The notes under the pieces: model-generated
Seen by the model: the letters and a program-made list of their open reading frames with translations, nothing else
What the model was told of the DNA's origin: nothing
Database searches by the model: none
Position numbers and translations under genes: made by a program
Shown here: positions 1 to 64,000 of the stretch, in pieces
Position numbering within the stretch: position 1 is the stretch's first letter
How the letters are laid out: each line of letters opens with the position of its first letter
Source of the DNA: Clostridia bacterium
GTDB lineage: Bacteria; Bacillota; Clostridia; Oscillospirales; CAG-382
Direction: 5' to 3'
Length of the DNA: 64,000 nucleotides
Assembly (NCBI GenBank): GCA_017399965.1
Contig: JAFQAP010000018.1
Coordinates: 11,546-75,545, forward strand

Positions 1-1
1 A

Positions 2-790
2 ATGGTTGATCTGGCATTCAAAGAAGAATGGATCGATTTCTACCCCCGTGCAGGCAAGGTGGGCGGCGCATTCTGCTCCAACCTTCCCTTTGTTGGTCAG
101 AGCCGAATTCTCACAAACTTTTCCGGCAGCTTCGGCTCGGTTGTAACCCTCGCTCACGAGCTTGGCCACGCATACCACGGTCAGCAGATCCAATCCCACC
201 GTCCTCTTAACACCGGCTATACCATGCCCGTTGCAGAGACCGCATCCAACTTCAACGAGCTCATTATCGTAAACGATGCTATTTCCAAGGCAAAAGGCGA
301 AGAAAAGATACAGCTTATCGAAAGCCAGATTCAGGATTCCACCCAGATAATCGTTGATATCTATTCCCGTTTTCTCTTTGAAGACGAGGTGATCCGCCGC
401 AGAAACAACACCTTCCTTTATGCAGACGAGCTGGAAAAGATAATGATAAACGCCCAGAAGGAAGCGTACGGCGACGGACTGGACCCCGATTATCTCCACC
501 CCTATATGTGGTGTTGTAAGAGCCATTATTACAGAGCGGGACTGAGCTACTATAACTTCCCCTACGCATTCGGCGGACTCTTCTCCCGCGGACTTTACGC
601 AAAATATCTTGAAGAGGGCGTTTCGTTCCTGCCCAAATACAGAGAATTGCTTCGCGCCACAACGGTCGATACTGTAGAAAACGTAGCCGCTATTGCGGGA
701 ATAGACCTTACCCGCCCCGAATTCTGGAGAGAAAGTCTTAAGACCATTACCGACCAGATCGAGATGTTTATCGCGGAAACAAGCAAATAA
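2..790 (+). CDS. pepF: M3B oligoendopeptidase F-family zinc metallopeptidase, C-terminal portion (5' end outside window)
   Basis: ORF is open at the window edge. HExxH zinc site in 'TLAHELGHAYHG'. Followed by a hairpin terminator. Confidence 0.85.
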   Translation: MVDLAFKEEWIDFYPRAGKVGGAFCSNLPFVGQSRILTNFSGSFGSVVTLAHELGHAYHGQQIQSHRPLNTGYTMPVAETASNFNELIIVNDAISKAKGEEKIQLIESQIQDSTQIIVDIYSRFLFEDEVIRRRNNTFLYADELEKIMINAQKEAYGDGLDPDYLHPYMWCCKSHYYRAGLSYYNFPYAFGGLFSRGLYAKYLEEGVSFLPKYRELLRATTVDTVENVAAIAGIDLTRPEFWRESLKTITDQIEMFIAETSK

Positions 791-803
791 AAATCGTATA
801 TGC

Positions 804-838
804 AAAAAAAGTCTGTCCTTTGCGGGACAGACTTTTTC
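804..838. terminator. bidirectional rho-independent terminator between convergent genes
   Basis: Stem GTCTGTCC (811-818) / GGACAGAC (825-832), with an A-run upstream and T5 downstream. Confidence 0.8.
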
Positions 839-851
839 AGCTTCTTACAGC

Positions 852-1850
852 TTAACCTCCACATATAACGCTTTTAGCTTCCGCAAAAGCATTTTTCTTT
901 ATTTCTTCGTTTAGGCATTTTGTAACGTAGAAACTATTATCCTTCAAGGAAGAAAATTGCAAATAAGAATCTTGCGAATAGAGTGTTTCAAACAAACGGT
1001 TTTCTTCGTACTTTTTCGAGTAAATACGATCTCCGTAAATATTCAATAAGTACGGATATGTCGTATACATTCGCAAGTCCACTCGGTCGTCAAGACTCTT
1101 AAGCATCATCGGGAAAGTGCCTGAACATCCCGACTCAACCACAATAATGTGCTTTTCTTTTATTTCGCTCAATAAATCGACAAAGCATTTTTCGATCTTT
1201 GGATAATTTCTCAATGTATTTCGTATATCCTGCAAAACAAAGTTGCAAAAGCCGTTATAATCTTTGCACTTGCCGACTTCCAACGCTTTAATGATAGAGG
1301 CGCGTATTTCGTCATCTATGCATTCTTTCCCCGCAATAGCTTCCAATGTTTTTCTGCCAAGCAGCCACGGGTAAATACGTGTTCTATTCTTGGCTTGATA
1401 ATAAATATACGGCAACAATGTATCACGGAGCAAAAATAAATAAGCAGTATCTTTCTCGTAACCAACCCAATTACAAAAGCAAATTATGTTTGTCAAAAAT
1501 GGGTTTTCGGTTGTAGCTTTGTTTTCCGTCGCACCGGCAACAAGCTCATTTATTGCATATATTAACTCTGTTTCTTCCCGGTCATACGCTGCTTCGGATT
1601 TAGATATTGATCTTTTATAAACGGAGAACGGTTCCGCATTATTGTCGTATAAATACTTACGTAACCGTGAAACGCCTTGACAAGTACTCTCAAGTGCCTC
1701 ATTAAGCTCTGTATATCCCTCGTCAAGCAGATCGTCAAGCATTTTTAAAAGCTGTTTTGCATGATATACCGTTTCGGTATTTGCAGATGATGCTTCGATT
1801 TTCTGCAATTCATCTATGTAATAATTTAAACTGTAAGAAATGAATCCCAT
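852..1850 (-). CDS. hypothetical protein (332 aa)
   Basis: Long ORF, last gene of a tightly packed minus-strand string. No motif I recognise. Confidence 0.55.
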   Translation of the reverse strand: MGFISYSLNYYIDELQKIEASSANTETVYHAKQLLKMLDDLLDEGYTELNEALESTCQGVSRLRKYLYDNNAEPFSVYKRSISKSEAAYDREETELIYAINELVAGATENKATTENPFLTNIICFCNWVGYEKDTAYLFLLRDTLLPYIYYQAKNRTRIYPWLLGRKTLEAIAGKECIDDEIRASIIKALEVGKCKDYNGFCNFVLQDIRNTLRNYPKIEKCFVDLLSEIKEKHIIVVESGCSGTFPMMLKSLDDRVDLRMYTTYPYLLNIYGDRIYSKKYEENRLFETLYSQDSYLQFSSLKDNSFYVTKCLNEEIKKNAFAEAKSVICGG

Positions 1851-1879
1851 TTGTTATCTTCCCGAATATTGTATTTAAT

Positions 1880-2419
1880 CTATTTGCTCTTTAAGTTCGT
1901 CCAAGTTTCACTTGTCATAAGCATTACGTGTCCCGTGCGGATTTCATTAAGTTGCGATACCAAAAGACCCTCTGTGGTATGATGATACACAAATCCGAGT
2001 TTTTCCTGCACGCGGCGGGATTTTTTGTTATTATCGTAACGTCCGCACCAAACTGCATTTACGCCAAGCTCTTCAAAAGCGTGCCGCAAAAGTTCCTTCG
2101 CCGCTTCGGGAATGATGCCCTGCCCCCAAAAAGGCTTTCCCAGCCAATATCCAAGTTCGCACTCGTCTTTTCGATCAGTCATATCGGTATTAAAGTTTAA
2201 GTGTATATTGCCGATAGGCTTGCCATCTTTGAAACAGACGGCGTAAACTTCGGGATGCATCAAAAGTGTTTTAATAATCCCGCGGCTATATTCGATGCTT
2301 GTGTGAGGCACCCAGCCGGCGGGCGGACCAACCTCGGGATCGCTTGCATATTTATATAGTTCTTCCGCATCATTTTCATTCCACGGGCGGAGAATGAGTC
2401 GGGATGTTTCAAGTATCAT
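1880..2419 (-). CDS. GNAT family N-acetyltransferase (RimJ/RimL-like)
   Basis: N-terminus 'TSRLILRPWNENDAEELY' and an acetyl-CoA loop 'WGQGIIPEAAKELLRHAF'. Confidence 0.85.
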   Translation of the reverse strand: MILETSRLILRPWNENDAEELYKYASDPEVGPPAGWVPHTSIEYSRGIIKTLLMHPEVYAVCFKDGKPIGNIHLNFNTDMTDRKDECELGYWLGKPFWGQGIIPEAAKELLRHAFEELGVNAVWCGRYDNNKKSRRVQEKLGFVYHHTTEGLLVSQLNEIRTGHVMLMTSETWTNLKSK

Positions 2420-2451
2420 TTCTTGTTATTATCCTTTTTGCGCTTATTTTT

Positions 2452-2775
2452 TCAAATATAAATCAAAAATTGCTCTTCGGGATCGCAACCGTTGATTTCT
2501 GATATGGTAACTTCGTCCCAAATATCAAAAAGAGATCTTCCGTCAAACACTTTTGCAAACACAAACTCTTCAAAGGTGCAGTATTCAAATGCATTGTCGC
2601 CATCCTCGGTGAGTCCGAACCAATATAAATCTGCTTTCGACTTTTCTTCGGGCATTTTGCCCATCCAGCAAGAACTAAATTTCCCGCAATCTTTTACCGA
2701 AAAAGCAATTTCAAGGCAGTACGTTCCTTTTGTTTCGAATGCCATCAGTTGTTTGAACTGCTCAAATGTTATCAT
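2452..2775 (-). CDS. hypothetical small cytoplasmic protein (107 aa)
   Basis: ORF with an upstream GGAAAGGAAA-type RBS, packed between the GNAT and methyltransferase genes. Confidence 0.5.
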   Translation of the reverse strand: MITFEQFKQLMAFETKGTYCLEIAFSVKDCGKFSSCWMGKMPEEKSKADLYWFGLTEDGDNAFEYCTFEEFVFAKVFDGRSLFDIWDEVTISEINGCDPEEQFLIYI

Positions 2776-2800
2776 TTTAGTTTTCCTTTCTTTTTCTTAT

Positions 2801-3412
2801 TCACATCATCGGCAACCTGAAAATCATTATCCGTTCACGGCGGTCGTTGCCCTCGAACAGGTCGGTACAATCAATCTCATCGTAAAATTCCAGTTCGTCA
2901 ACCGTCATAAGATAACCTATATATTCGTCCGTGGGGTAATAGAAAAACAAAAGTATTTCTCTTGGATCCCCATAATAGGATTCAATTATCCTCGCCATAA
3001 CTTTGCGGAGTATCTCCACGGAAAATGGGTTGAAGAAATAGCATCTGTTGACACCGGACAAAACCTTATATTCCTCCGCCCTTGTTAAAACAATATCCGT
3101 TTTTGCTGTTTTTACCGCTGTTTTTTGGTTTTCCAAGGCGGTTTTATATATGTGCTCATCGTATTCGATACCCACAGCGGATACTTTTGTGCGGGAGGAA
3201 AGAAAAAATCCCACCCTGCCTTTTCCGCAGCCGTAGTCCAAAACCACATCATCTTGCCCGAAAAAGCCGCTGTCCGCCAGACGCTCCAAAACGGTATATG
3301 GCGTGGGCTCGTATGGAAAACGGTAGTTATCGGAATTGGTATCGTCCCGACCGCTTGTTTTTATTTGCAAAAGCTTATCCCAAGTGTTTTCGTTATCTGT
3401 AGTTCTTTGCAT
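2801..3412 (-). CDS. class I SAM-dependent methyltransferase
   Basis: Motif I 'VLDYGCGKGRVGFFL'. Size is typical of small-molecule or RNA methyltransferases. Confidence 0.75.
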   Translation of the reverse strand: MQRTTDNENTWDKLLQIKTSGRDDTNSDNYRFPYEPTPYTVLERLADSGFFGQDDVVLDYGCGKGRVGFFLSSRTKVSAVGIEYDEHIYKTALENQKTAVKTAKTDIVLTRAEEYKVLSGVNRCYFFNPFSVEILRKVMARIIESYYGDPREILLFFYYPTDEYIGYLMTVDELEFYDEIDCTDLFEGNDRRERIMIFRLPMM

Positions 3413-3438
3413 CAGTCTGTTTTCCTTTTGCGGGCATT

Positions 3439-4200
3439 CTATGCCTTTTTATCGGGAGCGTATTTGCGTAAAATTTCCATAATATCGCACCGATACACGT
3501 TGCCGCCGAGAACATCGCCGTTTGGAGAAAAAGATATGCAGCGGATATCAAACGGGTCTTCTGTATATGGGTTTTCAGGGCGGTTTTCCGTAAAATATTC
3601 GGCAAGATATTTGAGCGCGTTTCCTTCGGGAAAAACTATATTTCCGTCGTTTTCCCGAATTTGCATATCCGCAAAGCTTTCAAGTATTTCCCGTGTTTTG
3701 AGGTTATACGTGTTATCGTCATCACGGCTTACCAGCCACGCGGGCTGTAATCTTATGGGAATACCGCAGTTTTTTGCCTCTTTCGCAAAAAGCTTTACCG
3801 TTTCGAGCGGAAGCGTTTCCTGATGAAACGCATCCACAGACAAAAGCAGGTCGTTTACGCCGCATTTTGAAAGGTTTTCCGCCACTTTCCGTATATTATG
3901 CGCATCCTTTGAAAAACAGCCGTTGGTAATTATCTGCCGTTTGGGAATATTCATTTCAAAAGCGGCGCTCATTATCTCACACGCCGTATCCGCGTACAAA
4001 AGCGGCTCTCCGCCGAACACCATTACGGTTTTGATGTTGTATTCCGCGGATATTTTTCTCACTGCGTCTGCTGCTTTCAGCGGATCGATATGTTCGCCGT
4101 AACAAGCGTGCTCCCCTTCCGAGCAATGCTTACACCGTCCCGTGCAGGCATATGTTACGGCAAATTCTATTTTGTTCAGATTTTTAAGATATTGGTTCAT
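3439..4200 (-). CDS. radical SAM protein (no SPASM extension seen)
   Basis: CxxxCxxC cluster 'CTGRCKHC' at aa 19-26. 'VFGGEPLL' GGE motif. Confidence 0.8.
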   Translation of the reverse strand: MNQYLKNLNKIEFAVTYACTGRCKHCSEGEHACYGEHIDPLKAADAVRKISAEYNIKTVMVFGGEPLLYADTACEIMSAAFEMNIPKRQIITNGCFSKDAHNIRKVAENLSKCGVNDLLLSVDAFHQETLPLETVKLFAKEAKNCGIPIRLQPAWLVSRDDDNTYNLKTREILESFADMQIRENDGNIVFPEGNALKYLAEYFTENRPENPYTEDPFDIRCISFSPNGDVLGGNVYRCDIMEILRKYAPDKKA

Positions 4201-4227
4201 ATTTTCCCGCTGCTTGTCACCTTGAAG

Positions 4228-4890
4228 TTATATCTTTATGATTTTTAATATTTGTTCTTCGGTTGCCGAAGCGAACAGCTTTTTAAAGTGTTGGATGATC
4301 TTTTGCTTGGATTGGGAAGGGTTGGTTTTGTATGCAGAGGTAACATAGTCATACCCAAAGAAATGTTCGAGTGTGGTATACTGCGCCACCCCCCAGCCGT
4401 AAGGCTTTCCGTGTTTGTCCTGCATATAAACAAAATCCGCCACGCAAACGTAGCTTTGCATCTGAAGCCGTGTAATAACGGTATCGAATCCTTTGTTACC
4501 GCCCTTGACGTAGTTACAAGCCGTTTTAAGATCCTTTGAAAGAATAACCTCTTGTTTGGCGATGGCTTCAAACAGTTCTTTGTCCTTATAAAACACCAAT
4601 CCGTCGTCGCAACGGGAATCAAAATCGTATCCATCGCGGCGGTAGTTGGCAAAATGAGGCACCCATGCTTTGCTTACAAATCCCGCTTTGCCGCCGAAAA
4701 GCTTTCCATAGATACATCTTCCGCTTTTGGCGGCGGGACCTTTCCATTCCCACGGGCCGTCAAGATCGGTAAACCACAGTTCGGACGGGCACATTTCTTC
4801 TACCGAAAAGCCTTTTATTGAATTTTTGAAAAACGGCAGAAATCCGTATTCTTCCACTGCTTCCAGCAGTTGGTCCACACTCCGCAGCAT
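4228..4890 (-). CDS. hypothetical protein, possibly AlkZ-related / winged-helix family
   Basis: 220 aa. 'GFLPFFKNSIKGFSVEEM...DGPWEWKGP' resembles short AlkZ-related proteins from memory only. Confidence 0.4.
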   Translation of the reverse strand: MLRSVDQLLEAVEEYGFLPFFKNSIKGFSVEEMCPSELWFTDLDGPWEWKGPAAKSGRCIYGKLFGGKAGFVSKAWVPHFANYRRDGYDFDSRCDDGLVFYKDKELFEAIAKQEVILSKDLKTACNYVKGGNKGFDTVITRLQMQSYVCVADFVYMQDKHGKPYGWGVAQYTTLEHFFGYDYVTSAYKTNPSQSKQKIIQHFKKLFASATEEQILKIIKI

Positions 4891-4946
4891 TTTATCCCCT
4901 TACTTTCGTAATCTTTATTTTTGCGGTTCAAGTACCATTTCAGCCT

Positions 4947-5336
4947 CTATTTAACTATCTCGTACTGCCAATCAATAATACCGCCGAACTCTTTTACGTT
5001 GGTATAACCCAATTTCACAAGCTCCTCGGATGCTATTTTGCTCCGCCTGCCGCTGCGGCAGTAAACCAGAATAAGAATATCCTTTTGAGGAATGAGCGAA
5101 GGAGCTTTTTGTGCTATTTCGTATTCGGGAATAAGAATTGCGCCTTCTATATGTCCGCCTGCAAACTCTTCTTCTGTACGGGCATCTATGATAATGTAAT
5201 CGGTTTGAGTATCCATAATTTCCTTGGCTTTTTCTTGGGAGATCTGCTCATAAGATGCGTTGTTTCCTCCGCAGGAAAACAAATTAAGAACCGAAGCAGA
5301 GATCAAAAACATAATAAACCATCCTTTTATTTTCAT
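4947..5336 (-). CDS. rhodanese-like sulfurtransferase domain lipoprotein
   Basis: Lipobox 'LNLFSCGG'. Active-site loop 'CRSGRRS'. ATG at 5336 lies 6 nt after AAGGTGA. Confidence 0.8.
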   Translation of the reverse strand: MKIKGWFIMFLISASVLNLFSCGGNNASYEQISQEKAKEIMDTQTDYIIIDARTEEEFAGGHIEGAILIPEYEIAQKAPSLIPQKDILILVYCRSGRRSKIASEELVKLGYTNVKEFGGIIDWQYEIVK

Positions 5337-5353
5337 AGGTATCACCTTGATTT

Positions 5354-6211
5354 TTATATCTTTTTTATAGGTAAAAGCATTCTTGTTTGCTTTTTATAAA
5401 GAGAGAAGCCTTCTTTGCGGGATTGTCTGCCGTCTGCCAACGGGATACTTACCGCAAGGAAAAGCACGGTGTTTGCAAGCGCACCGGAAAGAAGATACCA
5501 GACATCGGGAGCAGCGCAGACCACCGCCAGACCTACTCCCCACCACATTAAGATCTCGCCCAGATAATTGGGGTGGCGGGAATATTTCCAGAGTCCGTTT
5601 CGAATAAAACTACCGTTTCGGTTTCGTCTGAATTTATGCATCTGAATATCTGCGATCCCCTGCATTGTTGCCGCACCCAAAGAAAGACAAAGGAGCAAAA
5701 CGCTTGCGAAATCTGCATCAATGCCATCTCTCACCGCATATACCGAGGGAAGAATGCACCCGTAAACCACCAAAGTAGGCACCATATGTATACCAATGAA
5801 ATTTATAATGGGATAAAACATCCCCGTTTTTTCACACAGCATGGTGTAACGCCAGTCCTGATGGCACAGATCTTTAAAGGTGTACGCCCAGTTGGCGGTA
5901 AGACGGATCCCCCAAAAGAATACGGAAATTAAAAGCAGAATACCAAAGGCACTAAGCTCTTTTCCAACTGCAAATGCAGCTAATATTACAGGTGGCTGTA
6001 CGCTCCAATACGGGTCGTATACCGATGCGTTTTTGAATATAAGGCTGAAAACAAAAGTAAACACAGTGGCGGCGGTATCTGCAACAAGCAGGGACAGCCA
6101 CCAATCAAAGGGTAGGCTTCTGTATACCCACACACCAACAATGCCCGCCAAAATATATACCAGAGCCAGAATAACAAAGCTTAACGGGCGATTTTTCTTT
6201 AGTGTTTCCAT
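5354..6211 (-). CDS. DUF1295 / steroid 5-alpha-reductase-like membrane protein
   Basis: Multi-TM protein. C-terminal 'YSRHPNYLGEILMWWG' signature. ATG at 6211 follows AGAGGTG. Confidence 0.7.
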   Translation of the reverse strand: METLKKNRPLSFVILALVYILAGIVGVWVYRSLPFDWWLSLLVADTAATVFTFVFSLIFKNASVYDPYWSVQPPVILAAFAVGKELSAFGILLLISVFFWGIRLTANWAYTFKDLCHQDWRYTMLCEKTGMFYPIINFIGIHMVPTLVVYGCILPSVYAVRDGIDADFASVLLLCLSLGAATMQGIADIQMHKFRRNRNGSFIRNGLWKYSRHPNYLGEILMWWGVGLAVVCAAPDVWYLLSGALANTVLFLAVSIPLADGRQSRKEGFSLYKKQTRMLLPIKKI

Positions 6212-6285
6212 AAATAACACCTCTTTACGATTAGACGGCGCCGAAAGTATAAGGTAAAATAATAATATGATTAAGCCGTATTTAT

Positions 6286-7506
6286 TTAAGGTTTCTTTAT
6301 ACTTAAGTTAAGACCCAAAGCTATTACCGCCAAAGATAGCAACAATGCAAAGGGAACGGTATATCCCTCTGTCGCCGTTAATATAGATGAACATGCAGTG
6401 GCAACGAAAGATGCAAACATAAGGTTAAAGTTCATAACGCCGAGATTTGCGGCAAAATGCTTTGTACCGTAAAATGCCGACGTAAATACAGATGCTACGG
6501 TAGGAGATGCGCCGTAGGACATACCTGTAAGGCAAAGTCCCGCAATGCACAAAGGCAGAGAGTTTACGCTTACCGCAATAAGAGTTGTTCCTGCGGCGAT
6601 TATGGTAAGAATATTTGCGCCAATCATAGTGAAACGTCTGCCCATGGTATCGAATACCGCGCCTGTAATAATTCTGCCCAGACCGTTGCAAACGGCAAGC
6701 ACTCCTACCAGGGTGGTTGCAAGCGCCGCTTCTGCGCCCACTGAAACTGCAAGATCTCTGGCGAAACTGATAACGGAATTACCCACTGCCGTAATACAAA
6801 CAAGAAATATGAAAGCCCGCCAGAAGGTAAAGGTTTTTATCATTTCTGTGGGTTTATAGTCCTTTATTTCAAAAGCTTCCGTTGCTGCCTTTGTACGCTT
6901 TTTGGGTGCAGGAAAAACAACATCTGCATTGGGACGCTTTATAAACAATGCCGAAACGCAAACAACCGCCCCAAGAGCTATTCCCAGAATTATATAAGTC
7001 GCTCTCCAGCCTATACTGCTTTTAAACAGCGCATCCGCAAGGTTACCCAATATCAAACTGCTGGCACCGAAGCCCATCATAAGCGCACCGGAGGACAAGC
7101 CCTTTTTGTCAGGAAACCAAGAGTTAACGGTAGATATGATCAATATATACGCCATTCCGATTCCCAATCCCGACATAAGCGCATAAGTAACGAAAATAAG
7201 CAGTGTTTGACCGTCTTTTAAAAAGCTTGTAAGTATAAATCCCACTCCTGCAAGAACGCCGGAAATAAGAATGGAAAAACGTATTCCAATCTTCTTGGAA
7301 AGCCAGCTCGAACCGAGACCGCCAAGGCAGAAAAAGCTCATCGTAAGCGTAAAGTTTAGGGCAAGCGAATCTGCAGTAAAGCCAAGTTCAGATGCAAAAG
7401 GCACTTTAAGAATGGACCACGCATAGATAATACCTGCAAAAAGCATTGTTATAACTCCTACGGCAAGTATAAACCATCTGTAATTCAAAGCTTTATTTTT
7501 ACTCAT
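6286..7506 (-). CDS. MFS transporter (oxalate/formate antiporter-like subfamily)
   Basis: About 12 TM segments. N-terminus 'NYRWFILAVGVITMLFAGIIYAWS'. ATG at 7506 follows GGAGGTG. Confidence 0.75.
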   Translation of the reverse strand: MSKNKALNYRWFILAVGVITMLFAGIIYAWSILKVPFASELGFTADSLALNFTLTMSFFCLGGLGSSWLSKKIGIRFSILISGVLAGVGFILTSFLKDGQTLLIFVTYALMSGLGIGMAYILIISTVNSWFPDKKGLSSGALMMGFGASSLILGNLADALFKSSIGWRATYIILGIALGAVVCVSALFIKRPNADVVFPAPKKRTKAATEAFEIKDYKPTEMIKTFTFWRAFIFLVCITAVGNSVISFARDLAVSVGAEAALATTLVGVLAVCNGLGRIITGAVFDTMGRRFTMIGANILTIIAAGTTLIAVSVNSLPLCIAGLCLTGMSYGASPTVASVFTSAFYGTKHFAANLGVMNFNLMFASFVATACSSILTATEGYTVPFALLLSLAVIALGLNLSIKKP

Positions 7507-7609
7507 ATAACACACCTCCGTTTTAAATATAATATCATTTACTGTATGTTTTTGTCAACATACAATAATTGTATCGGTGCAAAAACATGTTTTTCACTTT
7601 TTGTAAACA

Positions 7610-7638
7610 TTGACAACTTTAAAAGCTTGTGTTAAACT
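7610..7638 (+). promoter_or_regulatory. sigma-A type promoter of the DHHW gene
   Basis: TTGACA (7610-7615), 17-nt spacer, TAAACT (7633-7638), with an extended -10 TG at 7630-7631. Confidence 0.6.
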
Positions 7639-7680
7639 GCTTAAAAGAAAAGTAAAAAACTTGACCACGAGGCGTAAAAT

Positions 7681-8970
7681 ATGAAAAAATCCGCATTACT
7701 TTCTGTTGTGTTCCTGCTTGCCTTCGCTTTGTTGTTTGGATGTGTGGCGGCAGTGGATGGCGATTCTTCAAAAGAGCCCTCCGATAGCACAAGCAGCCCG
7801 CAGGTATCCGAAGATATTTCTAATGAGATATCCAAAGAAGAATCCTTGCAAGGAAGTCTGCCCGATGATACTTCGACAGAAAGTGAAGAAAACGATATGT
7901 CACAAGAAATATCTTACACAGAAAAAGAAGAGTCTTCGGAAGCGAGCGAAGAGATAAGTGTTCCCGCAGATGAAGAATCCACATACATTCCTCCCGAAGA
8001 ATCCTCTGCGCCTCCCGAAGAATCCTCGGAGCAGCCGCCGGAAGAATCGTCCGTGCCCGAAGAGATATACACCGATGCGGGAGATGCGGAATTTATCCCA
8101 TCCGGTTATCTGCTGTATGACGGGGCGGCATATTCCCAAGCTTATTTTAACAAGCGTGTTTCTCAAAGATATGCAGATGCATACGTAAAATACACCCAGA
8201 CCTTTCCCGGCGTACGCATTACTGCAATCAACCACCCCGCAAATTCCATAAATATTAAAAACCCCTATGTGCAGGCGATGCTTAATGACCAAGGCAAAGT
8301 ATTGGACGATATGGCATCCGTTATGTACGGCGACGTAAACTATATCAACCTGAGAAGCACATTCGAAAAGCATAAAGGCGAATATCTGTTTTTCAAGAGC
8401 GATTTTCACTGGACACAGTTGGGCGCATATTACACCTACTGCGAATATGCAAAATCCGTAGGTCTTACTCCCACTCCTCTTTCCGCGTTTGAAGACCGTG
8501 TGCTCACCACAGAATTTATCGGTCTTACCAACATTTATGCCCAGGATGAACGGGTAAACACCTTTTATGACACCTTGCACGCATATATGCCCCGCAAGAA
8601 ACACACTTATACGATATATTACGACGCAGAGAAAAACATTAAAGGACAATACGAGACCTGCGTGCATACGAATATAGAAACCTATTCCTGCTTCTTGATC
8701 GGCGACCAGCCTTATGCAGAGATAGTCGTTCCCGAAAACGATCAAAGCAAGGTGGTTTTGGTGATAAAAGAATCCTCGGGCAACGCATTCGTTCCTTTTC
8801 TTATCGAACATTACGGAAAGATAATAGTCATCGACCCCAGACATATCGATATCGACATCCGTCCTCTGGTAAAAAATGAAGGCGTAGACGATATAATCCT
8901 CTTTGCCACCGCATCCACCTCCAACGGCGACGCATATTGCAACTATTATTTAAAGCTGATCGGCGAATAA
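7681..8970 (+). CDS. DHHW-family lipoprotein (AlgJ/AlgX-like SGNH fold), motif variant DFHW
   Basis: Lipobox 'ALLFGC'. Ser/Glu/Pro-rich linker. 'FFKSDFHWTQLGAYY'. Paralog of 28645-29916. Confidence 0.75.
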   Translation: MKKSALLSVVFLLAFALLFGCVAAVDGDSSKEPSDSTSSPQVSEDISNEISKEESLQGSLPDDTSTESEENDMSQEISYTEKEESSEASEEISVPADEESTYIPPEESSAPPEESSEQPPEESSVPEEIYTDAGDAEFIPSGYLLYDGAAYSQAYFNKRVSQRYADAYVKYTQTFPGVRITAINHPANSINIKNPYVQAMLNDQGKVLDDMASVMYGDVNYINLRSTFEKHKGEYLFFKSDFHWTQLGAYYTYCEYAKSVGLTPTPLSAFEDRVLTTEFIGLTNIYAQDERVNTFYDTLHAYMPRKKHTYTIYYDAEKNIKGQYETCVHTNIETYSCFLIGDQPYAEIVVPENDQSKVVLVIKESSGNAFVPFLIEHYGKIIVIDPRHIDIDIRPLVKNEGVDDIILFATASTSNGDAYCNYYLKLIGE

Positions 8971-8987
8971 TTTAAATATATAAACGC

Positions 8988-9069
8988 TAATCACCCCAAC
9001 AAGCCTTGCGGCTTCTTGGGGACCCCGATAATCACCCCAACAAGCCTTGCGGCTTCTTGGGGACCCCGA
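8988..9069 (+). repeat. tandem pair of a 41-bp palindromic (REP-like) element
   Basis: TAATCACCCCAACAAGCCTTGCGGCTTCTTGGGGACCCCGA occurs twice, head to tail (8988-9028 and 9029-9069). Confidence 0.9.
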
Positions 9070-9070
9070 T

Positions 9071-9112
9071 AAAAATCCCCGCTTGCACTCAAATGCAAAC
9101 GGGGATTTTTGT
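9071..9112. terminator. bidirectional rho-independent terminator
   Basis: AAAAATCCCCG ... CGGGGATTTTT, with an inner TTGCA/TGCAA stem, between convergent genes. Confidence 0.8.
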
Positions 9113-9159
9113 ATGTAACTCTATATAAAAAGAAATACCGAAAAAACAGAAAACTTTAA

Positions 9160-9699
9160 TTAAACGAACATTCCCGAACGCCACAGGTGAGTAAGAGAAG
9201 AAGCAGATAACACTGCAAAAACAACAGCTTGCCAGATACAGAAGGTTGTTATCGGAGAAACGATTCCGGTTATATAGCGGCAAAGCACAAGATACAAAAT
9301 ACCCCACAGCAAAGTAGCTATATGGACTGCGGTTATCAAGATTAGTCCGGATCTTTCAAAATATTTCATTTTGCGTCGTGAAAATGCGGAAAGAAACGGT
9401 AAAAGCAAAACGAGTATTCCGAACAATATATCTATTTTCGGTAAGGCGGGATACATTAAGTACATTTGTTGGTTTTTCAAAAAGAAGAAGCCTTCCAGAT
9501 CGGTTACATAGTGAGCGGAAGAAATCAAAACACAAATGTTAATAATGCCCATAAGGAAAGACAAAGCATCTGCGGATACCGCCGAAAAAGCCAAAAGCTT
9601 TGCGCCTCGGCTTATTTTCATATTTATGGTTCTCGTACCGCAGGCAGGACATTTTAAAGCATTGTCCGGGATTACTGCTTCACACTTTTTACAGACCAT
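9160..9699 (-). CDS. zinc-ribbon domain membrane protein
   Basis: N-terminal 'CKKCEAVIPDNALKCPAC' followed by about 4 TM segments. GGAGG RBS. Confidence 0.6.
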   Translation of the reverse strand: MVCKKCEAVIPDNALKCPACGTRTINMKISRGAKLLAFSAVSADALSFLMGIINICVLISSAHYVTDLEGFFFLKNQQMYLMYPALPKIDILFGILVLLLPFLSAFSRRKMKYFERSGLILITAVHIATLLWGILYLVLCRYITGIVSPITTFCIWQAVVFAVLSASSLTHLWRSGMFV

Positions 9700-9896
9700 A
9701 CAAGCCTCCTATTCTGTTTTGTTGTGTATATTTTAACACACACTTTTTAAAATGTCAATAAGCGGAGGTGCAGTATGTAACCGCCAAAAATCCAACGGTT
9801 CATTTAGTTTGTAACAAGTGATTGATAATTGTTTTTTCAAAAATATCTGCTATAATAAGATCACACCGGTGATAAACAACTTTTGGAGGTACTTTT

Positions 9897-11063
9897 ATGC
9901 AGCTTAGTTTAGGGCAAAAAATACGTGAGCTTCGCAAGCGGGACGGTCGCACGCAAGAAAACCTTGCCGAAGCATTGGGAGTAACGTCCCAAGCTATCTC
10001 ACGCTGGGAATCAAACGGCGGATATCCCGATATGGAAATGCTGCCTGCCATTGCAAATTATTTTCACGTTTCCATTGACGAATTATTCGGATACAATTCC
10101 GACAGAGAAGAAAAGATAAAAAGCATTTTGGATAAAGCCGATAAGGTTATGGAAAATCAGGGATTTCACTATTATCAGGGTAGCATATCGGAAGAAGTTG
10201 AAAACTGCATCAATTCGCTACGTATTGCCGCCGATGAGTTCCCCAACGAGCCGAGAATACTTTTACGCCTTGCGAACACGCTTTATACGTGGGGGTTTCA
10301 AAAGTACGGTTTGAAGGTCGATTACAAAAACGAAACGGGTATATTGCACTACGATACCGAATACCATTCGCAAAATCCTTATTGGAAAGAATCCTTATCG
10401 GCTTTTGAAAGGCTTTTAAATTCAAATCCATCCCAAAAGGATCGTGAATCGGCAATATTGCGAATGACCACGCTTTATATGGAAATGGGCAAATACAAAG
10501 AGGCAAAGGAGTTGGCAGAAGCGCAAAGCTCTGTCGCCATCGGCAAAGAAATGTTAATGCCGAGCACGGCTGCCGGCGAAGAAATGATGCAGTATCAAGC
10601 CGAGCGGGTTATGGCGTTACTTTGTGAACTGCACACATCCGTTTCCAATGCTCTGTCCTCAAAAATAAGTTTTTATACGTCGGATTGCAGAGAGAAAATG
10701 GATCTGGCGCTGATAAACCTGTTTGAAACGATTTTCGAAGACGGCAGATGCGGTGCTTATCATCAGGCAATCGGTAATATTTATATGAATTTGGCTGATT
10801 ACGAATCATATATTGCAAAGAATTTCGAAAAGGCGCTGGAATATTTCGACAAAGGTTTTGAGCATTACAGAAAGTACGAGCAAATTTCCGAAGAGTGCGA
10901 ATACTCCTATTCCGCACCTTTGGTATCTTATTTAAAACCCGTTGAAAAAGACACTTTGCGTCCCCTCGGAGAAAACTTTTGGCAGAAAGAGGTTAAACAC
11001 ATGCCCGAAGATTTCAAAAACGAATTACGGAAGAATAAAAAATACGCGATATGCTTTGAGTAG
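9897..11063 (+). CDS. XRE-family HTH regulator with a helical-repeat (TPR-like) C-terminal domain
   Basis: 'GQKIRELRKRDGRTQENLAEALGVTSQAISRWESNGGYPDMEML'. GGAGG RBS. Confidence 0.8.
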   Translation: MQLSLGQKIRELRKRDGRTQENLAEALGVTSQAISRWESNGGYPDMEMLPAIANYFHVSIDELFGYNSDREEKIKSILDKADKVMENQGFHYYQGSISEEVENCINSLRIAADEFPNEPRILLRLANTLYTWGFQKYGLKVDYKNETGILHYDTEYHSQNPYWKESLSAFERLLNSNPSQKDRESAILRMTTLYMEMGKYKEAKELAEAQSSVAIGKEMLMPSTAAGEEMMQYQAERVMALLCELHTSVSNALSSKISFYTSDCREKMDLALINLFETIFEDGRCGAYHQAIGNIYMNLADYESYIAKNFEKALEYFDKGFEHYRKYEQISEECEYSYSAPLVSYLKPVEKDTLRPLGENFWQKEVKHMPEDFKNELRKNKKYAICFE

Positions 11064-11070
11064 TATACAA

Positions 11071-11107
11071 ACACCCCGAGAAATTACTTCTCGGGGTGTT
11101 TTTGTTG
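11071..11107. terminator. rho-independent terminator built on a CCCCGAGAA/TTCTCGGGG stem
   Basis: ACACCCCGAGAA-attac-TTCTCGGGGTGT followed by TTTTTGTTG. Confidence 0.8.
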
Positions 11108-11147
11108 TCGGGGTCCCCGAGAAGCCGCAAGGCTTCTTGGGGTGATT
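11108..11147 (-). repeat. REP-like palindromic element, inverted orientation
   Basis: TCGGGGTCCCCGAGAAGCCGCAAGGCTTCTTGGGGTGATT is the reverse complement of the 8988 unit with 2 substitutions. Confidence 0.85.
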
Positions 11148-11160
11148 TATTTATAAAATT

Positions 11161-12819
11161 TTACGCCTGTTCAAGAGCGAGAGTTACGGTAGTGGTATCG
11201 CAAACTTCGGAAGGACCAAAGTACTGGATAGCGCCGGGATATACGAAGCAGGTATTTTCTGCCCACTCTGCTCTGTTTTCTGCGAAGAATTTGAAAGGAG
11301 CGCCCTCAAGCTCAACGAGAGCCTTACGGATAACGGGCTTATCTGCGCCGTGTCTTCTTTCGATATTCATCATCTTGGTGATAGGCATACCGCCTGCAAC
11401 CCATTCCTCTGCGGGTCTGGAAAGGTTGGAAACCTTGGAAAGATAGCCGGTATAGCCGTACTGGATAAGCATAAATGCGTTGTAGCCGAGAGAATAGCAG
11501 TAGTCCGCATCAAAGTTGGAGGGGAATGCGCAACGGCCTTCGTAGCCCAGGAAGTGATGAAGTGCGGAGAACTTGCCGTTATAAGTGCCTGCAGCCTTAC
11601 GAGCCTTAAGGTTGTCTGCTACAAGTGCGGAGAACAGTTTTTCGGATTCGATAAGAGAAACCTGAACGTTACCGTGAGGATCGCGCTCAAGGAAGAGCTG
11701 CTGCTGAATGGAAGTGGGAAGAATTGCAAAAACAGCCATAGATTCCTTGGTGAGACCTGCTTCGATAAACGCATACTTTGCTTCCCAAGTGGGAAGAGCG
11801 TTGAACGCTTCGGTCTTTTCGCCTGCAAGGAGTTCGTTGATCTCTGCGATGAGAACGGAGAATTCGGGAACGAATTCAACGATACCTTCGGGAATGATAG
11901 CAACACCGAAGTTCCAGCCCTTGGAAGCGCGGGTTGCAACGGAATCTGCGATATAATCTGCGATCTGAGCCATGGACATCTTCTTTGCGGCAACTTCTTC
12001 ACCTACAAGGCAGATGTTGGGACGGGTCTGAAGAGCGCACTCCAAAGCTACGTGGGAAGCGGAACGTCCCATAACCTTTACGAAGTGCCAGTATTTCTTT
12101 GCGGAGTTAGCGTCACGCTCGATATTACCGATAATTTCGGAATAAGTCTTGGTAGCGGTATCAAAGCCGAAGGAGCATTCGATATCTTCGTTTTTCAAGT
12201 CGCCGTCAATAGTCTTGGGGCAGCCGATAACCTGAATACCGGTGTTATGTGCTGCAAAATATTCTGCCAGAACAGCCGCATTGGTGTTGGAATCATCGCC
12301 GCCGATAATAACCACAGCGTTAATGCCGTGCTTTTTGCAAACTTCTGCAACAACAGCAAACTGTTCTTCAGTCTCAAGCTTGGTTCTGCCGGAACCGATA
12401 ATATCAAAACCGCCGGTGTTGCGGAACTGATTAATATATTCATCATCAAAGATAACGTAGCTGTCTTCAAGCAGACCGCTGGGGCCGCCCTTGAAGCCGT
12501 AAAGCACGTTTTCTTTGTTGGTAGCCTTCAAAGCATCGTAAAGACCGCAGATAACATTGTGTCCGCCGGGAGCCTGTCCGCCGGAGAGGATAACGCCGAC
12601 AACCTGCTTTTTGTTTTCGGATGTATTTACACCCTTTTCAAAGGTGATCTCGTTTTTGCCGTAGGTGTTGGGGAACAGAGCCTTTATCTTTTCCTGGTCC
12701 GCAACGCTTTCGGTAGCGCCGCCGTTTTTAACGCAGATCTCGGATATACCGTTTCTGAGCATACCGGGAAGCTTGGGGTTATACTGATATCTTACAGTCT
12801 GGAGAGGGGAAAGTTTCAT
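11161..12819 (-). CDS. pfp: diphosphate--fructose-6-phosphate 1-phosphotransferase (PPi-dependent PFK, long form)
   Basis: 552 aa. '[11 protein letters not shown]' (Asp in place of the Gly of ATP-PFKs), 'TIDGDL', 'MGR'. Typical N-terminus '[13 protein letters not shown]'. Confidence 0.92.
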
Positions 12820-12905
12820 TTAATTGATACTCCTTGCGTTTTTAATTTTCAATATCCAGATTATTATAACTCATTATACGAAAAAAGTAAATAGTTTTTT
12901 CGGTT

Positions 12906-13436
12906 TTATTCCGCATAATCAACGAGTTCTTCCAAATCTTTGCGTTTTTTCGTGCGCAGTTTATCTCCCTCGGCGGCATAGCCCAAGGTAATAACAAGTC
13001 TTACCGCGCTGTCAAGCGAGCATATCTCCCGTATTCTCTTATCGTCAAACCAGCCCAGTATGCAGGTGGAAAGTCCCTGCGCCGTTGCTTCTGCGGTGAT
13101 ATATGCGGAAAGAATACCGATATCTATAGAGCGGTAATCATTGTTTTTTACTTTTGCGCCCAACGCGGCGGAAGCCACATAAGGCTTTTCGGAAATAACC
13201 AGCATTACAGGCGCGTTTGAAGCGAATTTGTTCATACCCATACCCATTACCGCGGCGGCTGTCTTTTTTGCGGCTTCGCCTTTACACACGGTTATATGAT
13301 AGGGCTGACCGTTGCAAGCAGATGGGGATAAACGGGCGGATTCAAGAACAGAATTCAGTTTTTCCTGCTCCACTTCCCTGTTCATATCGTAATTTCTGCA
13401 GGACTGTCTGTTGTTTGCGATTTCCGTAAAATTCAT
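12906..13436 (-). CDS. nitroreductase family protein
   Basis: 'RQSCRNYDMNREVEQEKLNSVLESARLSPSACNGQPY'. Confidence 0.85.
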   Translation of the reverse strand: MNFTEIANNRQSCRNYDMNREVEQEKLNSVLESARLSPSACNGQPYHITVCKGEAAKKTAAAVMGMGMNKFASNAPVMLVISEKPYVASAALGAKVKNNDYRSIDIGILSAYITAEATAQGLSTCILGWFDDKRIREICSLDSAVRLVITLGYAAEGDKLRTKKRKDLEELVDYAE

Positions 13437-13574
13437 TTTTATTACCTCCCCGGTATTTTTTTATGATTATATCATATTTTCTCCTTATTTTCAATCAGAA
13501 AAGTCCGTATTGCAAAAATAAGATTTATCTGCTATAATTTATGCAGACGGAAATTAAATTAAACGAGGTATGTT

Positions 13575-15248
13575 ATGAGCTTTAAAAGAATTTGCGTGCT
13601 GTTACTTGCTTTTTTGATGTGCGCAGGCATACTTGCTTCCTGCACCGAAAATGAAAACGAGAGCAACACAAACGAATCCGAACAAAACGAAAGTGTTCCC
13701 GAAGAGGAGAGTAAAGAGCCTATGCCCGAATACTGGGGATTTAACGATTATAATACGGTTGAAATTAAGGGCGCACCCGAAGAGATAAAATCCTATGAAA
13801 CTACCGTAACAAAGGTAAGCGATAAAAAATACGCCGTAAGCTGTATGACCGAAGCAGGCAAGCTTACCATCACTCTTGAGGAAAGACCCTGGGGCTGCTT
13901 TAACCTTTGGGCTTGGAACCTTGTGGATAAAGACGGAAAGACGCATACCTTTGCAGTAGGCGCTACCGATTTCGAATACGTACATATTCCTACCACACCC
14001 AAGGGAACAAACGTATGGTCCGGCGGAAACCACGGCAACGAAGCCTTTTTGTCCATTGATTTTTACAATGCTGAAACCGGCGAAAAGCTTGAGCTTGAAA
14101 CGGGCAAGGCTGTAACCGTAAATTCTCTCCACGTTATCGAAAAGAGCAAGCTGCTTTGGTTCCCCGATGATAACGGCGACAGTATAGGCGATTACAACAA
14201 CAAGTCTATGTCCTATACCGAGGACGACGTATACTGCGAAATGACAAGAAAATACACCTTCACAGGTCCTCAGATAAAGCTTAACTGCGATTACAAATAC
14301 GTTAAAGACGTAAACCACAGCCGTTCTTACACCTGTATGCTTCCCATTAACAAAAAATACGGCTTGTGGTGCGAAATGTACGATAACAACGGCAAGCTTT
14401 TAAAGACTATTGAAACCCTTAAGGTAGGCGCGGCGGATTATTCAGGTCCCTCCAATTCCGGCAACGCCGCATCCAGAGCGGTTATTTACGGTTATGCAGA
14501 CCCCAGATATCAATTTGACGTGAGAGTTACCACCTACGAGGATTCTTTGGATAAATGTCAAGGCGATTACAAAACTGCGTTCTGGGATATGAACACCACA
14601 GATAACAAGCTGTATTTTACCAAATTCTCTAACTCCGTAAAAAAGACGCTGCCTGCGGGAACGGAATTCCACACCGAATGCTTCTGGCTTTTCAATTACG
14701 TTGAAGATGCAGTTGCACCCGATATAAGCGAACCTGAGGTAAGCACTCCCGACGAAATCGATCCTATCGGAAATTTGGTTTCCGTAGGTAAAGAATACAC
14801 CCTTTCGGGTCTTTTGGGAACAGGATACGGCAACTACACCGCAAACCTTACGGACGGAAAACACACCAATACTCTTACATACGACAACAACTGGTTTTCC
14901 TTCTTTAACAGCTCCGCCCTTACACCCGAAGAGCTTAACACAGAAAACGGAATTGCTTGGCTTATTATAGACCTTGAAAAAGAAACCGATATTTCCTTTG
15001 TGAGAGCTCACATTTGCAACGGCGGAACCGCGGGAATAAACGCACCTAAAAAGGCTGTGGTTTCCGTTTCGGACGACGGAACCAACTTTACAGACGTAGG
15101 CGAACTGCCCATTTCCACAGACGCAAGCGCCATCTACTGGAGCCATCTGGAAACGGAAGGAATTAACGCAAGATACATTAAATTTACATTTACCCCCAAC
15201 GGACTGTTCGTTTTCCTTAATGAAGTCGAGGTTTACGAAGCACAGTAA
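13575..15248 (+). CDS. secreted lipoprotein with a C-terminal discoidin/F5-8-type-C-like carbohydrate-binding module
   Basis: Lipobox 'GILASC'. C-terminal 'ANLTDGK ... ARYIKFTFTPNGLFVFLNEVEVYEA'. Confidence 0.65.
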   Translation: MSFKRICVLLLAFLMCAGILASCTENENESNTNESEQNESVPEEESKEPMPEYWGFNDYNTVEIKGAPEEIKSYETTVTKVSDKKYAVSCMTEAGKLTITLEERPWGCFNLWAWNLVDKDGKTHTFAVGATDFEYVHIPTTPKGTNVWSGGNHGNEAFLSIDFYNAETGEKLELETGKAVTVNSLHVIEKSKLLWFPDDNGDSIGDYNNKSMSYTEDDVYCEMTRKYTFTGPQIKLNCDYKYVKDVNHSRSYTCMLPINKKYGLWCEMYDNNGKLLKTIETLKVGAADYSGPSNSGNAASRAVIYGYADPRYQFDVRVTTYEDSLDKCQGDYKTAFWDMNTTDNKLYFTKFSNSVKKTLPAGTEFHTECFWLFNYVEDAVAPDISEPEVSTPDEIDPIGNLVSVGKEYTLSGLLGTGYGNYTANLTDGKHTNTLTYDNNWFSFFNSSALTPEELNTENGIAWLIIDLEKETDISFVRAHICNGGTAGINAPKKAVVSVSDDGTNFTDVGELPISTDASAIYWSHLETEGINARYIKFTFTPNGLFVFLNEVEVYEAQ

Positions 15249-15263
15249 ACATACATAAACATC

Positions 15264-15310
15264 TTTAAACGCCATCGGAAACACGATGGCGTTTAAAACT
15301 GTTTTTATTT
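15264..15310 (+). terminator. rho-independent terminator
   Basis: 14-bp stem TTTAAACGCCATCG (15264-15277) / CGATGGCGTTTAAA (15284-15297) followed by a T-rich tail. Confidence 0.8.
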
Positions 15311-15382
15311 AGAAAAAGAAATAACATTCCAAAAAACGGGTATACTTTTTCTATATCAAAGGGAAAGGAAATACGGTTTAAA

Positions 15383-15817
15383 ATGATAGAACAAGATACC
15401 ATAAAGCTGCTTCGTGAATGTGATGCGGGAGTAAAAATGGGTGTAAGCTCCATCGAAGGGGTTTTGGATTACGTTAAGGACGATACTTTGTGGAAATATT
15501 TATCCGATTGCAAGGAAGAGCACGACGAGCTTGACGAGGAGCTGCAACAGCTTTTGGATAAATACGATGACGAGGGTAAAAACCCTTCCCCTATTGCAAA
15601 GGGAATGTCTATGATGAAGACTGAGATAAAATTGGGCATAAAGGGAAATGACAAAACTATTGCAGACCTTATAACCGATGGGTGCAATATGGGGGTTAAA
15701 TCCCTTAACAGATATCTTAACCAATACAAAGCGGCGGACGAGGTTTCCAAGGATATTACAAAACGCCTTATAAACCTTGAAGAAAAGCTGGCTGTGGATA
15801 TACGGTCGTATCTTTAA
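15383..15817 (+). CDS. hypothetical all-helical protein (144 aa)
   Basis: Clean ORF with heptad-like acidic helices. Function not recognised. Confidence 0.55.
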   Translation: MIEQDTIKLLRECDAGVKMGVSSIEGVLDYVKDDTLWKYLSDCKEEHDELDEELQQLLDKYDDEGKNPSPIAKGMSMMKTEIKLGIKGNDKTIADLITDGCNMGVKSLNRYLNQYKAADEVSKDITKRLINLEEKLAVDIRSYL

Positions 15818-15939
15818 AAAGGGATGGGGGTTGTCGCAAGCGGTCGGGTGAAAAAAGTGCCCGACCGCTTAAAGACAAGGAGAAACTTATGATATGGACG
15901 TAAACTTTTTTGAAATTTTTATATTGAAAGGTTGTTTAT

Positions 15940-16623
15940 TTATAACAACTGTCCTTCCGCTTCACCTGCATCGGGGTATACGTAACCGGTAACGAGCTCG
16001 GGCATATTGGGCTTTATATCGGTATGGGATGCACAGAAATCGAGTATTGCCCGGTATGCAGTCGTATTTTTTCGCCGTGTGAAAAAGCCGGAAACATGAG
16101 CGGTCTTAAAGGCGCAATGCCACCACATACTCACACCGCGCAGACGTTTTCTGCCGTGCTTTTTGTTTTCAAGCTTTTTATCGGATACATAAAATATATA
16201 TTCGTGGCCGCGATCGGGGTAATACATATCACTAAATCTATAATCCAAGGTCTTGCGGAAATAGGAAAAGCCGTAGTCCTTAAGATCCGCCCAGAGAATG
16301 TGCTTTTCCCCGAAGGGAGAAAGACGGTGTATTCCCTGCTCGTCAAAAACGTATGTAAACAACACTTCACGGATGTTGTATACAAGGTAAAGGGCCATCA
16401 TGGCAAACACACAAATTAACAAAAACATAACGATGCCCAAACCCATATTGACCAAAAGCTCAAACCGTTGGTCTGCGGGAGTCAGAACACCCGAACCGAT
16501 ACAATATGCCCACAGTATTACCATGCCCAAGGAAAAGAGCGTCATCATGCCGTAAATTATTACAGAGGGTATACCTACTTTTCTTCCGCTGATTGTAATT
16601 TTGCTGTCTGTTACTTCTAACAT
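15940..16623 (-). CDS. membrane protein, paralog of 16635-17333
   Basis: N-terminal TM hairpin. Shared blocks 'SPFGEKHILWADLKDYGFSY' and 'YIFYVSDKK'. Confidence 0.6.
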   Translation of the reverse strand: MLEVTDSKITISGRKVGIPSVIIYGMMTLFSLGMVILWAYCIGSGVLTPADQRFELLVNMGLGIVMFLLICVFAMMALYLVYNIREVLFTYVFDEQGIHRLSPFGEKHILWADLKDYGFSYFRKTLDYRFSDMYYPDRGHEYIFYVSDKKLENKKHGRKRLRGVSMWWHCAFKTAHVSGFFTRRKNTTAYRAILDFCASHTDIKPNMPELVTGYVYPDAGEAEGQLL

Positions 16624-16634
16624 ATATGCCTCCG

Positions 16635-17333
16635 CTATAAATTTTTGGGGCGGAATTTTTCTTTTAATTTGTCCGAGGGGCTTTCAAGCACAGGATCGAG
16701 AAGTCCCGTGGCGTTGGATGCGATAAAGGGCTGAACGTCCGTATGCTCTGCGCAAAAGGCGAGCGTCTGGCGCACGTGTTCACCTTGCTCGCGGGCTTCA
16801 AAATAGCCCGTATGCTTTTGATATCCCAGATTGAATGAAAGTTTGAAAAACACACCGGAAAGATCTTTTTTGCTGTAATTCTTTTGGGGACACACTTTGT
16901 CCGAAACGTAAAAGGAATAGGATTTGCCTATATCAATGAAAAAATGGCTTGAACGGCGGGTATACTCGAAGGAAATTCCGTAATCCTTAACGTCTTCCCA
17001 AGCAATAAACCTTGTGCCGAAGGGAGAAACGCGGCTTACTCCAAGCTGATCGAAAACGTATACGCACAGTGCGATTTTGGCACAGCAGAAGGCGCTGTAG
17101 GCTGACAAAAAGCAAGCAACAGTAAAAATTAATGCGGTGACAATAAAGAACGCGTATGCAAGCTTAACAGCGATAGGCGATGCGTGCTCCGAGGGTTCAT
17201 AGGTGAAGATGGTACGTATTAAATGATATGCGCCCCAAGCAGAAAGCAATGAGAATACGGAGAATATAAGCGTTACCGCTACTCCGGGTGCACGTTCATC
17301 TATTTTTATTTGTTTATCGGTTATATCGTACAT
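16635..17333 (-). CDS. membrane protein, paralog of 15940-16623
   Basis: Shared blocks 'SPFGTRFIAWEDVKDYGISF' and 'YSFYVSDKV'. An 11-nt gap to the next gene. Confidence 0.6.
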   Translation of the reverse strand: MYDITDKQIKIDERAPGVAVTLIFSVFSLLSAWGAYHLIRTIFTYEPSEHASPIAVKLAYAFFIVTALIFTVACFLSAYSAFCCAKIALCVYVFDQLGVSRVSPFGTRFIAWEDVKDYGISFEYTRRSSHFFIDIGKSYSFYVSDKVCPQKNYSKKDLSGVFFKLSFNLGYQKHTGYFEAREQGEHVRQTLAFCAEHTDVQPFIASNATGLLDPVLESPSDKLKEKFRPKNL

Positions 17334-17355
17334 TTTAAAACCGCCTGAAAGTTAA

Positions 17356-17721
17356 TTAGATAAAAGGATAAATGTAGGTGAAAAGCTGAGAAACCTCTTC
17401 GGGTGCATAAACTAAAGGGATGATAAAATAATATGCAAATGCAAGGGTATACATAATTCCCGAAAGAACGAGATTGATTATTGCGAGTATCTTGGCAGCG
17501 GTTATCATTTTGGACTTGACGCCTTCGTTTTCGCGGTGGAAATTGCTTACCTTCTGAAGTGCGTAAATAGCGATAACAACACCGAGCCAACCGAAAAAGA
17601 AATAGGAAACGATCGCGGTTATAAGGGTCTGGTTGGGTAATGCGGTTTTTACCTTATATTCCTTCACCGGCTCCGCAGGGCGAACATCATCTTCGTTATA
17701 TTGATATTTATAATTAGCCAC
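17356..17721 (-). CDS. CD225/dispanin (IFITM-like) two-TM small membrane protein, copy A (GTG start)
   Basis: 'GWLGVVIAIYALQKV...EG...TAAKILAIINLVLSGI' aligns without gaps to the IFITM 'LGxxxAxY..K...G...AKxLxIxxLxLxGI' pattern. GTG start with an AAGGA RBS. Paralog of copy B. Confidence 0.6.
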   Translation of the reverse strand: MANYKYQYNEDDVRPAEPVKEYKVKTALPNQTLITAIVSYFFFGWLGVVIAIYALQKVSNFHRENEGVKSKMITAAKILAIINLVLSGIMYTLAFAYYFIIPLVYAPEEVSQLFTYIYPFI

Positions 17722-17819
17722 GGTCTTTTTTCCTTTCGTAATTGTCCGCCGAGGGACCGCCGCGTTTGGACGGCACCTTCGGGAACGGAGTATATACAGT
17801 AGTTTGGCGTCACTGTCAA
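17722..17819 (-). promoter_or_regulatory. promoter (TTGACA-17-TATATA) plus conserved leader block of copy A
   Basis: -35 at 17814-17819 and -10 at 17791-17796 (minus strand). Block 17745-17814 is 67/70 identical to 18287-18356. Confidence 0.6.
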
Positions 17820-17877
17820 GGGGAAGTACGGATTTCATCATACCCCGGATAAAGTTTGCGGTTGCGGTCTTGCCGCC
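17815..17877 (-). pseudogene. 63-bp relic of the flotillin 3' coding region (duplication scar)
   Basis: About 90% identical to 18496-18564, which lies inside the flotillin gene (codons for '...ANFISGMMKSVPPLD'). Confidence 0.8.
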
Positions 17878-17887
17878 TGAAAGTTAA

Positions 17888-18262
17888 TCAGATAAAAGGA
17901 TAAATATATGTATAAAGCAGTGAAGCCGATTCGGGTGCCTGAGTAGCTAAGATAATGAGCGCGACGATGAAATACACAGCCGAAGAAGCCACCCCTACGC
18001 CCGTCATAACAAGACATATAATAGCAAAAACTCTTCCGACCTTCACCTTGGTACAGGTTTCGCCTTCATGCTCGGTGAGATAGATCTTCTCTTTTTGAAG
18101 GGTCCACAAAGCAAGAGCAAAGCCTATCAAGCCGTAGAAAATAAGAGAAAGTATACCCATTATCAACACGTTATTGGGATGCACGGTGTAATATTTGTAC
18201 TCCTCCACCTCTTTAGGCGGGGGCGCGGGTTCTTCGTTGTATGAGTATTTATAGTTTGCCAT
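17888..18262 (-). CDS. CD225/dispanin (IFITM-like) two-TM small membrane protein, copy B
   Basis: 'MANYKYSYNEE...GLIGFALALWTLQKE...YIYPFI'. ATG follows AAGGAG. About 35-40% identical to copy A. Confidence 0.6.
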   Translation of the reverse strand: MANYKYSYNEEPAPPPKEVEEYKYYTVHPNNVLIMGILSLIFYGLIGFALALWTLQKEKIYLTEHEGETCTKVKVGRVFAIICLVMTGVGVASSAVYFIVALIILATQAPESASLLYTYIYPFI

Positions 18263-18356
18263 ATTAAAATCTCCTTTTTTATGGTTTCCGCCGAGGGACC
18301 GCCGCGTTTGGACGGCCCCTGCGGGAACGGAGTATATACAGTGGTTTGGCGTCACT
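18263..18356 (-). promoter_or_regulatory. conserved leader/promoter block of copy B
   Basis: 18287-18356 is nearly identical to 17745-17814. Contains TATATA/TATACT, but no good -35. Confidence 0.5.
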
Positions 18357-18402
18357 ATATATCTGTGTCATACGCGTTTACGCACGCGCGGGCGTTTTGT
18401 GA

Positions 18403-19797
18403 TTACTGTTCGGTGGCTGTAGTTTCTATGCCCGCTTCATCAAGCTTTTTGCCGAGAATGGGGGGAAGCTGCATACCTGCCATTGCGAACACCTCGTCAA
18501 GAGGAGGTACGGATTTCATCATACCGGAGATAAAGTTTGCGGTTGCGGTCTTGCCGTCGCCGCCCTGGCCGCCGTCCCAAACGGTAACCTTATCGATCTT
18601 AATACCCTTAACAGCATCAACCTGAACACGCATAAGGTCTTCCAGCTTATCTGCAATAAGGAGCTTGAGTGCGGCTTCGGGGTCGCCGCCTGCGGATTTA
18701 ACGATCTCTGCAAAACCTGCAGCCTGCTTTTTAAGTATTTCTTCAACACCGCGTGCTTCTGCTTCCATCTTTGCGTAGATAGCGTCTGCTTCACCCTTTG
18801 CTTTTCTGCGGAGTCTTTCTGCTTCTGCTTCTGCTTCCAGTTCGATCTCTTTCTTCTTTGCTTCTGCACGTACGATTATGTCTGCTTCCAAAGTAGCCTG
18901 CTCTTTTGCACGGCGTGCTTCTTCTGCTGCCTGCTGTGCCGCATAGGATTCTTCCAGAGCCTTTGCTTCCTGAATCTTTTCTGCGGTAGTAGCGATCTTC
19001 ATTGCCTCTGCCTGCTTTTCTTTAAGAGCGGCTTCGGACATAGCGATCTTCATCTTTGCTTCGTTTTCACCCTGAATAGCAATAGAATCTGCTTCGGAAA
19101 CCTTGATACGCTGTTCCATCTTTGCGTTTGCTTCACCGATAGAACCTTCTCTATCCTGCTCTGCCACGCTCTTCTTTGCATCGTTGATAGCCTTTGCAGC
19201 GGCTTCTTTACCAAGCGCTGCGATATATCCGGATTCATCGCTGATATCGGTTACGTTAACGTTTATAAGGCGGAGACCGATCTTTTTAAGTTCGGTTTCT
19301 ACGTTGGAAGATACAGCGGCAAGGAATTTATCACGGTCGGTGTTGATCTCCTCGATATCCATTGTAGCGATAACAAGACGGAGCTGACCGAATATGATAT
19401 CCTTTGAAAGTTCCTGAATTTCGGAAAGCTGGAGTCCCAGCAGACGTTCTGCGGCGTTTTGCATTACACCGGTTTCGGTAGAAATACCAACGGTAAATCT
19501 GGAAGGAACGTCGATACGGATATTCTGTCTGGAAAGTGCGTTCTTAAGGTCTACCTGAATGGAAATGGGTGTAAGGTCCAGATAGGAATAAGACTGGATC
19601 ACGGGCCATACGAACTGAGCGCCGCCGTGAATACACTTGGAGCTGCGGGTGGTGCCGTCTTTGTTTTTACCGATACGACCGTAGATGACCATGATCTTAT
19701 CGGAAGGGCATCTCTTGTATCTGGAAAAGAGCCAGAGCACAAAGGACATTAAGATGAGCACTACTGCACAAATCAAAACGATGATAATGGGGTTCAT
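18403..19797 (-). CDS. flotillin-family SPFH protein (YqiK-like)
   Basis: N-terminal TM segment, SPFH domain, and a long Ala/Glu coiled coil 'EAEAEAERLRRKAKGEADAIYAKMEAEARG'. Confidence 0.9.
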   Translation of the reverse strand: MNPIIIVLICAVVLILMSFVLWLFSRYKRCPSDKIMVIYGRIGKNKDGTTRSSKCIHGGAQFVWPVIQSYSYLDLTPISIQVDLKNALSRQNIRIDVPSRFTVGISTETGVMQNAAERLLGLQLSEIQELSKDIIFGQLRLVIATMDIEEINTDRDKFLAAVSSNVETELKKIGLRLINVNVTDISDESGYIAALGKEAAAKAINDAKKSVAEQDREGSIGEANAKMEQRIKVSEADSIAIQGENEAKMKIAMSEAALKEKQAEAMKIATTAEKIQEAKALEESYAAQQAAEEARRAKEQATLEADIIVRAEAKKKEIELEAEAEAERLRRKAKGEADAIYAKMEAEARGVEEILKKQAAGFAEIVKSAGGDPEAALKLLIADKLEDLMRVQVDAVKGIKIDKVTVWDGGQGGDGKTATANFISGMMKSVPPLDEVFAMAGMQLPPILGKKLDEAGIETTATEQ

Positions 19798-19836
19798 AAT
19801 TTTCCTCCGAAAAATTTATTTTTTATTTTTTTAAAT

Positions 19837-20469
19837 TTACTTTTTTCTTACAACAAGAGTAGTTTCGCCGCTTACACGGACGACTACCACTTCACTGCCT
19901 GTGGGAATGGGGTCGGGTTCATCGGTAACCGCGTCCCGTTCTACGTAGGAGCCCTGAAGCAGTATGTGTACCTTACCCTCGCCCATTCTTGCGGGAGGGA
20001 TGGTAAGATGTACTTTGCCTGCGGTGCCGACGGCGTTTCGGATATCTATTGTTCCGTCGCTTTTCAGGTTCATTATCGCTTTGAAAATAAAAGCGAGCAA
20101 AACCATCATTGCAAAGCCGCAAACAGAGGATATGGGAATGTTTATCCACAATGCCACGTTCATAGACTCCAGCAAAGCGCCGACCCATCCGAATATTACC
20201 AGAAAGGCGATAACGCCTCTTACGGTGAATATGCGTAGTCCGTCAAACCCGTTGGGGTCCAAGTCCTCGTCAAATCCGCCGTCTTCGCTTCCGTCAACGT
20301 CCACATCATCGGATACGTCTGTGTCCGCTCCGTCTGCATCCGCATCCTCGCCCATACCGATAAACATCAAAATCGTCTGAACAAGAAGGACCAGAGTAGA
20401 AGGAACTGCAATACAATAGAATATTTGCGCCACCAAGCTAAGAGAATTCCACCATTCAATAATAGCCAT
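19837..20469 (-). CDS. NfeD-family membrane protein (YqiJ-like)
   Basis: TM segments, an Asp-rich loop 'DADADGADTDVSDDVDVDGSEDGG', and a C-terminal OB-like 'GKVHILLQGSYVERDAV...VVVVRVSGETTLVVRK'. Confidence 0.8.
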   Translation of the reverse strand: MAIIEWWNSLSLVAQIFYCIAVPSTLVLLVQTILMFIGMGEDADADGADTDVSDDVDVDGSEDGGFDEDLDPNGFDGLRIFTVRGVIAFLVIFGWVGALLESMNVALWINIPISSVCGFAMMVLLAFIFKAIMNLKSDGTIDIRNAVGTAGKVHLTIPPARMGEGKVHILLQGSYVERDAVTDEPDPIPTGSEVVVVRVSGETTLVVRKK

Positions 20470-20506
20470 AACGCTTTTCCTTTCCTTAATTTATTTTAGT
20501 AATAAT

Positions 20507-21061
20507 TTATTTCAAAGTAGAGAGCAGCTCAATGGATTTGTCCCGCATGCGGGAAGCACCGTGAGCATAAAACATTACTACCAAAAGCTTACACAGCTTT
20601 TTCTTTTCGCCGGGCGTGCGCTCCGTAAATCCTTCGGAAGCGGCTTCCGCTGCTTTAAAGACTGTGCCTTCATCGATAATGTCCAGCCGTGTATCCGATA
20701 ACATATCCACGTATCTGTGATACAGCTCGTTATCGCTGATAAGATCGTCATCCGGATTATCCAATTCACCGCCGATGATCTGTATAAGCCCGCAGATACG
20801 CTCGATCTGCAAAGAATCTCGGAGCATATTTATAATAAGTATACGGGCAAACTGCTGGCGTGAATATAATCTTTTTACAGGTGAGGTGAGAAAACCTCTT
20901 TTCACCCAATTTTGTATAACGTAGGGCTCCAAGCCTGTCATAACGGAGACCTGGGAAAGAGTTATTCCCCCTGCCGCAAAAACACCGTCAAACAAAGCTT
21001 TGGAGCTCCCTTTGGTAAGGGCGCTTACCTCTATGGTAGTTCCCGGGAATGTTCCTGCCAT
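20507..21061 (-). CDS. DUF1836-like protein with a MerR-like HTH
   Basis: 'TLSQVSVMTGLEPYVIQNWVKRGFLTSPVKRLYSRQQFARILIINMLRD'. GGAGG RBS. Confidence 0.6.
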   Translation of the reverse strand: MAGTFPGTTIEVSALTKGSSKALFDGVFAAGGITLSQVSVMTGLEPYVIQNWVKRGFLTSPVKRLYSRQQFARILIINMLRDSLQIERICGLIQIIGGELDNPDDDLISDNELYHRYVDMLSDTRLDIIDEGTVFKAAEAASEGFTERTPGEKKKLCKLLVVMFYAHGASRMRDKSIELLSTLK

Positions 21062-21099
21062 ATTTTTACCTCCTGTGCGGTTTCTCTTGGTACGATGTG

Positions 21100-21128
21100 A
21101 TTATATCATATGGTCACGTGATTGTCAA
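21100..21128 (-). promoter_or_regulatory. consensus sigma-A promoter of the DUF1836-NfeD-flotillin operon
   Basis: Minus strand: TTGACA (21128-21123), 17 nt, TATAAT (21105-21100). The spacer contains the palindrome TCACGTGA. Confidence 0.75.
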
Positions 21129-21199
21129 TAAAAATCATACGACTATTTTACGTTTCTGCATATTGCACATATTTGTGTGTGCGTTTTTGTGTGTAACAT

Positions 21200-21232
21200 A
21201 CAAAAAAGGAGCCTGTTTGCACAGACTCCTTT
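21200..21232 (-). terminator. rho-independent terminator of the LOG-family gene
   Basis: Minus strand: AGGAGTCTG...CAGGCTCCT hairpin followed by TTTTTTGT. Confidence 0.7.
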
Positions 21233-21249
21233 AATTGAAGTATTATTAA

Positions 21250-21831
21250 TCAGCCTTCTTTTAGTTCATTTACGGTAAAATCGTTGCTTACGGGTGCTTC
21301 GATATACTCAAGCAGCTTTTGCATATCGTCGGTCACGGTATAAAGTGTTCTGCAGTTTGCGTGAACAAAGTTTTTTTCTATAGCCGTTTCCATTAAGGTG
21401 TTAAGCTCCGAGTAATAATTCTTCACGTTGTAGATGGCTATAGGCTTATTGTGTCGGCAAAGCTGTTTTAACGTGAGTATTTCAAAAAATTCCTCAAAGG
21501 TGCCGATCCCGCCGGGAACTACTATAAACGCATCGGAATTATCTTCCATTATCTGCTTGCGCTGACGCATTGTTTCGGGCTCGATAAGCTTATCGCAATG
21601 GGGATATATAACCTCAACGTTCTCTTCCCCAAAAAATTCGGGAATAACGCCTAAAATATATCCACCTGCGCTCTTAACGCCTCTTGCCGCCGCGCCCATA
21701 AGACCGTTACCGCCGCCTCCGAAAACGAGGGAATGTCCTCGCAAAGCCATTTCTTTGCCCAACGCCTCAACCTTTTTCATATATTCGGGGTCTATTGTAG
21801 GCGATGCCGCGCCGAAAACACATATTCTCAT
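21250..21831 (-). CDS. LOG family / TIGR00730 Rossmann-fold nucleotide-binding protein
   Basis: 'GGGGNGLMGA' and 'PGGIGTFEEFFE' motifs. Confidence 0.88.
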   Translation of the reverse strand: MRICVFGAASPTIDPEYMKKVEALGKEMALRGHSLVFGGGGNGLMGAAARGVKSAGGYILGVIPEFFGEENVEVIYPHCDKLIEPETMRQRKQIMEDNSDAFIVVPGGIGTFEEFFEILTLKQLCRHNKPIAIYNVKNYYSELNTLMETAIEKNFVHANCRTLYTVTDDMQKLLEYIEAPVSNDFTVNELKEG

Positions 21832-21939
21832 ATTTTATTCTCCTTTCATACCGCTGTATTTTTCCTTAACATATTATACCATAAATATTAAGGTTATGAT
21901 ACGTTATTATTAAAATACGGTAAAATTTTCGCAATGTTA

Positions 21940-22395
21940 TCAATTTAATAATTTCAAATATTCGCCGGTTTCAAGATAGCGAGTGAGCAGTTCTTCAAAA
22001 TGCTGCATAGTACATACGCCTATTTCTGCGTAATCGTATACGTCGGAAAGATAATACATATCCTCCCATATGGGGTTCTCAAAGCCGCGGTTATACACGG
22101 AAACGGTATACATTATCTCCGCGCATCGGGCGTTAGTCAATCTTCCCGCAAAATATTCATCACGGAGAAACAGCCGCATACGGCGGCAGGCTTCATACTC
22201 ATCCCGATCGCCGCGACTTATGTATTCGAGATAAGATATTAAAGCATTTATATCGTTTCCTTTTCCTATAAGCCCCAGAGTCTCTTCGCTTATGGGATCT
22301 TCGGTTTCAAGAAGGTCATTTAACCAAGTGTCGAATTGCTCTGTATAGCCGCATTTGAGAAGCAGCATCTGATAATACGCATTGGCACGTGTCAT
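21940..22395 (-). CDS. hypothetical protein (151 aa)
   Basis: Clean ORF with a GGAGG RBS. No recognised motif. Confidence 0.55.
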   Translation of the reverse strand: MTRANAYYQMLLLKCGYTEQFDTWLNDLLETEDPISEETLGLIGKGNDINALISYLEYISRGDRDEYEACRRMRLFLRDEYFAGRLTNARCAEIMYTVSVYNRGFENPIWEDMYYLSDVYDYAEIGVCTMQHFEELLTRYLETGEYLKLLN

Positions 22396-22430
22396 AAAAA
22401 AGCCTCCTTTTTGAAATAATAAAAATTTTA

Positions 22431-23471
22431 CTATATATCCAGCAAATACGCCAGCAACAGATTTAAAGTATTGTTAATTCCGTCCATGTGGGTGCGCTCC
22501 ATTCCGTGGCTGCAATACACCGCCATACCGAAAGCGGCGGCGCGTAAATTATTGCCCGCACGCATTGCGGCGTTGGCATCCGTGCCGTAGTTCATAAATA
22601 CGTCCACGGCGTAATCACATTCCGCTTTTTGAGCAAGTGAGATAAGACGGGATGTCAGCTCGTAATCGTACGGTGCGGTGGCATCCTTTGCGCAAATGCT
22701 TACGGAATATTCGTTACCCTCCAGCCCGGGACCGATAAGACCGATATCAAGAGCTGCGTATTCGGAAACGTTTTCGGGAACGTAAGTGCCGCCCAATCCG
22801 ATCTCCTCACCGTAAGGGAAGGCAAAAACGGTATTGTATTTGGGCTTTAAGCCCTTTTCTTTAAGATATTTGAGCGCCGTGAAGCAGCAGGCAACCGCCG
22901 CTTTGTCATCCAAAAATCTGCCCTTTATGTAGCCGTTTTCCGTGTATTGAAAGCGGGGATCAACGGAAACGAAATCTCCGTTTCTTATGCCCAGAGCATA
23001 TACGTCCGCTTTGGAGGACACACGCTCGTCAAGAAGTAAAACCATCGTGTCTTCGTTTCGTTCAAGGGTTCGCGCATCCTTAAAAACGTGCACGGAATGG
23101 GATTGACACGCCAAAAGCCCCGTGTATTCCCTGCCGTCGCGGGTATGAACGGTAACCGTTTCCCCCTCCAGATTGGCATAGTTTACGCCGCCCAGATTAC
23201 GCATACGGATCTTTCCGTCCCCGTCAACGGTGCGCACCACAAGACCGATCGTATCCGCATGGGCGCCCACAAGCACGGTCTTTGAGGTATCCTCGCCCTC
23301 TATGGAAATATATGCGGTGCTTTTATTATCATAAATAACGGTCTCTCCGAGAGAACGGGCGTATTCCTCCAGCAGAGGATTTAACTTTACATAATATCCC
23401 GTAGGGCTGGGAACCGCCAAAAGATCTTCAAGGCAGGAAAGAAAATATTGTGTATCGGTTTTAAATTTCAT
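22431..23471 (-). CDS. M42 family metallopeptidase (aminopeptidase/CelM-like)
   Basis: 'LVGAHADTIGLVV', 'RFLDDKAAVA', 'YGEEIGLGG'. ATG at 23471 follows GAGGTG. Confidence 0.8.
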   Translation of the reverse strand: MKFKTDTQYFLSCLEDLLAVPSPTGYYVKLNPLLEEYARSLGETVIYDNKSTAYISIEGEDTSKTVLVGAHADTIGLVVRTVDGDGKIRMRNLGGVNYANLEGETVTVHTRDGREYTGLLACQSHSVHVFKDARTLERNEDTMVLLLDERVSSKADVYALGIRNGDFVSVDPRFQYTENGYIKGRFLDDKAAVACCFTALKYLKEKGLKPKYNTVFAFPYGEEIGLGGTYVPENVSEYAALDIGLIGPGLEGNEYSVSICAKDATAPYDYELTSRLISLAQKAECDYAVDVFMNYGTDANAAMRAGNNLRAAAFGMAVYCSHGMERTHMDGINNTLNLLLAYLLDI

Positions 23472-23584
23472 AAGTATACACCTCAAGTATTTGGGCTTTT
23501 ATATATTTTAACACAGATTTTTCGTTTTTTCCATAGCAAAATCAAAAAAACGGTTCGGAATATACAGCCGAACCGTAACTTTTT

Positions 23585-24247
23585 TTAATTAAACGAAGGC
23601 TTTTCCGTTTCTCCCGTTGCAAAGGTATTGGGACCGGGGTCGGAAAGAGAAAAATACATTTTTGCCGCTTTTGTGGTGCCGAAATCTCTGTTGGAGCCGG
23701 TATTCTGCACCTTGTTGAATGCATCTCTGAACATTTGGTTATGAGCCTCTTCTCTGTTAAGCAGAAAATCTATTGTGGCGCGCACCTTTTTATCGTCTAT
23801 CTGGCGGTAAAGGTATTCGTATACCACCTTTGCTCTTTGTTCGGATGCGATGTTGGAAAGAAGATCGGCGCACAGATCGCCGGTTACGGTGACGTAATCT
23901 CCTGTCCAGGAGTATCCAGAAGAATTAATAAGTCCGGGATTAAGCCCCAAAAGCACGTGGGTCTGTATCTCCCCTGCTTTTACGGTGTTGATGTCCACGT
24001 CGTGTCCGTTAAGCAGATTAATGGTCTGCGCCACCATCTCCATATGGGAAAGCTCCTCGGCGGCGATATCCAAAAACAGATCCTTTATTTCGGGATCCTT
24101 TATGCGAAAGCTCTGGGACATATACTGCATTGCCGCTTTAAGCTCGCCGTTTCCGCCGCCCAACTGCTCCTGAAGCAACACTGCATACTGCGGATTGGGT
24201 CTTTCCACCTCTACGGGATGAAAAAGCATTTTTTCGTGTTTAAACAT
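23585..24247 (-). CDS. manganese catalase family protein (CotJC-like)
   Basis: 'LQEQLGGGNGELKAAMQYMSQSF' and 'AAEELSHMEMV' di-metal motifs. Confidence 0.85.
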   Translation of the reverse strand: MFKHEKMLFHPVEVERPNPQYAVLLQEQLGGGNGELKAAMQYMSQSFRIKDPEIKDLFLDIAAEELSHMEMVAQTINLLNGHDVDINTVKAGEIQTHVLLGLNPGLINSSGYSWTGDYVTVTGDLCADLLSNIASEQRAKVVYEYLYRQIDDKKVRATIDFLLNREEAHNQMFRDAFNKVQNTGSNRDFGTTKAAKMYFSLSDPGPNTFATGETEKPSFN

Positions 24248-24312
24248 AGATATTCCTCCGTATAAAAAGATATACCTATCTTTTCCAAAAAATGCAAACA
24301 GTATACAAGGAC

Positions 24313-24351
24313 AATCACCCCAAGAAGTCTGCGACTTCTTGGGGACCCCGA
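24313..24351 (+). repeat. REP-like palindromic element with a perfect 12-bp stem
   Basis: AATCACCCCAAGAAGTC-TGC-GACTTCTTGGGGACCCCGA. Confidence 0.85.
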
Positions 24352-24380
24352 CAATAAAAGACCGCTTTGCGCGGTCTTAA
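24350..24380 (-). terminator. rho-independent terminator of the DUF3737 gene
   Basis: AAGACCGC (24358-24365) / GCGGTCTT (24371-24378). The minus-strand tail is TTTTATTG. Confidence 0.75.
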
Positions 24381-24384
24381 AAAT

Positions 24385-25227
24385 CTACTTAATTATTACC
24401 TTTCCCTTTGCTTCGGGGTCGTCGAAGATAAGCTCGCCGCATTCGGGGACGTAAATGGTGCCCGAAAGAGGGTTTTTAATGCTTATAACGGGTGTGGTTA
24501 CGGTAGCCTCTACCTCGGATTTTTCAAAGGAAAGGTCGCACTCTGTCATTTCGCAGTTTATAAGCTTTAATCCCTTGCAATAGCAAAGAGGCTGTGTGCC
24601 GATGATCTCGCAGTTTTCAAAGGTGACGTTTTCGCAATACCAGGCGAGATATTCCCCTTTTATAACGCTATCCCTTACCACCACGTTTTTGGCGTGCCAG
24701 AAGGCGTCCTTGGTGTTGAAAACGCAGTTTTCAAAAACCGAATCCTCTATGTATTGGAAGGAATACTTGCCGTTAAGGGTAACGCCGTTAAAATTAAGCT
24801 TGTTTGAGCGAAGCATAAAATATTCGCCCTCTACCTTGCAATCGGTCATATCGATACCGTTTACAAACCAGCCGAATTCCGCGGAAACAATATCACAGCC
24901 GTATACGGAAATATCCGAACACTCGCGCAAAGCTTTTATTCCGTGAAGCTTTGAATTGCCTATCTCCGCGCCGTTGGTGTACCAAAGTGCCGCACGGCAA
25001 AGGGGGGTAAGCTCGCTGTGGGAAATCTTTAATCCGTCTACATGCCAGAAGGGATAACGGAGATTGAAAAAGCAGTTATCCACGTTGATGATTTTACATT
25101 CCTTAAAAGCGCTTTCCCCGTCTGCGGGACCGTCAAAGGCACATTCGGACACGGTAAGAGAGGTGCTTCCGTAAAAAGCGCGCTCTTCATCAAAGGTTTG
25201 GTTTTTAATAATATTGCTCATATACAT
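24385..25227 (-). CDS. DUF3737-like beta-helix protein
   Basis: 'FDEERAFYGSTSLTVSECAFDGPADGESAFKECK' plus repeated 'xNCxF' turns. Confidence 0.55.
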   Translation of the reverse strand: MYMSNIIKNQTFDEERAFYGSTSLTVSECAFDGPADGESAFKECKIINVDNCFFNLRYPFWHVDGLKISHSELTPLCRAALWYTNGAEIGNSKLHGIKALRECSDISVYGCDIVSAEFGWFVNGIDMTDCKVEGEYFMLRSNKLNFNGVTLNGKYSFQYIEDSVFENCVFNTKDAFWHAKNVVVRDSVIKGEYLAWYCENVTFENCEIIGTQPLCYCKGLKLINCEMTECDLSFEKSEVEATVTTPVISIKNPLSGTIYVPECGELIFDDPEAKGKVIIK

Positions 25228-25295
25228 TTTCTCTTTCCATGATATTGTAAATATTATACTACTTTTTTAAGGAAATTGCAATAATCTGAGCGCTA

Positions 25296-25325
25296 TTGAC
25301 AAAATTATATACAGCATGATATACT
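25296..25325 (+). promoter_or_regulatory. sigma-A type promoter
   Basis: TTGACA (25296-25301), 18 nt, TATACT (25320-25325). Confidence 0.6.
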
Positions 25326-25351
25326 CAAATTAAAGGAGGTGCAAAACCATA

Positions 25352-26068
25352 GTGATAAAAGGACTATCCACGGTTAATATTCACTATCTTACCGATGACG
25401 TCAGGAAACTTGAACAAACCTTGAACGAAACCGAAAAGCAAAGTGAATATCAAACAATCTGTCTTGCGTTGGCAACAAGAAACACAAACGAATGTATTAC
25501 TGTGTTAAAGAAACAATTTGAAAGCAGCGATAAGCGAAAACGGTTTGATGCTTTGTACTATGCGTTTTACCGTCCCGAATACCGCATAGAGCATACGGAG
25601 CTGCTGCAAAAGATGTTGAGAGAAGCTCTTTACGAAAACAACATGAAAGACGTAAAGTGTTTACTCTGTTATATCGGCGAATATGAACTTGCAGTAGATG
25701 TCGACCTGCTGTTTGATGCTCTTATGTATGTAGCAAACTATGCCGGATCGTTTGAATATGGCGCTTGCCTTCACATTCCTTATACCGAGGATAATTTTAT
25801 ACGTATACTCGCTTTATTCAAGAAGATAAAGCAGCGGGAAAAGCAGTGGCTGGCAGAAAATATAGTGAAGCGCTGTGAGGAAAAGTATTTTGAAGAACTC
25901 GTGGAGTTATTAATGGCAGAGCCGGATCCACGTGTGAACTTTTATGCGGTCGAGCTTTGCGCGAAATTCAAGCGGCGCGATTATAATGAAAGATTGCTTG
26001 CAATGGACAATGCTTCCGACGCAGTTTACGGTCATACTAAAAGTGCCGTAAAACATTTTTTATCTTAA
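25352..26068 (+). CDS. hypothetical helical-repeat protein (GTG start)
   Basis: AAGGAGGTG lies 10 nt upstream of the GTG. 238 aa, all-helical. Confidence 0.55.
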   Translation: MIKGLSTVNIHYLTDDVRKLEQTLNETEKQSEYQTICLALATRNTNECITVLKKQFESSDKRKRFDALYYAFYRPEYRIEHTELLQKMLREALYENNMKDVKCLLCYIGEYELAVDVDLLFDALMYVANYAGSFEYGACLHIPYTEDNFIRILALFKKIKQREKQWLAENIVKRCEEKYFEELVELLMAEPDPRVNFYAVELCAKFKRRDYNERLLAMDNASDAVYGHTKSAVKHFLS

Positions 26069-26075
26069 TATATAC

Positions 26076-26113
26076 AAAACGCACCCCGAAAGCAAACGGA
26101 GTGCGTTTTTGTA
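26076..26113. terminator. rho-independent terminator between convergent genes
   Basis: AAAACGCAC ... GTGCGTTTTTGT. Confidence 0.7.
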
Positions 26114-26743
26114 TTATTTTTTATCTATCGCCGAAGCTATTGCGTAATAAATGGGAATGGTTACGAACAATATCCACCAAGGATGCCATCCGTCCCACTG
26201 CATACCGATGAGACAATACACAAAGGTAATAAAGACGGGATATGCAAAACGAGAAAGTTTTTTGGTTCTTATACACTCTATAACGCTGTAATATACGGGA
26301 ATGGTGATGAACACCGTCCAGGAGATATACCATCCATCCAAAAGAAATCCCCAAAGGAGAAATACAACAGTTGCAAAAACAGGATACGGAAGGGCGTGTA
26401 AAGCACGCAAAGTTTTTCTCTTTTTATCTGCAGGCGTGCCGTCGTCGCTGTAATATGCTTCTGCCTCTGCATCTTGCTTATCGTCTTCGTCCTCGTACTC
26501 TTCTTGTGCATCTGCTTTTTCTGTTTTTTCAGGCGCCGGTCTGCCGATAAGCTCATCCAAGGAAATATTATAAAGATTTGCTATTGTTATTAAATTATCC
26601 GTATCGGGCAGGGAAGCGCCGCACTCCCATTTGGAAACCGCTTGTCTGGACACACCCAGCTTTTCCGCAAAGGCTTCTTGGGATAATCCCGCTTGTTTTC
26701 TTAATTCGTATAGCTTGTTTCCCAATATTTCGCCGTTTGTCAT
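26114..26743 (-). CDS. XRE-family HTH protein with a 4-TM C-terminal domain
   Basis: 'NKLYELRKQAGLSQEAFAEKLGVSRQAVSKWECGASLPD', an acidic linker, then repeated 'W...IPIYY' TM pairs. Confidence 0.8.
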   Translation of the reverse strand: MTNGEILGNKLYELRKQAGLSQEAFAEKLGVSRQAVSKWECGASLPDTDNLITIANLYNISLDELIGRPAPEKTEKADAQEEYEDEDDKQDAEAEAYYSDDGTPADKKRKTLRALHALPYPVFATVVFLLWGFLLDGWYISWTVFITIPVYYSVIECIRTKKLSRFAYPVFITFVYCLIGMQWDGWHPWWILFVTIPIYYAIASAIDKK

Positions 26744-26886
26744 AAATATTCCTCCTTGAGATGAATATCGGTCGTTTATTACGGGTATATTTTACAACAA
26801 ACCTTCGTTTTTTGCAACCGTTTTTACATAGCAATACCGCAACTTTAGGTTGCGGTACTGAAAATAAAGTGTTTTTCAGGCGAAAA

Positions 26887-27864
26887 TCAGTTTTCACGAT
26901 CCCACAGCACGTGGTAGAAGCCTACGTAATTTGTATCCCCCGTCTTTATCTTATCGATAGCGGGACCGGGATGGCGGTTGAGCATACCGGTGAGAAGATA
27001 AGGAATTTCATAACCCCACACCAAGCCCTGCTCCTTAAGAGGAAGCATATATTCCTGAATGAATTTAAGCACGTATACCACGTTATAGCGGGGATTGCGC
27101 AAAAATCCAAGTATACCTTCAAGTATACAGTTGCCTGCTCCTCTGCCCATGCCCATCATAGTGGCGTCAAGATAGCTTGCGCCGAAAGCAACGGATTCCA
27201 CGGTGTTTGCAAACGCCATCTGCTGATTATTGTGGGCGTGTATGCCTACCTTCTTGCCGTATTTTTCTGCTACAGCGCAATATGTCTCGGTAAGCTCGCG
27301 CACCTGTTCGGGATAAAGGGAACCGTAGCTGTCTACAAGATAGATAACGTCTACAGAGCTTTTGCCCAGCATTTCCAACGCCTGCTCCACATCCTTTGAG
27401 TCTGCGGTGGAAACTGCCATAATATTTACGCAGGTTTCGTAACCCTTGTTATGGCAATACTCGATCATATCTATAGCCGCGGGAATGGTGTTAATATAGG
27501 TGGCGATACGGATCATATCTATAACGCTGTCTTTTTTATCTATAATATCACGCTTGTAGTCCGTTCTGCCAACGTCCGCCATTACGGATATCTTAAGGTC
27601 GGTATTATTTTCGCCGACGATAGCGCGGATATCCTCTTCTTCGCAAAACTTCCACTTGCCGTATGCATTTTCATCAAACAGGTCTTTGGAAGCCTTATAG
27701 CCGAACTCCATATAGTCCACGCCCGCTTTTATATTTGCCAGATATAAGGCTTTTACGAAATCGTCTGTAAAAAAGAAATTATTAACAAGACCGCCGTCGC
27801 GAATAGTAGCATCAAGCACCTTTATATCGGGACGGTAGATCATAAGATTACCTTTTTGTGCCAT
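26887..27864 (-). CDS. HMGL-like / DRE-TIM aldolase catalytic-domain protein
   Basis: 'KVLDATIRDGGLVNNFFF', 'VGIHAHNNQQMAFAN'. Confidence 0.7.
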   Translation of the reverse strand: MAQKGNLMIYRPDIKVLDATIRDGGLVNNFFFTDDFVKALYLANIKAGVDYMEFGYKASKDLFDENAYGKWKFCEEEDIRAIVGENNTDLKISVMADVGRTDYKRDIIDKKDSVIDMIRIATYINTIPAAIDMIEYCHNKGYETCVNIMAVSTADSKDVEQALEMLGKSSVDVIYLVDSYGSLYPEQVRELTETYCAVAEKYGKKVGIHAHNNQQMAFANTVESVAFGASYLDATMMGMGRGAGNCILEGILGFLRNPRYNVVYVLKFIQEYMLPLKEQGLVWGYEIPYLLTGMLNRHPGPAIDKIKTGDTNYVGFYHVLWDREN

Positions 27865-27952
27865 TGGTAAATCCTCCGTAGGAAAAAGTGATTATGGGCA
27901 GTATACCACATTAAAAAGCAAAAATAAAGAGGAAAATGTATTTTTCACCCTT

Positions 27953-28621
27953 TTATTTCATTAATATAAATCCTATGGTGTTTATTGCAAAGTTTGCAAA
28001 CATATGAACGAACCATGATGTATAAACGGATTGGTGTTTTTCGTTAAGATAATTGAATATAATTCCCCCTGCCCCGAGACCTGCCAGCACCAGCAAGAAC
28101 AGCCCTATATTGAACCAGCCTATCATCATCGCTACATGGTAAAGGGAAAACGCCGCAGAACTTACAGCGTATGCGGTAATTCGGTTTGTTCCTTTTTTCA
28201 GGTTTACAAAAACAAAGCCTCGGAAGAAGAATTCTTCAAGCAGAGAGTTTACAAAAGAAATGTAAAGGGAAACAAACAGAAAATTGTCTTTTGTTACACC
28301 GGTAGTAGAGGAAAGAGAATCTACAATAACGGAAAAATCGTAAAAAGGTCTTACCGCAAAATACGCACCCAGTATAAGCGCGTATATTCCCACTCCCAGC
28401 AGCAGTGCAAACAAAAAGGGCTTTGCTTTAAACTTAAAAAGAGTTTTTATGGAAATATCCTTATTCAAAAACGCAAATCCCAGGGGAATAAGCAAAAACA
28501 AAGCGATCTTTATTATTGATTTTACTGCGTATCCCGGCTGTATAACGCCGTCTACCACCGCCATTACGGCGCAGGAAGCAACGGTCAATGCCAATATTCC
28601 GAAAACAGTTTTCTTTTTCAT
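27953..28621 (-). CDS. CPBP family intramembrane glutamic endopeptidase
   Basis: 'LLEEFFFRG', 'FSLYHV', 'FVHMFANF'. Start chosen at 'MKKKTVFGIL'. Confidence 0.85.
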   Translation of the reverse strand: MKKKTVFGILALTVASCAVMAVVDGVIQPGYAVKSIIKIALFLLIPLGFAFLNKDISIKTLFKFKAKPFLFALLLGVGIYALILGAYFAVRPFYDFSVIVDSLSSTTGVTKDNFLFVSLYISFVNSLLEEFFFRGFVFVNLKKGTNRITAYAVSSAAFSLYHVAMMIGWFNIGLFLLVLAGLGAGGIIFNYLNEKHQSVYTSWFVHMFANFAINTIGFILMK

Positions 28622-28644
28622 ATTTGTACGGACAGTCAAAATAA

Positions 28645-29916
28645 TCAGTCTATAAGTCCTGCGAAATATCTGTTCCACGCGCCGGTGTTGCCCATGGACG
28701 AGTTCACAAGGAAAAGAATGTCATCAAACTCATAATCAGCAAACTTTTCGCATACGTTGAGGTTTCCCGCATAACGGGGGTCAACCACAACTATATTGCC
28801 GTAATGCTCGGTAAGAAAAGGAATAAATGCGTTTGCATAGGAATCCTTAATGACCATAATGCTCTTGTCCTGGTCGTTTTCGGGGACGTTGATGATCATA
28901 TAAGGATGGTCGCCGCCGATGAACGCAGGATACCCCTTAATAGAGGTAACGATGCAGGTTTTATATGTTAATACTCCGCTGCTGCCGCTGTGTATGGTCA
29001 TGGTACACGCTTTTCTGGGCATATAGGCTTCGATGGTATCATAATAAGACTTTACACGCGCATCCTTGGTGTAGTTGTACATAGAACCGATATATTTATC
29101 TCTTATAATTTGAATATCAAATTCCTCTATGGGTGTGGGTTCAAGACCTATGGAGCGTACGAATTCCACATATGCGTAATATGCGCCCCGCTGTGTCCAG
29201 TGGTGGTCGCTTCTGAAATAAAGATATTCGTCCAAATGGTCGGCATATGCGTTTTTAAGGTTTACGAAATTAATGTTTTCATTGGTGATAGCCGCTTCCA
29301 TTTTATCCAAAATGGCGCTTTGGCTGGATATACGGGCGTTAACGTCGGGGTCGGTAATAATTATCGTTGCAAGAGGTGCAATAACCACGTTTATACGGGA
29401 TTCGGGGAAAACTTCGGCGTATTTATCGTAAACAGCGGCATATTTGGGCGCTTGAGTAGCGCTGAAAAAGGACTGCGTATACGCCGCGCCGTTATACAAA
29501 ACGAAGCCGCCGTCAAGATATATTGCGTTACCGATCTCCACATGGCCCGGTTCGGATGTTTCGGGTTCGGATGTTTCCGGTTTAGATGTTTCGGGTTCGG
29601 ATGTTTCCGGTTTAGATGTTTCCGGTTTGGATTCTTCGGGCTTGGATTCTTCGGGAACAGATACTTCTTCGGAAACTTCTTCGGAAACTTCTTCGGATAT
29701 TTCTTCGCTTATCTCTTGGGAAACATCCGTGCTTTCGGTTTCTTCGGAAATATCGCTGTCTTCAGGCAGAGAAACTTCGCTTTGTTCCGGTTCACTTTCC
29801 GCAGAGGAAATGTCTTGCGAAACCGTATCGGGAATTGATGTATTTGTATTGCTGTCGCACCCCGAAAATGAAAGAATGAGCAAAAACAGCAAAAGAGATG
29901 CGGTGATCTTTTTCAT
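28645..29916 (-). CDS. DHHW-family lipoprotein (AlgJ/AlgX-like SGNH fold)
   Basis: Lipobox 'LSFSGC'. Repetitive acidic linker. 'YFRSDHHWTQRGAYYAY'. Confidence 0.8.
   Translation of the reverse strand: MKKITASLLLFLLILSFSGCDSNTNTSIPDTVSQDISSAESEPEQSEVSLPEDSDISEETESTDVSQEISEEISEEVSEEVSEEVSVPEESKPEESKPETSKPETSEPETSKPETSEPETSEPGHVEIGNAIYLDGGFVLYNGAAYTQSFFSATQAPKYAAVYDKYAEVFPESRINVVIAPLATIIITDPDVNARISSQSAILDKMEAAITNENINFVNLKNAYADHLDEYLYFRSDHHWTQRGAYYAYVEFVRSIGLEPTPIEEFDIQIIRDKYIGSMYNYTKDARVKSYYDTIEAYMPRKACTMTIHSGSSGVLTYKTCIVTSIKGYPAFIGGDHPYMIINVPENDQDKSIMVIKDSYANAFIPFLTEHYGNIVVVDPRYAGNLNVCEKFADYEFDDILFLVNSSMGNTGAWNRYFAGLID
29550..29654 (-). repeat. in-frame 15-bp tandem repeat x7 (E-[ET]-S-[KE]-P), followed by 12-bp repeats to about 29715
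   Basis: GGTTCGGATGTTTCG-type units encode 'EESKPEESKPETSKPETSEPETSKPETSEPETSEP'. 29663-29715 encodes 'EISEEISEEVSEEVSEEVS'. Confidence 0.9.
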
Positions 29917-30005
29917 ATATAAAAGCCTTTCTAACTGTAATACCGGTCAAGTATAACACACTTTTTACTAAATATCAAGTACATATAAAGTAAATTAAAA
30001 AACGA

Positions 30006-30033
30006 TTGACATACCGCCTTTTTATGATATACT
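30006..30033 (+). promoter_or_regulatory. sigma-A type promoter
   Basis: TTGACA (30006-30011), 16 nt, TATACT (30028-30033). Confidence 0.6.
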
Positions 30034-30060
30034 AAAATAAAAAAGGGGCATTTACATACT

Positions 30061-30456
30061 ATGAAGCTTACAAAAGGAATACACCACATTGCAATAAAAG
30101 CAAAGGGAATTGAAAAATATAAAGAAACTTTAAATTTCTACACCAACATTCTGGGAATGGAAACGGTGAGAAGCTGGGGCGAAGGAGATGATCTGGGCAC
30201 CATGGTGGACACGGGCAACAGCGTGATGGAGATATTTTCCAATGCTCCGGAAGAATTTTGCGAGGGAGCTTTGCGTCATATCGCTTTTGACGTTGAGGAT
30301 ACCGACGCCTGCATAAACGCAGTAAAAGCCGCAGGATACACCGTAACGGTTGAGCCCAAGGACATAATTATTCAAGCGGATAAGCCCTTGGCGGCAAGAA
30401 TTGCTTTTTGTATCGGCCCCGTGGGAGAAACCATTGAATTTTTCCAAGTGAAGTAA
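30061..30456 (+). CDS. VOC (glyoxalase/bleomycin-resistance/dioxygenase) family protein
   Basis: 'GIHHIAIKAKG...YTNILGME' and 'LRHIAFDV'. Confidence 0.8.
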   Translation: MKLTKGIHHIAIKAKGIEKYKETLNFYTNILGMETVRSWGEGDDLGTMVDTGNSVMEIFSNAPEEFCEGALRHIAFDVEDTDACINAVKAAGYTVTVEPKDIIIQADKPLAARIAFCIGPVGETIEFFQVK

Positions 30457-30471
30457 AACATTAAAAAAATA

Positions 30472-30515
30472 CCGCCGCAAATAATCGGTTTTGATTACTT
30501 GCGGCGGATTTTTAT
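30472..30515 (+). terminator. rho-independent terminator
   Basis: CCGCCGCAA (30472-30480) / TTGCGGCGG (30499-30507), followed by ATTTTTAT. Confidence 0.65.
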
Positions 30516-30521
30516 GCCTTA

Positions 30522-30833
30522 TTAAGCTTCAAGCAGCTTAAGTATTTTTTCCTTGGGAATAACACCCACGGATTTATTAACCGTTTCGCCGTTTTTCATA
30601 ACGATAAGGGTGGGAATATTGGTAATCCCAAACTGTTTTGCCAAAGCGCCGTCTTTATCTACATCGATCTTACAAACGGCGTATTCGGGATGCTCTGCGG
30701 CGATCTCGTCTATAATAGGCGCTATCATACGGCAAGGACCGCACCAGCTTGCCCAGAAATCTATAAGCACAGTCTTTTCGGATTTTAAAACCGCTTCTTC
30801 AAAATTAAAAGAATCTACGTGAACTACAGACAT
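30522..30833 (-). CDS. trxA: thioredoxin
   Basis: 103 aa, 'FWASWCGPCRMIAP'. Confidence 0.93.
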   Translation of the reverse strand: MSVVHVDSFNFEEAVLKSEKTVLIDFWASWCGPCRMIAPIIDEIAAEHPEYAVCKIDVDKDGALAKQFGITNIPTLIVMKNGETVNKSVGVIPKEKILKLLEA

Positions 30834-30849
30834 TTGTTTTTTCTCCTTT

Positions 30850-32385
30850 TTACTGTATATTGAAATAATCTTTCAGATACCCGTTTCTTCTTTCGAGCCA
30901 TTCTTTGAGCTCATTTACGTTTGCTTCAAAGGTGCTTGCGGGAGTCTCGTCCTCAAAATCGCTGTAAGGACGGCTTATGCTCCATCCGGCTTCGCCGTAA
31001 TTACGGGCGAAAGATTCCCCGTAAGTCAGGCAGAGGGTATCTATATATCCCCCGTCGGAATAAAGGTTTTCTATATCTTTCAAGACTTCGGCATATTTTT
31101 CCTTAACCGCATCGGCGAAGAAGGGACACTTCATAAGAGTTTTGAACCACTCCTGCTGTGCCCATATTCCCGAAGCGCTGTCGCCGGTTTTATCACCGTA
31201 CCCGTCGGCGTTATTATAGATATGGTATTTGTCCTGAAAATAATAGCGGGAAACGTTACCTGTGGAAAGGTCCATATCCCAAATGGGACCTGCGAACAGA
31301 ATACCGTCCTTACGGTAGAAATAAGTAGATCCGGTAACCATATCGCAATCTTTGAGAAGCTCGTGGATAACGTATGCGGAAACAAAAGAATCCACATCTA
31401 TAAGCTGCGTTATCTTATTTTCGTTTTTGGCGGCAATGGCATCGTCAACCTGTTCCATAAATTCGGTTATCTTCCGTTGCTCACCGCGGGTCATTTCTGT
31501 TCTTTCCGGTGTATCGAAAACAAATCCTGCGCCGCCGCGAAGAAAGAAATCGTTTTCCCCTTCAAGAACCACTATGCGCTCAACAATAAAATCGCCTTTT
31601 TTGGTGTCAAGCTCAAGAGTTCCGTCGGACACGGGTTGGCAGATAAGATAATTGCCCTGCAGTTTATTGTTTACATAAACATCACAATATCTGCTTTGGA
31701 TAGCGGCAATATCTCCCATCGCTGCAGAAAGATCAAAGGCAAGCTTATTGCGCATAAGAGTTTTATCGTAATGATTTGCAATAAGACACCATTTTCTGCC
31801 CTCTTTCATACCCAAAACGGAGGTTTTATCCGTAAACTTTATGTTATAAGGCTTTTTATCCGCCGTTGCGGTGGAATTTCCGCGGATACGGATGGTTATG
31901 GTTTCTTCTATATCGCCATCGGTGCCGTTGGCACTGTCGATAATAAAGACTTTTGCTTCTATATACTCTTCCCTGCCGATCTCCCGGTCTGCGTATATAT
32001 GCACCGTGGGCACATCCGTGCGGGCATATTCGGCTTTAGCTCTTGAAGCGAGGAGCTTTTTGTACAAGGCAGTGCCTTGGGAAATACACTCATTTTCGTC
32101 TTCCGGAGGAGAGATAACAAAATCGTTTACTTCGGAAACTATCTTGCGGTAGGAGGCATACCATTCCTCGGTATACAAAGAGCGGTAAAGCTTTTCGTCG
32201 GTAAGCTTTACAAGGGCGCGCTTTACCTCCGAAGCGGAGGAAAATTCAGGCACGGAAACCTGAACGTCTGCGTCCGATGTATCAGAAACAGAAGTCGAGG
32301 TTTGCCCGCCTTCCACGCACCCGAACAGTAAAAGTGCGGAAAGACAAATAAAAAGTGAAACAAAAATTAATTTTTTGGTTGACAT
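30850..32385 (-). CDS. CotH kinase-family lipoprotein
   Basis: Start at 'MSTKKLIF...LLLFGC' (lipobox). 'KKPYNIKF', 'KWCLIANHYDKTLMRNKLAFDL'. Confidence 0.7.
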   Translation of the reverse strand: MSTKKLIFVSLFICLSALLLFGCVEGGQTSTSVSDTSDADVQVSVPEFSSASEVKRALVKLTDEKLYRSLYTEEWYASYRKIVSEVNDFVISPPEDENECISQGTALYKKLLASRAKAEYARTDVPTVHIYADREIGREEYIEAKVFIIDSANGTDGDIEETITIRIRGNSTATADKKPYNIKFTDKTSVLGMKEGRKWCLIANHYDKTLMRNKLAFDLSAAMGDIAAIQSRYCDVYVNNKLQGNYLICQPVSDGTLELDTKKGDFIVERIVVLEGENDFFLRGGAGFVFDTPERTEMTRGEQRKITEFMEQVDDAIAAKNENKITQLIDVDSFVSAYVIHELLKDCDMVTGSTYFYRKDGILFAGPIWDMDLSTGNVSRYYFQDKYHIYNNADGYGDKTGDSASGIWAQQEWFKTLMKCPFFADAVKEKYAEVLKDIENLYSDGGYIDTLCLTYGESFARNYGEAGWSISRPYSDFEDETPASTFEANVNELKEWLERRNGYLKDYFNIQ

Positions 32386-32399
32386 AACATTAATTACGG

Positions 32400-33341
32400 T
32401 CAACTTTCGCTGCCGGTTTGGTAGTATTTTTTATACTGCTCGTGGAAAGCAGCCGAGCGGAAAGGATGGTAATAGTGGGAATATGAAAAGGTTACGTGGC
32501 GGAGTACGTATTCATCCGTAAGGCGCATTTGCTCTGCAAAGCGGGAAACGGGCGCGGCTTTGAAATCGGGAGTAAAGTTTTCGTTGTTTGCCCAAAACTC
32601 CACTCCGTTTTTGGTTTTTACCGCATCTGACACGGCTTTATACAGACTTCTTATGTTTTCTATATCCACAAAGCCTGCGCCGATAGAATCCTGGCAGCAG
32701 AAAATATCCCCCTGTCGAAGCTTGGACAAAGCAAAAAATCTGCACCAAGCCTGCGTTGTAGCTTCGGGAGAAGCTTTTTGGTTTAAAAAGGGTGAAAACA
32801 TAATGGGCAAGGAAGGATCGATCTCATTCAGCCCGTCTATATACAAATTCATAAACCAAGCTCCCGTATCCGCAAGCTCATCGGGCATATGGTTGTAAAG
32901 CTCCCACGCCCAATACCAGCCTGCAAAGACTTCGGAATATTCGGCATAGTATTTTCCGTAAAGCTCTTTTGCCATACCTACGCCGATTTTTGCTTGCGTT
33001 TCGCCCCAATCGGTTTCGATACGGTTAAAATTCCACCACTCATCGGAAACGTTGAGCCCCATAAACACCTTCATTCCCGTTTGTTTTGCCGCTTCCAGCA
33101 TTTCTTTTACACAGTTTGAGTAACAAACGTACCCCTCCGCTGCGTTTGATGCCGACAACGCGGTTTGGTAGCAGCAATTTTTGAACTTGCCGTAAGGGGT
33201 ATCTGCCGTCCACTGAAGAATGGTTGTATCGATACCAACTTCAAGAAGGTACTTGAAATGCTCTTTCCATTTGGCAAGGTCATATTTTGTCGCTACAAAG
33301 GGCTGTATAAAATTGCCTGTGACTATGGGATAATTTTTCAT
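32400..33341 (-). CDS. DUF4434-like (glycoside-hydrolase-like TIM barrel) protein, no signal peptide
   Basis: 'PIVTGNFIQPF...WKEHFKYLLEVGIDTTILQW'. Its stop lies 14 nt upstream of the CotH start. Confidence 0.55.
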   Translation of the reverse strand: MKNYPIVTGNFIQPFVATKYDLAKWKEHFKYLLEVGIDTTILQWTADTPYGKFKNCCYQTALSASNAAEGYVCYSNCVKEMLEAAKQTGMKVFMGLNVSDEWWNFNRIETDWGETQAKIGVGMAKELYGKYYAEYSEVFAGWYWAWELYNHMPDELADTGAWFMNLYIDGLNEIDPSLPIMFSPFLNQKASPEATTQAWCRFFALSKLRQGDIFCCQDSIGAGFVDIENIRSLYKAVSDAVKTKNGVEFWANNENFTPDFKAAPVSRFAEQMRLTDEYVLRHVTFSYSHYYHPFRSAAFHEQYKKYYQTGSES

Positions 33342-33356
33342 ATTCGTTTTACCTTT

Positions 33357-36300
33357 TTATTTTGCAACACGTATTTCTACGGTACATTCTTCGGATTCAC
33401 CCAAAAGATTGTTGTAGGTATAGGTGAACGTATCGGTGCCGGAAAAATCTTTATCGGGATAATATGCAAAAGTACCGTCGGACAAGAGAGATACCGTTCC
33501 GTGCTCGGGCATAGAAGCGAGCGTGAAAAGGCTGTATTCCTTTTCGGGATTCAGTTCAGCGGTGAAAATATCGTTTGCGGCAGCATCGAAAACAGCCTTT
33601 TCCTTGGTATCGGGAGTTATATCAAGGGTTCCCTTTGCAAAGTGATAGGTTGCATCATACATCATACGGCAGAGAGGATCATCGGAAAAGCCCATTGCGG
33701 AAATGTTATCTCTGTCATTGTAATAAACGTGGATAGAATCAATATATCCGTATATTTCACCGTAGTAGAGATACAGCATATAATTGCGGGCAAAGAATAT
33801 ATCCGACATCGCCTGACGGGTATGCTCTATCTCAACGCTCATCTTGTTATACTTAGTAAGCATTGCGGTGGAATCGAAACGCCAGAGAGGCGCATCAAGA
33901 TCAAAAGCTACGTTAGGCTGCATATTTACAAAATCAAAGCCCATTTCATAACCCAGATAATAACGGTTTGCGGTGTAATAAGGAATCCACATAAAGTAGC
34001 TGCCCATATTGTGAACGATATCCGCAACTTCCTTGATTATGTGAGAATCGTCCTTTTCCCAGATAACGGATTCGTTCATCCAGTAAAATCCGCCCAGTTC
34101 AAGGTTTTCATATCCGCAATCTGCAAATTCCTGCTGACACTTGCCGATGAACCATCTGAGTATTTTTTCTCTGTCTTCGGGTGTCTTGGTGGTTTCAGCC
34201 ACGCCGTCGCCGTCCACATCGCCGAAGTTATCGGTTTCGTTGCTTATAGTGAGAATACTTACGTATACCTGTACTTTATAATCCTTGTAATCTTCGCCCA
34301 AAGCGTCCTTTACGGTCTGTACAGTCTGTTCAAGTCCGTCAAATCCGTATGCGCTGTGGAAGGTGGCGTTAAACAGCCATTCCCAGTCGGACATAACGGG
34401 TACTTCGTGAGGTGCCGCACCGGAAGGAAGAGGACTGGTGGGAAGATACGCATAGCCATCCATAAAGGTATCCTTTATATTACCGTCCTTATCAAGATAA
34501 GCAACGTAAGGAAGGAGCATATCTTCCTTGGGATTATCAAGATCCTTTTGGTCGAGATATACCAGAGTAATATCCTCTGCCTTTATGGGAGTGTTTTCGG
34601 TGGTAGCGTACTGAGCGTTATCGTAATTGGAATAAAAGATAACACTATCCATTCCGCTGTCTGCAAGACGCACCGTTTTGCCGGTAACTGCCTTGGTGCC
34701 GAAAGCTTCCATTTCGTCAAGATACAGCCAGCCGTTTGCTTCCACGCGAAGACGGACAAAGCGTGCGGAATATGTCTTATCCAATACGAATTCGTAATTT
34801 GCGTGGTAGTTGTTCTTTATTTCGCCTTCTTCATCTGCGTTGCGGGTGCCGACTTTATACCAGTTGACACCGTCGTCGGAAAGGAATACATCGCAGAATT
34901 TGGGACGGTTTATAGCCCACTCTCCATATTCCAGGAAGCTGAGCACCAATTTGTCCACAGAAGCGACCTTACCCATATCAAAGAAGAAGTTGTATCCCTT
35001 GCCGCCCTGCATATAGAAGTATTCTCCTGTACCGCGGTCGGTGGTAACGGCGCGCTTACCGTCGGTAAGAGCGGTATTGGTTGCGGGTGCGGTGTTTTTG
35101 CCGTATGTAAGAATATCTGCGTAATGAGCCGCCGCTACGTGTGTCTTTAATCCCTTAAGCAGGTTCTGATACTTGGTATAATCGGCTTCGGAAGCAGACC
35201 AGAATTCGTCCTCCGTAACAGCGGGAAGGTTAAGGGGCGGGAACATTTCGTTGAGCACTTCGTCCTCATATCCTGCCAAAACCTCTACTTCCTCTACCCA
35301 GAAATTACCGTTTCCGCCGAATTCAAAGCGGACGGATTTTACGTTAACAAATTCCTTTAAAATAAGGGTATATGCAAAATGAGTTCCCCCTGCGGGAGCA
35401 TAGACTCTGCCCAGCAAAACGTAATCTTTTGCATCTTTGGAGCCGTATACATCGATATAATCGGGATAAACAACATTGGGACCTACGCCCATCGCATGTA
35501 CTCGGAAACCGAATACGTTATCGTATACTTCGCCCAGATCAACGGTTATCTTGGGGCTTTCGCCGTCTTTACCGCTAAAGCCTACCCAGTAATCCTCGCC
35601 GAAGAAACGTCCCGTAGGTTTTCCGTCGGTAAGGAAGGTACGGAGATTTTCAGTGCGCTCATCTCCTTCTGCGGGAGCGCGGTCATCAAAACTGCAATCC
35701 GCATATGCATACGGCTTTGCGTATGCGATATTTGCGGAAACGCTGTACTCCGCCTTTTTGGAGGCAGAGAGAGCTTTCCAAGCGGATTTATCTATATTTT
35801 CGTTCTTGTATGCTTCCAAAAGCGATATGTTTTGGTTTGCGGGAATGTCTGCGTATACTTCGATCTCGTCTATAAAGAAGAACACATCGTTTTTATATAT
35901 GCGAACCTTAATATATCTGTAATCCACAGGCTTATCAAGGACAGCCTTTGCAACGCAAACACTTCTGTCGCCTTGGGGCTGGAAATACACGGTATCTATA
36001 CTTGACCAATCCTCACCGTCGTTTGAGCCGCTGAAACGAACATGAGTAGGGAGTTTTACTCCATCCGAATAAAATTCAAAAGCACGTACCGCAAGTTCGG
36101 TTATGCGCTTTCCGTCCTCGCCCAGATCCAATATAAACTGACCGTCGGATTCATATCCAACCATTCTGGGGTCGGTATAATGTACGTTTGCATTGGGAGT
36201 TATATGGCCGTCGGTAAGCTGCTGACCGCAATAGTCCGCATATCTTGGAGATGCGGGCACTACGGTTTTATACGATTTTCCGACACTGATAAGCGTTCTG

Positions 36301-36443
36301 TTGGCATTTTCAGGATCGTATGACACTTCATTATCACCCAAACTTTCGTCTAATGTCGAGCTTTCATTATCGGGCGTTGTACAGGAACAAAATAAAAACA
36401 ACACCGCAAGAAAAAGGGAAAGCAATCTTACAAAGCGTTTCAT
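33357..36443 (-). CDS. large lipoprotein: 3 discoidin-like modules, a roughly 350-aa DUF4855-like region, and a C-terminal Ig/cadherin-like domain
   Basis: Start at 'MKRFVRLL...LFCSC'. Three 'LTDG(H/K)...E(I/V/M)E(V/A)' modules. C-terminal 'GTVSLLSDGTFAYYPDKDFSGTDTFTYTY'. Confidence 0.6.
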   Translation of the reverse strand: MKRFVRLLSLFLAVLFLFCSCTTPDNESSTLDESLGDNEVSYDPENANRTLISVGKSYKTVVPASPRYADYCGQQLTDGHITPNANVHYTDPRMVGYESDGQFILDLGEDGKRITELAVRAFEFYSDGVKLPTHVRFSGSNDGEDWSSIDTVYFQPQGDRSVCVAKAVLDKPVDYRYIKVRIYKNDVFFFIDEIEVYADIPANQNISLLEAYKNENIDKSAWKALSASKKAEYSVSANIAYAKPYAYADCSFDDRAPAEGDERTENLRTFLTDGKPTGRFFGEDYWVGFSGKDGESPKITVDLGEVYDNVFGFRVHAMGVGPNVVYPDYIDVYGSKDAKDYVLLGRVYAPAGGTHFAYTLILKEFVNVKSVRFEFGGNGNFWVEEVEVLAGYEDEVLNEMFPPLNLPAVTEDEFWSASEADYTKYQNLLKGLKTHVAAAHYADILTYGKNTAPATNTALTDGKRAVTTDRGTGEYFYMQGGKGYNFFFDMGKVASVDKLVLSFLEYGEWAINRPKFCDVFLSDDGVNWYKVGTRNADEEGEIKNNYHANYEFVLDKTYSARFVRLRVEANGWLYLDEMEAFGTKAVTGKTVRLADSGMDSVIFYSNYDNAQYATTENTPIKAEDITLVYLDQKDLDNPKEDMLLPYVAYLDKDGNIKDTFMDGYAYLPTSPLPSGAAPHEVPVMSDWEWLFNATFHSAYGFDGLEQTVQTVKDALGEDYKDYKVQVYVSILTISNETDNFGDVDGDGVAETTKTPEDREKILRWFIGKCQQEFADCGYENLELGGFYWMNESVIWEKDDSHIIKEVADIVHNMGSYFMWIPYYTANRYYLGYEMGFDFVNMQPNVAFDLDAPLWRFDSTAMLTKYNKMSVEIEHTRQAMSDIFFARNYMLYLYYGEIYGYIDSIHVYYNDRDNISAMGFSDDPLCRMMYDATYHFAKGTLDITPDTKEKAVFDAAANDIFTAELNPEKEYSLFTLASMPEHGTVSLLSDGTFAYYPDKDFSGTDTFTYTYNNLLGESEECTVEIRVAK

Positions 36444-36604
36444 TGGTAACCTCTCTCCGCTGTAGGTCACAGCATAATTTACTACCTTATATTTTACATT
36501 GTTTTACGCAAAAAGTCAACCCAAAAACAGCTTCACATCGGGTAACCACGGCGCATAAACTGAATTAAGCGCAAATGCGCAAATGACGTAAAGGAGAAAA
36601 ATCA

Positions 36605-37459
36605 ATGCCAACATTTACAAACACAGCAACGCTTTCTTACAACGGCGGCACTGTTAATTCAAATACGGTCTCCGGAACGATACAAGAGGTACTGTCTATT
36701 ACAAAGACTGCCGTTAACAATAATTATTCCGTAGGAGATAACGTAACCTACGTTGTAAGCTTGTTAAACACCGGAACCACACCTTTTACAAACGTTACCC
36801 TGACTGACGATATGGGCGGTTTTCTTTGCAACACATCCACGGTATACCCCTTGGAATATAATGATGGCACCGTCAGATATTATGTAAACGGAATTCTTCA
36901 AGAGCCTCCCGCAGTTACGGAAAATGGCTCTGTTGTTTTTTCAGGTCTTACCGTACCTGCCGAAGGCAACGCAATGCTGGTTTACGAAGCAACAGTAACA
37001 CCTTCCGCACCTCCCCAAAGCGGCGGACTCATAAACAACGTGGTAACCGCGAACGGAACGGGTATACCCGCAAGCTTGACCGATACAGCTACCATTTCCG
37101 CACTTGACGAGCCTCAACTTACAATAAGTAAGGCTGTATGTCCTTCCGTAGTGAGTGCAAACGGAACACTGACTTATACCTTCACGATACAGAATACCGG
37201 CAACGTGGACGCCGTAGCAACCGATAATATAGTGGTTACCGATACCTTTGATCCCGCTATCAATATTACCTCGGTAACCTACAACGGCACACCCTGGACT
37301 TCCCCCGCAAACTACACCTACAGCAATATTACAGGTCAGTTTGCCACGGTTTTGGGTCAGATAACCGTTCCTGCCGCCATCTACGAGCAGGATGCCGCCT
37401 GCGGCTGGGTAGTAACTCCCGGTGTGAGCACAATAACCGTAACGGGAACGATTCAATAA
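36605..37459 (+). CDS. DUF11 (conserved repeat domain) protein, two repeats, no signal peptide
   Basis: 'LSITKTAVNNNYSVGDNVTYVVSLLNTGTTPFTNVTLTD' and 'LTISKAVCPSVVSANGTLTYTFTIQNTGNVDAVATDNIVVTD'. Confidence 0.7.
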   Translation: MPTFTNTATLSYNGGTVNSNTVSGTIQEVLSITKTAVNNNYSVGDNVTYVVSLLNTGTTPFTNVTLTDDMGGFLCNTSTVYPLEYNDGTVRYYVNGILQEPPAVTENGSVVFSGLTVPAEGNAMLVYEATVTPSAPPQSGGLINNVVTANGTGIPASLTDTATISALDEPQLTISKAVCPSVVSANGTLTYTFTIQNTGNVDAVATDNIVVTDTFDPAINITSVTYNGTPWTSPANYTYSNITGQFATVLGQITVPAAIYEQDAACGWVVTPGVSTITVTGTIQ

Positions 37460-37641
37460 CTAAGTTTGCCCTCAAGGGGCAAGTGAAGTTTACTTCGTAA
37501 GTGAAGTTATCCTGCGGATAGTGAAGTTTTGCCTGTGGCAAAGTTGGGCGTTCTCGTAGTGGGCAAACTTAACTTCACTTGGGCGATAGCCCAAACTTCA
37601 CTGCACAGCAACTTCACTTTCGCGTAAAGCGAAAATTTCAC
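37459..37641. repeat. mirror-symmetric octamer / mini-hairpin array
   Basis: GTGAAGTT at 37483, 37501 and 37521. AACTTCAC at 37571, 37594 and 37610. A different perfect mini-palindrome sits in each interval. Confidence 0.9.
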
Positions 37642-37650
37642 AAACCACGA

Positions 37651-37682
37651 TAAAAATCCCCACGATGTGTGGGGATTTTTGT
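37651..37682. terminator. bidirectional rho-independent terminator
   Basis: AAAAATCCCCAC-gatg-TGTGGGGATTTTTGT between convergent genes. Confidence 0.85.
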
Positions 37683-37695
37683 TATCGGGGTGATT
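37683..37695 (-). repeat. collapsed ('termini-only') form of the REP-like element
   Basis: TATCGGGGTGATT is the reverse complement of AATCACCCC+GATA, i.e. the element ends without the 29-bp hairpin core. Confidence 0.55.
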
Positions 37696-39315
37696 CTATT
37701 CGGGAAGTATATCCGTAAACATTAAAAGGTTGGTCGTTACAGCTTCTCTCTCGGTAACGGGTGTGAAGGTGCCGTCGGCATACAGAATATCCATTACCAT
37801 TATTGCAACAGAATTGCTGATAAATCCGCCTACCTCGTATGCGGTGATAAGATCCTGCATCTGGGGAGGATACTGCTTTCCGATCATTGCGGCGTATTCC
37901 AAAGCAAAGGGGGCAACCTTTTCTTTGTAGCATTCCTCAAGCTCGGGAATCTTGGAGAAAAATTCGTTATAATCGCCCCTTACGAGCATTATGTTAACCT
38001 CATCGTCTTCGGTGATAAACTGTCTTTCCTTAAGGCGGGCAAACTTTTCCGCGTTTGCTTCGTTTTTTGTAAGAGTGCCGTTCAAAAGCTCGTATACGTA
38101 TTCGTAATCCGAGGTAGGGTTGTTCATCCAATAGCCCTTGCGGGAGGAAAGGCGGGAATCTATGGACCAAGAATATACTGCGGGATATTTATCCGACCAG
38201 CGGTTCATATTGCCGCACGCGCCGTAGTTCCACGGTTCTACAGTAGTCTTATAATCGGGATCGGAGGGTTGCGCGTTGCAGTTAACATTGGCGATAAAGT
38301 TACCTCCCGCGGTGGTTTTGATATAATACTTGCTTAGGTCCTTGCCGGTATTGATACAGCATTTGTTGGCAACACCGTAAAATACTGCCGCCGCCGCCAA
38401 AAGCTGTCTGTTGCCCGTGGGGATATATACGTCGGTTACGTCCTTTATTGCTTCGATGATCCTGGGCGCGTATTCCTTTGCAAGGGTTTGGGCAAGCTCG
38501 CGCTGAAGAATAATTCTCCTTTCCTCAAGCTCCAAGGAATACTCGGTGGGATCGAATTGAACGTAAGTGGTGTATTTGCCGTCGGACTGCTTTACAAGGA
38601 AGCCGTTTTCTTCCAGAAATGCTATTTTATCCTCGATATACACGGGAGTAACGCCGAGCTCTTCGGCGATCTCATCTGCGGTTTTGGGTTCAAAATACAC
38701 GCTGTAAACTATATTGCAGTTAAGCTTATCGCCGAGATAAAATTCGGGTCCGTCGTTTGAACCGGGGTTACCGTTGTGTCCGAAACCGGTGGGGATATAA
38801 GGGGATATGCCGAGAGTTCCTATTTTTCTTTCCATTGTAAAATTCTCCTTTAGTTCATTTCTCGCTTTGTTAAGATGCCATTTTACCGTGCCTTCGGGAA
38901 TGGCGAGTTTTTTTGAAATATTGGAAACAGTTTCGTTTTCGTAATAAAAAAGATAAACAATTTGTCTGCGGGTCTTGGTTAAAAAAGCTACCTCTCGGCG
39001 AAGGCGGAAAAGGTCTTCATCCGGATCTTCAAGAGAATAATCCTCGTAATAGGGTAAAATTTCGTTATCCAAAGAAACGCCTTCGGCTTTCTTTTTGCGG
39101 GAAACGTACTTTGAATAGGTATAATTGCTTATACGCCAGATATAGCCTTCTATATTGGCAATATAATCCGCTTTGAGCAGAGATAAATATACCTCCTGAA
39201 TTATATCCGAGCAAAGGTCCTCTGCCTCATCAAAGGAAAAAGACTTTTTTACCGCAAAGCCGTAGATCTTTTGCAGATATTCGGTTATGATTTTGTCTGC
39301 TGTTTGTTTATCCAT
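37696..39315 (-). CDS. sigma-70 (ECF-like) factor fused to a wHTH-like segment and a roughly 250-aa C-terminal domain
   Basis: Region 2 'DLCSDIIQEVYLSL'. Region 4 'ETVSNISKKLAIPEGTVKWHLNKARNELKE'. No TM segment in the 539 aa. Confidence 0.75.
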   Translation of the reverse strand: MDKQTADKIITEYLQKIYGFAVKKSFSFDEAEDLCSDIIQEVYLSLLKADYIANIEGYIWRISNYTYSKYVSRKKKAEGVSLDNEILPYYEDYSLEDPDEDLFRLRREVAFLTKTRRQIVYLFYYENETVSNISKKLAIPEGTVKWHLNKARNELKENFTMERKIGTLGISPYIPTGFGHNGNPGSNDGPEFYLGDKLNCNIVYSVYFEPKTADEIAEELGVTPVYIEDKIAFLEENGFLVKQSDGKYTTYVQFDPTEYSLELEERRIILQRELAQTLAKEYAPRIIEAIKDVTDVYIPTGNRQLLAAAAVFYGVANKCCINTGKDLSKYYIKTTAGGNFIANVNCNAQPSDPDYKTTVEPWNYGACGNMNRWSDKYPAVYSWSIDSRLSSRKGYWMNNPTSDYEYVYELLNGTLTKNEANAEKFARLKERQFITEDDEVNIMLVRGDYNEFFSKIPELEECYKEKVAPFALEYAAMIGKQYPPQMQDLITAYEVGGFISNSVAIMVMDILYADGTFTPVTEREAVTTNLLMFTDILPE

Positions 39316-39397
39316 TCTATTAACTCCGACGCCGTTTGACCATATAGTGGAGAAGTTTTACAAAAGGTTGGCGGGTTTTACAAATATTTTTTAAAAT

Positions 39398-39428
39398 TTT
39401 TCCCACGGTTTTTCCGTGGGAAGATTTT
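39398..39428 (-). terminator. terminator-like hairpin downstream of the M28 peptidase gene
   Basis: TCCCACGG (39401-39408) / CCGTGGGA (39414-39421) in an A/T-rich context. Confidence 0.5.
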
Positions 39429-39429
39429 A

Positions 39430-40656
39430 TTATTTAGAAGCTCTCTTGCGGGTGAGATATATATCCAATTTATCCTTCATATTATCGGGGATCTTTTTGT
39501 CCACGGGACAGCGGCAGGCGTTTGCCATACGGCACGCGAAGGAAGTGATAAAGTCTATATCGCTTTCCATCTGTTCGCCCTTCATAACCGCCATGGTATC
39601 GTAGCTGTTGTGGATGGTGGCGGTGTTATTGGGTGCAATACGCGCAAAGGAAACGGCGGGAACGCCCTTATCCGCAAAGGGGGTGGAATCGCTGGAGTAC
39701 ACGTCCTGACGGGTGGCAATACCGAAGCCGTATTCGGATGCGTAGTAGTTTATATAATGTACCAGCGCTTCCTCGGCGGTACAGCAGGCGATGAATTTAC
39801 CCATAATACAGCCGATCATATCCAGGTTTATGTTGAGAACGGTCTTTTCAAGCTCGGATTCGTGGGCGTTAACGTATGCCTTTGAGCCAAGCAATCCCCT
39901 CTCTTCACTGCCGCACCAGATAAAGCGAAGGCTGTAATTGTGAAGATTGGAAAGGAAGTATTCCGCAATTCCCAAGAGGCCGATACTGCCCGACATATTA
40001 TCGTATGCGCCTTGGGACAGAGAGGTGGAATCGTAATGAGCGGTGAATACTATGTATTCATCGGTTGAGCCCTTTATATCCGCAATTACGTTGCGGGAAA
40101 CGCCTTTGTATTCATCCTGCACAACAACTATTTTTGCGGTTTTCACACCCTCGTTGATGATACGTATAGCGTCCTTGGCGTTGATATTTACGCCCAAGAT
40201 CTTATCCCCCTTGCTTACGTGGGGACGCAATTCTCTTTGGTCTATATCCTTATCGACATAATTCGCGTTGCCGTCATAGGTAATAAAGCCCACAGCGCCC
40301 GCTTCGAAAATATCGCGGTACATCCAGTAGCCCATATATCCGTCAACAAGAACTATTTTTCCCTTGCAAAGAGAAAGAGAATATTTGTCCGTGTTGGTAA
40401 GGTAGTAAAGAGGAGCTTCGATCTCACCGCTTCCGCACAGCAGATATCCCTTGCAGGTGATCTCTTCCCCATCGGCATACAGATGCGCGGTTTTTATGTT
40501 TGCCATATCCACTTCAAAATCTTCTATTTTAGCCTCAAGTCCCATTTCGGCGCAAAGACTTTTTATGTACTCGGCACATTTAAGTTCCGCATCGCTTCCG
40601 CCCATACGGACATACGCGGTATCTTCAAAAATTTTCATTATCTTTTGTGTGTTCAT
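39430..40656 (-). CDS. M28 family metallopeptidase (aminopeptidase with PA-like insert)
   Basis: 'FTAHYDS', 'DNMSGS', 'CGSEERGLLGS'. Confidence 0.8.
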   Translation of the reverse strand: MNTQKIMKIFEDTAYVRMGGSDAELKCAEYIKSLCAEMGLEAKIEDFEVDMANIKTAHLYADGEEITCKGYLLCGSGEIEAPLYYLTNTDKYSLSLCKGKIVLVDGYMGYWMYRDIFEAGAVGFITYDGNANYVDKDIDQRELRPHVSKGDKILGVNINAKDAIRIINEGVKTAKIVVVQDEYKGVSRNVIADIKGSTDEYIVFTAHYDSTSLSQGAYDNMSGSIGLLGIAEYFLSNLHNYSLRFIWCGSEERGLLGSKAYVNAHESELEKTVLNINLDMIGCIMGKFIACCTAEEALVHYINYYASEYGFGIATRQDVYSSDSTPFADKGVPAVSFARIAPNNTATIHNSYDTMAVMKGEQMESDIDFITSFACRMANACRCPVDKKIPDNMKDKLDIYLTRKRASK

Positions 40657-40684
40657 AATAACATCCTTTTAATTATTTTTTATC

Positions 40685-41152
40685 TTATTTACCTGTAAGC
40701 TCATATAAAAGCTCACTTATAAATCTTTTTGAATTCAATATGAGTCCAATACGGATAAACACATAGTCAAACAAAATCAGACCACCGCATATTACAATGC
40801 CCAAATTGAATGTTCCGCTTTGCAGATCGGCAATAATGCCCATAATACCTATCACAGCGGCAAAAATTGCGAAAATAGTTGAGAATATGCGCGCAAACGG
40901 CAAAGCGGAAAATTCAAGGTCTACTTTGTAATCCGTTTCGGTTTCCTCAACGGTTGCGGTAACATTGGGTATTGCCGAATTCCCCGCAAGAAAGGTATCG
41001 GCTTTGGGAACAAAAGCAAACTTGTTATCTACACTTATGCAATGATACGAATGATTTCCAACTTCAACTTTCGATTTAAGTAAAGCGGCATAAATATCGT
41101 CAAATTCTTTTTTTAAGCTTATTTGTTTTTTGTACTTAAAAATGCTTGCCAT
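40685..41152 (-). CDS. hypothetical C-terminally membrane-anchored protein (155 aa)
   Basis: Start at 'MASIFKYKK', preceded by GGAGG embedded in the upstream gene's end. Two C-terminal TM segments. Confidence 0.55.
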   Translation of the reverse strand: MASIFKYKKQISLKKEFDDIYAALLKSKVEVGNHSYHCISVDNKFAFVPKADTFLAGNSAIPNVTATVEETETDYKVDLEFSALPFARIFSTIFAIFAAVIGIMGIIADLQSGTFNLGIVICGGLILFDYVFIRIGLILNSKRFISELLYELTGK

Positions 41153-41153
41153 A

Positions 41154-42605
41154 TTATTCCTCCAAGAATTTACGCACAAGAGGTACAAGCTGTTTTTGCA
41201 GTTCGGGTATGGTGTCGCGGGTAGTCCAACTGCACCAGTACGTATATCCGCCGAGAGTGAGCGAGCGGGGTGTGGCGACGTAGCTGTAATATCCGTCGCA
41301 TTGGTCAAGGGGAATCGTCTTTGAGCCGGTAAAGGTAGCTCTTAACCAGGTTGTAAGCTCTACAAGGCTTTCGCCGGGTACGCCCACAAAAAGATATTCT
41401 CCAAACCGTACGCAGGGAATATCTATCTCCACTTCCCTCTTTGCAAGGGTTTCGTCGTCAAAGCCGCAGATATCGTAAACCATAGGCCCGTTATACATAG
41501 CCTTGTAATATTCGTCCACGGTGCGCTTTACCTGAGAAGGAGTTTTTGAAGGGTCGGTTTTATAAGTATCGAAGATATTTTTTGCTTTTTCTATCTTTTC
41601 CCGCTGACCGTTTCTTGCTTCCTCCACCGTTTTCGGCATATCGTCCCGCATAGGAACGGTTACCTTAAAGGTTTCGGTGCGCAAAAAGTCCGCATTTTTA
41701 AGAGGGCGTTTATTTGCGATAAATTCTGCTTTTATCTTTTCCGCAACGGAAAGCCCGATCCTCTTGCACTCTGCGTCGCTGGAAACAAAATCGTCGATTC
41801 CGTCATAGCCTTTTTTGGTAGTGAGGTCTGCGCAGGGGCCGTTCATATATATGGACGTTCCGCCGAACTCTTCCTCCAGTTTTTGGGAAAGGTATCCGGG
41901 CCAATCAAAATCATAACGGTACATCTGTGCTTTGCCCTCTACGGGACGAAGCTCAAACAGCACGGCTACGTCGGGATGGGCGGCAAAGCGGGAAACCGAG
42001 CCCAGCACGTTGCCCTTCAGATCCTTAAAAAGGAACATATACGCCAGAGGATCGTTTTGGTTATCAAAATAAAGAGGCTCTTTTAAGGTTTCAAGGTTGG
42101 GACGGTAATCGCGCAGCAGCATTATACCCTCATCCCGTGTGCAGGGCTTGCCCTGCTCATCAAATCCCATTCCCGTCCACACGGTCACACCGCCCAAGCC
42201 CTCCACGTATTGCTCGCGGTTGAAGGAATATTCGGTGCCCATATACGCCTCTGCCACTTCGCAGGTGTAAGGAACGGCGGAGGATTTCATTTTATTCACC
42301 TCATACGCAACACGGGCGATAATTGTGTCCAAACCGTTATGTATAGAAAGTCCGCCGGGAGCTGCGTGGAGCTGCAGTTCGTGAAAAACTATACTTTTTT
42401 CGGGGATACCGCATTTTTCGGATACTTCTTTGCGAAATCTTCTCGTATCCGCACTCCAGGTAAGCCCGGTATCAAACACGCAAAACAGCGTTTGCTCGTC
42501 TTGGGAACGCAAATACAAAAGACGGCAGTAAAGGTCGGTATGAAAATCCCATACGGGTTCAAATGCTCCCTTAAGAGATACCTTGGAAAAACTGCATTCT
42601 GCCAT
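41154..42605 (-). CDS. hypothetical cytoplasmic protein (483 aa)
   Basis: Start at 'MAECSF', 8 nt after GGAGG. No recognised motif. Confidence 0.55.
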   Translation of the reverse strand: MAECSFSKVSLKGAFEPVWDFHTDLYCRLLYLRSQDEQTLFCVFDTGLTWSADTRRFRKEVSEKCGIPEKSIVFHELQLHAAPGGLSIHNGLDTIIARVAYEVNKMKSSAVPYTCEVAEAYMGTEYSFNREQYVEGLGGVTVWTGMGFDEQGKPCTRDEGIMLLRDYRPNLETLKEPLYFDNQNDPLAYMFLFKDLKGNVLGSVSRFAAHPDVAVLFELRPVEGKAQMYRYDFDWPGYLSQKLEEEFGGTSIYMNGPCADLTTKKGYDGIDDFVSSDAECKRIGLSVAEKIKAEFIANKRPLKNADFLRTETFKVTVPMRDDMPKTVEEARNGQREKIEKAKNIFDTYKTDPSKTPSQVKRTVDEYYKAMYNGPMVYDICGFDDETLAKREVEIDIPCVRFGEYLFVGVPGESLVELTTWLRATFTGSKTIPLDQCDGYYSYVATPRSLTLGGYTYWCSWTTRDTIPELQKQLVPLVRKFLEE

Positions 42606-42719
42606 AAAACACGCCTCCTTTTTTATCATATTTGAATTATAACACAAAAAATACGCGTTTTCAATTGGTTTTATAAATCCAAATCAACTGTTGCGTGAAT
42701 TAATATCCGCGCAGATTGC

Positions 42720-42748
42720 TTGAATATCTGTTCGTATTATGTTATACT
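42720..42748 (+). promoter_or_regulatory. sigma-A type promoter
   Basis: TTGAAT (42720-42725), 17 nt, TATACT (42743-42748). Confidence 0.55.
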
Positions 42749-42779
42749 TACTGTATCAAAATGAAGGGTGTGATGCGCA

Positions 42780-44300
42780 TTGGAACTTAATTTGGCGGAA
42801 AACATACGGGAAATGAGAAAAGCCCGCGGAATAACCCAGACGGAGCTTGCGCAAAGTCTTTCCGTTACGCCCCAATCCGTAAGCCGTTGGGAGACAGGAC
42901 AAGCCTACCCCGACGTAGTGCTGCTGCCGAGAATTGCAAAGTATTTTGACGTTACCTTGGACGAGCTTATGCTGGGATTGGAATCCTCCCTGACAATATA
43001 CAGAAAAGAGTTTGCCGAAGCTTCCAAAGCCGTTCACAGCGAAAACACCCTTGAAAACCGTAAGCGGGTGTGCGACATACTGGAAGTACTCACCCGTGAA
43101 AAGCCCAGAGAATATATGGTTTTGTATTTTACCAACCTTTTGGTAATGAAAAACGAGTACGACAACGTATCCGAAAGCAGGCTTGACGACCTGCGTGAAC
43201 AGCTTTGCGAAATGCTCACTCAGCTTCCCATAGGTGTGAGATGTGTTTCGCTGGTAAATATTATCCGCAACGAAGACGAGGATAAGCTGGATATCTGGAA
43301 GAGCTTTTGTCCCGAAGGATACGCTTTCACCACATGGGACGATTATTTGCTTCAAAGATACGCTTGGATAGAAGACACGGAAAAGTGGCAAGCGGTAAGA
43401 CAAAATGCCACATACGAGCTGGTTTCAAAGCTTATTAATCTGCTTTCCGAAGAAAGCCGCGGCGTTTGCGGAAATATGCAAAGCTGTTTTTTGCCCAACC
43501 CCAACGAATATTACAGAGCATCCCTCAAAGTGCTTGAAGCGTTTTCCGATGGGGAGGACGACGTGCTTCTTCCCCTGCGGATACAGATAGAATTCGGGCT
43601 GGCAAGAGCTTTGTTTATGGAGGGCGAAAACGAAGAAGGCTTTGAGCATTTGGAGAAAACGCAAAAATACATTCAGACGCTGTGGAGTGCCCGCGGCTGT
43701 GCCACACTTGCGGGATGCGCCCCCTTTTTGGATACTGTTTCCTGCGAAGTTCACGACGACGAAGCTGTTACCTGTATGCTTAACGTATGGAAATACGATT
43801 CCTGCCTTGAATTTGACGGGGTGAGAGAAGACGAAAGGTTTATTAAATTTTTCGATTACGTTAACGGTCTGTTTCCCAATACCAGAGGCTTTGTAACCGT
43901 AAAGGACGGAAAAGACATTCCCTACGATGAATCGGAATTCGCCCGCCTTGCGGAGATCGCAGGCGAAGAGCTTAAAAAGAAAAACGCAACTTATATGACC
44001 CAGGCTGTGGTGCTAAAGACAGTAAATGGCAATATATACCACACTGTCATTTCGGACACTTTGGCAGACACGGAATCCGATGTGTTGCTTAAAGAAATGA
44101 AGCAAAGGGGCGATACTCATATAGAAAACATTGTTTGCTGTTGGGAGGACGGCGGTGTGGATATGCCCTCCTATGAATTCAGACAAAAGCTTATGTCTCT
44201 CGACCGCAGAAACAAGGATGCGCTCATACTTTTACAGGGACTTGACAAATATATTGTAAAAGAACTGGAAAAGCTTATGCCTCCCAAAAAGAAAAATTAA
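42780..44300 (+). CDS. XRE-family HTH regulator with a large soluble C-terminal domain (TTG start)
   Basis: 'ENIREMRKARGITQTELAQSLSVTPQSVSRWETGQAYPD'. Confidence 0.75.
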   Translation: MELNLAENIREMRKARGITQTELAQSLSVTPQSVSRWETGQAYPDVVLLPRIAKYFDVTLDELMLGLESSLTIYRKEFAEASKAVHSENTLENRKRVCDILEVLTREKPREYMVLYFTNLLVMKNEYDNVSESRLDDLREQLCEMLTQLPIGVRCVSLVNIIRNEDEDKLDIWKSFCPEGYAFTTWDDYLLQRYAWIEDTEKWQAVRQNATYELVSKLINLLSEESRGVCGNMQSCFLPNPNEYYRASLKVLEAFSDGEDDVLLPLRIQIEFGLARALFMEGENEEGFEHLEKTQKYIQTLWSARGCATLAGCAPFLDTVSCEVHDDEAVTCMLNVWKYDSCLEFDGVREDERFIKFFDYVNGLFPNTRGFVTVKDGKDIPYDESEFARLAEIAGEELKKKNATYMTQAVVLKTVNGNIYHTVISDTLADTESDVLLKEMKQRGDTHIENIVCCWEDGGVDMPSYEFRQKLMSLDRRNKDALILLQGLDKYIVKELEKLMPPKKKN

Positions 44301-44320
44301 TATTTTTACGCAAAACACTA

Positions 44321-44349
44321 TTGACAATGCATATATGCGGTGATATAAT
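44321..44349 (+). promoter_or_regulatory. consensus sigma-A promoter of the T-box/trpB unit
   Basis: TTGACA (44321-44326), 17 nt, TATAAT (44344-44349). Confidence 0.8.
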
Positions 44350-44364
44350 GCATTAAAATACAAT

Positions 44365-44648
44365 ATTTATTAAACCGTTGATGCGGAGATAAAAACAAAA
44401 CACGCCTTTACAGAGAGTCTGCGCAGCTGAGATGCAGGCAAGAAACAGTTTGTTAAATGGACCGCGGAGGGCGCAGTCAAATGTGCATATACTGTACAGA
44501 GTATTCTGCGACGTGGGGACATGCGTAAGTTGTCGGGAATATGCAGTATTCCGAAAAGAGCACGGCTTTGCCGTGAATCAAGGTGGCACCGCGAATAAAA
44601 ACAATTATTCGTCCTTGGCAGATGGTATATTTCTGCCAAGGATTTTTA
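44365..44648 (+). promoter_or_regulatory. T-box riboswitch leader, Trp specifier (UGG)
   Basis: AGAGAG bay. Specifier 'AAAUGGA' (UGG at 44458-44460). T-box 'AATCAAGGTGGCACCGCG' (44576-44593). Terminator CCTTGGCAGA/TCTGCCAAGG (44613-44641) plus a T-run. Confidence 0.88.
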
Positions 44649-44669
44649 TTTATAAAGGAGAAAAGAAAA

Positions 44670-45887
44670 ATGAAATTCAACGGAATCGACTTCGATACAT
44701 ATTTTAAAAACTACCCCGATGAAAAGGGATATTTCGGTAAATACGGCGGGTCCTACATATCCCCCGAATTGCAAAAGGCGATGGACGAAACCACCGAAGC
44801 ATATTTTACCATTTGTAAATCCAGCAAGTTTATAAGCGAATTGCGCCGTATACGCAAGGAATTTCAGGGCAGACCTACCCCTATTTCCCATCTTGAGCGT
44901 CTTTCGGCATCCTTGGGCAACGTGCAGCTTTACGTAAAGAGAGAAGACCTTAACCACACCGGCGCCCACAAGCTTAACCACTGTATGGGTGAAGCACTCC
45001 TTGCCAAATATATGGGAAAAAAGAAGGTTATTGCAGAAACGGGTGCAGGACAGCACGGTGTTGCAATTGCCACCGCAGCCGCTTTTTTCGGTTTGGAATG
45101 TGACGTTTATATGGGCACCGTGGATATTAAAAAGCAGGCGCCCAACGTAGCAAGAATGAAGATACTGGGTGCAAACGTGGTGGAAGTTACCCACGGACTT
45201 GCAACCTTAAAAGAAGCGGCTGATGCGGCTTTTGACGCGTACGCAAGAGAATATAAAGATGCCATTTACTGCATCGGTTCCGTTGTCGGTCCCCATCCCT
45301 TCCCTATGATGGTAAGAGATTTCCAGAGCATTGTGGGTATTGAAGCGAGAGAGCAGTTTGTTGAAATGACAGGCGAACTGCCCGACGCAGTAGTTGCCTG
45401 CGTAGGCGGCGGTTCCAACTCCATGGGTATGTTCTCCGGCTTCCTTAATTACCCCGTAGATATTTACGGTGTTGAGCCTTTGGGCAGAGGCACCGCTTTG
45501 GGTGACCATGCCGCAAGTCTGAAATACGGCACGGAAGGCGTTATGCACGGCTTCAACAGCATTATGCTTAAGGATGAAAACGGCGATCCTGCTCCCGTTT
45601 ACTCTGTTGCAAGCGGACTTGACTACCCCTCCTCCGGACCCGAGCACGCATTCCTCCACGATCTGGGCAGAGTAAAATATGATGTGGTTTCCGATGATGA
45701 GACCATAGATGCCTTCTTCACCCTCTCCAGATTGGAGGGTATCATCCCCGCTATTGAAAGCTCCCACGCAGTTGCATACGGTATTAAGCTTGCAAAGACT
45801 ATGGGCAAGGGCTCCGTACTCATCTGTCTCTCCGGCAGAGGCGATAAGGACATGGACTTTATCATAGAAAAATACGGTATAAGATAG
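44670..45887 (+). CDS. trpB: tryptophan synthase beta chain (orphan, no trpA nearby)
   Basis: '[15 protein letters not shown]', PLP-lysine motif 'HTGAHKLNH', '[10 protein letters not shown]'. AAGGAG RBS. Confidence 0.88.
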
Positions 45888-45907
45888 ATTTTACCGCGGA
45901 GATAATT

Positions 45908-46858
45908 ATGAAGAGAATTATATCTGTTGCTCTTGTGCTTATATGCGTTTTGCTTGCTTCCTGCAGTCCCGATCACGAAAGCACTTCCCACGGCGAAGAA
46001 GTAAACTACAGCGAGGTACTGGAAACGGCGCAAAAGTATATCGATGAGGGCAAATACGAGGATGCGTACAAAGCTTTATACAGCATTTGCGATTATCCCG
46101 AAGCAAAGGAAATGCTTGCCGATTTCAAGGTGCTTCCCCTTAAGGCAAAAGGTAACGGTTCTGCTCAAACAAAGCCGAGATCTTACGTTTGCGAATATTC
46201 CTATGACGAAAACGGTGTGCTTTTAAGCAAAGAGGAAAAGCTTCCCAATGACGTTACAAAAACCTACACTTATACCTATGACGAAATGGGAAGATTGGTA
46301 AAAGAGGCTGTTAAAAAAGTTTCTCCTTACACCGGCTCCTATGAATCCTCCAACAAAACCAAGACTGAAAACAGCAGTATTACCTACACCTATAACGAGC
46401 ATGGGGATATCGTAAAAGAGTATATCGATGAAGCGATCGGATGGCCGTATTATCTTGAGTACGAATTTGAATACGATGAAAACGGCAGAAAAACATCTAT
46501 GTACGATCTTACCCAAGACGAAACTACTTATTTTACGTATAACGAGCAAGGTCAGCTTACCGAAAAGAAAAACGAATATGGCACCGTTTTTGTTTTCGAA
46601 TACGATCAAAACGGAAACCTTATAAAAGAGACTATGGGCTCGAACTGGGTAATTGAATACACCTATGATGAACGAAATAATTTGGTTAAAATGCTGGAGA
46701 ATTACAATATAGGCGAATATAACGAGATAAAATATGTCCACCGTTACACGTATGACGAATACGGTGTGCTTACCGCTTATTCTTTAACCGATATTAATCG
46801 TGCGGAATACGTAGAAAAGTATTCGGAATTTAAATATTTTTATTGCCCCAAGGAATAA
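45908..46858 (+). CDS. YD/RHS-repeat lipoprotein (short, no toxin tip)
   Basis: Lipobox 'VLLASC'. Repeats 'YTYDEMGRLVKE', 'FEYDENGRKT', 'FEYDQNGNLIKE', 'YTYDERNNLVK', 'YTYDEYGVLT'. Confidence 0.7.
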   Translation: MKRIISVALVLICVLLASCSPDHESTSHGEEVNYSEVLETAQKYIDEGKYEDAYKALYSICDYPEAKEMLADFKVLPLKAKGNGSAQTKPRSYVCEYSYDENGVLLSKEEKLPNDVTKTYTYTYDEMGRLVKEAVKKVSPYTGSYESSNKTKTENSSITYTYNEHGDIVKEYIDEAIGWPYYLEYEFEYDENGRKTSMYDLTQDETTYFTYNEQGQLTEKKNEYGTVFVFEYDQNGNLIKETMGSNWVIEYTYDERNNLVKMLENYNIGEYNEIKYVHRYTYDEYGVLTAYSLTDINRAEYVEKYSEFKYFYCPKE

Positions 46859-46890
46859 AATTCCCTCCAAAAATAAAATTCCCTCCAAAA
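46855..46890 (+). repeat. 18-bp perfect tandem duplication
   Basis: ATAAAATTCCCTCCAAAA occurs twice. Confidence 0.9.
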
Positions 46891-46892
46891 AT

Positions 46893-46922
46893 CAAAGCAC
46901 CTCAAAAGAGGTGCTTTTTTGT
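46893..46922. terminator. bidirectional rho-independent terminator
   Basis: AAGCACCTC-aaaa-GAGGTGCTT followed by TTTTTT. Confidence 0.85.
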
Positions 46923-46929
46923 GATTTAA

Positions 46930-47727
46930 TCAGGCTTTCTTGAGTTTATTTGCTATATACGAAGGCAGGTAGGGCAAAGCGTGGATAAACAGATATATAA
47001 GATATACCATTATTACCGTAAGTCCATCCGGCAAGGCGGCGCCGATAGGTGCGAAGAAAAAGGAATTAAGCTTGAAAAACATATAATCCGAGCCGACGGG
47101 AGAAAAGTTTACCGCATTTGCCACAACGGAAAGAACGAGAAACGGAGCCGCAGGCAGTAAAAGCTGATACCACTTTTTTATACCCTTATAGCTGTGGTAA
47201 CCGCTTAAAAGCATGGTTGCGGCACAAAATACGATAACGCCGTGATAAAACAGCGTGTGGAAGCCAGCAAAAGAAATGCAGGAGTAATTTGAAATGACAT
47301 TGGCAGGATACACGAAATTGATCATACCTCCCAAAACTCCAAGACTGCAAACGTATCCGCAGGCGGCAAACCTTACCTTTTCCCCGCCCCAGATGGCGAA
47401 AGGAAGTGCATACATAAAGATACTGCAGGGGTACAGCGGTAAAATTCCGCCCAATTCAAAGCTTACATCCGCTCCGCAGAAGGTTTCCCACAAAATCTTT
47501 GCAATTTCGGAAACCACGGCTGTAATCCAGATGACTGTATATACTTTTTTTAACGTCATTACGGATCTTTTTGAAAAATAAACGGACAAGACCACCACAA
47601 GCGCCAAACAAAAAATCGAAAATGCGATGTGAAGAGGGGTAAACAAAGTTCCCGCCAAAGAATCTGCCGATGGCAAAAAATCCTTGTGGGTAAAGAAATT
47701 TTTTAATAAAAACTTTAAAGTATCCAT
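46930..47727 (-). CDS. polytopic membrane protein (possibly YwaF/TMEM164-like)
   Basis: About 7 TM segments. The family guess is from memory only. Confidence 0.45.
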   Translation of the reverse strand: MDTLKFLLKNFFTHKDFLPSADSLAGTLFTPLHIAFSIFCLALVVVLSVYFSKRSVMTLKKVYTVIWITAVVSEIAKILWETFCGADVSFELGGILPLYPCSIFMYALPFAIWGGEKVRFAACGYVCSLGVLGGMINFVYPANVISNYSCISFAGFHTLFYHGVIVFCAATMLLSGYHSYKGIKKWYQLLLPAAPFLVLSVVANAVNFSPVGSDYMFFKLNSFFFAPIGAALPDGLTVIMVYLIYLFIHALPYLPSYIANKLKKA

Positions 47728-47751
47728 TATACGACACTACCTCGTTTCATA

Positions 47752-48978
47752 TTAAAATTCAGAAAACCGCATATTTTTAATAAAGCTTTGGTTAAAATCC
47801 TTGCTTCCGCCGAGAAACAGCGTTTTTGCCTTTGCGGCAAGTTCTTTTGCAAAATCGCAGTACGAATCGTCAAACAGCATTTTTTCCGCACCGTTTAAAG
47901 CGCCGTTTCCCATAAAGCGAACCTTGTTCTTGAGTTCCCTTGGAAAAAGTCCGATGTTTACTGCACTTTCAACGTCTATCTTCGACCCGAAGCCTCCGAA
48001 AAGATACAAAGCTTTTACCTCGCTTATATGGGTTTGAGAACGGGCGAGCATACATTCGACCCCCGACGCCACAGCGGATTTTGCAAGCTGTAAAGCGCGT
48101 ATATCCTCTTGATTGAGGCAAAGGTCTTTTCCTTTGGCTTTTATCACCGGGGGACGTAAAACCGTGCCGTCTGTATCTATATATCCCCCTTGCAGGAATG
48201 CGCTTACCGCGTCTATAAGTCCGGAGCCGCAGATACCGACAGCGGGCATATTTCCTATGGTATGTGAATATATTTCTCCATCCTCTGCCCAGACGCGGTA
48301 CACGGCGCCATCCGTTCCTGCGCATCCGCAGGATATCTCACCGCCTTCAAAGGCGGGACCTGCGGCGACAGAAGTTACGTAAAGGCTGCCGTCTTTATAC
48401 AAAGCGATCTCACCGTTGGTACCCATATCGCAAAGGATGGCGGTTTCGTCTTTGCAAAGCATACCCGACGCAAGCAGGGCGGAAACCGTATCCCCTCCCA
48501 CGAAAGCGGAAACGCAAGGGGTAAGATAGGTTTTTATGCCGAAAAGCTCTGTTTCTTCCCCAAATAAACAATCGGCCTTAAAGGGAAAACGGGAAATGGA
48601 AACGGGGTTTCTGCCCGTAAGCAGATACAGCATAGCGGTGTTTCCCGTTATTACCATACGGTCCGCTTCGGTATTATGTATACCGACAGAGGAACACGCT
48701 TTGCTTAAAAGACGGAAAATGCAATCGGTTACAATATCTTTGAGCTTTTCCCCTTCCCCCTGCAACGCTTGGGAAATTCTTCCGATAACATCGGCAGAAA
48801 AAACGCGCTGAGGATTAAGATCAGCCGCTTCGGCAACACATATCCCCTCGGCAGAATATAATTTAAGCACTACCGTGGTGGTGCCAAGATCCACCGCCGC
48901 GCCGTATTTTAAAACGGCGTTCGCGTTTGAGAAAAGCGATATTTTATTGTCGTCTTTGATAACAGTTATAACAGACAT
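47752..48978 (-). CDS. ASKHA-fold DUF4445 protein (RACo-like ATPase domain without the ferredoxin domain)
   Basis: 'GAAVDLGTTTVV', 'LCDMGTNGEIAL', 'VGICGSGLIDAV', 'LFGGFGSKID'. Confidence 0.75.
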   Translation of the reverse strand: MSVITVIKDDNKISLFSNANAVLKYGAAVDLGTTTVVLKLYSAEGICVAEAADLNPQRVFSADVIGRISQALQGEGEKLKDIVTDCIFRLLSKACSSVGIHNTEADRMVITGNTAMLYLLTGRNPVSISRFPFKADCLFGEETELFGIKTYLTPCVSAFVGGDTVSALLASGMLCKDETAILCDMGTNGEIALYKDGSLYVTSVAAGPAFEGGEISCGCAGTDGAVYRVWAEDGEIYSHTIGNMPAVGICGSGLIDAVSAFLQGGYIDTDGTVLRPPVIKAKGKDLCLNQEDIRALQLAKSAVASGVECMLARSQTHISEVKALYLFGGFGSKIDVESAVNIGLFPRELKNKVRFMGNGALNGAEKMLFDDSYCDFAKELAAKAKTLFLGGSKDFNQSFIKNMRFSEF

Positions 48979-49126
48979 ATAATCATCCAACCTCTGCTTA
49001 AATCCCAAACATAACTAAACAACCGAAGACATTATACTAAAATATAAACGAAAAATCAACAATAGTTATACAAGCATTTCACCAAAACAAAAAGCTTGCC
49101 GCGAACAGCAAGCTTTGGGTATATTC

Positions 49127-49366
49127 TTATTTTACTAATTCTTCCATGGAAACGCCAAATACAGTTGAAAATGCAACCAGTTCTATATCGGTAACAAATC
49201 GTCTTCCGCATTCAATACGTTGCACGGCATTTTTGTCTATATCAACACCGACCAACTGCATTCTGTCTGCAAGCTCTCTTTGTGATATTTTTAACGCCGC
49301 ACGGTATTCAGCAATACGCTTACCGCAAATATTATTGAATCCGTCCCGGGATTTATTCCTGAACAT
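49127..49366 (-). CDS. small XRE-family HTH repressor-like protein
   Basis: 'GKRIAEYRAALKISQRELADRMQLVGVDIDKNAVQRIECGRR'. ATG follows GGAG. Confidence 0.75.
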   Translation of the reverse strand: MFRNKSRDGFNNICGKRIAEYRAALKISQRELADRMQLVGVDIDKNAVQRIECGRRFVTDIELVAFSTVFGVSMEELVK

Positions 49367-49395
49367 AAAATCTCCTCGTTTCTGACATTTAGTGC

Positions 49396-49454
49396 TTGTC
49401 AACAAGTAGATTATATGTTATAATTGCATTGAATATGACATTCACCGAATGTCA
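49396..49454 (+). promoter_or_regulatory. promoter plus inverted-repeat operator
   Basis: TTGTCA (49396-49401), 17 nt, TATAAT (49419-49424). TGACATT (49436-49442) / AATGTCA (49448-49454). A further TGACATT at 49383-49389. Confidence 0.6.
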
Positions 49455-49474
49455 AAACAAGGGAGATGAAGATT

Positions 49475-49732
49475 ATGCAAAGAACTCTTGAAAAATTGTG
49501 GTATCACTATCTGGAAGATGATGACCCGAGCCAAAGTCTTGATGAAAAGATTGCCTTAAATATGATTGCAGAAACAGATAAAGAATTGCGCAAAGGATTA
49601 AATGAAGAGCAAATAAAACTTCTTGACGAATACGTTGAATTATGGGGTGATATGTGCAACGTGCACCGAAAAGAAAGCTTTATTAAAGGTGTGCGTTTTG
49701 CCACAAAATATCTGTTGGAAGCAACCAAATAA
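49475..49732 (+). CDS. hypothetical small helical protein (85 aa)
   Basis: The ATG at 49475 is 9 nt after GGGAG. Divergent from the XRE gene. Confidence 0.55.
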   Translation: MQRTLEKLWYHYLEDDDPSQSLDEKIALNMIAETDKELRKGLNEEQIKLLDEYVELWGDMCNVHRKESFIKGVRFATKYLLEATK

Positions 49733-49736
49733 CATA

Positions 49737-49769
49737 GCACCCCAAGAGGGTATCTTGGGGTGCTTTTCG
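49737..49769. terminator. rho-independent terminator on a CACCCCAAGA/TCTTGGGGTG stem
   Basis: AGCACCCCAAGA-gggta-TCTTGGGGTGCT followed by TTTTCGGG. Confidence 0.8.
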
Positions 49770-49803
49770 GGTCTCCGCAAAACGAAGTTTGTGGGGTATC
49801 TTT

Positions 49804-51171
49804 TTATTCATCCTTCGGCAGGTGATTTAAAAATCTTAAGGTTATGGGAAGCGAGACCATTGCTGTGATAAAATAGGCTATGGGCTGGGAAAGCTGAATT
49901 CCCAACACACCCAAAAAGCGAGGGAGTATTAAGCAGAGAGGTATGAATACCAGACCGCTTTGGAGGCAGGAAAGCACCAATGCAGGCACGCTTTTGCCGA
50001 TACTCTGGAAAAGCATTGTGGAAACCACCGATATGGGCAAAAACATCAAGAACGCACATTGAATACGCAAGCCCACGCTGCCGATATCTATAACCTCTTT
50101 TTCCGAGCGGAAAAGTTCGATTATCTCGGGCGCAAAGGCAAAACACAAGGCGGAAAGCACGCCCATAAACACCGCGCCGAAGATGGCGGTAAAATACGTG
50201 CTCTTTTTAACGCGGGAATATTTTTTTGCTCCGTAGTTAAAGGCGGAAACGGGCTGGAAGCCTTGACCGATACCCAGACCCACGCTGAATATAAGGCTTG
50301 ACGTTCTGCTTACGTAGCCCATTGCGGCGATAGCCGCATCCTTGAATTCCTCCGCCTGCATATTGAGAACCATTACGGAAATACTGTTGAGCCCCTGTCT
50401 TGCAAGGCTGGGAAGCCCCGTTACAATAATATCTTTAAGTATGTAAAACTCCGGGGAAATATTTGAAATACGCAGTTTACTTTGCGTTTTACCCAACAGA
50501 AACACGGAAATCAGTATGCAAAAAGAAACGTACTGGGATATTGCGGTGGCAAGTCCCGCGCCGTTTATATCCATTTTAAGACGGACAACAAACATATAAT
50601 CCAAAAAAATATTAAGAATACCGCCGGTGGTGAGACCGATCATAGCAAGTGTCGCCTTGCCCTCGTATCTTAAAATATTGTTAAGCACACAGCTTGCTGT
50701 CATTGCGGGTGCCGCAAGAAATATCCAAAAGGCGTATTTCATTGAGTGAGGCAGGATAGTGGGAGTACTGCCCAGCAGGATCATAAGCGGTCTTGAAAAG
50801 ATAAGCCCTGCGGACATAATCACCAAACCGCACCAGATTGCCGTGAAAAATCCCGTTGATGCGTAATTATTTGCTTTTTGGGTGTTTTTGCCCCCGAGCT
50901 GACGGCTTATATGACTTCCCGCGCCGTGTCCGAACATAAATCCGAATGCCTGAATTATAGACATTATTCCGAAAACTATGCTGGTGGCGCCCCCTGCGCT
51001 GAGGGATTCCTGGCTTACAAAATAGGAATCCGCCATATTGTAAATATTGGTTATAAGCATACTTATGGTAGTAGGTATGCCTAAGGTTATTACAAGACGG
51101 GGTACGGGAGTTTCGGTCATTCTTTTATACTGGCTGTCCGTAGAAACGGATCTGCTTGCAGTACTGCTCAT
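49804..51171 (-). CDS. MATE family efflux transporter
   Basis: 455 aa, 12 TM segments. N-terminus 'PVPRLVITLGIPTTISMLITNIYNMADSYFV'. Confidence 0.88.
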   Translation of the reverse strand: MSSTASRSVSTDSQYKRMTETPVPRLVITLGIPTTISMLITNIYNMADSYFVSQESLSAGGATSIVFGIMSIIQAFGFMFGHGAGSHISRQLGGKNTQKANNYASTGFFTAIWCGLVIMSAGLIFSRPLMILLGSTPTILPHSMKYAFWIFLAAPAMTASCVLNNILRYEGKATLAMIGLTTGGILNIFLDYMFVVRLKMDINGAGLATAISQYVSFCILISVFLLGKTQSKLRISNISPEFYILKDIIVTGLPSLARQGLNSISVMVLNMQAEEFKDAAIAAMGYVSRTSSLIFSVGLGIGQGFQPVSAFNYGAKKYSRVKKSTYFTAIFGAVFMGVLSALCFAFAPEIIELFRSEKEVIDIGSVGLRIQCAFLMFLPISVVSTMLFQSIGKSVPALVLSCLQSGLVFIPLCLILPRFLGVLGIQLSQPIAYFITAMVSLPITLRFLNHLPKDE

Positions 51172-51205
51172 TGTTTTTTCGCCTCGTTAAACTTTGTTTA
51201 AAAAA

Positions 51206-52516
51206 TCAGTTTGTATAACCGGGATGAATGGTTACGATTTCTCCGCCCAGAGAAGACTCAACGCCTTCATAAGAAACGGTGAAGTATTTATCCTCCGGTG
51301 CGCTGGTGGTTGCACGGCGTTCTTCGTTCATAGGAACTCTGTATAAAGTTCCGTCAATAACGCGGTAGAGATAGGTTTCGTGCCAGATAATATTCTTAAC
51401 CTCGGTTTGAGTGGAAATTGCAACACCGCCCTCGTTGCCGGATTGGTCGATAGCGTTTACACGCTTGAATTCTGCCAAAATACCCGTTCCGTGACCGGGA
51501 GAGGTAAACACGGGGCTCAAAAAGTCTGCGGGATCCTTCCAACCGTAATCTTCACGCATTTTAACATATTCGGGAAGAGAGGATTTTTCCAAAACTTCTA
51601 TCTGTAATTGCATTTTATTTTCCTCGGGAACATAAACCACAATACGAAGCTTGTCCCCGGGCAGATAGTAATACTCTGTATATTTCCAATGATAGTTTGC
51701 GATACAGTTGTTTCCGTTTGCGCTTACGGCATATTCACCGCCGTGAACATCGTATCCCCCTACATCCTGTTCGGTTTCGGTTATATAGCGCCAGAAGGGG
51801 CGAAAAGCAATACAACCGGTACTGAGCGTGCTTGAAGAAACATTCACAAGCGCTCTGGAAAAGGATAGACCCACATCCGATTCACTTAAAGCGTGGCCGC
51901 CAAGATAAACCGAGGGGTTATCAAGATTTTTTACATTGGGATCGAAATTCAATTCGCTGTTGTAGGAGCCGTTGTAGCGTTCAATATCCACTTCGGGCAA
52001 GGTTACCACAACCTCTATTCCCACCCATTTATCTCTGGAAGAAACCGCCTTGTGATACCAAGCTCCGCCGAATACGGGAGGCGCAGAGGGATTAAGAACC
52101 TCGCCTTCTATCTCACCTTCCCACACGGGAGGTGCTTCAAGCACAGCAGTTTCTGTAACGGTTATTTTTTTAAATTTAGGCTCTGCAGCGTTACCTGCAG
52201 CATCTGATAAAAAGTATGTCACGGTATATTCTCCGGGTATTTCCGGGTCAAAGCCTCCCTTGTTTATCTGTATTTGATCTGTAATATCGCCGTCCGTATC
52301 GTCGCTCCCCCTTACCCCGTTCATAATGTCGTAGGCATCGCCTTTTTTAATAACGACGTTTTCGCAAGAAGCAATAATACGTATTTTGGGCGGGGTGGTA
52401 TCCTGCACCGTAGAATGCTCTCCGGCATCGGACTCCACAGAGACATCATTTTGAGGCGTAGCGCAGGCGGTGAGCAAGGTTGCGAGGGCAATAATTAAAA
52501 ATGCGAATCTTTTCAT
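51206..52516 (-). CDS. lipoprotein with an Ig-like (DUF5011-type) domain plus a roughly 300-aa C-terminal domain
   Basis: Lipobox 'TLLTAC'. 'DGDITDQIQINKGGFDPEIPGEYTVTYFLSDAAGNAAEP'. Confidence 0.6.
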   Translation of the reverse strand: MKRFAFLIIALATLLTACATPQNDVSVESDAGEHSTVQDTTPPKIRIIASCENVVIKKGDAYDIMNGVRGSDDTDGDITDQIQINKGGFDPEIPGEYTVTYFLSDAAGNAAEPKFKKITVTETAVLEAPPVWEGEIEGEVLNPSAPPVFGGAWYHKAVSSRDKWVGIEVVVTLPEVDIERYNGSYNSELNFDPNVKNLDNPSVYLGGHALSESDVGLSFSRALVNVSSSTLSTGCIAFRPFWRYITETEQDVGGYDVHGGEYAVSANGNNCIANYHWKYTEYYYLPGDKLRIVVYVPEENKMQLQIEVLEKSSLPEYVKMREDYGWKDPADFLSPVFTSPGHGTGILAEFKRVNAIDQSGNEGGVAISTQTEVKNIIWHETYLYRVIDGTLYRVPMNEERRATTSAPEDKYFTVSYEGVESSLGGEIVTIHPGYTN

Positions 52517-52528
52517 TGTATCCCCCCA

Positions 52529-53506
52529 TTAATCAAGAGAGATAACAAGCCCGGATATATCTATATTTTTCATATCAAGGGTAATGGGACCGCTTTCATA
52601 GGAACTGCAAAAGAGATTTTTAATAAGGAAAATTCTGCAAGTCTGCTCGCCGGGATTGCCGACGAAGAAGAGATAACCGCCATCGGGAATAACCTTTTCG
52701 ATATCTGTTAAGATGCCCTTAAACATACCGCCGCCCGAAGACGCATCAATAGCATTTGTCCACGAAAAGCCGGAATTCTTTGCGCTTCCGTCTTCTTCTA
52801 TCTGTATAAGCTCGCCTGCGGCAATACGCACCTGCTTAACAACATAATCCTTATCCGTAATAATAATTACACCGTTGGGGAAGAAAGGAACTCCACCATT
52901 GTTGGTATGATCGGGAGAATATGTATTATACTGGGAAACAAAAGTTTCTTTATCCAAAACGCAAATGCTGTCTGCCGTGCGGAATTTTGTGCCGGATGTG
53001 GTATAGCTCAAAGCGTCCTCGCCGCCCAAAGTATATATATTTTTGAGCGAAAGATACTTGGCGGTAACAACTTCTTTTACAGTAACGGTAATTATTGCGG
53101 TAGATACGTTTCCTGCTGTATCTTTTGCCGCTACGGTTACTGTATAGGTTCCGGGAACACTTGCATCATAACCGCCGTCATCGGAAACAGAAATAACTAC
53201 CTCTTCATCGGGAGTAATATTATCTCTTGCAATAATGCCGGAAATCAAATCTGGCTGCTCACCTGCGTTGTGAGTAACAGCAGGCAAAACACCGTCATTC
53301 GCATCAATAAAAGCGGGAGGAATAGTATCCTTAACAATATCGTTTTTACTTTCCTCTGTCTGATTGTTATTTTCTTCTGCTTGGCTTTCTTCTTTTGTGC
53401 TTTCATTGGTAGAAGGAGCGCTTTGATCCGCAGGCTGCGAATCACAGGAAACGAACGCAAAGCATAATGCCAGAATAAGTACAGATATGATCATCTTTTT
53501 TAACAT
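52529..53506 (-). CDS. lipoprotein with an Ig-like (DUF5011-type) domain
   Basis: Lipobox 'CFAFVSC'. 'VSDDGGYDASVPGTYTVTVAAKDTAGNVSTAIITVTV'. Confidence 0.6.
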   Translation of the reverse strand: MLKKMIISVLILALCFAFVSCDSQPADQSAPSTNESTKEESQAEENNNQTEESKNDIVKDTIPPAFIDANDGVLPAVTHNAGEQPDLISGIIARDNITPDEEVVISVSDDGGYDASVPGTYTVTVAAKDTAGNVSTAIITVTVKEVVTAKYLSLKNIYTLGGEDALSYTTSGTKFRTADSICVLDKETFVSQYNTYSPDHTNNGGVPFFPNGVIIITDKDYVVKQVRIAAGELIQIEEDGSAKNSGFSWTNAIDASSGGGMFKGILTDIEKVIPDGGYLFFVGNPGEQTCRIFLIKNLFCSSYESGPITLDMKNIDISGLVISLD

Positions 53507-53567
53507 AATAAACCCTCCGTTTTTATTTATGAAAATATTATAACATACCGAAAACCCAATAGCAACA

Positions 53568-53607
53568 CAAAACTCCCGTTTGTGTAAAACAAAACGGGAG
53601 TTTTTAA
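53568..53607 (-). terminator. terminator hairpin downstream of upp
   Basis: AACTCCCGTT (53571-53580) / AACGGGAGTT (53593-53602). Confidence 0.6.
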
Positions 53608-53616
53608 TAAAATGTT

Positions 53617-54258
53617 TTACTTTGTGCCGAAAAGTCTGTCGCCCGCATCGCCCAGGCCGGGAAGAATGTAGCCGTTTTCATTAAGGCATCTGTCCAGTGT
53701 GGAAACGTAAATATTTACGTCCGGATGAGCTTCCGCAACCTTGGAAACGCCCTCGGGTGCGCCGATTATAGCCATAAACTTAATATGCTTGCAGCCGTGC
53801 TTTTTGAGCAGATTGATTGCATCGCAAGCGCTGCCGCCGGTTGCCAGCATAGGGTCAACAAGCAGTACCAGCTTATCGTCTATATCCTTGGGAAGCTTGC
53901 AGTAATATTCGCAAGGCTCAAGAGTCTCTTCGTTGCGGTACATACCGATATGTCCCACACGGGCAGAGGGGAACAAAACGTGTATGCCGTTTACCATACC
54001 CAGTCCTGCGCGGAGAATGGGAACGATAACGATGGAATTATCCATTACTACCTGCTGTGTGCAGGTTTCCAGAGGGGTCTTAACCTCAACCTCGGTGGTG
54101 GGAACGCCGTCCTTAAGGCTTTCGTATGTCATAAGGGTGGTTATTTCCTCAACCAGTTCGCGGAATTCCTTCATACTGGTCTTCTCATCGCGGAGGATGG
54201 CTATTTTGTGTCTTATAAGTGGATGGTCGAAAATGACCACGTTATCATAATTTTTCAT
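53617..54258 (-). CDS. upp: uracil phosphoribosyltransferase
   Basis: 213 aa. 'LVDPMLATGGS' PRPP loop. 'ILRAGLGM'. Confidence 0.93.
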   Translation of the reverse strand: MKNYDNVVIFDHPLIRHKIAILRDEKTSMKEFRELVEEITTLMTYESLKDGVPTTEVEVKTPLETCTQQVVMDNSIVIVPILRAGLGMVNGIHVLFPSARVGHIGMYRNEETLEPCEYYCKLPKDIDDKLVLLVDPMLATGGSACDAINLLKKHGCKHIKFMAIIGAPEGVSKVAEAHPDVNIYVSTLDRCLNENGYILPGLGDAGDRLFGTK

Positions 54259-54260
54259 TA

Positions 54261-55664
54261 TTATTTCTCCGTTTTTTTGTTTTTGCCCAGCTTATTCAAA
54301 AGAATGTTGGTAACGATACCGAGAATAAGCGCGCAAGCAATGGTGGTAATAGTTACCTTGCCGAAGGAAACGCTGAGTCCGCCGATACCGGGAATGAGGA
54401 TAGAAGAAACCACAAAGAGGTTTGAACTTTCGTTAAGATCTACCTGCTGGATCATTTTAAGACCGGAAACAGCGATAAAGCCGTAAAGAGCCACGCAAAC
54501 GCCGCCCATTACACAGTTGGGAATAGAAGAAAGGAAGGTAACGAAGGGGCCGAAGAAGGAGATAACTATGCTCATAATTGCAGCGGTGGTAATGGTAACT
54601 ACCGATGCGTTACGGGTAATAGCTACACAGCCAACGGATTCACCGTAAGTAGTGTTGGGGCATCCGCCGAAAAAAGCGCCTGCCATGGAGCCGACACCGT
54701 CACCCAGCAATGTGCGGTGCAGACCGGGATTTTCAAGCAGATCTTGTCCGATAATAGAGGAAAGGTTCTTATGGTCTGCTATATGTTCTGCAAATACTAC
54801 GAAAGCAACGGGAACGTAAGCTACTGCGATAGTAGCGATAAAGGAGCCGTCAATATCCTTAACGCCCTTGAAGGCTTCAATAAACGTGAAATCGGGAATT
54901 GCAAAGATCTGCATATCCTTGAAAGCGGCAAAGTTGATGACCTGAAGTGCCACGTTGTCTGTTGCGATACCGATAACGGTGAAGACGGAAGCAACTACGT
55001 AACCGATGAGGATACCCAGCACAAAGGGAATAAGCTTTGCCATCTTTTTGCCGTAAACGGAAAGAGCAAAGATAGAGAACAAGGTAACAAGACCGCATAC
55101 CAAGGCAACGTAAGGGCTGCATCCGGAAACCATAGTGGTTTGTTCAACTATAGCGCCGTCCTGAATGACCTGCTCAACCTTTTCAACCATTACCTTGCCG
55201 GTGGTGAGATCGCCTACCGCATTAACAGCGAGAGAAAGACCGATAAGAGCGACGGTGGGGCCGATAACCACAGTGGGCATAAGCTTGTTTATCCAGGCAA
55301 CGCCTGCAAACTTAACGACGATTGCAATAGCCACGTAAACGAGACCTGCAAATACCGCACCGACAATAAGACCCGCATAGCCTGCGGAAGCGGAAGCGGC
55401 ACCGCCGAAAGCGGCAAGCATTGAGCCGATAAAGGCGAAAGAGGAGCCCAGAAATACAGGGCTGCGGAACTTGGTAAAGAGCTGATAAACGATTGTGCCG
55501 ACACCTGCGCCGAAGAGGGCGGCGGACTGGCTCATACCGTTACCGATAATGGCGGGAACCAGAATGGTGGCGGCGAGAATGGCAAGCACTTGCTGGAACG
55601 CAAAGATAAGCATGCTGCCGAATTTCGGTTTGTCGTGAATACCGTAGACAAGTTTGTTTTCCAT
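54261..55664 (-). CDS. uracil/xanthine permease (NCS2 family)
   Basis: 467 aa, about 14 TM segments. 2-nt gap to upp. AGGAAG RBS. Confidence 0.8.
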   Translation of the reverse strand: MENKLVYGIHDKPKFGSMLIFAFQQVLAILAATILVPAIIGNGMSQSAALFGAGVGTIVYQLFTKFRSPVFLGSSFAFIGSMLAAFGGAASASAGYAGLIVGAVFAGLVYVAIAIVVKFAGVAWINKLMPTVVIGPTVALIGLSLAVNAVGDLTTGKVMVEKVEQVIQDGAIVEQTTMVSGCSPYVALVCGLVTLFSIFALSVYGKKMAKLIPFVLGILIGYVVASVFTVIGIATDNVALQVINFAAFKDMQIFAIPDFTFIEAFKGVKDIDGSFIATIAVAYVPVAFVVFAEHIADHKNLSSIIGQDLLENPGLHRTLLGDGVGSMAGAFFGGCPNTTYGESVGCVAITRNASVVTITTAAIMSIVISFFGPFVTFLSSIPNCVMGGVCVALYGFIAVSGLKMIQQVDLNESSNLFVVSSILIPGIGGLSVSFGKVTITTIACALILGIVTNILLNKLGKNKKTEK

Positions 55665-55840
55665 AATCTTTTTTCTTCCTTTGAATTTATTTTACGCAGG
55701 ACTGTAAAGATATTTGCTGGTGATATTCTACCACAACATATACGCATTTGTAAACAATTTATTACAAATTTCTTCAAAATATAGTAAAAACGGCATTTTG
55801 CACATAAACACCCAAACTTTTGTTTTTCAGGCAGATACAT

Positions 55841-55878
55841 AAAAAAATACTCCGCTTTTAACTGCGGAGCATTTTTTA
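55841..55878. terminator. bidirectional rho-independent terminator
   Basis: A7-TA-CTCCGC (55850-55855) ... GCGGAG (55864-55869) -CATTTTTT. Confidence 0.8.
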
Positions 55879-55888
55879 TAAAACGCGC

Positions 55889-56005
55889 TTACTTGTTTTT
55901 GTTATCTTTGTTCTGCTTGTTGTTCTGGTTCTTATTGTTTTCGCTGTTCTGGTTGTTATTCTGGTTCTTGTTGTTCTGGCTCTTGTTGTTCTGGTTGTAA
56001 TCCAT
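55889..56005 (-). CDS. 38-aa Asn/Gln/Lys-rich small protein (not in the supplied ORF track)
   Basis: Translation: MDYNQNNKSQNNKNQNNNQNSENNKNQNNKQNKDNKNK. GGGGGTG RBS 7 nt upstream. Terminator begins 10 nt after the stop. Confidence 0.6.
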   Translation of the reverse strand: MDYNQNNKSQNNKNQNNNQNSENNKNQNNKQNKDNKNK

Positions 56006-56084
56006 ATTTTTCACCCCCTTGATAAATGCTCGGGAATAGTTTTACCTGATTAAGCAAAGACTATTCGTAAAGGAGGCAAAACAT

Positions 56085-57224
56085 ATGCTTTTAATTAAAA
56101 ACGGCACTATTTATACTATGGAAAGCAAATTCCCCGTAAAAGCGGACCTGCTAATAAAAAACGGAATTATTGAAAAAATAAGCGAAAATATATCCCCCGA
56201 CGAAAATATGCGGGTGTTGGATGCGGCAAACCTGCGGATATACCCGGGATTTATAGATGCCCACAGCCATTTGGGCATTGCGGAGGAAAAGAGCACAGCA
56301 TTAAACGACGAAAGCAACGAAGGCACTACCCCCGTTACCCCGTGGATACGGGGAATTGACGGAATAAACCCTATGGACAGCGCGTTTCACAATGCGTTGG
56401 CTGTAGGTATAACGGGGGTAATGGCAGGACCCGGAAGCGCAAACCCCGTGGGCGGTCAGTTTGGATTTATAAAAACCGCGGGCAGATGTATTGATGAAAT
56501 GATAGTTCTGTTTCCCGCCGCTATAAAGGTGGCGCTGGGAGAAAACCCTATGAACAACTACGGATCCAACGGAAATACCCCCTCCACCCGAATGGGAACC
56601 GCCGCCGTGATACGGGAAGAGCTTTTTAACGCAAAAAACTATTTGGAAAAAAACGGTGAAAAAGACTTCAGATACGAATGCTACCGTCCGCTTTTTGAAG
56701 GCAAAATACCTCTCAAAGCCCACGTTCACCGTGCGGACGATATACTGACGGTAATACGTATAGCAAAGGAATTCGGAATTTCCGTAACCTTGGACCACTG
56801 CACCGAAGGACATCTTATTGCAAAAGAGATAGCCGCATCCGGCTTCCCCGCAATCGTGGGTCCCTCCCTTGCATCCCGAAACAAAAAAGAGGTAAGCCAG
56901 TTGGATTTTAAGACTTCGGGAGTTTTGCGCAAGCATGGCGTTACCGTGGCAATAACCACAGACCACCCCGTATCCCGTATACAATACCTTCCCCTTTGCG
57001 CCGCATTGGCGGCAAAGGAGGGACTGAGCGAATATGACGCTTTGCGGGCAATAACCATTGACGCCGCGAAAATATGCCGTGTGGACCACCGCTTGGGCAG
57101 TATAAAAACGGGCAAGGACGGAGATTTGGCGATATATGACGGAAATCCATTTGATGTTTTTTCAAGAGTGCGGTATACAATAATAAACGGAAAAATAGTT
57201 TGGCCTGCGGCAAATCCAAACTGA
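56085..57224 (+). CDS. metal-dependent amidohydrolase
   Basis: 'PGFIDAHSHLGI' and 'TTDHP'. AAGGAGG RBS. Confidence 0.82.
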   Translation: MLLIKNGTIYTMESKFPVKADLLIKNGIIEKISENISPDENMRVLDAANLRIYPGFIDAHSHLGIAEEKSTALNDESNEGTTPVTPWIRGIDGINPMDSAFHNALAVGITGVMAGPGSANPVGGQFGFIKTAGRCIDEMIVLFPAAIKVALGENPMNNYGSNGNTPSTRMGTAAVIREELFNAKNYLEKNGEKDFRYECYRPLFEGKIPLKAHVHRADDILTVIRIAKEFGISVTLDHCTEGHLIAKEIAASGFPAIVGPSLASRNKKEVSQLDFKTSGVLRKHGVTVAITTDHPVSRIQYLPLCAALAAKEGLSEYDALRAITIDAAKICRVDHRLGSIKTGKDGDLAIYDGNPFDVFSRVRYTIINGKIVWPAANPN

Positions 57225-57232
57225 AAAAATAT

Positions 57233-57257
57233 AGACGGCGGTGAAAAACCGCCGTCT
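57233..57257. terminator. terminator hairpin between convergent genes
   Basis: AGACGGCGG-tgaaaaa-CCGCCGTCT. The T-run is on the minus-strand side. Confidence 0.6.
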
Positions 57258-57264
57258 GCGCATA

Positions 57265-58680
57265 TTATTTTGTGTATTTGATTTCGTATTCGTAAACAAG
57301 CATTTTATCGGATTGCACGTTATAAAAGATAACAAGAATATCGTAATATCCGCTTTTTTCGGGCGGAGTATTTATCTCCCCCGTGTCGGTATTGCACATG
57401 AGCAAATAGTTATAGACAAATTCATCGTCTAAAATTATCAATTCTTCCAAATCGGAAGGAATCTCCTTCATCCAGCGGCTGTCGTGAATCAAGGTTTTTT
57501 CAAATTTATTCGATTTATCACCATAAAGCTCGAAAGTGATAAATTGATAAAAAATGCCGTTTTCAAACTGTCCGCCCTCATCACCGTATGAGCTTAACTC
57601 TGCAGCTTTGTATTCAGGAACAGCAATACCCGTATGTTCCTCGATTTTCCGTATGCATTTTTCAAAATCACTCGATTCATTAACCTCGAAAGAGCATGAC
57701 CCGAATGTGAGTAAGATAACAGAAACTATTATTCCCGAAACGATATTTTTTGTGTATCTGCCAACCGTACGTTTCGTGCTGAACCCGAAATATACAGAAA
57801 AAACAGGTATGGGCAAAAACAAATAGAATATCCAAAACGGAGTTGTGTCAAAATCAATAACATCCGGAAGTTTAATTATACACGCCACCCCGACTAAAAC
57901 GGATAACAAAGTAAAAACAAACAGCAGCAGCGAATACAGCTTTAACTTGCGTTTTTTAGGTACGCAATCTTTGATATCAAGCTTTGAATAAATCAAAGAA
58001 TCTTCTTTCAGATCCGATTTACGGAATATTAACATTCCATTTTTGCAAATTGCGGTAATCAAGTTTCCCGTATCCTTTGCGTGGGATAAATTGCTAAAAG
58101 CGTACTTGTTCAAACTATTAAATTTTCCGTCTATGTACAAGCGTAATTCCACATAGTCATCATATACCCTGACAATCCTGCTATATTTAAGTGCATCATT
58201 CACTAAATTATATGATTGTTTTTTAACTTTACGAAGGCTGATCAAGGTGGAAATAACAGACACGGCAAAACAACCTACACAAACATATAATGGCCATCCG
58301 GTTGCATCAATAGCAAGCGCGACTATCATTAATATAAACATAAATAACGGGTAATATATTAACCGATTATATCGTGTGTATGCTGCGAGAGCATCTTTGT
58401 ATTCTTGTTCGCTATAATCAAAGTTGTATTCTTCAATCGGCGCTTCCTCTGCATCGACAGAAGAATGGTCAGCAGGTACGGCGGCTTCAACTCCCAAAAG
58501 TTCATCTACGGATATTCCGAATATTTCCTTTAAGCGAGTAAGATTATCTATTGAAGGAAGTGTCTGGTCTTTTTCCCAAAGACTTACGGTCTGACGGCTG
58601 ACCAACAGCTTTTGTCCCAATTCTTCTTGCGAAAGACCCAACGCTTTTCTGCATTGCTGAATTTTGTTTCCCAAAGTCAT
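57265..58680 (-). CDS. XRE-family HTH protein with multiple TM segments and a C-terminal extracytoplasmic domain
   Basis: 'GNKIQQCRKALGLSQEELGQKLLVSRQTVSLWEKDQTLPS' followed by at least 6 TM segments. Confidence 0.78.
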   Translation of the reverse strand: MTLGNKIQQCRKALGLSQEELGQKLLVSRQTVSLWEKDQTLPSIDNLTRLKEIFGISVDELLGVEAAVPADHSSVDAEEAPIEEYNFDYSEQEYKDALAAYTRYNRLIYYPLFMFILMIVALAIDATGWPLYVCVGCFAVSVISTLISLRKVKKQSYNLVNDALKYSRIVRVYDDYVELRLYIDGKFNSLNKYAFSNLSHAKDTGNLITAICKNGMLIFRKSDLKEDSLIYSKLDIKDCVPKKRKLKLYSLLLFVFTLLSVLVGVACIIKLPDVIDFDTTPFWIFYLFLPIPVFSVYFGFSTKRTVGRYTKNIVSGIIVSVILLTFGSCSFEVNESSDFEKCIRKIEEHTGIAVPEYKAAELSSYGDEGGQFENGIFYQFITFELYGDKSNKFEKTLIHDSRWMKEIPSDLEELIILDDEFVYNYLLMCNTDTGEINTPPEKSGYYDILVIFYNVQSDKMLVYEYEIKYTK

Positions 58681-58799
58681 TGTTTTCGCCTCCTTTTTCT
58701 GTTTTTATTATAACATACGCAGGGTGAATTTCAAGCATATTCTTTTCGTCATTTGTCAAGCATTACTTGACAACACCAAAAAATAACCGAATTATACTG

Positions 58800-58833
58800 T
58801 TAAAAACTGCCCGTATTTTTAGGTACGGGCAGC
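58800..58833 (-). terminator. rho-independent terminator of the beta-galactosidase gene
   Basis: CTGCCCGTA (58807-58815) / TACGGGCAG (58824-58832). The minus-strand tail is TTTTTA. Confidence 0.8.
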
Positions 58834-58844
58834 TTTATTAAGCG

Positions 58845-61793
58845 TTATGTTTTGTATATTACAAACTCCAGAGTAATGGGTTTATCCGAAGGTATGCGGT
58901 ATTCGGAATGAACGGGGGCGCCCCAGGAATCGTCGCCTCCCACGCCCATCTGCTTTGCGGCGATACGCACCCAGGTGTATACGGGAACGGGAAGTTCGTG
59001 AAGATGAAGAGCGTGCTCCAATTCGTACGCGCTGTAAGGCAGTACGCTCATTTCAAAGGGAGCGTCCGTTTGGGTAAAGGAAAGCCCCTTTCCGTTTGAA
59101 TCGTACACGTTAAGGTATCTTACCCCTGTGCGGTTTCCGCATTCCTGGGGGTTAAGATAGCCGGAAAGATTTTCCGCCGCGGTGCTGTTGAATACACCCA
59201 GACGGGCGCCTTCCAAACGGTCGGAATAATTTTCCTGCGGTCCCATACCGTAATAAGTGAAATTACCGTACTCTTTTTTAAGACGCATATCCAAAGCAAA
59301 CACGGGAAGAATGGGCATATTCTCTGCCCCCGGATACTCTGCCCGCACCTTTAAGGAACCATCAAAAAATGCGGTATATATCACCTTATATTCAAAATAA
59401 GGGGTGGAGAACACAAAGGTGAATTTGTAGCGGTCCTCCCCCTCTTCTGCCGTAAATCTTGCGGGAAGGTGGGAAGCATAGCGGCTGCAAAGATTCCACA
59501 CAGCACTCTTGACGGGAGTGGCTGCGCCGTTATCGTTATCCGTAGGAGCGCGCCAAAAGCTTATTTTGGGTGCACGAACCATATATTCCGTGTCTCCGTA
59601 CACAAGGGAAACGATACCTCCCTGCCGTTTATCAAACAGCATTGAAAAACCTTTTCCGCAAACGCCCAGGCAGGAATTATCCTTTACAAGCGCGGGCTTT
59701 TCAAAAGCAGGAGAGATTCTTTTGCCCAAAACTGTAATTATCTCTTGTGCAAAGGCTGTTTCGTGTCCCTTTTGCGCCCACAAGCAATCCTCTTTCAAGA
59801 CCGCTGAAACGGTATACACGTATTCACCCGATTCCGCAGGAACAGTGATTTCCGCAGGACAGCTTAAGGTTTCGCCGGCAGGAACAGAAAGGGAAAACCG
59901 CCTTGATGCGATAATTTTTTCTTCCTTCGCCAGAGTAAGCAAGAACTCAAGGTGATCTGTATTTACAAACAGATTTTGGTTTTTAACGGTAACAACACCG
60001 TTTTTAATGCTTAATTTTACGTTGGAATACAAAGCCTTTGCTTCCTGCACCTTGGGTGAAGGCTTACGGTTGGCATAAACTATACCGTTGGTGCAAAAAC
60101 CGTAATCGGTAGCGCGGTCATCAAAATCGCCGCCGCACGCCAAGTTGCCGTCAAGATACAGTGCCTGATCTATATAATCCCATATAAATCCGCCCTGATA
60201 CGCAGGATACTTTTCTTCAAGTTCGGTATAATGCTTCATTCCGCCCAAGGAATTGCCCATAGCGTGCATATATTCACAGCTTATATAAGGCTTGCCCGTG
60301 TTGTTCTTAAGATATTCCTCTATTTCGTGCGGTTTTGCGTACATACGGCTTTCCATATCCGTAATATGATCGTATTTGCGGTTTACGCACACACCCTCGT
60401 AATGCACCAAGCGCGTGCTGTCAGCTTTATGGAAAAATTCCGACATATGCGCAATATTATCTCCGCAATGGGATTCATTACCGCAGGACCATATAAGCAC
60501 GGAAGGGTGGTTTTTGTCCCTCTCGTACATAGACACAGCTCTGTCCAGCACAGCGTTTTTCCAATGTGGCTGTGAACCTGGAACGGCGTATTTTGAGCCG
60601 TCCATATTCGCCCAGGTTCCGTGGGTCTCAAGGTTGGCTTCGTCTATAAGATAAATTCCGCATTCATCGCAAAGCTCGTACCAATAGCTGTTGTTGGGAT
60701 AATGACTGGTGCGTACGGCGTTTATATTGTTTTGCTTTAAAAAGCGTATATCCCAAAGCATATCCTCTTTGGAAATTACTCTGCCCGTATGGGGATTGAA
60801 TTCGTGACGGTCTACCCCTTTGAAAACTATCCGCTTTCCGTTAAGGCACATAAGACCGTCTTTTAATTCAAAGGTACGGAAACCTACCTTAACAACAGAG
60901 GTTTCGGTAACGCCTGTGTTTTTGGCACAAACGGTTACGGTAAGAGTATAAAGATTTGGTTCTTCCGCACTCCAAGGCAAAATGGGATCCAATATTACGT
61001 TTTTCGGAGCCGAAGAACAAGTGTAAACCGTATTTGAACGAGAATCGGTAAGGGTATATAAAACCTCGTATTCTCCGTCCGAAACAATATCTGCGGTTAC
61101 GGAAAGAATACCTTTTTTGTTTATATGATCGTAATCTGCCAAAGCACTGATATCCCTTAAATGCGCTTTGGGAACGGAATACAAGTATACATCCCTGAAA
61201 ATGCCCGAAAAACGCCAGAAATCCTGATCCTCCAGCCAGCTTGCGGTGCTGAAACGGTATACCTCCACGGCAAGACGGTTGTTTTTTTCACGGATATACG
61301 GTGTAATATCGAACTCCGAGGGAGTAAAGCTATCCTCGCTGTAGCCGATAAAATGTCCGTTAAGCCAAACGTAAAATGCGGTTTCCACCCCTTGAAAGGA
61401 TATGTACGTTCTTTCAAAGGAGGTGTCTTTTTCAAAATCAAAACATTTTACGTAGGAGCCTACGGGATTAAATTCCTTCGGTATCTGCGGAGGAACAAGA
61501 GATTCTCTTCCCTCCCAGGGATATGCAACATTCGTATACTGAGGCCTTCCGTAGCCTTGAAGCTGAATATGACCGGGCACGGTAATATCTACCCAAGGAT
61601 CCGTGCAAAAATCCTCTTTATAAAAGTCTTTCGGGCGGTTTTCCGGTTTTTCCGTATATGCAAACTTCCACCCGCCGTTGAGGTACTGACGGGAAGACAC
61701 GCCGTTTACCGTAAAAGCGTGGTCGGAATGGGCTTTTTCTCTGTTAACTTCAAATATTTGCGGGTCTTCAAGCCAAAAAAGTTCGGGCTTCAT
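58845..61793 (-). CDS. lacZ: GH2 beta-galactosidase
   Basis: 982 aa. 'HPSVLIWSCGNESH' (acid/base Glu) and 'ISCEYMHAMGNSLGG' (nucleophile Glu). Confidence 0.92.
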   Translation of the reverse strand: MKPELFWLEDPQIFEVNREKAHSDHAFTVNGVSSRQYLNGGWKFAYTEKPENRPKDFYKEDFCTDPWVDITVPGHIQLQGYGRPQYTNVAYPWEGRESLVPPQIPKEFNPVGSYVKCFDFEKDTSFERTYISFQGVETAFYVWLNGHFIGYSEDSFTPSEFDITPYIREKNNRLAVEVYRFSTASWLEDQDFWRFSGIFRDVYLYSVPKAHLRDISALADYDHINKKGILSVTADIVSDGEYEVLYTLTDSRSNTVYTCSSAPKNVILDPILPWSAEEPNLYTLTVTVCAKNTGVTETSVVKVGFRTFELKDGLMCLNGKRIVFKGVDRHEFNPHTGRVISKEDMLWDIRFLKQNNINAVRTSHYPNNSYWYELCDECGIYLIDEANLETHGTWANMDGSKYAVPGSQPHWKNAVLDRAVSMYERDKNHPSVLIWSCGNESHCGDNIAHMSEFFHKADSTRLVHYEGVCVNRKYDHITDMESRMYAKPHEIEEYLKNNTGKPYISCEYMHAMGNSLGGMKHYTELEEKYPAYQGGFIWDYIDQALYLDGNLACGGDFDDRATDYGFCTNGIVYANRKPSPKVQEAKALYSNVKLSIKNGVVTVKNQNLFVNTDHLEFLLTLAKEEKIIASRRFSLSVPAGETLSCPAEITVPAESGEYVYTVSAVLKEDCLWAQKGHETAFAQEIITVLGKRISPAFEKPALVKDNSCLGVCGKGFSMLFDKRQGGIVSLVYGDTEYMVRAPKISFWRAPTDNDNGAATPVKSAVWNLCSRYASHLPARFTAEEGEDRYKFTFVFSTPYFEYKVIYTAFFDGSLKVRAEYPGAENMPILPVFALDMRLKKEYGNFTYYGMGPQENYSDRLEGARLGVFNSTAAENLSGYLNPQECGNRTGVRYLNVYDSNGKGLSFTQTDAPFEMSVLPYSAYELEHALHLHELPVPVYTWVRIAAKQMGVGGDDSWGAPVHSEYRIPSDKPITLEFVIYKT

Positions 61794-61826
61794 AAGTATA
61801 TCTCCTGCAATTCAAATATGTGGGCA

Positions 61827-63350
61827 TTATTTGCGGTATACGCCGATCTTGAGAGATTCCAATTCTTCATCTCTGCAGTTGCCTGCGGCAAAGAATGCCA
61901 CGCCCTTTGCCCCTGCTCTGCGGCAAGCCTCCACCTGCTTGGTGGTTTCTATAACGGGAAGCTTGGTATACATAGGTGCAATACCCGAAATATTTGGAAC
62001 GCTTGCGTATTTTTGCACCATTGCGGCGACTTCTTTTTCCACCTCGCAGGCATCGCTGTAATACGCCATAGGATATATAGCATCCAGCCAGCCCTGCTCG
62101 ATCCAGTTCTGCCAATCCTGACATTTGCTGTAAAGCGCCGCCTTGGGATCGCCGAAAACGGCGGTGGAAAGGCATACCTCTCTGCCTGCTTTTTTATATT
62201 CATCCACAAGAGTGCGGACAGACTGCACGTATTCGGTTACGTGGCTTGCGCACCAACGCACAAAGGTCTTCCATTCCTCATCGTCTGTGGATTCTATGTT
62301 TCTTATATCTGTTCCCGTTTCCGCAAGGAAGGTGTTTACGGTGTATTCGTCAAATCCTGCGGCGCGGTCGATGCCGTGAATGAGAGGATAGCGGATATAA
62401 TCAAGCTGAAGTCCGTCGAAATCGTATTTATCAAGTATATCCTTACAGCAGGAAAGCAAAAATTCCTTTACCTCCTGCATTGCGGGATTGAGAAAATAAA
62501 AGGTATCGTAAGCATCGTGGAACAAACCGCCGTCCTTGCGCTTTGCCATCCATTCGGGGTGAGCGTCCGCAACGGCGCAGGGAGAGCCTTTTGAACCGAA
62601 GAAATAATCTTCGAACCAAGCGTGAACCTGCATTCCGTACTTTTTGCCGTTGCGGATATAGGATTCGATAACGTCAAAACCGTTTTCGTATTCCTTTTGG
62701 GGAGGGAGCAGCTTGTTTACGCAACGCAAAGCGTTTGCACATCCGCCGTAATTGGTTTCCACAAGGATCAAGTTTATACCCGCATCCGCAAGACGGGCAA
62801 CGGCGCGCTCTACCTCTTCGTCGCTCTTTTCGTAAGGACGGAGCCAGGCGCCTCTCACTTCATTCTGTGCGGGAGATGCGGTGTAATAATATGCCTGTGT
62901 GGTCAAGGCATCCACCTTTTCGTACTCTCCGTTTTCCAAAGCCTTTTCCGCATCCGAAACAAGGGCGTTAACACGGGAAATATCGTATTCGGTTTTGTTT
63001 TTTTCCAATTCGCAGACACGGTTTTTAATAGTTTCTATTTTTGCACCTGCGGAAGCGTTCATTGCAGCAGCGTCTTTTTCTATAACCAGCACGTTTCCTT
63101 CCTCAATGGTCACCATTGCGCCGATACATATTTCCTTTGCCAGAAGTGCGGCGATTTTACCGTGGCCGGAAACCACGTATCCCCCTTGAGGAATAAGGTT
63201 ATCGTTGCCGCCACACAAAACAGCACGTCCGTCCTTTATGCAGGCTTCCCAGCCGAATTTATTGGTGGCGGTCCTTTCGCCTTTATCGTATACAACAAGC
63301 TCGTCTGCGCCGCGGGCACCGCCGAAATGAGAAATGTTTATCTTAACCAT
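61827..63350 (-). CDS. glycoside-hydrolase-like GHL10 (DUF187/YngK-like) protein with an N-terminal extra domain
   Basis: 'VRGAWLRPYEKSDEEVERAVARLADAGINLILVETNYGG' and 'DGLQLDYIRYP'. Confidence 0.6.
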   Translation of the reverse strand: MVKINISHFGGARGADELVVYDKGERTATNKFGWEACIKDGRAVLCGGNDNLIPQGGYVVSGHGKIAALLAKEICIGAMVTIEEGNVLVIEKDAAAMNASAGAKIETIKNRVCELEKNKTEYDISRVNALVSDAEKALENGEYEKVDALTTQAYYYTASPAQNEVRGAWLRPYEKSDEEVERAVARLADAGINLILVETNYGGCANALRCVNKLLPPQKEYENGFDVIESYIRNGKKYGMQVHAWFEDYFFGSKGSPCAVADAHPEWMAKRKDGGLFHDAYDTFYFLNPAMQEVKEFLLSCCKDILDKYDFDGLQLDYIRYPLIHGIDRAAGFDEYTVNTFLAETGTDIRNIESTDDEEWKTFVRWCASHVTEYVQSVRTLVDEYKKAGREVCLSTAVFGDPKAALYSKCQDWQNWIEQGWLDAIYPMAYYSDACEVEKEVAAMVQKYASVPNISGIAPMYTKLPVIETTKQVEACRRAGAKGVAFFAAGNCRDEELESLKIGVYRK

Positions 63351-63432
63351 AATACGCTCCTTTTTGTTTGAAAATGCTTTTGTTTATTTTAACATAAAGC
63401 ATTTTTATTTTCAATGAAAAACAACTATTTCA

Positions 63433-64000
63433 TTATTGCTTTTTCATCTGGCGAAGGAACATAAATACCGCAAGGGCGAAAAGACCTGCGGAATAGCCCA
63501 AGACCCACCATAAATGCGGGAATATGCCTGCAAAATCTCCCGAAAGCAGGGCCCTTTCCAGCTCTACAGCGTGAACGAAGGGAAGCGCGTACGCTATCTT
63601 TTTAAAGACACCGCCCACCAGATTCAGATCAAACCATATTCCTGCCAGCCACGCGGAAAGATTGGTAAGCAAGCCGCCGCATATACCGCCCACCTGCTTG
63701 TCGTTAAACACGCTTCCGCAAAGAAGCCCGATAGCGATATAAAGTACGGAAACGGGAATTATGAACAGCAAAGCATACAGTATATTTACGGTAATATCCA
63801 GCCCAAGGCATATTGCGGCTATATAGCAAACCGCGCTTTGCGCCACGGAAATGGGAATAATGGGCAAAGTATAGCCGAGAATAAAATCCAAAGGAGTGAG
63901 AGGTGTGGTGTACAACCGCTGAAGCAAAGCACTGCTTCTGTCCCTTGCGATAATGGTTGCGGAGAACAATGACATAAATGACAAACCGAAAACAGTAATG
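63433..64000 (-). CDS. ABC-2 type transporter permease, C-terminal part (5' end outside window)
   Basis: The reading frame stays open to the window edge. About 5 TM segments. Confidence 0.55.
   Translation of the reverse strand, partial: ITVFGLSFMSLFSATIIARDRSSALLQRLYTTPLTPLDFILGYTLPIIPISVAQSAVCYIAAICLGLDITVNILYALLFIIPVSVLYIAIGLLCGSVFNDKQVGGICGGLLTNLSAWLAGIWFDLNLVGGVFKKIAYALPFVHAVELERALLSGDFAGIFPHLWWVLGYSAGLFALAVFMFLRQMKKQ

Follow-up and report, generated by a model that had tools for sequence, protein, structure and literature searches.

The closest described relatives of this locus are the SPFH2-NfeD2 operons, such as yuaF-floT-yuaI of B. subtilis and yqiJ-yqiK of E. coli, in which the flotillin partners are known to be weakly NfeD-like (PMC2636767). 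The sigma-W antimicrobial/envelope-stress regulon of B. subtilis includes both of its flotillin operons as well as the ydbST operon, which encodes two-transmembrane (2-TM) plus PH proteins, and yqeZ-floA-yqfB gives sublancin resistance (PMC3498285). YdbS/YdbT-type PH proteins have been linked with membrane-active peptides, either their export or resistance to them (PMC8657885, PMC3498285), and leaderless-bacteriocin export needs such proteins (PMC8657885). There is also a precedent, the flotillin-associated rhodopsin, for a membrane-protein gene that consistently neighbours a bacterial flotillin gene and is transcribed together with it (PMC10308929).

The window analysed here is a stretch of 64,000 nucleotides from a Clostridia bacterium, and all seven genes of interest are co-directional open reading frames on its minus strand (15940-21061), as a sequence-only reading had stated. 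The upstream part of the locus comprises the following features.

21205..21232, minus strand: intrinsic terminator of the upstream LOG-family gene (12-bp stem, then a T-run)
21110..21125, no strand assigned: dyad ACAaTCAcgTGAccaT (core TCACGTGA, 21114-21121), which overlaps both the -35 box and the spacer
21100..21128, minus strand: operon promoter (TTGACA, 17-nt spacer, extended -10 TGaTATAAT)
20507..21061, minus strand: gene 1, DUF1836/MerR-like HTH protein of 184 aa, putative regulator (Pfam)
19837..20469, minus strand: gene 2, divergent NfeD2/YqiJ-YuaF-type partner of 210 aa (TM helices, Asp-rich loop, C-terminal beta domain)
18403..19797, minus strand: gene 3, flotillin (SPFH2 type) of 464 aa (Band_7 at 2.9e-26)

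The proposed DUF1836/MerR-like nature of gene 1 was borne out by Pfam matches above cutoff to both DUF1836 (48 bits, cutoff 27; E 1.3e-12), a member of the Pfam HTH clan (PMC3146951), and MerR_1 (29.8 bits, cutoff 21.6; E 6.7e-7). Gene 3 is a flotillin as proposed (Band_7 93 bits), and its residues 55-458 gave a full-length match to eukaryotic flotillin-1/2 (9l3g, 9bq2; E 7e-28); the match to NCBIfam FloT (1e-45) was under the equivalog cutoff. Gene 2 had been called a YqiJ-type NfeD with an Asp-rich loop, and while the loop is there, the family matches were weak and below cutoff (NfeD 19.3 bits against 29.1; YqiJ_N 14.7 bits). NfeD matches were returned for 12 of 35 gene-2 orthologs, every one below cutoff, the ortholog profile matched YuaF (2k14) at E 0.3, and a low-confidence model has five C-terminal strands.

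The trio of genes 1-3 was kept in 56-77 of 80 Clostridia species loci: gene 2 lies immediately 5' of flotillin in 77, and gene 1 heads the trio in 56, with 6 further loci cut by a contig end. This regulator-NfeD-flotillin operon is ordinary and widely conserved. Like the SPFH2-NfeD2 operons, it has a weakly NfeD-like membrane protein gene immediately 5' of a flotillin gene whose product combines an N-terminal membrane anchor with an SPFH domain and an EA-rich coiled coil, and those operons too may have lineage-specific genes behind, e.g. yuaI in B. subtilis. Unlike them, it has a DUF1836/MerR-like HTH gene as its conserved first gene and a consensus sigma-A promoter with a dyad, not a sigma-W promoter; its downstream genes encode small membrane proteins, whereas the gene in the SPFH2-NfeD2 comparison encodes an acetyltransferase.

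The promoter (21128-21100), described earlier as perfect, indeed matches the sigma-70 consensus at 12/12 positions and has a TG extension, as no other site of the region does; promoter-like sites overall were at chance level (16 found vs 15.1 expected). Among 53 testable species, 39 have the same promoter with a 17-nt spacer at this position 5' of their gene-1 ortholog. In the window, the terminator of the LOG-family gene insulates the promoter. The dyad core nTCAnnTGA lies immediately 3' of the -35 box in 40 of the 53 species, and its half-sites co-vary (ACAGTCACGTGACTGT in L052, ACATTCATCTGAATGT in L064 and L078). From this conservation, the gene-1 HTH protein probably uses the embedded dyad as its operator. 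Classical MerR promoters have spacers of 19-20 nt, however, and the 17-nt spacer here counts against a MerR-type operator.

The region downstream of flotillin is organised as follows.

18263..18363, minus strand: leader 1, consisting of hairpin H1, invariant linker TGTATATACTCCG, hairpin H2 and a ribosome-binding site
18334-18362, minus strand: H1 of leader 1, loop ACGCCAAAC
18291-18324, minus strand: H2 of leader 1, loop containing CAAACG
17888..18262, minus strand: gene 4, small two-TM protein of 124 aa (N-terminus MANYKYxYNE, C-terminus YIYPFI)
17722..17821, minus strand: leader 2, with shortened H1 (17796-17816) and H2 (17749-17782)
17356..17721, minus strand: gene 5, second small two-TM paralog of 121 aa with a GTG start, 43% identical to gene 4
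17341..17373, minus strand: conserved 33-nt tail (small-gene end, 22-nt spacer, AGGCGG ribosome-binding site of gene 6)
16635..17333, minus strand: gene 6, 232 aa (N-terminal beta hairpin, two TM helices, PH-like beta domain, C-terminal helix)
15940..16623, minus strand: gene 7, 227-aa paralog of gene 6 (shared motifs YVFDxxGxxRxSPFG and FCAxHTD)

The earlier description of the whole string as tightly spaced did not hold, as it took the longest open reading frames (155 and 161 aa) for the small genes; because the orthologs all start at MANYKY behind a ribosome-binding site, the true starts leave gaps of 140 nt and 166 nt, where the conserved leaders lie. The 22-nt and 11-nt gaps given for the approximately 230-aa paralogs were correct. 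Each small protein has two hydrophobic segments with a conserved charged loop between them. An exhaustive search with the small-protein profile returned only 72 matches at E<=1e-3, of which 3 reached E<=1e-10; among 67 distant matches, 62 also matched CCC_membrane and 33 DUF4190, with MpPF26 matched as well. The topology is likewise that of DUF4190 (PF13828), CCC-motif (NF040945) and MpPF26 proteins (TM1 and TM2 joined by a short charged loop that has a conserved G), but genes 4 and 5 themselves score only 22 bits against a cutoff of 65, have unique invariant termini (MANYKYxYNE, YIYPFI) and are without the N-terminal zinc ribbon found in many relatives. By these profile matches, genes 4 and 5 are assigned to a very small and divergent offshoot within the DUF4190/"CCC-motif" group of two-TM hairpins.

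Leaders 1 and 2 are near-identical, though the proteins of genes 4 and 5 are only 43% identical, and a second copy of the 33-nt tail follows gene 4 (17873-17905); the leader, small gene and tail would have been duplicated or exchanged as a unit, hence the repeated tail. A covariance model of the leader gave 21 matches (16 distinct), and in the clade each small gene is preceded by one. In the leader stems, 92% of cells were paired, 8 pairs had compensatory changes and the covariation score was reached by 0 of 500 shuffles, statistics that are inflated as the 16 sequences are closely related and the alignment was fitted to the model. G.U pairs were tolerated on the sense strand only, and a CAAAC motif occurs in the loops of both hairpins. 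The Rfam search with the leader gave no match, and no T-run follows leader 1.

Genes 6 and 7 are paralogs, as proposed (31-32% identity). Gene 6 matched bPH_6 at 3e-3 (17.9 bits, cutoff 22), as did 9 of its 10 orthologs, and a Foldseek search with its AF2 model (pLDDT 68.8) returned nearly all PH/PTB folds among the top matches (best E 0.22); gene 7 had no family match in Pfam or NCBIfam. From a shallow 10-sequence alignment and sub-threshold matches, genes 6 and 7 tentatively look like 2-TM plus PH-like proteins. They resemble the YdbS/YdbT-type bPH proteins (DdE/DdF of enterocin DD14, PMC8657885) in two TM helices, a beta-sandwich and a capping helix, and the genes of that type are often adjacent paralogs as well; the similarity is, however, sub-threshold, the domain is longer and its insertions are poorly modelled. 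No bacteriocin genes were found near the locus.

Genes 4-7 follow flotillin in a single genus-level clade only, which is one of ruminant-gut Oscillospirales. The small-protein and gene-6/7 families were found only at loci with a flotillin at least 94% identical; at L013 (flotillin 90% identical) the next gene is convergent, and neither family occurred within 7 kb in any of 68 more distant species that share the flotillin operon. Within the clade, small genes follow flotillin in every contig reaching upstream, with the gene-5 type leading the small genes in L012 and L122, and gene 5 is present in some close strains and absent in others. About ten distinct gene contents, some recurring, were seen among the genomes and contigs examined, with content differing in most. 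Compared with L001, of the same species, the flanks and genes 1-3 are 98-100% identical in nucleotides (dS 0.02-0.18), whereas dS is 1.39 for gene 4, 0.29 for gene 6 and 0.59 for gene 7; L001 is without gene 5 and has two additional genes, and identity breaks sharply at both block edges. The block genes have dN/dS of 0.16-0.41 (0.16-0.26 for gene 4) and are therefore real coding genes. Other species have unrelated genes 3' of flotillin, often convergent. In several other species, co-directional small multi-TM genes of other kinds follow flotillin, for example a 4-TM family in L016, L024, L026, L028 and L056 and a zinc-ribbon 2-TM family in L011, L012 and L041; this hints at a recurrent theme.

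Several readings of the downstream block were weighed. The sequence-only reading took genes 4 and 5 as bacterial IFITM/CD225 cargo of a flotillin scaffold that would remodel microdomains for envelope stress or phage defence. CD225/dispanin proteins (IFITM, PF04505) are likewise small, two-hydrophobic-segment hairpins with a conserved charged loop, insignificant hhalign matches set P-N-N before TM1 opposite the IFITM P-D-H with loop/TM2 boundaries aligned, and the constant position of the small genes after flotillin suits a cargo. Yet the Pfam CD225 search gave E 0.35 for gene 5 (11.5 bits, cutoff 27.1) and no match for gene 4, just one of 13 small-family members matched (E 0.21), and the list of 25 families matched by 67 distant relatives does not include CD225. 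In hhalign comparisons with an IFITM profile whose sequences were all mammalian, the probabilities were 0.6% and 8.6%, and conserved cysteines such as IFITMs carry before the loop are missing. The relationship was rejected on these scores, and co-occurrence with flotillin was likewise confined to the one narrow clade and missing in the 68 other species. The nearest outgroup homologs form tandem arrays adjoining a hydrolase gene with no flotillin nearby, and neither PADLOC nor PHROGs gave a match backing a defence or immunity role. The cargo reading is thus highly improbable; what stands of the earlier account is the regulator-NfeD-flotillin operon with paralogous genes for small membrane proteins behind it.

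Possible, if doubtful, is an island unrelated to flotillin, in which a recombination-tolerant slot before a convergent 144-aa gene collects self-expressed, strain-variable genes, for example orphan immunity-type genes. The single-clade distribution, sharp edges, mostly differing content and unrelated, often convergent genes elsewhere would all fit, as would another array of related small proteins elsewhere in the MAG of L012 and the promoter-like site of leader 2 (TTGACA at 17814-17819, 17 nt, TATATA at 17791-17796). Against it, the island always has the orientation of flotillin, the stretch from gene 3 to gene 4 has no terminator-like site on the minus strand, no conserved -35 box precedes the first small gene, and the co-directional small multi-TM genes recur after flotillin in several other species. 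We consider it unlikely that the leader acts as DNA, with H1 a palindromic operator over the -10-like TATATA of an internal promoter and H2 a transcribed 5' stem-loop. The 3' arm of H1 does contain TGTATATA, second copies have TTGACA exactly 17 nt upstream (the second-copy leaders of L126 and L130 share the -35-like start of leader 2), and the invariant linker could be a promoter/initiation sequence. However, first-copy leaders have no -35-like sequence, the box is TATGTA in L007, and H1 carries G.U/U.G at columns 6-28, 7-27 and 8-26 in 8, 5 and 7 of 16 sequences, which RNA tolerates and a DNA palindrome would count as mismatches; the CAAAC shared by both loops suggests a common RNA ligand.

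On balance we favour a two-layer locus, a conserved flotillin module with a lineage-specific accessory membrane-protein island. Genes 1-3 would form a conserved envelope module under the consensus sigma-A promoter, with the gene-1 HTH protein most likely binding the spacer dyad for autoregulation. The island of genes 4-7 would have been added behind flotillin in the one genus-level clade, always opening with one or two modules of two-hairpin leader plus small two-TM protein, followed by variable other small membrane proteins, here the two putative 2-TM plus PH-like paralogs. As there is no terminator after flotillin and no -35 box in the first leader, read-through from the flotillin promoter most likely accounts for transcription of the island; the leader may allow the island RNA to be handled separately after transcription (processing, stability or factor binding), and the second copy may additionally use its own promoter-like site. 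Old alleles and gene presence/absence suggest that strains exchange the island by recombination, but its genes are under purifying selection. The flotillin-rhodopsin linkage spans three distant taxa with transcript evidence, whereas the linkage here is hypervariable and confined to one clade. Because all island contexts share one lineage, the adjacency may be historical and not functional. Our best guess is that the strain-specific proteins act in the flotillin-organised membrane, where, by analogy, they would possibly protect against membrane-targeting agents.

The locus is an operon of a known kind. It has a lineage-specific hypervariable tail and carries a new, small RNA element that is narrowly distributed. 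Seven co-directional ORFs were confirmed on the minus strand, running from 21061 to 15940. These encode a DUF1836/MerR-like regulator, an NfeD-type protein and a flotillin (genes 1-3, the core), followed by two small two-TM proteins (genes 4 and 5) and two proteins of ~230 aa (genes 6 and 7). Genes 4-7, and their counterparts downstream of flotillin in relatives, are referred to here as the island. Of the sequence-only reading, the regulator-NfeD-flotillin operon with a tail of small membrane-protein genes was retained, while the assignment of the small proteins to IFITM/CD225 fell by the tests that it had itself proposed.

The two small genes had previously been given the extent of their longest ORFs, 155 and 161 aa. 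Every small-protein ortholog starts at MANYKY, immediately 3' of the ribosome-binding site, and the true small genes are therefore shorter:

17888-18262, minus strand: gene 4, 124 aa, ATG start
17356-17721, minus strand: gene 5, 121 aa, GTG start

With these starts, 140 nt separate genes 3 and 4 and 166 nt separate genes 4 and 5. The tight spacing described earlier is thus correct for the 22-nt and 11-nt gaps but not for the string as a whole. Between genes 3 and 4 the minus strand showed no terminator-like site, as would be expected of a single operon; on the other side, both of the longer gaps are structured and a promoter-like site precedes gene 5. A further structure was observed directly 3' of the flotillin stop codon:

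18364-18402, minus strand: GC-rich hairpin CGCGTGCGTAAACGCG

Equivalents with different stems occur in L001 (the same-species genome) and in L012 (a homologous locus from another genome), and a T-run is present in none of them. This hairpin could serve to stabilise the 3' end of the transcript upstream of it, or it may belong to the leader element described below.

The perfect consensus promoter reported ahead of gene 1 (TTGACA, 17 nt, TGaTATAAT; 21128-21100, minus strand) was confirmed, and it is the sole perfect sigma-70 match in the region. It lies next to the following feature:

21232-21205: terminator of the upstream LOG-family gene

Taken together, promoter-like matches occur at chance level here (16 found, 15.1 expected) and a single match is little proof on its own; the promoter was judged to be real because it is conserved across species. 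When one genome per species was scanned with the flotillin, 80 loci were obtained; they belong to Oscillospirales and other Clostridia and have identities of 67-99%. By ORF and phmmer analysis, a gene-2 ortholog lies directly upstream of flotillin in 77 of these 80 loci, and a gene-1 ortholog is next upstream in 56, with a contig end cutting off 6 more. In 39 of the 53 testable species, gene 1 is preceded by TTGACA-like and TATAAT-like boxes with exactly 17 nt between them, and nTCAnnTGA immediately follows the -35 box in 40 of the 53. The wider dyad is ACAnTCAnnTGAnTGT and its two halves vary together, as in the variants ACAGTCACGTGACTGT (L052) and ACATTCATCTGAATGT (L064 and L078). From this pattern the dyad is best read as an operator, for which the gene-1 HTH protein would be the simplest candidate ligand. 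Classical MerR promoters carry a dyad operator inside a 19-20 nt -35/-10 spacer. The dyad here also lies in the spacer, yet the spacer is 17 nt in all 39 scored promoters, which argues against the classical MerR mechanism of DNA distortion.

Gene 1 matched both DUF1836 (PF08876; 48.2 bits, cutoff 27) and the MerR_1 HTH (29.8 bits, cutoff 21.6) in Pfam. DUF1836 is a member of the HTH clan and has been proposed to regulate neighbouring membrane-protein genes (PMC3146951). Gene 3 matched Band_7 (93 bits), fell below the cutoff for the Flot domain (E 9.5e-4) and below the equivalog cutoff for NCBIfam FloT (1e-45), and aligned to eukaryotic flotillin-1/2 over almost its full length (residues 55-458, E 7e-28). 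Judged on these alignments, gene 3 is a genuine flotillin (SPFH2), with the SPFH/Band_7 domain and the C-terminal coiled coil of that type.

The Asp-rich loop noted earlier in gene 2 is present, together with several TM helices and a C-terminal beta region. Scores for gene 2 were below threshold for both NfeD (PF01957; 19.3 bits, gathering score 29.1) and YqiJ_N (14.7 bits), and NfeD matches at E<=0.01 were obtained for 12 of 35 gene-2 orthologs, all below the cutoff. The profile of gene-2 orthologs reached E 0.3 against YuaF (2k14). As to the C-terminal five-stranded OB-fold beta barrel of NfeD, a single-sequence AF2 model of gene 2 contained five C-terminal strands but was too poor for a structure search (pLDDT 51); PDB sequence searches with genes 1 and 2 returned nothing useful. 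YuaF and YqiJ have been described as 'minimally conserved NfeD homologs', with YuaF 21% identical to PH0471, and a sub-cutoff NfeD score is expected of gene 2 because flotillin partners are known to be weakly NfeD-like (PMC2636767). Gene 2 was accepted, mainly by its position, as the NfeD2-type partner.

Genes 4 and 5 had been read as CD225/IFITM-like proteins. Pfam, profile searches and hhalign all failed to place them there. Gene 5 gave 11.5 bits against CD225 (PF04505; E 0.35, gathering score 27.1), gene 4 gave no match, and when 13 small-family members were scanned singly only one matched (E 0.21). The protein alignments of the small family and of its distant relatives had hhalign probabilities of 0.6% and 8.6%, respectively, against a profile built from mammalian IFITMs only, which is narrow and leaves room for very remote homology. 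Two hydrophobic segments and a short conserved loop, the layout asked of a CD225 protein, are visible in the small-family alignment; this layout is generic and common to many unrelated hairpin proteins.

A word-indexed homology search retrieved only 11 relatives of the small proteins, all of them lacking Pfam domains. When 1.84 billion representatives were searched exhaustively with the family profile, only 72 proteins were retrieved at E<=1e-3, of which 3 were at E<=1e-10. Among 67 of these distant relatives that were scanned, CCC_membrane (NF040945) was found in 62 (best 3e-24), DUF4190 in 33 and MpPF26 in 28; many carry N-terminal zinc ribbons, and CD225 is absent from the 25 families listed for them. 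Genes 4 and 5 themselves scored 22.4 and 22.1 bits against NF040945 (cutoff 65) and had no Pfam DUF4190 match, so that their homology to the DUF4190/CCC-motif families is transitive, through a small-family profile that retrieves members of those families. Given these relatives and the lack of support for CD225, genes 4 and 5 are, by sequence comparison, a very small and divergent offshoot of the DUF4190/CCC-motif two-TM hairpin proteins. The two proteins are 43% identical, and the ends of the family are invariant (N-terminus MANYKYxYNE, C-terminus YIYPFI).

Genes 6 and 7 were confirmed as a paralogous ~230-aa pair, 31-32% identical. Only nine orthologs of them were found in a collection of 5.8 billion proteins, none annotated. 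Gene 6 scored 17.9 bits against bPH_6 (cutoff 22), a sub-threshold match shared by 9 of 10 gene-6 orthologs (best 2e-3), and gene 7 matched none of the bPH HMMs. An AF2 model of gene 6 from a 10-sequence alignment (pLDDT 68.8, pTM 0.60) began with a short N-terminal hairpin, followed by two long TM helices (14-44, 53-88), five strands (91-144) and a C-terminal helix (177-197). Foldseek comparison of this model with the PDB gave E values of 0.22-2 among the top matches, none significant, and the best 30 matches were mostly PH/PTB folds (Rtt106, SSRP1/Pob3/Spt16, ICAP1 and Numb). Genes 6 and 7 are regarded, with moderate to low confidence, as 2-TM plus PH-like proteins.

The ~70 nt before each small gene are nearly identical, although the proteins differ as described. 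This leader (leader 1 before gene 4, leader 2 before gene 5) consists of two hairpins, H1 (loop GCCAAAC) and H2 (loop CAAACG), flanking the invariant linker TGTATATACTCCG. A covariance model built from seven versions detected it ahead of each of the clade's small genes (21 hits, 16 distinct), and at both copies wherever a locus has two small genes. In the alignment, which was fitted to the model and consists of closely related sequences, 92% of cells are paired, compensatory changes occur in 8 of 22 pairs, and the covariation score is higher than in any of 500 shuffles or any slid control. H1 contains many G.U pairs, which fits a sense-strand RNA and does not fit a DNA palindrome.

No Rfam 15 match to the leader was obtained in a scan of 14000-23000 at E<=1. 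The only match, a weak one, was to rli52 at 15259-15355, with 27 bits (gathering score 70) and E 1; it coincides with a strong bidirectional terminator hairpin at 15263-15298 and almost certainly reflects a chance resemblance to that terminator. With the covariance model, the leader was found neither at other places in the window nor in any of the 68 other species loci. A metagenome-wide scan for the pattern GCCAAACN{3,8}TGTATRTACTCC gave 29 matches, of the same order as a rough chance estimate; none of these scored with the covariance model save one marginal case (E 0.43), and the leader was therefore not extended beyond the clade. A riboswitch or attenuator was considered and set aside, since no T-run follows H2 and the ribosome-binding site lies outside both hairpins, leaving no obvious terminator or riboswitch that sequesters that site. 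In second-copy leaders, a TTGACA-like box stands in place of the H1 5' arm, and TATATA follows it at a distance of 17 nt; gene 5 may thus have a promoter of its own as well.

The 33 nt at the 3' end of each small gene are nearly identical as well. This tail comprises the stop codon, the 22-nt spacer and the gene 6 ribosome-binding site, and its duplication is explained by a unit of leader, small gene and tail. Recent tandem duplication of such a unit was rejected as the sole cause of the identical leaders; it does not account for coding sequences with so little identity, nor for the gene-5 type being an old paralog, which is the first small gene in L012 and in L122 (another homologous locus). 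Gene conversion or cassette exchange at the conserved flanks fits better than recent duplication. H1 and H2 types also combine differently among leaders, which suggests crossovers at the leader linker.

The window was also compared with L001. Nucleotide identity is 98-100% in the flanks and in genes 1-3 (dS 0.02-0.18) and 72-83% inside the island, and dS reaches 1.39 for gene 4 (64% aa identity), 0.29 for gene 6 and 0.59 for gene 7. L001 is without gene 5 and carries two genes more. At the far side, identity rises again to 94% in a convergent gene that bounds the island:

15383-15817, plus strand: convergent 144-aa gene with a sub-threshold DUF2383 (ferritin-like) match

This gene shows 96-97% aa identity in relatives and marks the 3' edge of the island. 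On the basis of these divergences, the island consists of old alleles on a young background, i.e., recombinational replacement. Values of dN/dS are 0.16-0.41 for island genes and 0.02-0.21 for the core, which shows that the island genes encode proteins under constraint, if a weaker one than acts on the core. Gene content is unlike in most of the genomes or contigs examined, and some contents recur: one or two small genes are followed by nothing or by a variable mix of 230-aa, 217-219-aa zinc-ribbon, 168-aa, 158-aa and 273-aa lipoprotein genes. Pfam searches with the relatives' extra island genes (219-aa zinc-ribbon, 168-aa, 158-aa, 273-aa lipoprotein and others) returned nothing.

Upstream of the operon, a further gene was observed between the peptidase M42 and LOG-family genes:

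21940-22395, minus strand: 151-aa gene with no Pfam match

It is absent from L001, L004, L007 and L008, which are otherwise 98-100% identical (alignment gap at ~21750-22400), and looks like a strain-specific insertion.

Co-occurrence of the island families with flotillin in other genomes, expected from the earlier reading, is confined to one lineage and is not general. With family HMMs, the small and ~230-aa families were both confined to loci with a flotillin of 94% or higher identity to that of the window, and neither was found within 7 kb of flotillin at identities of 90% and lower. These loci represent one genus-level lineage, because the flanking genes are the same in all of them. Over the 80 species, the post-flotillin region is heterogeneous, often convergent (as is the gene after flotillin in L013) and sometimes occupied by other small multi-TM genes. 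An unannotated multi-TM family (~165-275 aa, with 4 TM in the ~165-190-aa members) was observed downstream of flotillin and co-directional with it in five other species; it is directly 3' of flotillin in L016, L024 and L056 and at least one gene further in L026 and L028, and the L016 member had no Pfam match:

L016:2314-2808, multi-TM family member
L024:2918-3484, multi-TM family member
L026:9126-9800, multi-TM family member
L028:10059-10544, multi-TM family member
L056:8472-9299, multi-TM family member

A zinc-ribbon two-TM family (209-219 aa, C-terminal CxxC...CxxC) follows flotillin in three species. It is a frequent island member in relatives and is missing from the window, and its gene in L041 follows the flotillin (86% identical) of a more distant species:

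L001:9101-9760, zinc-ribbon two-TM gene
L012:10308-10961, zinc-ribbon two-TM gene
L041:8526-9155, zinc-ribbon two-TM gene
L122:8403-9056, zinc-ribbon two-TM gene

The nearest outgroup homologs of the small proteins, P0024 and P0028, have the loop motif ENNGETCxMVKVG in common. Outgroup homologs lie in tandem, as arrays of 2-3 paralogs (113-126 aa), next to an alpha/beta-hydrolase gene and away from any SPFH/flotillin gene, and one array (L133) is from the same MAG as L012:

L132:6614-7762, outgroup array
L133:6621-7756, outgroup array
L136:1792-2511, outgroup array

In a working model of the locus, the gene-1 HTH protein would autoregulate through the dyad, and the island would be read through from the flotillin promoter. 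The leader would then give its transcript a separate treatment, whether by processing, by stabilisation of the 5' end or by a factor binding the twin CAAAC loops, and the island proteins would function beside flotillin in the membrane. There is a precedent for co-transcription of a membrane protein with flotillin (PMC10308929). In B. subtilis, the sigma-W antimicrobial-stress genes include both flotillin operons and the 2-TM plus PH ydbST operon, and resistance to sublancin is conferred by yqeZ-floA-yqfB (PMC3498285); export of a leaderless bacteriocin requires YdbS/T-like PH proteins (PMC8657885). From such analogies and the population pattern, the preferred guess is that the island would provide strain-specific protection against membrane-active agents. 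A role in defence is argued against by the lack of any match to PADLOC models (E<=0.1, all seven proteins) or to PHROGs (all proteins). A fuller version would make this a flotillin-coupled, strain-variable 'conflict' locus, whose two-TM/PH-like cassettes protect strain-specifically against bacteriocins, phages or other membrane-targeting agents and are exchanged through recombination at the invariant linker, each being under a previously undescribed twin-hairpin RNA with both CAAAC loops binding a common factor; taken as a whole, we consider this version improbable.

A parallel with IFITMs would have been striking and did not survive testing. The leader RNA has no Rfam family and is known from one clade only, which limits its general importance, and the overall interest of the locus is modest. 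The conserved DUF1836-type regulator and its dyad promoter, found across many Clostridia, provide a testable handle on flotillin control outside the Bacillus sigma-W model. If the coupling between island and flotillin is functional, the island would point to natural flotillin clients.

Follow-up and report, generated by a model that had tools for sequence, protein, structure and literature searches.

Stem-loops at the 5′ terminus act as stabilisers of mRNA in Gram-positive bacteria, e.g., in the aprE leader of Bacillus subtilis and in ermC, and structure-guided cleavage by RNase Y takes place in saePQRS of Staphylococcus aureus and in the yitJ leader of B. subtilis. To our knowledge, elements of these types are not conserved motifs with fixed loops, and none of them is tied to a flotillin operon. 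The mini-ykkC (guanidine-II) riboswitch consists of two short hairpins, each with an ACGR tetraloop, and promoters of the MerR type have a 19–20-bp spacer between the −35 and −10 boxes with a dyad-symmetric site inside it. Selective RNA processing and stabilisation (SRPS) has been described for the cip-cel operon of Ruminiclostridium cellulolyticum, where intergenic stem-loops lacking a U-tail serve both as cleavage signals and as protectors of the transcript ends (PMC4423207; PMC10311766). In IR4 of this operon a small upstream stem-loop, SL1, and a large one, SL2, with a base of A-T pairs, put the cut upstream, and the downstream transcript receives a 5′ hairpin; the sequences of the loop and of the upper stem are dispensable (PMC10311766).

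The window, i.e., the whole stretch of 64,000 nucleotides of Clostridia DNA analysed here, carries a flotillin (SPFH/NfeD) operon on its minus strand. It is headed by a gene coding for an HTH protein of the MerR family (MerR/DUF1836; 20507-21061), followed by an nfeD-like gene (19837-20469), the flotillin/SPFH gene (18403-19797; Pfam Band_7, 2.9e-26), two genes for small 2-TM proteins, and two bPH-like paralogues (16635-17333 and 15940-16623). Of the two small genes, gene B (17888-18262, 124 aa) lies immediately downstream of the flotillin gene, and gene A (17356-17721, 121 aa), a mosaic, has a GTG start codon. In some assemblies gene A is called as 17356-17841 with a 161-aa product, because the reading frame stays open through the leader up to an in-frame ATGATG in a flotillin pseudo-fragment; a start at GTG 17721, which follows a GAAAGGA Shine-Dalgarno (SD) sequence, is likelier. 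The bPH-like genes code for membrane proteins of ~230 aa, 33% identical to each other, with a weak hint of a bacterial PH domain, and their number varies from one to three among related loci. The PADLOC defence models gave no match to any of seven operon proteins, MerR/DUF1836 to the second bPH-like protein. The only strong consensus promoter at the locus is a sigma-70 promoter upstream of the MerR/DUF1836 gene (21100-21128, minus strand; TTGACA-17-TATAAT with TG, 12/12 match). Together with the canonical terminator preceding it on the same strand (21205-21232), it probably defines the start of the flotillin operon.

The order merR/DUF1836, nfeD, flotillin, small 2-TM gene(s), bPH-like genes is common to the loci recovered from genomes and assemblies, and the flotillin is identical in 95 to 99.6% of its amino acids across orthologous loci. 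Divergence is much greater in the small gene and in the first bPH-like gene. The tandem arrangement found in the window is 100% identical in three assemblies and therefore is not an assembly artefact. The small proteins form a family of 31 clusters at 90% identity, with only three to four representatives (50% identity level) at E<1e-10 among 1.84 billion proteins, and all of them belong to uncultured Clostridia/Oscillospiraceae living in the guts of ruminants and other hosts. The first-pass annotation had called these genes CD225-like. Neither has a Pfam match at E<=0.01 other than noise, so that membership of PF04505 (CD225/dispanin) is not supported, and what is left is a sub-threshold match to NCBIfam CCC_membrane (22.8 bits against a cut-off of 65). 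Distant relatives of the small proteins match DUF4190/MpPF26, likewise below threshold.

The feature that singles out this locus is a 70-nt direct repeat, 17745-17814 versus 18287-18356, with 67 of 70 positions identical (96%) and a spacing of 542; the repeat finder reports it just as the first-pass annotation had described it. A search of the 64-kb window for its 29-nt core gives exactly two occurrences, versus 0 expected from shuffles. The genes downstream of the two copies have indeed diverged, although their products are 45% identical, slightly more than the 35–40% quoted earlier; the synonymous codon differences quoted for them are present in the sequence, and the stretch between the block and the ribosome-binding site is unrelated in the two units when these are aligned. 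The similarity does not end at 17814, as had been supposed. Block copy A is directly abutted by a flotillin pseudo-fragment (17815-17875, minus strand), a 61-nt copy of 18496-18556 from the 3′ region of the flotillin gene, 92% identical to it. Moreover, the 3′ end of gene A with 17 nt downstream (17341-17406, minus strand) is repeated at 17873-17938 in gene B (66 nt, 85%), the repeat spanning the last ~12 codons of each small gene plus 17 nt. In the unit alignment the region upstream of copy A equals that of copy B minus 139 nt (18357-18495), with a deletion junction reading ...CAGGCGG|CAAGACCGC..., and thus the whole unit, from the flotillin interior to 17 nt past the small gene, was tandemly duplicated. 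The duplicated segment was of ~684 bp (the flotillin 3′ tail, the gap, the gene, and 17 nt), and 139 nt were later lost from the downstream unit. The sharp boundaries of the block, which had been taken for limits of selection, have other origins: the 5′ one is a junction left by duplication and deletion, and the 3′ one a breakpoint of recombination.

This was not a simple recent tandem duplication, with flanks 85–96% identical but a coding core only ~50% identical. A sliding comparison divides unit A into three parts. The first (17830-17711), comprising the element discussed below, the ribosome-binding site, and the first codons, has its best match, at 95–100%, in L030, a locus from the same species. 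The coding core (17710-17431) is 75–92% identical to A-type genes of other genomes and only 45–60% identical to gene B and to L030, while the 3′ end (17430-17330) again matches L030 best (92%). The unit is a mosaic, since its core matches the A-type genes of other genomes, and gene A, judged by these comparisons, consists of a foreign-type core inside resident-type flanks: it has the B-type C-terminus APEEVSQLFTYIYPFI, whereas A-type genes elsewhere end differently. L030 is 98.3% identical to the window over 21700-18138 and 97.8% over 16642-15816, yet between these flanks it has one small gene and three bPH genes versus two and two in the window (15816-18138 versus L030 3628-6152); the region between flotillin and the final bPH gene is thus an island that varies among strains.

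Another lineage (L042/L043; L043 1-1040) has a tandem pair of its own, independent of the first, with products of 139 and 128 aa that are 44% identical. The element, the ribosome-binding site, and the first ~55 nt of the coding sequence are identical between its copies at 118 of 121 positions, after which identity drops abruptly. Upstream of the second copy stand the final ~18 nt of flotillin and hairpin H1, so that its junction differs from that in the window. A leader may thus remain identical next to a divergent gene because the flanks were duplicated and recombined and the gene bodies swapped, and the earlier suggestion of leader-restricted gene conversion or recombination gains support from both the mosaic gene A and this pair as the reason for near-identical copies with differing coding bodies. 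The 96% identity between the copies is a matter of tandem duplication and recombination of the flanks, i.e., of shared ancestry or recombination. Tandem duplicates with partial gene conversion at hypervariable loci similarly have homogenised 5′ and 3′ flanks and divergent cores, breakpoints that vary by lineage, and a gene number that varies among close strains. Two differences set the present locus apart from them: the homogenised 5′ flank coincides with an RNA element conserved throughout the clade, and no dedicated recombinase or retroelement is seen among the annotated operon genes. A cassette site similar to integron attC was rejected, because the two independent tandem pairs have their junctions at different flotillin positions and the annotated operon genes include no integrase. 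So was a diversity-generating retroelement, as the paralogues differ by indels and at bases of every type and the locus shows no reverse transcriptase.

The block is the 3′ two-thirds of an element of ~80 nt, read on the minus strand, and runs from the last 4 nt of the 5′ arm of a hairpin designated H2 to the end of a second one, H3. The element reaches ~10 nt past the block into H2, and the orthologues add a third hairpin, H1. Copy B of the element (18286-18366, containing 18287-18356) lies upstream of gene B and comprises H2, a linker, and H3; it scores 80.2 bits with the covariance model described below (E 2.6e-18). Copy A (17744-17824, containing 17745-17814), upstream of gene A, has a truncated H2 followed by the linker and H3, and scores 64.2 bits (E 3.1e-14). 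H1, present in copy B only (18372-18389, minus strand), is a small GC hairpin situated right after the flotillin stop codon and lacking a sense-strand U-tract. In the reverse direction (18373-18390, plus strand) it resembles an intrinsic terminator, a hairpin followed by GGCGTTTTGT, and could stop antisense transcription into the flotillin gene.

H2 of copy B (18334-18362, minus strand) is formed by the arms AUAUAUAGUG and CACUGUAUAU with the loop ACGCCAAAC, and appears in both the MFE and the centroid folds. Its consensus among orthologues is AUAUAU-(AGUG / GCGGC / AUGGC / GUGGU), the loop (A)ACGCCAAAC, and (CACU / GCCGU / GCCAU)-GUAUAU, with a base of alternating A-U, comprising six to seven A-U/G-U pairs, in all of them. 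In copy A the outer AUAUAU 5′ arm is replaced by the flotillin fragment, leaving in the fold a truncated H2 of 6 bp (17796-17816, minus strand; ACAGUG/UACUGU). H2 and H3 are connected by an invariant single-stranded linker, (U)ACUCC(G/A). H3 is an extended GC-rich hairpin, located at 18287-18331 in copy B (loop CAAACGC at 18304-18310; −26.6 kcal/mol, z −3.1) and, according to the fold, at 17745-17789 in copy A (loop CAAACGC at 17762-17768), both on the minus strand; the two differ at two positions, one at a bulge or mismatch and one at a G-U position. Its outer stem is, e.g., CCCCGAAGG/CCUUCGGGG, its loop CAAACG(C/U), and its inner stem varies by lineage (CCGUC/GGCGG, UUGCU/AGCAG, CAAAG/CUUUG; GGAC/GUUC versus GGGC/GUCC). 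The pseudoknot-like pairing of GGGGCC with GGUCCC put forward in the first-pass annotation turns out in the folds to be a nested extension of this hairpin. About 10–20 variable nucleotides separate H3 from the SD sequence.

Every orthologue recovered has the element upstream, and in 20 further loci it occurs a single time each. A covariance model derived from the alignment of 20 distinct flotillin-to-small-gene gaps detects exactly one copy in each locus, invariably ahead of the first small gene, and two in the window. It detects nothing more in the rest of the window or in the sequence flanking the 20 loci (174 kb), so a regulon of dispersed copies was discarded. Nothing resembling the element is present in the operon's own promoter region. 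In some loci a second, shorter homologue of the small gene follows almost directly after the first (L006/L007, 4401-4690; L039, 992-1288), with no element of its own. Each orthologous gap folds alone into H1-H2-H3 (z −3.5 to −4.9), and H1, which appears in the folds of all orthologous intergenic regions, has CGCG/CGCG in the window changed to CACG/CGUG in L008/L009. RNAalifold recovers both H2 and H3, with nine pairs changed on both sides. In the model-based alignment 93.1% of cells are paired versus 38–56% with slid partners, double changes fall in eight pairs (36 cells), and the observed covariation is reached by 0 of 500 shuffles, a statistic that overstates independence because the stems of this single narrow clade have perhaps three to five variants of independent origin. 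In H2 the arms covary as AGUG/CACU, GCGGC/GCCGU, and AUGGC/GCCAU, and in one group the stem is 2 bp longer owing to matching indels in its two arms. The sense strand pairs in 93.1% of cells and the antisense strand in 80.5%, a difference due to 62 G.U cells, and this bias points to the element acting as RNA transcribed in the mRNA direction. Conservation is ~90% in the loops of H2 and H3, both containing CAAAC, and the arms of the inner stem of H3 are just 42–61% identical.

The position before every orthologue recovered and the compensatory changes in both stems, albeit in few independent lineages, are those of a structured cis-regulatory RNA, and on both counts the earlier view that the block belongs to a genuine cis element has held up. 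It is a real cis-acting RNA supported by covariation, uncatalogued until now and of narrow distribution. It is scarcely credible that the element has no function and that the identity of its copies is a mere residue of recent duplication or gene conversion. The adjoining pseudo-fragment (92%), the similar 3′ ends (85%), and the mosaic gene A speak for such a residue, but the element stands upstream of every orthologue though the flanking genes are only ~77–80% identical at the DNA level, and it has compensatory stem changes and fixed loops. This explanation is contradicted for the element and correct only for why the two copies in the window are so alike. Equal conservation of neutral flanking sequence, named in the first-pass annotation as the mark of a recent duplication, does apply between the copies, where the presumably neutral flotillin pseudo-fragment is nearly as conserved as the block, but not to the upkeep of the element throughout the clade, which is due to purifying selection.

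Of the described systems, SRPS signals of the cip-cel type come closest. Like them, the element lies between cistrons of an operon for membrane or complex partners in a host belonging to the Clostridia, and is devoid of a U-tail; as in IR4, a small upstream hairpin precedes a larger one with an A-U base, and a strong hairpin is placed so as to become the 5′ end of the downstream transcript. No terminator-like site is present on the minus strand within 17700-18420, and so none between flotillin and the small gene; nor is the element itself an intrinsic terminator or attenuator, with no hairpin followed by a U-tract and with A-rich sequence after H3. H1 and H2 behave as hairpins of the sense-strand RNA and must therefore be transcribed, which implies read-through from flotillin. 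We tentatively favour, at rather less than an even chance, the reading of this structured intercistronic element as an SRPS signal, which may overlap an internal promoter. The match of H1, the A-U-based H2, and H3 to the IR4 layout is the ground for proposing cleavage of the polycistronic transcript close to the A-U base of H2 or within the linker. The small-gene mRNA would as a result begin with H3 and be protected by it, and H1 and H2 would protect the 3′ end of the flotillin mRNA, so that the abundance of flotillin and that of the small-gene product could be uncoupled. In the stabilisers of the aprE/ermC type a stable hairpin likewise lies a few nucleotides from the 5′ end, here a predicted one, and is followed by an accessible SD, and RNase Y sites resemble the linker in being single-stranded segments just upstream of a structured element.

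Several features depart from the cip-cel model. There is no sequence relationship, the element has two large hairpins and an invariant linker, and cleavage, like co-transcription and the 5′ end in this organism, is something we infer from sequence and folds. Unlike the dispensable loop and upper stem of IR4, the loop sequences of the element are conserved, and their ~90% conservation together with the invariant linker is beyond what a pure role in processing or stability explains.

The sequence TGTATATACT, which is invariant, may just as well be a −10 box. In this case it would be an (extended) −10 of an internal promoter, with transcription starting a few nucleotides before H3, H3 forming the 5′-terminal stem-loop of a separate small-gene mRNA, and H2 conserved as promoter or operator DNA. 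We consider this possible but doubtful; it is compatible with the SRPS explanation. Of 19 distinct sequences, 18 carry TGTATATACTCC unchanged, H3 begins within ~4 nt of the predicted start site, and in copy A the deletion junction created a promoter-like site (17791-17819, minus strand) in which a perfect TTGACA (17819-17814) stands exactly 17 nt upstream of TATATA (17796-17791). This site was read from the sequence and was left unlisted by the promoter scanner, which accepts only −10 hexamers ending in T. However, there is no −35 box outside copy A, i.e., in copy B or in the orthologues, and in L038 the change of TATATAC to TATGTAC damages the −10 but retains the pair as U.G. Furthermore, the distance between the AT-rich arms shifts by 4 nt between groups through paired indels, which a hairpin tolerates and −35/−10 spacing does not, and the G.U-type asymmetry of H2 makes sense only on the sense strand. 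The paired indels in H2 and the U.G pair of L038 fit a hairpin better than a fixed −35/−10 geometry. The "−10 element with about 45 nt of transcribed leader" of the first-pass annotation therefore survives as one possibility, but the putative −10 lies within H2, and H2 has the properties of a hairpin in the sense-strand RNA, which implies that transcription arrives from upstream. Promoter readings of CCAAAC and ATATAT for ECF sigma factors (AAC...CGT) and sporulation sigma factors were also considered and dropped, as their spacing is not conserved.

The promoter-like site of copy A can be accommodated by the SRPS reading. This copy has lost H1 and the outer part of H2, and TTGACA-17-TATATA would start transcription at the foot of H3, giving an equivalent 5′ end. 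Such a replacement of processing by a junction promoter is suggestive but could be a product of chance.

The near-palindrome of H2 around the −10-like box and the MerR-family HTH protein encoded at the head of the operon could also be taken to mean that the element is a double-stranded DNA operator over a promoter, e.g., for the MerR/DUF1836 protein, in which covariation would reflect symmetric changes of half-sites. This is very unlikely. The arm-to-arm spacing varies by 4 bp, the arms, with conserved G.T/T.G positions, are not true DNA palindromes, H3 covaries too although it lies downstream of any promoter, and nothing similar occurs at the operon's own promoter. Nor is the arrangement that of a MerR-type operator: no −35 box with a 19–20-bp spacer is present, and the dyad arms include the −10-like box itself.

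A further reading concerns the conserved loops: ACGCCAAAC and CAAACGY, both with CAAAC, and the ACUCC linker would form a platform on which an RNA-binding protein, small RNA, or small molecule acts to control the small membrane protein's expression. The loops stay ~90% identical while the arms of the inner stem of H3 vary and covary, which indicates selection on the loop sequence itself; the linker is invariant, and two hairpins with related loops recall tandem-hairpin binding platforms. On the other hand, the SD is free of conserved sequestering, no terminator/antiterminator alternative is visible, no candidate binder besides the MerR/DUF1836 protein is consistently nearby, and in such a narrow clade the unpaired positions may have lacked time to vary. 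We judge a riboregulator responding to a trans-acting factor or ligand unlikely, and give an equally low probability to its extension, a new class of RNA whose strict conservation provides a homology anchor for the swapping or stacking of divergent alleles. The folds show no conserved alternative pairing that would sequester the SD or form a terminator/antiterminator pair. An anti-SD switch was rejected, as the ACUCC linker or the CCUUC arm pairs with the SD in single sequences but not consistently, and a conserved upstream ORF or leader peptide was rejected as well, since the ORFs that cross the element in several loci do so in different frames, owing to the 2-nt indels in the arms.

The riboregulator reading also lacks a relative in Rfam. 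The Rfam search proposed in the first-pass annotation returned no family matching the element: within 17300-18450, even at E<=10, there is only a chance match to osmY (14.7 bits) on the other strand. The guanidine-II (mini-ykkC) riboswitch is similar in having two tandem hairpins that precede a gene for a small membrane protein and whose loops are better conserved than their stems, and its loops as well as both loops of the element contain ACG. It was nevertheless excluded, as the element has loops of 7 nt in H3 (CAAACGY) and 9–11 nt in H2 (ACGCCAAAC) and stems of 10–16 bp, and gives no match to RF01068 at E<=10. The 140-nt gap has no blastn match in the phage and plasmid collections, and a metagenome-wide scan with the pattern CGCCAAACN{2,8}TGTATATACTCC returned 12 loci (L013-L024), all of them unrelated chance matches.

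The locus thus offers a covariation-supported RNA motif, absent from Rfam, inside a flotillin (SPFH/NfeD) operon, a type of operon whose regulation and small partners are poorly understood. It is restricted to one narrow clade of uncultured Clostridia from ruminants and other guts, which limits its reach, and any wider meaning hinges on a function that we infer. If processing and stabilisation indeed take place, the SRPS principle, documented for the cellulosome and other complex-encoding operons of Clostridia, would extend to genes of membrane microdomains, and the element would provide a small, naturally occurring part with which the gene ratios of an operon could be tuned. The locus also indicates that a conserved regulatory element can flank a gene varying strongly between near-identical strains, and the paradox of an identical leader next to a divergent gene is accounted for without exotic mechanisms.

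At the gathering threshold, the only Rfam 15 family found in the whole window is a T-box leader (RF00230; 44369-44619, plus strand), which scores 97.9 bits. It lies directly upstream of an ORF (44583-45887) with a domain of PLP-dependent enzymes (PALP), and the next ORF (45908-46858) contains RHS repeats.

Follow-up and report, generated by a model that had tools for sequence, protein, structure and literature searches.

We consider here a short intergenic block within the window, by which we mean the whole 64-kb stretch of clostridial DNA that was analysed. The block lies between the stop codon (37457-37459) of a gene coding for a DUF11/DUF7507 repeat protein, the best homologue of which is 99% identical and assigned to 'MAG Ruminococcaceae bacterium', and a terminator-like hairpin beyond which a convergent gene is found; this placement, proposed in a first-pass annotation, was verified. 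The features are as follows.

36605..37459, + strand: gene of the DUF11/DUF7507 repeat protein, 284 aa (ORF, Pfam matches); flanking context, outside the element
37458..37471, + strand: 5′ box AACTAAGTTTGCCC, conserved start of the element, with the degenerate heptamer h0 (ACTAAGT) and the 5′ arm of hairpin 1
37466..37482, + strand: hairpin 1, TTGCCC-tcaag-GGGCAA (shuffle test; 5/5 helix pairs changed on both sides)
37483..37527, + strand: left array (heptamer sites, full-length alignment to Rfam Gut-1, covariation)
37483, 37501 and 37521, + strand: left-array heptamers GTGAAGT
37490-37500, + strand: hairpin 2, TTAC-ttc-GTAA, in the left array
37508-37520, + strand: hairpin 3, TATCC-tgc-GGATA, in the left array
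37528..37550, + strand: hairpin 4, TTTGCC-tgt-GGCAAA, with tail GTTGGGCG, the conserved 3′ module of the Gut-1 array
37551..37560, + strand: variable central filler (comparison of the window with locus L367)
37561..37571, + strand: centre box GGGCAAACTTA, a copy of the 3′ arm of hairpin 1 with the complement of h0
37572..37641, + strand: right array, mirror of the Gut-1 array (heptamer sites, minus-strand Gut-1 match, shuffle test)
37572, 37595 and 37611 (ACTTCAC) and 37635 (ATTTCAC), + strand: right-array heptamers
Within the right array, + strand: hairpins 5 (TTGGGC-gata-GCCCAA), 6 (TGC-aca-GCA) and 7 (TTTCGC-gtaaa-GCGAAA)
37651..37682, no strand assigned: bidirectional terminator-like hairpin A5-TCCCCAC...GTGGGGA-T5, a 12-nt perfect inverted repeat, part of the locus and not of the element
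37696..39315, − strand: convergent gene, its 539-aa product having an ECF-type sigma-70 N-terminus followed by a long extension at the C-terminus; flanking context

The octamer GTGAAGTT is indeed present on the + strand at 37483, 37501 and 37521, as is AACTTCAC at 37571, 37594 and 37610, and the degenerate copies described with them were located at 37459 (ACTAAGTT), 37538 (GCAAAGTT) and 37634 (AATTTCAC). A further pair had been overlooked: 11 nt within the 5′ box, TAAGTTTGCCC (37461-37471), are perfectly complementary to GGGCAAACTTA (37561-37571), and in the folding model this centre box can close the left domain via an 11-bp helix, P0, that excludes hairpin 1. The hairpin at 37651-37682 was not listed by a simple terminator scan.

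All six exact GTGAAGT/ACTTCAC sites of the window fall within the block, and in 100 dinucleotide shuffles of the window the octamer count averaged 1.4 and never exceeded 4, as against the 6 observed. Each interval between octamers had been said to hold its own perfect mini-palindrome, and this is borne out: the six short spacers are without exception perfect palindromes anchored at their ends, with stems of 3-6 bp (shuffle test, P 0.0003-0.015 per spacer and ~1e-16 jointly), while a seventh, TTTGCC/GGCAAA (37528-37542), opens the long central spacer. The shuffle tests thus rule out chance or low complexity, and the symmetry on two levels is genuine. When the window was scanned generically for any heptamer present at least three times with palindromic spacers, the block was the sole match. 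A coding repeat is ruled out, the heptamer spacings (18, 20, 23 and 16 nt) not being multiples of three; the ORFs that overlap the block are only short minus-strand ones of 44 and 70 aa. The hairpins were rightly held not to be terminators: none of the seven is followed by a T-run, and the one match of a terminator scan of the block, on the minus strand at hairpin 1, is likewise without one. As for a CRISPR array, which we would recognise by repeats of at least ~21 nt, unique non-palindromic spacers and cas genes, the repeat here is 7-9 nt long, the spacers are palindromes of 9-17 nt, the array is mirrored, and Cas families are absent from the Pfam matches of seven ORFs between 32.4 and 42.6 kb (two ORFs being without any match).

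It had been supposed that this architecture corresponds to no described motif class. This was mistaken: judged by its sequence, the left half of the block belongs to the catalogued Gut-1 RNA motif (Weinberg et al. 2010; RF01706), and the block is not a new class. In a local search the Rfam model covers the left half end to end (37457-37532, + strand, 47.8 bits, E 1e-8), the alignment spanning model positions 1-77 of 77 with all three stems paired, and the window heptamers differ from the consensus at a single position, G for A. The curated gathering score being 50 bits, the window copy falls 2.2 bits under the cut-off and is unlisted when the whole window is searched at that threshold; near-identical sister copies exceed it (L022, 55.3 bits; L060, 52 and 51; L249, 61.9; L353, 77.5), and hairpins 2-4 of the L022 copy are those of the window copy. 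The right half matches Gut-1 on the minus strand (37571-37643, 28.9 bits). Other Rfam families gave only weak terminator-like matches, rimP and Phe leader, at the neighbouring hairpin.

In 2010, Gut-1 was recorded in human gut metagenomes only and in no sequenced organism; no function was proposed, and the motif was rated 'certainly RNA, not cis-regulatory' (PMC2864571). Our full-text literature searches retrieved no work on Gut-1 beyond that paper. The likeness lies in three short hairpins whose sequence is free, with a constant heptamer of the GUGAAAU type between them and on either side, in the covariation of these hairpins, in the end-to-end alignment with the model and in the gut habitat. 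The window heptamer differs in being GUGAAGU, not GUGAAAU or GUGAUAU, and the Rfam model is restricted to the left half. Absent from the 2010 paper are the inverted right array (some seed sequences of its alignment carry one in their flanks), the fourth hairpin with its tail, the helix formed by the 5′ box and the centre box, the multi-copy spread, the host taxa and a link to PF05635 genes, and full-text searches found no other paper that has them.

The basic unit may be understood as the Gut-1 array, with three to four family-specific heptamers each leading into a short hairpin that is unconstrained in sequence, and the window copy as a doublet, two arrays set head to head, in which the ACTTCAC of the right array complements the GTGAAGT of the left and the 5′ box matches the centre box. 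All 35 doublets from genome contigs show the same order, a GTGAAGT array and then an ACTTCAC array. The head-to-head layout also occurs with the heptamers GTGAAAT, GTGATAT and TCGATAT and, by eye, with ATGAAAT; there are at least four, probably five, heptamer families. The 5′ box is kept as (C)AACTAAGT plus the hairpin arm in about 30 copies. Solo arrays, devoid of an inverted partner, are common and coexist with doublets within MAGs, several copies per MAG; the hairpin 4/tail module (consensus: hairpin followed by AGTTGMGG(TCG)) also terminates solo arrays at L014, L088, L093, L079 and L030, and is present in the Weinberg seed sequences. As these many partnerless arrays keep the same heptamers, we reject left-right pairing as the reason for heptamer conservation. 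The hosts are Ruminococcaceae/Oscillospiraceae, Acutalibacteraceae, Christensenellaceae and related Clostridia of the gut and rumen.

The element adjoins unrelated genes in dozens of genomes, and an all-against-all blastp of the ORFs flanking 31 loci found no neighbouring gene family common to the copies. Near-identical copies stand at the unrelated loci L061 and L022, two heptamer families lie 1.2 kb apart at L071, and contig ends fall inside the element in many cases (L361, L362, L003 and L051, for example). Two copies of one MAG, L005 and L112, share heptamers and the 5′ box and have different hairpins; because copies in one genome share only heptamers and boxes, simple copy-and-paste spread does not explain the pattern. 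Where a MITE would have terminal inverted repeats with a target-site duplication, the ends are mirror-like and inspection of the flanks of ~30 copies showed no such duplication; neither a mobilising enzyme nor a clean insertion boundary was found, and no Y1/HUH/RAYT or other transposase was present among the clustered or scanned flanking ORFs (~8 kb per locus). The block had no blastn match in phage and plasmid reference collections, and most of what two scans of viral contigs brought up was chance or coding repeats, true copies being few (L231, L249, L353 and L148). Composite transposons were considered where paired arrays flank other genes, and rejected: the pair encloses the housekeeping genes thyA, folA and a tRNA synthetase at L074, recO with an Mrr-like gene at L008, and two phage ORFs with only two homologues at L231.

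In a comparison of orthologous DUF11/sigma loci, three lineages have the element (the window, L361/L362 and L367) and five loci lack it (L366, L359/L360, L363/L364, L365 and L368), all five keeping both genes and the closest loci (91% and 89% identical) being among them; the sigma-like gene is syntenic throughout, with or without the element. At the empty site L368 a similar terminator directly follows the stop codon. Filled and empty sites differ across the whole intergenic stretch, and the differences between the window and L367 are all in loops or in the centre, where the window filler is ~13 nt longer. This pattern of presence and absence argues for an insertion and not for a device of the DUF11 gene. 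The first-pass annotation had leaned towards a role tied to DUF11 or to the adjacent sigma-like protein, naming absence from close relatives that keep the flanking genes as the observation that would speak against it; this absence is what five relatives display, and unrelated neighbours elsewhere point the same way. We therefore find it hardly credible that the block is a cis-regulatory 3′UTR device of DUF11 or an operator for the sigma-like protein: it does start directly after the DUF11 stop codon and precede a terminator common to the sigma-like gene, but it is missing from those five loci, recurs nearly unchanged at L061 and L022, and has no conserved neighbour.

Compensatory changes were sought in the hairpin stems and found, a sign of selection on structure: in the hairpin alignment all 13 pairs changed on both sides and none varied on one side only, with 95.4% of cells paired, a value matched by none of 500 shuffles and to be set against 34-44% in alignments slid out of register. 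In 152 distinct units the stem pairs amount to 749 Watson-Crick against 6 G.T and 8 A.C, and stems so nearly pure in this respect would pair equally well on either strand. Three-way covariation links P0 with hairpin 1, both in several subfamilies and in two heptamer families besides this one. On the + strand, G.T is tolerated in P0 (4 G.T against 1 A.C, counted by hand in correctly registered rows only) and in the right heptamers, of which ACTTCAT variants occur. The idea that left and right octamers pair with hairpins extruded at the junctions agrees with the predicted minimum-energy fold of the window copy, a rod of -68.2 kcal/mol, as against -43.3 for local hairpins only and -55.1 with P0 enforced; the rod is the predicted minimum in each of the ten doublets tested, with a gain of 18-29 kcal/mol over a fold into local hairpins. 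Since solo arrays exist, left-right pairing is not required and the rod may be incidental.

Transcription of the element is likely, as predicted from gene context. In the window and at L367 it lies between stop codon and terminator, at L060, L002 and L075 it runs up to the ribosome-binding site of the gene that follows, and arrays read in the GTGAAGT sense have their upstream gene on the same strand rather than the opposite one in a ratio of 26:9. That the block forms the 3′UTR of the DUF11 mRNA is upheld by its placement between the + strand stop codon and the terminator, and deserves no more than a 'probably'. In the GTGAAAT family the doublet has a strong terminator hairpin on one side and a TATAAT box on the other; transcription of this region may be weak, and this speaks for a role at the DNA level in that family.

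REP/BIME elements and the REPIN-RAYT systems of Proteobacteria are short intergenic palindromes whose hairpins stand on a conserved word of single-stranded sequence; they come as singles or inverted doublets, many per genome, are transcribed along with genes and usually follow a gene on its 3′ side or separate two convergent ones. In REP elements this word, GTAG, is recognised by RAYT transposases. On balance, we incline to understand the block as one inserted copy of a dispersed, non-coding repeat of this kind, here a co-transcribed and rod-forming 3′UTR. It would have entered between the DUF11 stop codon and a pre-existing terminator in part of the lineage only, and would have no locus-specific job at DUF11. 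The element would act as a single-stranded nucleic acid, and the constant heptamers at the feet of its hairpins would probably be recognition words, comparable to GTAG, used by some factor acting in trans to maintain or spread the family. Transcribed together with DUF11, its RNA would collapse into a rod of ~190 nt, with three heptamer helices of 7-9 bp and a hairpin on each side at every junction. The effect would likely be passive, REP/BIME-like, a stable 3′ structure shielding the end of the mRNA, while the rod would insulate the convergent transcription units and possibly offer a target to a double-strand RNase. As in REP/BIME, multi-copy intergenic palindromic units appear as singlets and inverted doublets, with a conserved word at the hairpin foot, several families per genome, a position mostly 3′ of genes or between convergent ones and, probably, co-transcription; the differences are that each Gut-1 half is an array of three to four different hairpins instead of one, that hairpin sequences are not conserved among copies in one genome (L005 against L112), that no RAYT-type gene was found in the ~8 kb covered per locus and that the hosts are Clostridia.

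Much of this evidence may be read otherwise. The element could belong to DNA, as a REPIN-like mobile repeat or a protein-binding array working as single-stranded DNA hairpins or as duplex heptamer sites, any RNA being irrelevant. The perfect two-fold symmetry of the design suits this reading, as do the stems in which nearly every pair is Watson-Crick and G.T does not outnumber A.C, the insertion polymorphism and assembly breaks, the doublet of one family caught between a terminator and a promoter-like box, and discrete heptamer families in one genome, reminiscent of REPIN families with their own RAYTs. Besides, the DNA mini-hairpin d(GCGAAGC) is very stable, and the loops of the ACTTCAC strand, C(RNA)G or C(GNNA)G, resemble it. 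We nevertheless hold a DNA-level element to be unlikely: the heptamer spacing of 16-24 nt fits cooperative binding to duplex DNA poorly, stems of 3-6 bp are too short for extrusion from a duplex, no Y1/HUH or other transposase is seen near any copy in the ~8 kb covered per locus, the orientation is biased relative to the upstream gene, several copies lie within obligate transcripts, and G.T is tolerated on the + strand in P0 and the right heptamers. Still less probable, in our opinion, is the stand-alone sRNA gene implied by the Rfam label, a CsrB/RsmZ-like protein sponge displaying single-stranded GUGAAGU words. Strict conservation of the heptamers while hairpins vary, the rating given by Weinberg et al., and the many copies placed after a terminator, and so expected outside the upstream mRNA, would agree with it; but no promoter was found in the block or in the stretch that leads up to it from the stop codon or terminator before it, the words of a doublet are predicted to be masked by their complements, the element comes and goes among close relatives, and its stems do not bear the wobble signature of a single RNA strand.

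A gene for a PF05635 four-helix-bundle protein is the one recurrent partner, and it comes immediately downstream of many doublets. The 95 loci with arrays (700 kb) contain seven such genes; every one of them directly adjoins a doublet at its right end and reads away from it, and together they span four heptamer families. Reciprocally, three PF05635 proteins gave 30 places in at least five different upstream contexts, and the 15 whose upstream sequence was read all have a doublet or a contig starting inside or after one; doublet and gene often come just after a tRNA gene. The protein Avd of diversity-generating retroelements (DGR) forms a pentamer and binds nucleic acid. PF05635 proteins resemble it (PMC10053308). 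Taken together, these facts allow a reading in which the doublet is the nucleic-acid partner of stand-alone Avd-like PF05635 ('23S rRNA intervening sequence protein') proteins: the full unit would comprise terminator hairpin, doublet and PF05635 gene, the protein, expected to be oligomeric, would bind the repeated heptamers in RNA or single-stranded DNA, and the window copy would be an orphan served in trans. We regard this as tentative and on the whole doubtful, since protein similarity does not follow heptamer family (the L060 and L002 proteins, both with GTGAAGT, are only 50% identical, and that of L002 is 58% identical to GTGAAAT and GTGATAT partners), so that a specificity tracking the heptamer is unsupported; moreover, in the loci sampled the gene stands beside only ~7 of ~50 doublets and beside none of the solo arrays, the 64-kb window has no such gene, and adjacency could reflect a shared 'moron' cassette. 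One may go further, with the same reserve, and speculate that Gut-1 arrays and Avd-like PF05635 proteins are two halves of one unrecognised system, orphan doublets being non-autonomous offspring: an oligomeric protein would read heptamers at hairpin feet in RNA or single-stranded DNA and would maintain, move or control a small selfish module whose landing sites adjoin tRNA genes and terminators.

Returning to the repeat that we favour, other known systems help to delimit it. BOX elements of Streptococcus pneumoniae are made of sequence-conserved modules, and Correia and ERIC are similar modular repeats. Like them, Gut-1 is modular and intergenic, varies in how many internal units it has, is partly complementary from one end to the other and would be co-transcribed to give stable RNA structures; unlike BOX, it conserves only words of 7-9 nt and boxes while its spacers covary freely. 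In 23S rRNA intervening sequences with a PF05635 ORF, complementary arms flank this ORF inside the rRNA; there too PF05635 accompanies a self-complementary RNA-forming element in or near highly transcribed RNA genes, whereas the Gut-1 arms stand together upstream of the ORF, outside any rRNA. CsrB/RsmZ sponge RNAs display a repeated motif in hairpin loops. Gut-1 also has a short motif repeated along a hairpin series, but it lies between hairpins and is predicted to be base-paired in the doublet, and no protein is known to bind it. The window heptamer also matches sequences known from elsewhere, namely GUGAAGU of the 16S rRNA decoding site, box A of P1 ParB, the omega-protein heptads and one half of a parS site. 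We took these resemblances to be coincidental, in all probability, as the heptamer is not constant from family to family and its sites have hairpins between them.

Seen from the DUF11 gene, then, the finding is ordinary: a passenger repeat in what is probably its 3′UTR. For Gut-1 itself it means more. The window and its relatives give the motif host taxa and an anatomy about twice the size of the Rfam model, and show it behaving as a dispersed, insertion-polymorphic repeat rather than as a single-copy sRNA gene; the same element accounts for some of the assembly breaks in gut MAGs. The PF05635 Avd-like gene provides a concrete partner candidate and, if the two were indeed halves of one system, this would be a first function for two abundant families. 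Together, these new data make an old orphan motif experimentally approachable.

Between the stop codon of the DUF11 gene (37457-37459) and a terminator-like hairpin (37651-37682), the block at 37459-37641 reads exactly as the first-pass annotation described it. Six copies of the octamer GTGAAGTT or of its complement are present in the 64-kb window, every one inside the block, against a mean of 1.4 and a maximum of 4 in dinucleotide-shuffled windows. With the heptamers held fixed in a similar test, all six short spacers are perfect, end-anchored palindromes (per-spacer P 0.0003-0.015; joint P ~1e-16). A further feature had been missed: TAAGTTTGCCC (37461-71) perfectly complements GGGCAAACTTA (37561-71). 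Besides the block, a generic scan of the whole window for heptamers in at least three copies with palindromic spacers returned nothing.

The architecture had been thought to belong to no described motif class, a statement that has to be withdrawn. Positions 37457-37532 (plus strand) align with the whole of the Rfam model Gut-1 (RF01706), three hairpins separated by GUGAAAU, at 47.8 bits (E 1e-8), while the right half of the block scores 28.9 bits against it on the minus strand. As the curated cut-off is 50 bits, the window copy falls narrowly below it; copies elsewhere that share its position-specific hairpins lie above it (L022, 55.3; L060, 52 and 51; L249, 61.9; L353, 77.5 bits). Gut-1 originates from Weinberg et al. 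(2010; PMC2864571), where it was graded 'certainly RNA, not cis-regulatory', the sole comment being that it comes from human gut metagenomes and from no sequenced organism; a full-text search found no later publication on it. Seeds in the Stockholm file of that work, BAAZ01000095 among them, have AUAUCAC units in the flank after three GUGAUAU units, so that the mirror was already in the 2010 data, though unremarked in the paper's note. The block is thus a true and striking structure, yet it belongs, as a variant, to a family already catalogued. It differs from the Rfam model in its GUGAAGU heptamer and in its doublet form (an array and its head-to-head inverted partner); the window copy is also an orphan. 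A quasi-mirror at 29573-29688 (GTTTCCG three times, CGGAAAC twice, inside a short tandem repeat) was rejected as a Gut-1 array: placed within a minus-strand ORF of 423 aa (28645-29916) and lacking palindromic spacers, it is a coding repeat. The only Rfam family above its cut-off in the window is the T-box leader (RF00230; 44369-44619, plus strand), at 97.9 bits for a gathering score of 93.

When one genome per species was scanned for the pattern, at least 120 loci were located. Among the matches listed, mirror arrays stand at some 35 loci, always with the GTGAAGT array before the ACTTCAC array, and their hosts are nearly all gut or rumen Clostridia MAGs (Oscillospiraceae, Acutalibacteraceae, Christensenellaceae, 'Eubacteriales', Ca. 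Scatosoma). The doublet is oriented, with the following consensus.

Consensus of the doublet, 5' to 3'
Part 1: AACTAAGT and hairpin 1
Part 2: GTGAAGT and a hairpin, three times
Part 3: a conserved fourth hairpin, with a tail GTTG..
Part 4: a centre box, repeating the hairpin-1 3' arm and complementing the 5' box
Part 5: ACTTCAC and a hairpin, three or four times

The 5' box, hairpin-1 3' arm and centre box covary three ways, with TTGCCC/GGGCAA, TCGCC/GGCGA, GCGCC/GGCGC, GTTCCGC/GCGGAAC and GTGCC/GGCAC within the GTGAAGT family and quite different 11-mers in others. The same architecture occurs with the heptamers GTGAAAT, GTGATAT and TCGATAT, and, by eye, ATGAAAT; in L071, 1.2 kb separates two families. 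Solo arrays, which lack an inverted partner and are the form modelled by Rfam, are common in the same genomes. At ~3250-3480 of L496 a second doublet, with the fifth heptamer (ATGAAAT/ATTTCAT) and a terminator hairpin and 5' box of its own, directly follows a MazG-like gene; after it come a TATAAT box and a Big_2 protein of 1168 aa. On a phage contig (L231, 3845-8058; PHROGs terminase large subunit, weak SPP1-portal Pfam match), two inverted doublets flank a 3.8-kb opposite-strand module, which holds two ORFs (634 and 288 aa) with no family match and two homologues, both phage; an Rfam GP20-b match lies at 4684-4743. A short clostridial repeat of the GTCATTCTGAGCTTGTCGAAGAATC type sits near or interrupts arrays in L074 (~230-300), L042 (~2150-2216, where it cuts hairpin 4) and L102 (~240-300).

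In an alignment of 35 left domains, drawn from three heptamer families, the compensatory changes proposed as a check were found at all 13 hairpin pairs, each altered on both sides; none varies on one side only, G.U cells number 2 in 453, and pairing holds in 95.4% of cells, where shuffles give 61% and slid controls 34-44%. The 152 distinct spacer units hold 749 Watson-Crick pairs, 6 G.T and 8 A.C, and the loop constraint C(TNY)G on the GTGAAGT strand equals C(RNA)G or GNNA on the other. All differences between the window and its orthologous copy in L367 fall in loops or the centre. The stems are thus maintained, in a form that would allow either strand to fold: selection acts on the structure and leaves no single-strand signature.

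The left-right octamer pairing with extruded hairpins, as proposed, is indeed the predicted minimum-energy fold, a rod, in 10 of 10 doublets tested.

Predicted energies of the window element as a single strand
Rod: -68.2 kcal/mol
5' box/centre box helix enforced: -55.1 kcal/mol
Local hairpins only: -43.3 kcal/mol

In the window and L367 the element stands between stop codon and terminator-like hairpin. Where the next gene's ribosome-binding site immediately follows the last heptamer (L060, L002, and L075 before pyrB), transcripts must cross it. The gene upstream of GTGAAGT-sense arrays is on the same strand in 26 cases against 9, the downstream gene showing no bias (17:15); a manual tally of tandem-gene contexts gave about 12:4. 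Gene context and orientation bias suggest that the element is probably transcribed. The GTGAAAT family speaks against a purely RNA role, since its doublets have on one side a strong terminator hairpin, in many cases from a tRNA gene, and on the other a TATAAT box. Elements with a 5' box often come directly 3' of an intrinsic terminator (..TTTTTC AAC, then the box: L081, L084, L390, L420, L454, L490, L496, L509), which belongs to a tRNA gene, of differing kinds, in at least 5 of 128 arrays.

A role specific to DUF11 or its locus had also been entertained. The DUF4855, DUF11 and sigma-like gene order is kept among orthologous loci; the element is not.

The element at orthologous loci, with DUF11 protein identity to the window
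Window: present (reference)
L361/L362: present, contigs ending inside it; 82%
L367: present; 69%
L366: absent; 91%
L359/L360: absent; 89%
L363/L364: absent; 74%
L365: absent; 73%
L368: absent; 64%

Absence at five loci retaining both genes, with near-identical copies at unrelated loci (L061, L022), speaks against such a role. In L368 a window-like terminator directly follows the stop codon, so the window resembles such a site with ~180 nt inserted. No gene family is common to the flanking ORFs of 31 doublets; several MAGs have several copies each, and many contigs break at the element. On these comparisons the element is an insertion, not a DUF11 device; it behaves as a dispersed repeat of the REP/BIME kind that happens to lie in the DUF11 3'UTR. 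The DUF11 protein closest to the window's (99% identical) is from a Ruminococcaceae MAG. The convergent sigma-like neighbour (37696-39315, minus strand; 539 aa), conserved at this length at all orthologous loci, joins an ECF-type sigma-70 domain (residues ~1-160) to a ~380-aa C-terminal extension with weak HTH matches.

One partner recurs. Over 700 kb of array-bearing loci, 7 of 7 genes for PF05635 (a four-helix bundle, '23S rRNA intervening sequence protein', considered Avd-like; PMC10053308) adjoin a doublet's right end, in four heptamer families. Reciprocally, the subfamily is very abundant (one sequence occurs in 644 blocks of the collection); three of its proteins led to 30 places in at least five upstream contexts, and among the 15 whose upstream sequence was read, 13 have a doublet (two cut at the contig start), the other two being short contigs that begin inside or after the element. 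Most of the 13 are laid out as terminator hairpin, doublet, TATAAT, PF05635 gene and small MazG-like gene. In L489-L508 (~1501-2177 or 2501-3177) a MazG/pyrophosphatase-like gene of 108-110 aa begins before the PF05635 gene ends; the two form an operon, which recurs behind differing upstream contexts (three different tRNAs, a PDDEXK gene, serine-recombinase genes). At L060 (1061-1960) a 299-aa HTH_3 and T5orf172 (GIY-YIG-like) protein lies 3' of the PF05635 gene, with a homologue likewise placed in L046; both loci are of the GTGAAGT family. PF05635 sequence does not track heptamer family when compared, and no such gene was found in the 64-kb window. The association with PF05635 genes is the best lead on the function and spread of the element.
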